Origin: Octopus sinensis
Taxonomy: Eukaryota
Direction: 5' to 3'
DNA: 17,880 nucleotides
Assembly (NCBI RefSeq): GCF_006345805.1
Contig: NW_021824728.1
Span: 1-17,880, forward strand
Under the pieces are notes generated by a model, which made no database searches, was not told where the DNA came from, and saw only the letters and a program-made list of their open reading frames with translations. A program made the position numbers and the translations under genes. Position 1 is the stretch's first letter; each line of letters begins with the position of its first letter. Of the stretch, positions 1 through 17,880 are shown piece by piece.

Positions 1-492
1 CACAAACAGTCACATATTGAAATGACCAGAAGGGATGGGTGAAGAAAAAGTTCTTTCAAAGACAGAGAGTGCAAGAGAAGGAGATATGTGTTGGTATGTG
101 CATGTGCGCAGATCTGATACATAATATATATATATATATATGCAATGAATATATGCAAGATATATATTTGAGATAATATTTTCCCTTCAACAGTTTCAAT
201 ATTAATAGGGAAACCTATTAAAACTGAAAGTATTATCTCACTTTACAATAGACATGTTATTGTTTCACTTTTGGCATGTAATACTGATATAGTGTAAGAG
301 ATAAGAGACTGCTCCTGGCCTGCATCATGCAAGAAATTGAAGGTGTTTTTGGCCCATGACACTGCATCAACCCTAATTAGGGAAGGTGTAAAATTTGAAT
401 GAAAACAGTTGGGTATTTCTTGCGTTTTTTGTGATGCACACATACGCACAAACAAACAGATACACATTGTCAGTTTTGTGTGTGTGTGTATA

Positions 493-992
493 TCATCATC
501 ATCATCATCATCATTTAGCGTCCGTTCTCCATGCTAGCATGGGTTGGACGGTTCAACTGGGGTCTGGGAAGACAGAAGGCTGCACCAGGCCCAGTCAGAT
601 CTGGCAGTGTTTCTACGGCTGGATGCCCTTCCTAACGCCAACCACTCCGTGAGTGTAGTGGGTGCTTTTTACGTGCCAGACAGAGCTGGCAAACGGCCAC
701 GAACGGATAGTGCTTTTACGTGTCACCAGCACGGGGGCCAGGCGAGGCTGGCAACGAACACGAACGGATGGTGCTTTTACGTGTCACCTGCACGGGGGCC
801 CTGATGTTGATCGACCTCAATTTGGTTCTGCTTTCTGATATATGTATTGATTTGGTTTGATTTTTATTTTGACTGTTCTCACTGGTCTTGCCGGGTTTTC
901 TCACTCACAGCATACTTCCAAAGGTCTCGGTCTCTGGTCATTTCCTTGGTGAAACCTAAAGTTCGAAGGTCGTGCTTCACCACCTCGACCCA
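493..992 (-). mobile_element. 5'-truncated RTE-clade LINE 3' end (ORF C-terminus + 3' UTR + (ATG)n tail)
   Basis: Minus 992-879 translates [37 protein letters not shown], the typical RTE C-terminal W..VV..DL..LG....M..DR..W motif. The 3' UTR has three repeats of GTGCTTTTACGTG and a CCATGCTAGCATGG palindrome, then a (TGA)n tail at 493-513. Confidence 0.85.
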
Positions 993-993
993 G

Positions 994-1060
994 ATATATA
1001 TATATATATCTATATATATCTATCTATCTATCTATATATATCTATATCTATCTATCTATC

Positions 1061-1106
<46 letters not shown>

Positions 1107-1145
1107 TACATATATATATACATATATATACATATATATATACAT

Positions 1146-1179
<34 letters not shown>

Positions 1180-1231
1180 ACATATATATAATATATATAT
1201 ACATATATATATATATATACATATATATATA
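994..1231. repeat. Compound (TA)n/(TCTA)n/(TACA) microsatellite
   Basis: Direct reading; source of the spurious Y/I-rich ORFs. Confidence 0.95.
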
Positions 1232-1748
1232 AGCTGCTATATTCTACATTGTTCTGAAGACGATGTCAATAAATGATAAACCATTATTGCAACATGGAAA
1301 GAAAAACACGGTAAATCCTGCGAAAGACACAAGCAATGATACAAACAGTTTACCCCATACTCTTAGACACACTTACATACACGCTCACACACACATATAT
1401 ATATACATATATTTATATATACACCCACTCACCAATCTATGAATATAAAGATTCCTTCCCTTTGCTAAAAGATGTTTGACTATATTTAATAAAGTGAATC
1501 AGAGTCAGTACTATTTATGTAGATGTCACACTATTGATTAAAACAACTCTTTACATTTGCCTAAAGCAAGAGGCGAGGAATAAATAACAATATTCAACTG
1601 GGAATAGAAAAATGGTAAGGCTTGAGTGTGTCTGTACTCATTCGTGCACACACACACACTCACACACAAATGCATATATACTGTATATACATATATATAT
1701 ATGTGTGTGTACACATACAGATGTATTTATATATGTATACATATATAT

Positions 1749-1934
1749 GTAACTGAAGCAATTTAAAGATATTTAAAGATATATATATACACATATATCT
1801 ATATTTATATATAGTTACATATATATCATTTTTATTTATGTATATTCAAATATATATGAATATTCATATCTATATATATATGTTTATAAAGTTATATATA
1901 TATATATACTTATATGATGGTGCCCCAACATGAC
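1749..1934 (+). repeat. Local direct duplication, copy 1 (copy 2 at 2644-2836)
   Basis: GTAACTGAAGCAATTTAAAGATAT...GATGGTGCCCCAACATGAC is repeated about 895-900 bp downstream. Confidence 0.85.
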
Positions 1935-2643
1935 TGCAGCCTTTGAGCAGAAACTGGTTAAAGAGTTATATATATATGTATGTATATATATATATATATA
2001 TATATAGAGAGGAGAGAGAGATGAGTGGATACATAGATATGTAAATACTCTTATATACAGAGTTGAGGGCATTTGTGAACTTACTTGTAAATGCAAAAAT
2101 AAGTGCTCAACACACACATGCATGCATGCATGCATGCACACACTTATACACACACACACATACTTGAGATGTGTATTTGTAAACAAAGTGACTATGTATT
2201 ATTCCCTTTACCTTACAGAAGTTTAAAGGTCACATGAATGTAGGAGACACTGTGAATATTAAATAAACATTCTATTTTCACTCCTGATGTAAACACACAC
2301 ACACACACACAGTTACCTGCATTAATATTCTGCTGAACCTGATACAAACACTTGTAATCTACTCACAAACAATTCAATACACACTCACTCACACACACAT
2401 ACACACAAATATTAATACAATGAGAGCAATCTTTTATTAGAACAGCTGTAAAAGAATAGATGTAAGTGCTTTATATATATGTGTGTATGTGTGTGTGTGT
2501 GTGCGTGCGATGTACTCAACTTGTGCACACAGGCATACTCACACACGTTTGTGTATAGCTTTACACACACACACATACACACACCTAATGGTGAATATTT
2601 GTCTGTTTATATTGTATACATAATATATGTATACATAATATAT

Positions 2644-2777
2644 GTAACTGAAGCAATTTAAAGATATAATATATATATATACACATATATCTATATTTAT
2701 ATATAGTTACATATATATAATTTTTATTTATGTATATACAATATATATGAATATACATATATAATATGTTTATATAG

Positions 2778-2813
<36 letters not shown>

Positions 2814-2836
2814 TTATGATGGTGCCCCAACATGAC
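2644..2836 (+). repeat. Local direct duplication, copy 2
   Basis: Shares unique anchors and intervening AT-rich sequence with 1749-1934. Confidence 0.85.
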
Positions 2837-3074
2837 GTGAAGGTTTTAGATTCAATACCATAAGGTATTGCTAACACATTTCTTTGACACCTAAAACTCT
2901 TGTGCCAAAGGTAGCCGCCACAGTCACTGACTTTTGAAATGCATGTAATCACAGTTCAAATGTTGTTGTTGTTTGTGGCTGAAATACAGGAACTAACCAC
3001 TCTTCTGTGCAAGAAATAATGTTTAATCTCATTTTAGAATAACTTTATATTAAATGACTTCCTGTTTACATCAT

Positions 3075-3160
3075 CTGTTATTTTACTTGGTTCAGTCACT
3101 GAATCATGGCCATGCTGGGGCACTGCCTTAAAGGGTTTTAGCTGAATGAATTGACCCCAC
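3075..3160 (-). mobile_element. SINE 3'-end fragment
   Basis: The reverse complement contains GGGGTCAATTCATTCAGCTAAAA...GGCAGTGCCCCAGCATGGCCA, similar to the 3' end of the SINE at 9519-9856 and to fragments near 1917 and 10765. Confidence 0.6.
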
Positions 3161-3616
3161 ATATATTATACCCCAGGCAAGCCATGTTTGGCACTTAAAA
3201 AGATGAAGGAACCCAATATATAATTAAATGAAAGCTCCTTGAACAAGCAGGCACTTATATAAATGGGAGCAAGTGATGTAAGCTTAGCTTGGCTGGGGGA
3301 ACAAGAATCCTAAAAAAACTTGCGACAATTGGGAACCTTTTTATACTCCAGGATAAAAGTATTTAGTCAATGCCCTCATCTAAAATGTTTCCTACAACAA
3401 ACTTGGAATTCCCTATTTGTTGAATAAGCCAACCACACCTCCTTTGAATATCACTATGGCCAGAGCTGCTGAAAGGGAGATGACCCTGTCCTACTATATA
3501 TATATATATATATATATACATATAGATCAAAGCAATCTGAAGCAAATTTTTTATCTATATATGTAATTCCCAATAAATGTGTTGAGTGCCCTTCTTTAAT
3601 TTGTTCGCTCACTTGT

Positions 3617-3654
<38 letters not shown>

Positions 3655-3692
3655 GAATTTGATGGAATTTTCTGATATGTCAGCTCCTCTCA

Positions 3693-3747
3693 AACCATCT
3701 AACCCATGCCGGCATGGAAGTAAGACGTTAAATGACGATGATGATGA
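3693..3747 (+). mobile_element. Very short 3' terminus of the same RTE family as 493-992
   Basis: CTAACCCATGCCGGCATGGAAGTAAGACGTTAAATGACGATGATGATGA is the reverse-orientation equivalent of 493-550. Confidence 0.75.
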
Positions 3748-3779
3748 AAATATAAGTCCTGAGTGAACATAAGCATTTT

Positions 3780-4600
3780 ACTTTAAAAATATCAGTGGTC
3801 ATTCTTGTAATGATGAATCAAGTAGGAAGGGGTCAAAGAAAAGGCTACAAACACTTTTTAAAGACATTAAAGGGCATACAAACTGTGTACCCTGTGCAGC
3901 TCATTCACTCAACTTTGTGGGAAATAAAACTGTGCCTATTGTGTTTTAAGATGTCGAATATGTTTGCATTTTTTAAGAACTGTATGTTTTCTTAACTGGA
4001 CTCCAATGAAGACAAAGAACTTAATTACCCAACGCAATCAACATTGTTATCTTTGGAGGGCTTCAAGGTACCTGAATAGTCTACACACCACAAAAAATTC
4101 AACGCAAGTAAAAATGGATATATATGTCTGTTTTATAAACTCTCAAACATATTTTGAAAACTCAGAGAAGGAAAATTTATGAATGTAAATGGTATGCAAC
4201 AAATGTATATCATAAAGTTGCAATGCTGGAATATGGCAATTTAAGAGTTGCTTAGCAAGGAATGTGGAAGCATTTTAATGAAGCAAATAAGGAACTCCAC
4301 ATCCTGTGTTTTAATATATCTGAAAATCATCTTAAGCCACCGTCTTTACTGTTTTTTTAGTTGAAGAACTCTGAGAAATTTCAGGTGCTAAGATGTTATA
4401 TCATGAATGAAGGAAAGGGTTTTTGCGTGAAAATGTCACTTTAAGCTATTCTGATATTTCCAAATGCATCATTACAAAGACATATTCAAAGAGAACATGA
4501 TATTGCTTCTCTAGGAGGAACTGAAAAATTTAGAATCGATGTTCAAAATCAATCCAATGACTGCATAGTGATCCAGGGGGATTAACCCAATGGGCAGAAT
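3780..4600 (+). pseudogene. Decayed hAT-superfamily transposase (ZMYM1-like) fragment
   Basis: The frame from 3782 reads FKNISGHSCNDESSRKGSKKRLQTLFKDIKGHTNCVPCAAHSLNFVG. This resembles hAT 'CRGQSYDN..NM.G...G.Q' plus the CxxH motif 'VPCAAHSLNLVG'. Later pieces read KVAMLEYGNLRVA*QGMWKHFNEANKEL and EKFRIDVQNQSNDCIVIQ. Multiple stops and frameshifts; no TIRs found. Confidence 0.75.
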
Positions 4601-4667
4601 GTAGAATGGTTCAAGTTACTCACAGAATTGGTAAACAATTTTGAAATTGATGAGGATAATTTTGGCT

Positions 4668-4733
4668 TCAAGTTTTTTGGTACAAGGCCATCAAGTTCAG
4701 GGGAGTGGGTAAGTCAATTACATTGACCCCAAT
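4668..4733 (-). mobile_element. Fragment of a second SINE family (3' end)
   Basis: The reverse complement TGGGGTCAATGTAATTGACTTACCCACTCCCCTGAACTTGATGGCCTTGTACCAAAA resembles a common octopus SINE tail. Recognition from memory only. Confidence 0.45.
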
Positions 4734-4736
4734 GCA

Positions 4737-4995
4737 AGCCAGGAGGCCACACTAGGCTCCAATTCAATCTGGCAATGATTCTACAACTGGATGCCTTTCC
4801 TAACACCAACCAATCTAAGAGTGTAGTGGACGCTTTTTACATGCCACCAGCACAGGAGTCAGTCAGGCAGCACTGGCATCAACTATGTTCAGATGGTGTT
4901 TATAGCGTGCCACAAGCATGGGAGCCAGTCAGATGGCACTAACATTGGCCACAACTACAATTCTATTTGATTTGATTTGATTTTACTTGAGTCAA
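4737..4995 (-). mobile_element. Diverged 3' UTR copy of the RTE family at 493-992
   Basis: Aligns by eye with 575-860, e.g. CTGGATGCCTTTCCTAACACCAACCA...GAGTGTAGTGG, GCTTTTTACATGCCA and ATTTGATTTGATT. Confidence 0.75.
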
Positions 4996-5012
4996 TACAT
5001 AGAAAAACACCT

Positions 5013-5050
<38 letters not shown>

Positions 5051-5087
5051 AAATTAGAGAAAAAAACCATCATGTATATATATATAT

Positions 5088-5244
5088 GATGGGCTTCTTT
5101 CAGTTTCTGCATACCAAATCCACTTACAAGGTTTTGGTAGGCCTGAGGCTATAGTAGAAGACACCTGCCTAAGATTCCACACAGTCGGACTGAACCCAGA
5201 ACCATGTGGTTGGCAAGCAAGCACCTTACCACACAGCCACACCT
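5088..5244 (-). mobile_element. tRNA-derived SINE, 5' half
   Basis: The reverse complement starts AGGTGTGGCTGTGTGGTAAGG (box A-like) and contains GGGTTCAGTCC (box B-like). It is collinear with 9521-9680. Confidence 0.85.
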
Positions 5245-5293
5245 ATCTGTATAACAAAGAGAAAAGATTAATTCATGCATGAAGATAACTTAC

Positions 5294-5370
5294 CTGTTGA
5301 ACCAAGTATCAGTATATCTTGGGTATGGGAATGGATCATGACTGCTAAAATCAAAACTTGCATCCGCGTT
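5294..5370 (-). CDS. PCSK2: Prohormone convertase 2 (neuroendocrine convertase 2), 77-bp internal coding exon
   Basis: Minus strand reads tttgttaattttcag|AACGCGGATGCA...TGGTTCAACAG|gtaagt = NADASFDFSSHDPFPYPRYTDTWFN(S). This is near-identical to the PC2 segment 'NAEASYDFSSNDPYPYPRYTDDWFNS' before the catalytic His (HGTRC). Strong splice sites. Confidence 0.95.
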
Positions 5371-5630
5371 CTGAAAATTAACAAATATACAGCATAATAA
5401 GATGTGTTACATTTATCACAAAACCATTTCACAGATATATACCCTTGGTCATCAATATATATCATAATCATATGGAATATTATGAAATAGTATAGAAGAA
5501 TTACCTTTAATTCCTTTATATATATATATAATAATTATTTGAGGGAATATTATTCCTAACTTACAGGGAAAAATTCAATTTAGAAATACTAAATCAAATT
5601 TCACAAAATATTATATATATATATATATAT

Positions 5631-5922
5631 AAATTAGAAAAAAAACACTTTTATCAATTCAAAATGAACAATTAAATTATACCATCTATAAAATTACATA
5701 TAATAGAAATATTGAAATTAAAATAACAATAATATACCGATGATTAAGTAAATTGCAAAATAATAATAAAAACGTATATATACATTTTTATTATTATTTT
5801 GCAATTTACTTAATCATCTGTATTTTATTGTTATTTTAATATTTCTATTATATGTAATTTTCTAGATGGTATAATTTAATTGTTCATTTTGAATTGATAA
5901 AAGGTGTTTTCTTTTCTAATTT
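5631..5922. repeat. Near-perfect, loopless ~290-bp palindrome embedded in (TA)n
   Basis: 5631-5778 is the reverse complement of 5779-5922, with a few mismatches and one 6-bp indel. The centre is GTATATATAC and both flanks are (TA)n. Confidence 0.92.
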
Positions 5923-5936
5923 ATATATATATATAA

Positions 5937-6193
5937 AAAATAGTGTACATTTAAACATAAGAGAAAACTACCTTTAACGGGTAATTTTTACATGCTAGAA
6001 GTAGCCAAAATGACCAAAACCACATTTAATAGCAATTTTCGAAGGAAAGCAAAAATATTACTATTAAATGTTTTGGAAGGAAATGAAAAAATTGCTCTTA
6101 AATGTGGTTTTGGTCGTTTTGGCTACTTCTTCTAATGTGTAAAAATTACCTGTTAAAGGTAGTTTTCTCTTGTGTTTAAATGTACACTATTTT
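5937..6193. repeat. Long inverted repeat (~103-bp arms, ~48-nt spacer)
   Basis: AAAATAGTGTACATTTAAACA...AGCAATTTT (5937-6039) pairs with AAAATTGCT...TGTTTAAATGTACACTATTTT (6088-6193). Confidence 0.9.
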
Positions 6194-6456
6194 ATATTAC
6201 GAATATGTTGTCTATTGACTATTTATACATGCTAGGCCACTGGTGGTGATATTTCTAAAGAATATTCACTACCCTATATATGTATCTTACGAGTATATAT
6301 ATATATATATATACAGCACCAAATAGACCTACACATGTTTCATTGCAATCTTACTATAGTACTAATGTGGTTTCTTATATATGTACACACTCCATAAACA
6401 ACCATTTCCTATAAATTAACAATTCATTTTCTATACATGTTTATATTTTCTACAGA

Positions 6457-6657
6457 GTGAAACAATTCCATTTTGGAACAATGGACCACAAAATACACAC
6501 AAAGCTATAAATTGTAACATGTAAATATTGAGGTGAAAAATCCCTTTCATAAGGACAAGCCAAAGGCTTCAAAGGTTTTACAACACAATATTTACATGCT
6601 GTTGTCTATAGCTTTATGTGTTTCCAGATCCACTGTTACAGAGAAGAATTATTTCAC
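6457..6657. repeat. Old imperfect fold-back (MITE-like) element, ~90-bp arms
   Basis: 6457-6547 pairs with 6571-6657, e.g. CATGTAAATATTG/CAATATTTACATG, AAAGCTATA/TATAGCTTT and GTGAAA/TTTCAC. Confidence 0.7.
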
Positions 6658-6761
6658 GCAGTCTCACATGTTTATAAAGTTCTTGCAGCATTAGTGTGGA
6701 ACAGTCAAATAAAAGTTATATGTATATGTATGTGTGTGTGTTTGTGTGTGTGTGCGTGTGT

Positions 6762-7004
6762 ATCATCATCATCGTCGTTTAACGTCTGATTTCCATGCTG
6801 GCATGGGTTGGACAGTCTGAGTTAGGATTGGCAAGCCAGAGGCTGCACCAGGCTCCAATCTGATTTGACAAGGTTTCTACAGCTGGATGTCCTTCCTAAT
6901 GCCAACCACTTTGAGAGTGTAGTGGGTGCTTCTTATGTGCCACAGGCATGGGGGCCAGTCAGGCAGTACTGGCATTGACCACATTCAGATAGTGCTTTTT
7001 ACGT
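6762..7004 (-). mobile_element. 3' UTR/tail copy of the RTE family at 493-992
   Basis: (CAT)n tail, then CCATGCTGGCATGGGTTGGAC, GGCTGCACCAGGC and GCTGGATGTCCTTCCTAATGCCAACCAC, collinear with 493-720. Confidence 0.85.
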
Positions 7005-7128
7005 ATGCATGTATGTGTGTGTGTGTATGTGTATATATGTGTGTGTATGTATATATATATATATATATACATATATGTGTGTATGTATATATATATGTGT
7101 GTGTGTGTGTATATATATGTGTATGTGT

Positions 7129-7315
7129 GTCGATTTTTTTCCTCCGTCTTCCCTTCTTTGGATCTTTCCTTTTCCTATGTTTCTGAGAAAGAGGTCTGCT
7201 CGGAACATTAAACCCTCCTTCTTTCCTTCTTTCCTGAGCGTCCAATAATACTATACTTGTTCCACGTCCTCGCGTTGTTGTGTTTTCTCTTTGTGTTTTC
7301 ATGTTTGAATTAACT
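7129..7315 (+). mobile_element. Microsatellite-flanked repeat with a degenerate minimal hammerhead motif (putative Penelope-like element terminal repeat)
   Basis: Non-simple segment between (TG/TA)n and (TA)n. 7179-7213 reads GTTT-CTGAGAA-A-GAG gtctg CTC-GGAAC-ATT-AAAC, which follows the minimal type I hammerhead layout with substitutions. The PLE assignment is inference. Confidence 0.45.
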
Positions 7316-7540
7316 ATATATATATATATATATATATATTGATAAAATGAATAGAAATGGCTTTTCTAATAATTTTCCACTTAAATAATCACACATTTAT
7401 AAGTTATTAGGTGTTTACTATATTTATATTAAAACTAATGTTGTGAAATTTAAAATGGACATTTTGAATATAAACACTTTATTTCAAAGTACTGCAATCA
7501 ATATGTAAGAAATAGGTTATATATATATATATATATATAT

Positions 7541-8830
7541 CATGTATTTTTATTTTTGCAGTTTTATTGTTTGTCTATGCCAGAAAAAAGGCTTTTTCGT
7601 TCGTCCTCTTGTGTTTGTTTTTGTACATGTATTTTAATTTTGCAGTCTATTGTTACGTCTTGTCTGTGTTCGTACTCATTGTGCCCCGCTGCTTGAAATT
7701 TTATTTTAATTCTCTCGCAGGAAGGCCTATTGGATTAGTGTTCTGTTATGCCTTCGAAACATGCCTGACTCCTTTAGCGACAGCTGATGACGGGGGTTTT
7801 GTCCTTGTGTAGCTCGTCCTGTATTTGTTTTTCGTTTTCCGTTTTCTTGTTTTTTGTTTTTTGGCTTTTTCCGTTTCTACGTCTTATTGTGATGTCCTGT
7901 ACTCCCGTATAATTATTGATATATGCATGTATATATACATGTAGATGTAGGTACGTACATATATGTTTGTATGTATGCATATATTTTTATTTATCTCCTT
8001 ATTGTCTGACAGCGCCCCGCATCAGGTTCGTTCCGATTCGTCGTTTCGATCCACTTCTTGGTCCCCTTTTTTATATTTATATTATTATATTGAAGATGCG
8101 GTACTCTCTCCCTTTGCTTTAACCTCTTCAATCTTTCTCCCTCCCCCTCCTCCTCTCTCTTCGCCGCGTGTCCCCCTCCTCCTTCCCTCTTCTTGCCTAT
8201 AAAACAAAATTCCTTTACACGTGGTTCCCACTATTAAAAGACTGCCTCCACACGCTGCTACTACACTTCGTCCTTGCCAGCAAAAGGCTTCTTCGTTCGT
8301 CCCCTTGTGTGGTTGATTTCCTGTATAGTATTCTTGTTATTTTCTCGTTTTGTAACTAATTGTACTTTTTGTACATGTATTTTTATTTTTGCAGTTTTAT
8401 TGTTTGTCTATGCCAGAAAAAAGGCTTTTTCGTTCGTCCTCTTGTGTTTGTTTTTGTACATGTATTTTAATTTTGCAGTCTTATTGTTACGTCTTTCTGT
8501 GTTCGTACTCATTGTGCCCCGCTGCTTGAAATTTTATTTTAATTCTCTCGCAGGAAGGCCTATTGGATTAGTGTTCTGTTATGCCTTCGAAACATGCCTG
8601 ACTCCTTTAGCGACAGCTGATGACGGGGGTTTTGTGTCCTGTGTAGCTCGTCCTGTATTTGTTTTTCGTTTTCCGTTTTCTTGTTTTTTGTTTTTTGGCT
8701 TTTTTCCGTTTCTACGTCTTATTGTGATGTCCTGTACTCCCTTATAATTATTGATATATGCATGTATATATACATGTAGATGTAGGTACGTACATATATG
8801 TTTGTATGTATGCATATATTTTTATTTATC
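7541..8830 (+). mobile_element. (TA)n-flanked element with partial tandem structure: ~455-bp direct repeats (7541-7995, 8374-8830), period ~833 bp
   Basis: Two near-identical copies are separated by a ~378-bp pyrimidine- and CpG-richer spacer with a TATA-like CCTATAAAA (~8196-8204). (TA)n lies on both sides. Family not identified. Confidence 0.8.
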
Positions 8831-8831
8831 A

Positions 8832-8862
<31 letters not shown>

Positions 8863-9280
8863 TTTTGTTGTGTGTGTGAGTGTGTGTTAAAGAAATATTT
8901 CTCAAATCTATATAATTCATTTCAGTGCAAATTTTTATCAAGGATTCAATATAAGATTCTAGAATGATAACACTTATAAAATTAAAAAAAAAATAATCGA
9001 TAGAATTACAAAAAAAAAAAAAAAGAATCAACTCACACAACATATTGAAGTAAATACATACATAGATACACACACACAATATATGTGTGTATGTGTGTGT
9101 GTGTAAATGTATGTGCATCTATGCATGTGTTTATATACATTAGTATTTGACTTTTTCTATCCAAAACAATTTTTAACCCAATACTTACATGCTTTTATTT
9201 ATAGCTTTATCTCCTTCAAGTTAAACAGTTAGAAACAAATTACTTCAAGTATGTAGAAGTTTCTAAATTCTTTTAACATA

Positions 9281-9321
<41 letters not shown>

Positions 9322-9413
9322 ACATTCATACATGTCCAACAGCTGAAGCGTAACAGTGAGTATTAAAACTCAGAGTTCTGAATTTAAGTGCATGAGTGTA
9401 TATAAGTATGTAT

Positions 9414-9449
<36 letters not shown>

Positions 9450-9467
9450 GCATACACACACACACAC

Positions 9468-9514
<47 letters not shown>

Positions 9515-9518
9515 CATT

Positions 9519-9856
9519 GCAGGTGTGGCAGTGTGGTAAATGGCTTGCTTACCAACCACATGGTTCCAGGTCAGTTCCACTGCGTGCCACCTTGGACAAG
9601 TGCCTTCTAATATAGACTCGGGCCGACCAAACACTTGTGAGTGGATTTGGTAGACAGAAACTGAAATAAGCTCATCGTATATATTTGTAAGTCTGTGTTT
9701 GTCTCCCCCACCCACCATTGCTTGACAACCAATGTTGGTGCATTTACCTCCCTGTAACGTAATGGTTTGGCAAAAGAAACTGATAGAATAAGTACTAAGA
9801 TTAGAAAGAATAAGTCCTGGGGTTGATTTGCTCAACTAAAGGTGGTGCTCCAGCAT
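9519..9856 (+). mobile_element. tRNA-derived SINE, nearly full length, diverged
   Basis: Head GTGGCAGTGTGGTAA (box A-like) and CCTTGGACAAGTG body are shared with 5088-5244. The 3' part GGGGTTGATTTG...GGTGGTGCTCCAGCAT is shared with other fragments in the window. Confidence 0.85.
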
Positions 9857-9907
9857 ATAAATTAGAACAAAAAAAAGAGAATATATGATGATGATTATTA
9901 TATATAT

Positions 9908-10340
9908 CACGTGATCACGTGACCGACCAGACCATCAGATGTAGTTACACATCGCTGGTCACAATGTGCTTCACATTGTTTTAGTTTTCGAATGATGCCA
10001 CCCCGCTGGCTAAGCGAGCAGGCCAACAGAAGAAAGAGTGAGAGAAAGCTGTGGCGAAAGAGTACAGCAGGGATCACCACCATCCCTGCCGGAACCTTGT
10101 GGAGCTTTTTAGGTGTTTTCGCTCAATAAACACACACAACGCCCAGTCTGGGAATCGAAACCGCGATCCTACGACCGTGAGACCGCTGCCCAAACCACTG
10201 GGCCATTGCGCCTCCACTGGAATGCTTACAGCACCTAAGTTTCCCAAGCGGTCACCATCTAAGTACTAACTAGGCTCGATGTTGCTTAACCTCGGTGATC
10301 GGACGAGAACCGGTGCTTTCAACGTGATATGGCCATAAGC
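9908..10340 (-). mobile_element. Composite SINE: 5S rRNA + tRNA-derived head + body, flanked by a 13-bp direct repeat
   Basis: Minus strand order: 5S (10340-10222), a short linker, a tRNA-like head (box A TGGCCCAGTGG, box B GGTTTCGATTCCC, ~10217-10140), and a ~230-bp body ending in (CACGTGAT)2. TTATTATATATAT occurs at both 9895-9907 and 10341-10353. Confidence 0.75.
10222..10340 (-). rRNA. 5S rRNA: Full-length 5S rRNA-derived sequence (probably retroposed copy / SINE head rather than an array gene)
   Basis: Reverse complement: GCTTATGGCCATATCACGTTGAAAGCACCGGTTCTCGTCCGATCACCGAGGTTAAGCAACATCGAGCCTAGTTAGTACTTAGATGGTGACCGCTTGGGAAACTTAGGTGCTGTAAGCAT. It shows the metazoan 5S hallmarks (CTCGTCCGATC, GTTAAGC, TTAGTACTT, TGGGAA), and helix I pairs. 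It has an apparent 1-nt deletion in box C and no oligo-T terminator. Confidence 0.92.
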
Positions 10341-10341
10341 T

Positions 10342-10388
<47 letters not shown>

Positions 10389-10899
10389 ATGGACACTCCC
10401 GTCAAACATAACATATGAGAGTTCAGCTTTTTGCGGAATGACCAGTACAGATGACTTGTTTATAGTGGTCAAATGTTCTCGCTGCACATTAGCTCACTCT
10501 CTCCATAGGATCAACATAGTCTGAACTGGTGCAGGGGCGTACCATGCATTTGTTACCAACAATTCCTTGCTTTAATTGTTGATGGTTGTAATGAATGTTT
10601 CTTTTGACCTTCACCATGGCCCTTTATTCCTCTACAAAATATGAGACACTTTCTGAAGTGATTATATTTATTTAGTTTCTTTTATTTGCCTAAAAGTGAC
10701 TATGACCAACTCACTTTTTTATCAGAAACAACTCCAGAGAAATAAAAATAAATCACACAAAATACGGTGCCCCAGCATGGCCACAGTTTCCCATTGGAAC
10801 CACTAAAAATAATGAAAATGTTGATAAGCTACAAGTGCATGTTGATTTCATGGAGAGAGTGAATCAATGTGCGGCACGAACTTTTGATCCTTATAAACA

Positions 10900-10950
10900 A
10901 ACTATGTGGTTGGTAAGCAAGCTTCTTACCACACAGCCATGCTAAGCCTG
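10900..10950 (-). mobile_element. tRNA-SINE head fragment
   Basis: ATGTGGTTGGTAAGCAAGCTTCTTACCACACAGCCA matches 5204-5240. Confidence 0.7.
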
Positions 10951-11278
10951 TGTATATGTATGTAAATTTAAGTCACAATATATAGATTCAAGTAATTCAG
11001 TGGTACTCATAAGAAAAGCTCTTTAATGTATCATCATTCTAGAAAACATATAGTTACAATACAAGAGAAAACAATAAGGAATGTATAAAGTCATAAATGA
11101 AAGATTTTTGGCATCTTGCTTTAATGCAGACATGTAATTTATTTATTATTAAATATAATATAAACTATGTACATGTTTTAAGCTACAAAACAATTTGTCA
11201 TGATATTTGAATTTTCTTTTTGTTAAATGTCATAAAAATATTTTTGACTTTATATATACATACATACATATATATATA

Positions 11279-11720
11279 TTGTTGTTGGCATCCTTTTTGT
11301 CTCAGGAGACAATGGAGTTGCGCATAAAATAATCTAGTCTGGCTTTTACATTTCATGTCCTAATACATCTCCTGCTGTGGCTGTGTAGTCCTATCCTGGA
11401 CAAACACTCCTTCTGGCAGGTACCATAAATGTAGCGAAGACTTTGCCTGGCTGGTTGTAATGCCATAGTTTCTCGTTGACATCTTTTCTTGTCTTTCCAT
11501 TTCTCCTCTTTCCCTTTGTCACTCCTTTGTGTTCCCTCTTTTACGGTACGTCGCCAATCTCCACGGTTTCTGGCAACTGCTTCTCAGTTGCTAATATTGA
11601 TGTTGCAGGCCTTCATGTCCCTTTTGCAAACATCCTTGTATCGTAAGAACGGTCTTCGCACAGATCTAGTGCCCCTAGCAAGCTCACCGTAGAGTATGTC
11701 CTTGGGGATTCTGCCATCTT
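11279..11720 (-). mobile_element. 5'-truncated RTE (BovB-like) LINE 3' end with C-terminal Zn-finger-like motif and (CAA)n tail
   Basis: Minus 11718-11353 translates DGRIPKDILYGELARGTRSVRRPFLRYKDVCKRDMKACNINISN*EAVARNRGDWRRTVKEG...TCQKECLSRIGLHSHSRRCIRT*, the classic RTE ORF end, with one premature stop. A short 3' UTR ends in GATGCCAACAACAA. Confidence 0.92.
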
Positions 11721-11837
11721 ATAAATAGAGAAATCTACTATTTATTTTATCATGTATGTATTAATTTTATACACTCTTTGTGTTTTTCTTTTGTATAATA
11801 TTATGTTTTCTATGTGATTTGTAGAATGATACTTTAA

Positions 11838-12057
11838 CCCTTTAGCATTCAGATTAATTTGTCAAAAGTAACCCTTATTTATTCACATTTAAAAAAATTT
11901 ATCTGATATTATTTTGTACCTTCAAGATAGGAAAGATGTAATTGCTTATTTTTAGAGTGACATTGCAGGGCAGTTGTGAGATGCATGTTCTGGCCAGTTT
12001 GAGCATAAAATGTATAGAATATTTGGGCCGAATACAGCCGGTTTAAACATTAAAGGG
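11838..12057. mobile_element. piggyBac-type MITE, family A (220 bp, TTAA TSD)
   Basis: TTAA|CCCTTTAGCATT ... AACATTAAAGGG|TTAA; homologous in inverted orientation to 15357-15574. Confidence 0.8.
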
Positions 12058-12705
12058 TTAAAGAGCCTTTTTAATGAGTATCACCAGATTACTTGAATAT
12101 TGTGACTTAAATCCACACACACACACTGTAAACATTCTGATATTTATATATAAATATATTCATATATGTTTATAGGAATGGTGATACAGACAGGGAAAAC
12201 AGAACTCAAAATATGAGTATATGTATATTTTTATTAGTATTTAGTAAGAACAACAGTGTGACTGAAGGGCCAAAACTTTTGCATATTTGGTAAGTACCAG
12301 CATACAAAACTCTCAGGCCTTGAGTCATTCTGTTGCTTCTGCTAAATATTAATATAAATATATATATATGTCTATATAAATTTCTGTATAAATATACATA
12401 CTTTGCAAAGATACATTTTCATAAATTGCATTGATACACACACAGAATATATGTAATTCTTATGATTTGTTTTGTTATATACATGCATACCTGTATTTGT
12501 ACATGCATACAGATAAATACACTCAGATATTTCTATGGGATATAAATATACTTGTACAAAATTCACACAAGAAAAATATGGAAACAATATTTTTGCCTGA
12601 ATTTTTAGACATATATATATATATGTGTGTGTGTGCATAAAGATTCTATAATAAAATATACAAGCATAGATTAATCATATATATATATGTATGTATCACA
12701 CACAC

Positions 12706-12740
<35 letters not shown>

Positions 12741-13243
12741 TATGAAAAGCAAAAAGACATGCAGAGTGTTATAAGCATTCATGTATTAAAAGTCAATATC
12801 CACATGCTTATAAAATACATACATACACACACACACATGTATGTGTGTATGTATGTATGTATGCCTCTCAAACAAAAATAATATGAAAGCACAGTACAGT
12901 ATCACAGTATACTACATACAATGAAAACATTTTTTTTCTGTATATATACATACACAGACAATAAAAAAAGAAAAAAAACTTAAAGATAACACGAACAATA
13001 ATTCTGTGCAAAGAAAAGAATATTTTAAAATATATGAAATACAGGAAAAAAATATACAAGAGTACAACATTTAACACAATATAATAAATATGTAGTAAAG
13101 TACAATGAAAAAGAAAAATACAAAATAAACATGCAGGTGTAAAAAATAAACATAAGAGAGTATACGTTCTCGTTTACAATATATAACATAACAATATCTA
13201 GCACATATGGTGTACATTTATTTATAATTCAGTTAAATCTTAC

Positions 13244-13281
13244 GTAGTTATCTCTAAGGTCTTCATGGAGGTAATCAATTC
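13244..13281 (-). CDS. PCSK2: Prohormone convertase 2 (neuroendocrine convertase 2), 38-bp internal coding exon
   Basis: Minus strand reads catttctaattgtttag|GA ATT GAT TAC CTC CAT GAA GAC CTT AGA GAT AAC TAC|gtaaga = (G)IDYLHEDLRDNY. This matches PC2 'DDGIDYLHPDLASNY' just after the catalytic Asp. Canonical AG/GT, and it splices in frame (phase 0) to the exon at 5294-5370. Confidence 0.93.
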
Positions 13282-13735
13282 CTAAACAATTAGAAATGTA
13301 GGTTTTTGTTGTTTTTTTTTTGTGTGTCGTACTTGTAAATTCAAATAAATGCAAATACATATATATCTACTTACTTACAAATGTATTGAAGGTTATAGAG
13401 TATAATATAAAAATAACAATATTTTGTGTTGGAGAATTCCTGTAAAACAAAATTAAAATTGAATTTCATATTTATATAATATATATGTATATATAATATA
13501 TATATATATTAATATATATGAAAACAAAATGACAGAATGCAAAAAAAATCAATATGTGAAGTAAATTTATCATTCTTTAGAATTTGACAATGACTTCCAA
13601 CTGCATTAAAGTGTGTGTTTGCATATATAGGAACATAAGCGCTCACATATGGTAAGTAAATCCTTTCGAAAGGTTCCATCATTCTGTTTTCAAAAATTTT
13701 TTTTAAATAGTTAATAACTTTGAAAAATCTTTATA

Positions 13736-13776
<41 letters not shown>

Positions 13777-13780
<4 letters not shown>

Positions 13781-14068
13781 CTATCTTTTCTTTCTCACTA
13801 GACCGCTGGTAGCGGAGAATTTTTTCTAGATTTTTGCTACCCTATATTTATTAATATATATATATATGTAGGTGAATGAATTATTCTATGTTTATCGCCA
13901 GCATGGAAAATTCATTTAACCGAAACCTGGGTAGCAAATTTACGTCACAAAACACGGTTGAAGCGACCTGTCAAGGGTAGAAACTCCGGGTTCATGTGCA
14001 GAAATTTGTGTGTTGTATATAAATAAATGACTCCATTTATTCATTTATTCGAATTCCATTCTTTCATT

Positions 14069-14099
<31 letters not shown>

Positions 14100-14335
14100 G
14101 GATAAGATCATTAATTTACAAATAAAATAACGATTTTATCAAGTGGTCAGCATGGAAAAAATAACCTTCAAAGGTAATAATTATTAAAATTATAAATTAG
14201 GGTATCTACGAGATACCACCATGCTGAAAAAAGCAGCTATGATCTGACTCTAAAACCACCTTAATTGTCCATATTGCAAACACGGAGAGAAAACAAAGAG
14301 ACAAGATGAAACTAGTAAAAAATTACTGGATAATT
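13777..14335. repeat. Cluster of three short non-simple segments (~13777-13855, 13868-14070, 14095-14335) separated by (TA)n; probable interspersed-repeat fragments
   Basis: Each segment is bounded by (TA)n. Two share CAGCATGGAAAA, and GGGTAGCAAA occurs in inverted orientation between the first two. Family unknown. Confidence 0.4.
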
Positions 14336-14446
14336 ATATATATATATATATAGTGAAGAAATGAAACTCGTCAATAAGACATTTTAACAGAAAAGTATGG
14401 ATATGTATAGATGGATATGTATATGTTAACAAGGGGAAAAAATACA

Positions 14447-14485
<39 letters not shown>

Positions 14486-14554
14486 GTATGTATATGTATG
14501 TACATAATATACATATATGAATAAACATATATATACATATACATAAATATACAT

Positions 14555-14586
<32 letters not shown>

Positions 14587-15356
14587 TATATATATATGTA
14601 TATATATAGCTTTGTTAACTTATATAAGTCAGAGTTTATGATTATATTGATTTCTAGCTTTGTTACAAGAAATTCCAGACAGAGTCAAAGGTTAAACCTG
14701 ATACTCATGGTTTTAAGAAAGTATTCAAAATAATTGTTTAAAAAGTTTGACTTCGTATGTAAGCGATGCTTCACAAGTGATCTTTCACATTAAAATTTCA
14801 ACTTGATTAAGTGCAAAAATCAATAAAGCCAAGGAATTAATATTATTGTAGCTACATAATTAAAGTTTCTTAATCTGAAATTTGGTTTTATATTTAAGAT
14901 ATCTTCATTGGCATATTTATTCTAAAATGAAAATGAATAGAGTGAAAGCAATAATTAATTAATATTTAAACGTGGTGATTAACACAAGCAAAATCCAAAG
15001 TTGATTATATGAAATGATGAAAGGGTTAATTGATTTAAGAGAATTAGTAAGGAAATTAAATTAGTTTGTTAAATGAGTTTCTATTTATGGGGAAATAGAT
15101 AGAAAAATATGCAAACAATAATTACTAATACGTAATTGACAGCATATTTCGATATATTTCATTAATACATCAAAGGCAGGAAATAGGTGAATTAACCTAC
15201 ATATTTATTTGGAAAGACAATTGAAAATGAATTTAATTTTAATAACATTTTAAGTCCCTAAAAATCCTTGTAGATGACACAGGGTTAAAATTCTCTGATA
15301 ATTCCTTTCTTGGAAGAGATTTACTACAAATATAAAATCAGTACAGAGCTCTTTAA

Positions 15357-15574
15357 CCCTTTAGTATTTAAACCGGCCATATCCGGCCAAAATAGTTAAT
15401 CTGTTTTATGTTCAAACTGACCAGATCCAGGCTCTCACACCTACCCTTCAATGTTATTCTACATTAAGTAATTACACCATCAAGATCTTGAAGATATGAG
15501 ATAATGCATGGTTAATTCAAATCAATGGGAATCAATAGGCATTATGTTTTGATGAATAATCGAACACTAAAGGG
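15357..15574. mobile_element. piggyBac-type MITE, family A (218 bp, TTAA TSD)
   Basis: TTAA|CCCTTTAGTATTT ... GAACACTAAAGGG|TTAA; TTTAAACCGGC-ATA-CGGCC-AAATA is shared (inverted) with 12020-12050. Confidence 0.85.
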
Positions 15575-16003
15575 TTAATATATCTTGCCTTGCCTACAGA
15601 ATGGCAAATCTATGCAATTAAATCTCATGGTTAATCTCAATACAAAGGAAAATATATATCTATAGTCTCATTTTGTTAATCTTAAGTATAGCTCATTGTC
15701 TCATCAAAGAAATATGCAGAATCAGTTGATAGAATTCACAGACTTGGTTTTGAAAAGATGTACAGCTTTGACAGTTGTAGCAGAGTGAGAAATATCGATT
15801 CTCTTCTCTTACAATGGTTCACTTCCAATATACGTTTGATAAGCAACCAAATGAGATAAGATAACAAAATGATTAGAGCCACAATGTATTTCCACCTAAT
15901 CCCGCATCCTGACCATTCTCACAGAGGGATTACATCAATATCTAATACCAAAATATTTATAGAAATGTATTTGAATAACAGATAAGTTTAATTTATTCAT
16001 TAA

Positions 16004-16410
16004 CCCTTTTTATACCAACCTACCTGAAATTGCTTTTGGGTTTTATTATACAAACTTTCTGGTTTAAAACGATCTAGATTAAGACCTTCCATCAAAATTT
16101 TATGTTATGCTCCAATCTCAATCGAAGGAGAGGGGCTTTCTCCGTCCGGGTAGCGGATCCGTGGAATAAGCTGCCAGATGAGATGGTGAAGGTGCCGACG
16201 ACCGCTCGGTTTAAAGTCTCCCTTGACCACAAGTGGCCTGAACTCTTTACATGAACACCACCCTGTACATAACTCCATGTCCCCCTACATGGCCTTGCCT
16301 TTTTGCTTTTTGAGCCAAAAAATTAACTAACTAACTAACTAATCACCAGTTCAACAATGATACAATTATTTTACCAGATTTTTTCATTTCTCAAAATAAA
16401 TTGAAACAAG
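16004..16410. mobile_element. Decayed piggyBac-type MITE, family B, interrupted by a CR1 insertion
   Basis: Starts TTAA|CCCTTT. Both sides of the CR1 align by eye with the reverse complement of 17670-17880. The right terminus was not found. Confidence 0.6.
16118..16340 (+). mobile_element. 5'-truncated CR1-clade LINE 3' end with (TAAC)n tail
   Basis: Translates NRRRGAFSVRVADPWNKLPDEMVKVPTTARFKVSLDHKWPELFT* (stop 16252-16254), the CR1 C-terminal F..RV...WN.LP......FK..LD motif. The 3' UTR stem-loop is CCATGT-ccccct-ACATGG, the tail is (AACT)n, and AATC lies on both flanks. Confidence 0.9.
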
Positions 16411-16532
16411 TAGATTTCGTTTTAGGATTTGGTTTGCAAGATTCTTTATATGAGTTTGTGTGTTGAAGCATATTCTGTTGTGTCTGGGGAGAGTCATTTT
16501 CTTTTTGTGCCTTATAATGTAACACACTAACA

Positions 16533-16895
16533 AGCACTGGAGCACTGCTTTAAAAGGGTTTAGTTTATTCAATCAAATTAACTGCAGAACTTATCTTCAG
16601 TGTCTTACTTATTTTACCAATCTTGTTGCTGAACTGCCAACTTACCAGGACATAAACAAACCATCACTGGTTATCAAACAATCATAGACACATGCAGCTA
16701 GTCACACACACACACACAAACACACACATACAGGCATAATGCACACACATACAATGGACTTTTATATACTGTTTCCATGGTCCAATATTCACTCATAAGG
16801 TATCTGTTAATGCAGAACCACAGAAGGTGCTGAGCTGTGGAATCGAACCTGAAACTCAGTGGTTGTCAAACAAAACTCTTAACTATACCTGCATC
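16533..16895 (-). mobile_element. Highly diverged tRNA-derived SINE (same family as 9519-9856)
   Basis: CTGGAGCACTGC 3' motif, an internal (CA)n, and a GGAATCGAACC box B complement, in the expected order. Confidence 0.6.
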
Positions 16896-17451
16896 TGTTA
16901 TATTTTCTTACATAACAGCCAGACAAATTATAACATTACATCGAGTGACTCGCAGTTTGCTAACGGATCGATAACTAAGAGAGTTGATATCATATTTCAC
17001 CAACCAACATCACAACGACCGACAACTTCAAATGGAAAACCAAACTAATTTCTCCAGGAAATATCAGATTTGCTAACAGTCTACATAATATTGATTTCTA
17101 ATAGAAGCACATATTTAGTGATGGGGGTTAGGGTGAGTCACTATAAAGATTGTTGTCATGTTTACATCTGTTTTGCCATGGTGGCATGAGTTAGATGAAA
17201 CTTAATGAAACAAATTTTCTACAGCTACAAGATGCTCTTCTGTCACCAACCCTTACAGGATTTCCAAGCCAGGTATATTCATTTCACTAGTTTTAATCAT
17301 CAAAGGACAAAGAAAAAAAGCCTAGCTAAATCTATAGGATTTTTGCTAACTGGAGATTGTAAATAAAGATTTTTTTTTTTGTATCTGTGGTATTGTTAAT
17401 GAAATGTAGAAATGATATCCATACACATATGTACACAGACATACACCAACA

Positions 17452-17592
17452 ACAGACTTCCTTGCAGCTTCTACTAATCTTTTCCATTCAACATGAAACT
17501 GTAGTAGAAGACACTTGCTCAAGGTGTCACACATTAGTGCTGAATACGAGACATGGCTGTGAAACATGTGTCTTAACTATACAATCATGCCA
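17452..17592 (-). mobile_element. Diverged tRNA-SINE 5' fragment
   Basis: GTAGTAGAAGACACTTGCTCAAGGTGTCACAC matches 5151-5182. Confidence 0.6.
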
Positions 17593-17669
17593 ACACCTAT
17601 TGATTTAATCAATCCATTGATCTCCTATCGGTTACTTGACTGGTGCTTGTAATATAAACCCTGGATTAA

Positions 17670-17880
17670 CCCTTTCGTTACTGTATTTATTTTGAGATGC
17701 TCTGTGTTTCTTTGAATTACTTTAAATATAACAAAGAATTTAGTAAAATAACTTAGTTATCATTCAGCTAGTGTTAGGAACATAGATTGTGACTAAGGTT
17801 GGGTGGAAGATTTTTAATTCAGAACTTATGAAAACAAGACATTTGTACAACAGAGCCAGAGGCGGTTTCAGCCGGGTTGG
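17670..17880. mobile_element. piggyBac-type MITE, family B (truncated by the window edge)
   Basis: TTAA|CCCTTTCGTTAC start; inverted homology to 16004-16410. Confidence 0.75.

Follow-up and report, generated by a model that had tools for sequence, protein, structure and literature searches.

A 5S rRNA–SINE fusion in Octopus sinensis is likely one of several hundred one-off chimeric retrocopies and not a new SINE family

Chimeric retrogenes of the human genome were reportedly described by Buzdin et al., and the octopus tRNA-derived SINEs OK, OR1 and OR2 are said to go back to work of Ohshima and Okada from 1994. As a class, chimeric retrocopies with U6 are known from mammals, platypus and anole. 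Doucet et al. argue that retroposition of small RNAs is restricted to chimeras in genomes whose LINEs depend on a 3' structure of their own (PMC4476161). The R2 reverse transcriptase is reported to jump between separate templates in vitro after non-templated addition (PMC8857657), and a template switch from the SINE to 5S has been proposed as the origin of composite SINEs with a 5S and a tRNA part (PMC4824008). A SINE family in the SINEBase definition comprises at least 100 interspersed copies (PMC3531059); the family definitions applied here were taken from the pertinent parts of PMC3531059, PMC5786205, PMC7245038 and PMC4494074.

The window, i.e. the whole stretch of DNA analyzed here (17,880 nucleotides), is one entire contig (C1199) of a 2.72-Gb genome assembly. 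The initial annotation had described a 5S rRNA and a tRNA-like SINE head inserted as one unit, and had considered either an undescribed SINE subfamily or 5S genes located directly upstream of a SINE. In its tested features the unit is a chimeric retrocopy (Buzdin/Doucet group IV; Table 1). It is likely one of several hundred separate one-off fusions and not a new SINE family; this genome-wide pattern, of which the window holds one case, had been missed.

Table 1. Features of the 5S–SINE fusion unit, in window coordinates, listed in the 5' to 3' direction of the unit.
Feature	Position	Strand	Remark
Upstream copy of 13-bp target-site duplication	10341..10353	-	Adjoins edge of (TA)n run
5S rRNA retrocopy, full-length, 118 nt	10223..10340	-	Rfam RF00001 match
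Linker TTCCA, 5 nt	10218..10222	-	Equals first five bases of the 3' trailer of the real 5S gene L021
tRNA-like SINE head	10140..10217	-	Begins where free copies begin; 3' limit approximate
SINE body	10026..10139	-	Common to three tail variants of the window's SINE family
Subfamily-specific 3' tail	9908..10025	-	Predicted hairpins, terminal CACGTGAT repeat
Downstream copy of 13-bp target-site duplication	9895..9907	-	

The 5S part covers positions 1-120 of the RF00001 model (10340-10223, minus strand; 100.4 bits, E 2.6e-21, Rfam). It starts at 5S nucleotide 1 and is full-length as annotated, with 118 instead of ~119 nt, one G of box C being deleted near 10255. A deletion in box C is expected to weaken the type 1 promoter. 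The copy is identical to the nearest gene-like copies at 115 of 118 positions, carries a base change at 5S position 50 and lacks the upstream motif of 5S genes. The head of the unit is 5S-derived with at least 60% identity over 60 nt, as in SINE3-type elements. The few bases noted between the 5S and the tRNA-like head are the 5-nt linker, which likely represents a partly trimmed precursor end. The SINE partner is whole, with 310 bp (10217-9908, minus). Its head contains the A-box-like (10205-10195) and B-box-like (10162-10151, both minus) motifs recognized before, but neither ARAGORN nor Rfam calls a tRNA in it, and no host tRNA gene of origin was found among the loci retrieved; a tRNA origin of the head would be indicated by these two motifs. 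TTTT is absent throughout the 433-bp unit (9908-10340), including the border between its halves, and the final two letters of the (CACGTGAT)2 tail overlap with the target-site duplication. The same 13-mer does bracket the unit; its one other occurrence in the window is on the opposite strand, at 5534. It is of low complexity, as had been cautioned, yet this fits the habit of the window's SINE subfamily: among 13 full-length free copies, 3 have non-repetitive duplications of 11-12 bp starting with ATA, another 5 are flanked by TA-run duplications, and the remaining 5 lack a duplication. The SINE part differs by 5.4% from the nearest of 20 free copies compared. Its 3' tail is likely LINE-derived; no partner LINE was present upstream of the 30 tail copies inspected. 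Where an empty site was looked for, assembled contigs from three runs end within the repeats, and a raw run contributed a single read. It is very likely that 5S and SINE entered as one retroposed unit, in agreement with the initial annotation. With no daughter copies and a damaged box C, the window copy is likely a dead end.

Elsewhere in the window a type B SINE (the letters A-E are labels made for this analysis) is located on the plus strand at 9519-9856 and ends about 40 bp from the tail of the fusion unit; further fragments of types B, D and E are distributed across the window. Positions 7541-7995 and 8374-8830 form a 458-bp direct duplication with 98% identity, which is either a recent local duplication or an assembly artefact. 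At 5609-5942 we noticed a long MITE-like inverted repeat with 118-nt arms (86%) and an inner palindrome. Matches to Rfam microRNAs in the window were discarded as microsatellite noise, and no protein-coding gene was evident among the window's 4 ORFs of at least 110 aa.

We searched the genome for the 27-nt junction exactly and with up to 3 mismatches. It occurs once exactly, and the single other match, with 3 mismatches, carries another 5S gene type. The initial annotation had suggested this search and had named a unique junction as the outcome that contradicts a SINE subfamily; this is the outcome we obtained. An initial junction search, in which 40 of 1,816 candidates were scored, yielded 30 loci with 5S joined to several different elements. 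The strict 5S-head pattern with any linker of up to 20 nt gave 5 matches, whereas the head motif of the window's SINE type has at least 22,189 free copies. The 3' partner as such shows the traits of a SINE, with this number of head matches, 1,505 exact matches of the subfamily's tail motif, A and B boxes and duplications. Fifteen loci join 5S to the window's head type; no two of their linkers are alike, and three tail variants are used. Overall, 89 of 92 junctions are distinct, and TTTT is present in 26 of the 92. When the 8 fusions with the window's tail were placed in a tree, they interleaved with 19 free copies and a single clade was rejected (p-AU 0.0006). For a four-copy subgroup (L003, L007, L008, L009) monophyly was not rejected (p-AU 0.48); these loci have four different linkers and cluster with three free copies. 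Copy counts for any one junction (1 exact, 5 strict, 15 with any linker, all lower bounds) are therefore far below the 100 copies of a SINE family, and neither the junctions nor the tree show the uniform chimeric structure of descendants of one master. A new SINE subfamily with a common junction was thus rejected by the unique junction, the differing linkers and the rejected monophyly.

A 27-nt 5S motif has 234 exact matches in the genome and 815 with up to 2 mismatches. We read the first 100 of the 234 exact matches in genome order (contigs C1-C8). Of these, 88 are fused in sense to the start of a SINE or to the 3' end of a LINE or SINE, with partners of at least five types; one fused pair is a local duplication and was counted twice. 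In 76 of the 100, one of six partner-start motifs follows within 45 nt in sense, compared to none in antisense and to 17 of 3,000 random windows (about 0.6%), so that the small RNA immediately precedes a retroelement of like orientation on its 5' side. A further 12 have at their start a repeat that recurs in at least 2 other loci; of the rest, 10 are unfused and 2 unexplained. The 76 partners comprise 30 type B SINEs, 26 type D tails, 9 type C SINEs, 7 of type E and 4 of type A, the type found in the window. Applying the 88% of the exact-match sample to all 815 matches, we extrapolate a number of about 700 fusions genome-wide. The upstream gene motif was found in 7 of the 10 unfused copies versus 2 of the 90 others, all 10 unfused copies end in T runs, and among 109 non-gene copies 77 have their first base within 5S nucleotides 1-4. 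The start points and the rarity of the upstream gene motif indicate that the fused 5S copies have an RNA origin. The fusions appear to be independent, as seen from the distinct junctions and from the chimeras interleaving with free copies; free partner copies far outnumber the chimeras. About nine in ten motif-annotated "5S genes" in this genome are likely retrocopies.

The likely real 5S genes are located in small scattered clusters, some of them inverted (L021, L088-L090, L092, L103; C4 about 131.8-135.8 Mb, C5 about 50.22 Mb), with no single uniform tandem array in the assembly. Most have a common AT-rich upstream motif, and each has its own 3' trailer. In three related organisms, loose ends of contigs also show 5S trailers running into SINE heads.

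To characterize the linkers, the sequence following 5S position 119 in the 109 non-gene copies (90 of the sample and 19 of the junction search) was compared with the trailers of the unfused copies, 10 in number. It agrees with a gene trailer over at least 5 nt in 69 of the 109 (shuffled mean 6.1, max 15) and over at least 8 nt in 35 (shuffled mean 0.2). Variants of the 5S 3' end track the trailer type, so body and trailer stem from the transcript of one gene. Since the linkers copy 3' trailers of real 5S genes, precursor 5S RNA was likely captured; that mature 5S lacks the trailer is deduced from the end of the Rfam model. Of 62 trailer matches, 49 end in T, and the window's own linker ends in A, so that a model of U-end pairing is only partly borne out. 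Capture of U-ended Pol III RNAs alone is contradicted by the fusion of 10 of 48 U2 matches. A-run or A-rich linkers were noticed in 5S loci L003, L005, L046, L106 and L113 and in SRP locus L294; they may be tailed (oligoadenylated) intermediates, and small RNAs are reported to be post-transcriptionally adenylated in human cells (PMC12811392).

There is an association between the type of trailer and the family of the partner (p 0.002 by permutation), and two pairs of type B fusions share an identical junction. Both observations stand against full INDEPENDENCE, and a few small masters are conceivable; simultaneous activity of a gene and a SINE is the simpler reading of the association. The 10 type B fusions with the commonest trailer do not form one clade (p-AU 0.011, weak tree), and the tree subgroup enriched for them also contains free copies and other trailers. 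Because a group of B fusions shares one trailer type and two pairs share a junction, one might regard the roughly 700 fusions as independent trials of the step from which 5S-headed SINEs are proposed to arise, of which at least one is now self-copying, i.e. a SINE3-type family at birth with the window as a failed trial. We regard this as quite unlikely.

Next to the junctions, target-site duplications bear on the question of one insertion or two. An unanchored search over 720 nt was null, with 3 non-repetitive duplications in 109 copies versus 2.8 expected. For an anchored test (threshold at least 8 nt) the partner tail was located in 78 of the 109 copies. Of the 78 units, 22 are surrounded as a whole by a duplication (null 6.2, max 13), which is non-repetitive in 4 (null 0.43, max 2); around the SINE or other partner alone it was found in 1 of 78 (null 0.8). 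In the window's family the numbers are 8 of 11 for the whole unit and 0 of 11 for the partner alone. A single duplication around the whole unit, typical of chimeric retrocopies, is thus present in the window (13 bp) and in 22 of 78 units by the anchored test. In 56 of the 78 no duplication of at least 8 nt was detected. Long duplications are missing from most units of types B and D, and they are rare also around free B copies (1 of 10); free copies of the sister tail variant have a duplication in 15 of 19 cases.

A young 5S-D fusion at L048 (1418-1600) has a 5S identical to a gene at 118 of 118 positions. The contig of one run follows its left flank to the 5S start and continues for 159 letters of other sequence. 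Two runs proceed into the 5S; the run that seems to lack it bears the same organism label as one of these two. This may point to an empty allele, and an insertion polymorphism is possible.

Regarding the partners, type D corresponds to the last ~50 nt of a LINE: among 30 free D copies (of 1,705), 10 share a common upstream body encoding RVT_1, and 19 are the bare ~50-nt LINE tail. Likewise 7 of 30 free copies with the window's (A1) tail start at about window position 10025. Both strongly recurrent 5' truncation points lie at the base of a predicted hairpin and may be stops of the reverse transcriptase or sites of RNA cleavage. Beside the LINE end, L190:1543-2505 holds a 320-aa open frame. By eye we take it to contain a motif resembling a GIY-YIG endonuclease, possibly of a Penelope-like kind. 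The partner SINEs may be the octopus families OK, OR1 and OR2.

The pattern is not special to 5S, as U6, SRP RNA and U2 behave alike. Classed by eye, 14 of 25 SRP RNA matches are fused to the partner elements found with 5S (10 gene-like, 1 ambiguous), as are 10 of 48 U2 matches (36 gene-like, 2 ambiguous) and, among the 30 U6 matches listed, 20; 18 other U6 copies lie in one tandem array. The U6 motif has 469 matches in total, compared to 815 for 5S. At L133-L152 (C1 about 141.83-141.96 Mb) more than 20 copies of a variant U6 gene are arranged in tandem with 1.1-1.4 kb spacing. Two U2 fusions (L331, L332) retain the gene's 3' extension and likely represent capture of pre-U2.

We think that these independent chimeric retrocopies were probably made by template jumping of a LINE reverse transcriptase onto precursor 5S RNA. 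In the window, the LINE enzyme would have bound the 3' tail of the SINE and primed at a TA-rich nick, as tail and duplication suggest. Copying would have proceeded to the 5' end of the SINE, which begins where free copies begin, followed by a presumed end-to-end jump to a 5S RNA with part of its gene-specific trailer, the part that the linker matches. The 5S would then have been copied to nucleotide 1, where the unit starts, and the site sealed with the 13-bp duplication that is present. The overall route would be target-primed reverse transcription from the partner's 3' tail and a jump to the free 3' end of the small RNA. The LINEs of this genome are likely "stringent", i.e. dependent on a 3' tail of their own; this would account for the entry of small RNAs into the genome almost solely as passengers. 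By analogy this would fit the stringent-LINE argument of Doucet et al.

An alternative with the same outcome is that the 5S precursor is ligated to a SINE or LINE RNA, for instance by the cellular enzyme RtcB, before retroposition. Ligation predicts identical sense, full-length, single-duplication anatomy and is described for human U6/L1 (PMC6789731), and the recurring start points of tail-only partners (19/30 D; 7/30 A1-tail at about 10025) are conceivable cleavage sites with a 5'-OH. However, according to PMC6789731, RtcB requires a 5'-OH together with a 2',3'-cyclic phosphate, ligation dropped sharply with a 5' triphosphate, and U1, U3, U5 and 5S normally have no cyclic phosphate ends. The window's partner and 43 of the 76 partners begin at the SINE head, whose 5' end is likely a Pol III 5' triphosphate; since RtcB ligates triphosphate poorly, the jump is favoured. 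The 5S 3' ends are moreover ragged along the trailer. RtcB ligation therefore fits head-start partners poorly and is still viable for tail-only ones, and from DNA alone the two routes are not separable, least of all where the partner has an internal start (33 of 76). For the set as a whole we regard ligation as unlikely.

The remaining explanations concern the order and origin of the two halves. A true double-headed family, whose members would all derive through transcription and copying from a single master carrying both Pol III promoters, would agree with the lack of TTTT and the intact A and B boxes of the window unit, with the at least 15 loci joining 5S to the window's head type, and with the existence of AmnSINE1-type families (PMC4824008, PMC4494074). 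It is nevertheless highly improbable in view of the unique junction, the 5 strict matches against at least 22,189 free heads, the differing linkers and the rejected monophyly. In addition, the TTTT in 26 of 92 junctions would stop Pol III. Equally improbable is a two-step history, in which a 5S pseudogene was joined at its 3' end by a later SINE, through chance or targeting: the high density of SINEs in this genome and the lack of a long duplication in most units would speak for it, but two steps predict that the junction letters are repeated after the tail, which was found in 1 of 78 units, i.e. at background level. Moreover, the orientation is always sense (76 versus 0), partner-free dispersed 5S targets are nearly absent (2 unexplained in 100), and the left flank of L048 runs into other sequence in one run and into 5S in two. 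Read-through at a real 5S gene with a SINE immediately downstream, the other initial proposal, is consistent with a linker that is genuine 5S-gene downstream sequence. It did not hold up, however, as all 10 unfused copies run into T tracts and none into a SINE (100 of 234 exact matches read), and as the trailer of a single gene occurs in many lengths and next to many partners, an outcome impossible for a fixed locus; we consider it extremely improbable.

For 5S-headed SINEs, an origin by template switch has so far been a hypothesis drawn from finished families, as presented in PMC4824008. This genome holds the raw fusion product hundreds of times, nearly always without descendants, which suggests that the fusion step is not limiting for new 5S-headed SINEs. 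What limits new families thereby becomes askable: terminators are present in 26 of 92 junctions, and promoters decay. The set also bears on the choice between jump and ligation, since RtcB is a poor match for whole SINEs and for RNAs that lack a cyclic phosphate. Its linkers are a record of the 5S genes active in the germ line and of the extent to which their precursors had been trimmed.

Among known systems, the U6 chimeras of platypus and anole with L2, RTE, Mon-1 and AnolisSINE2 (Doucet et al. 2015, PMC4476161), as portrayed in the sections on these chimeras, are similar in that a small RNA lies 5' of a LINE or SINE in sense, stringent-LINE genomes hold either genes or chimeras, duplications are short or absent, and several LINE clades are involved. 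In contrast, the main donor here is 5S (815 versus 469 U6 motif matches), in addition to SRP RNA and U2; the term "5S rRNA" is absent from the text of that paper. Platypus U6 heads are almost all 5'-truncated, whereas most 5S heads here are near full length, gene-specific precursor trailers are kept, hundreds of copies compare to 40 in platypus, and the host is an invertebrate. Human U6/L1 and 5S/L1 retrogenes, as characterized in parts of Law and Burns (PMC11838501) and Moldovan et al. (PMC6789731), likewise combine two RNAs per duplication-flanked insertion, and U6/L1 is full-length and sense as here. Human 5S/L1, however, is frequently antisense and truncated near positions 46 or 90 (PMC11838501), while 5S is whole, 3'-extended and always sense here; snRNA-Alu chimeras are described as very rare, while whole-SINE partners are the majority here. 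AmnSINE1-type DeuSINEs, SINE3, HaSE3 and CoeSINE5 share a 5S head 5' of a tRNA-type SINE, going by the descriptions in PMC4824008, PMC4758252, PMC5786205 and PMC7245038. They are uniform high-copy families with one master, in contrast to junctions that all differ and no amplification seen here. Crocodilian SINEU-2 with 5' additions of U1/U2 (Kojima 2015, PMC4494074) is alike in its multiple independent additions, several subfamilies and variable junctions, according to the part describing it, but comprises 26 copies of one SINE family, compared to an extrapolated several hundred with at least five partner types. A search of openly accessible literature found no paper on 5S chimeras in cephalopods. 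New in the genome investigated here are the full-length sense pre-5S heads, the whole SINE partners, the scale and the invertebrate host.
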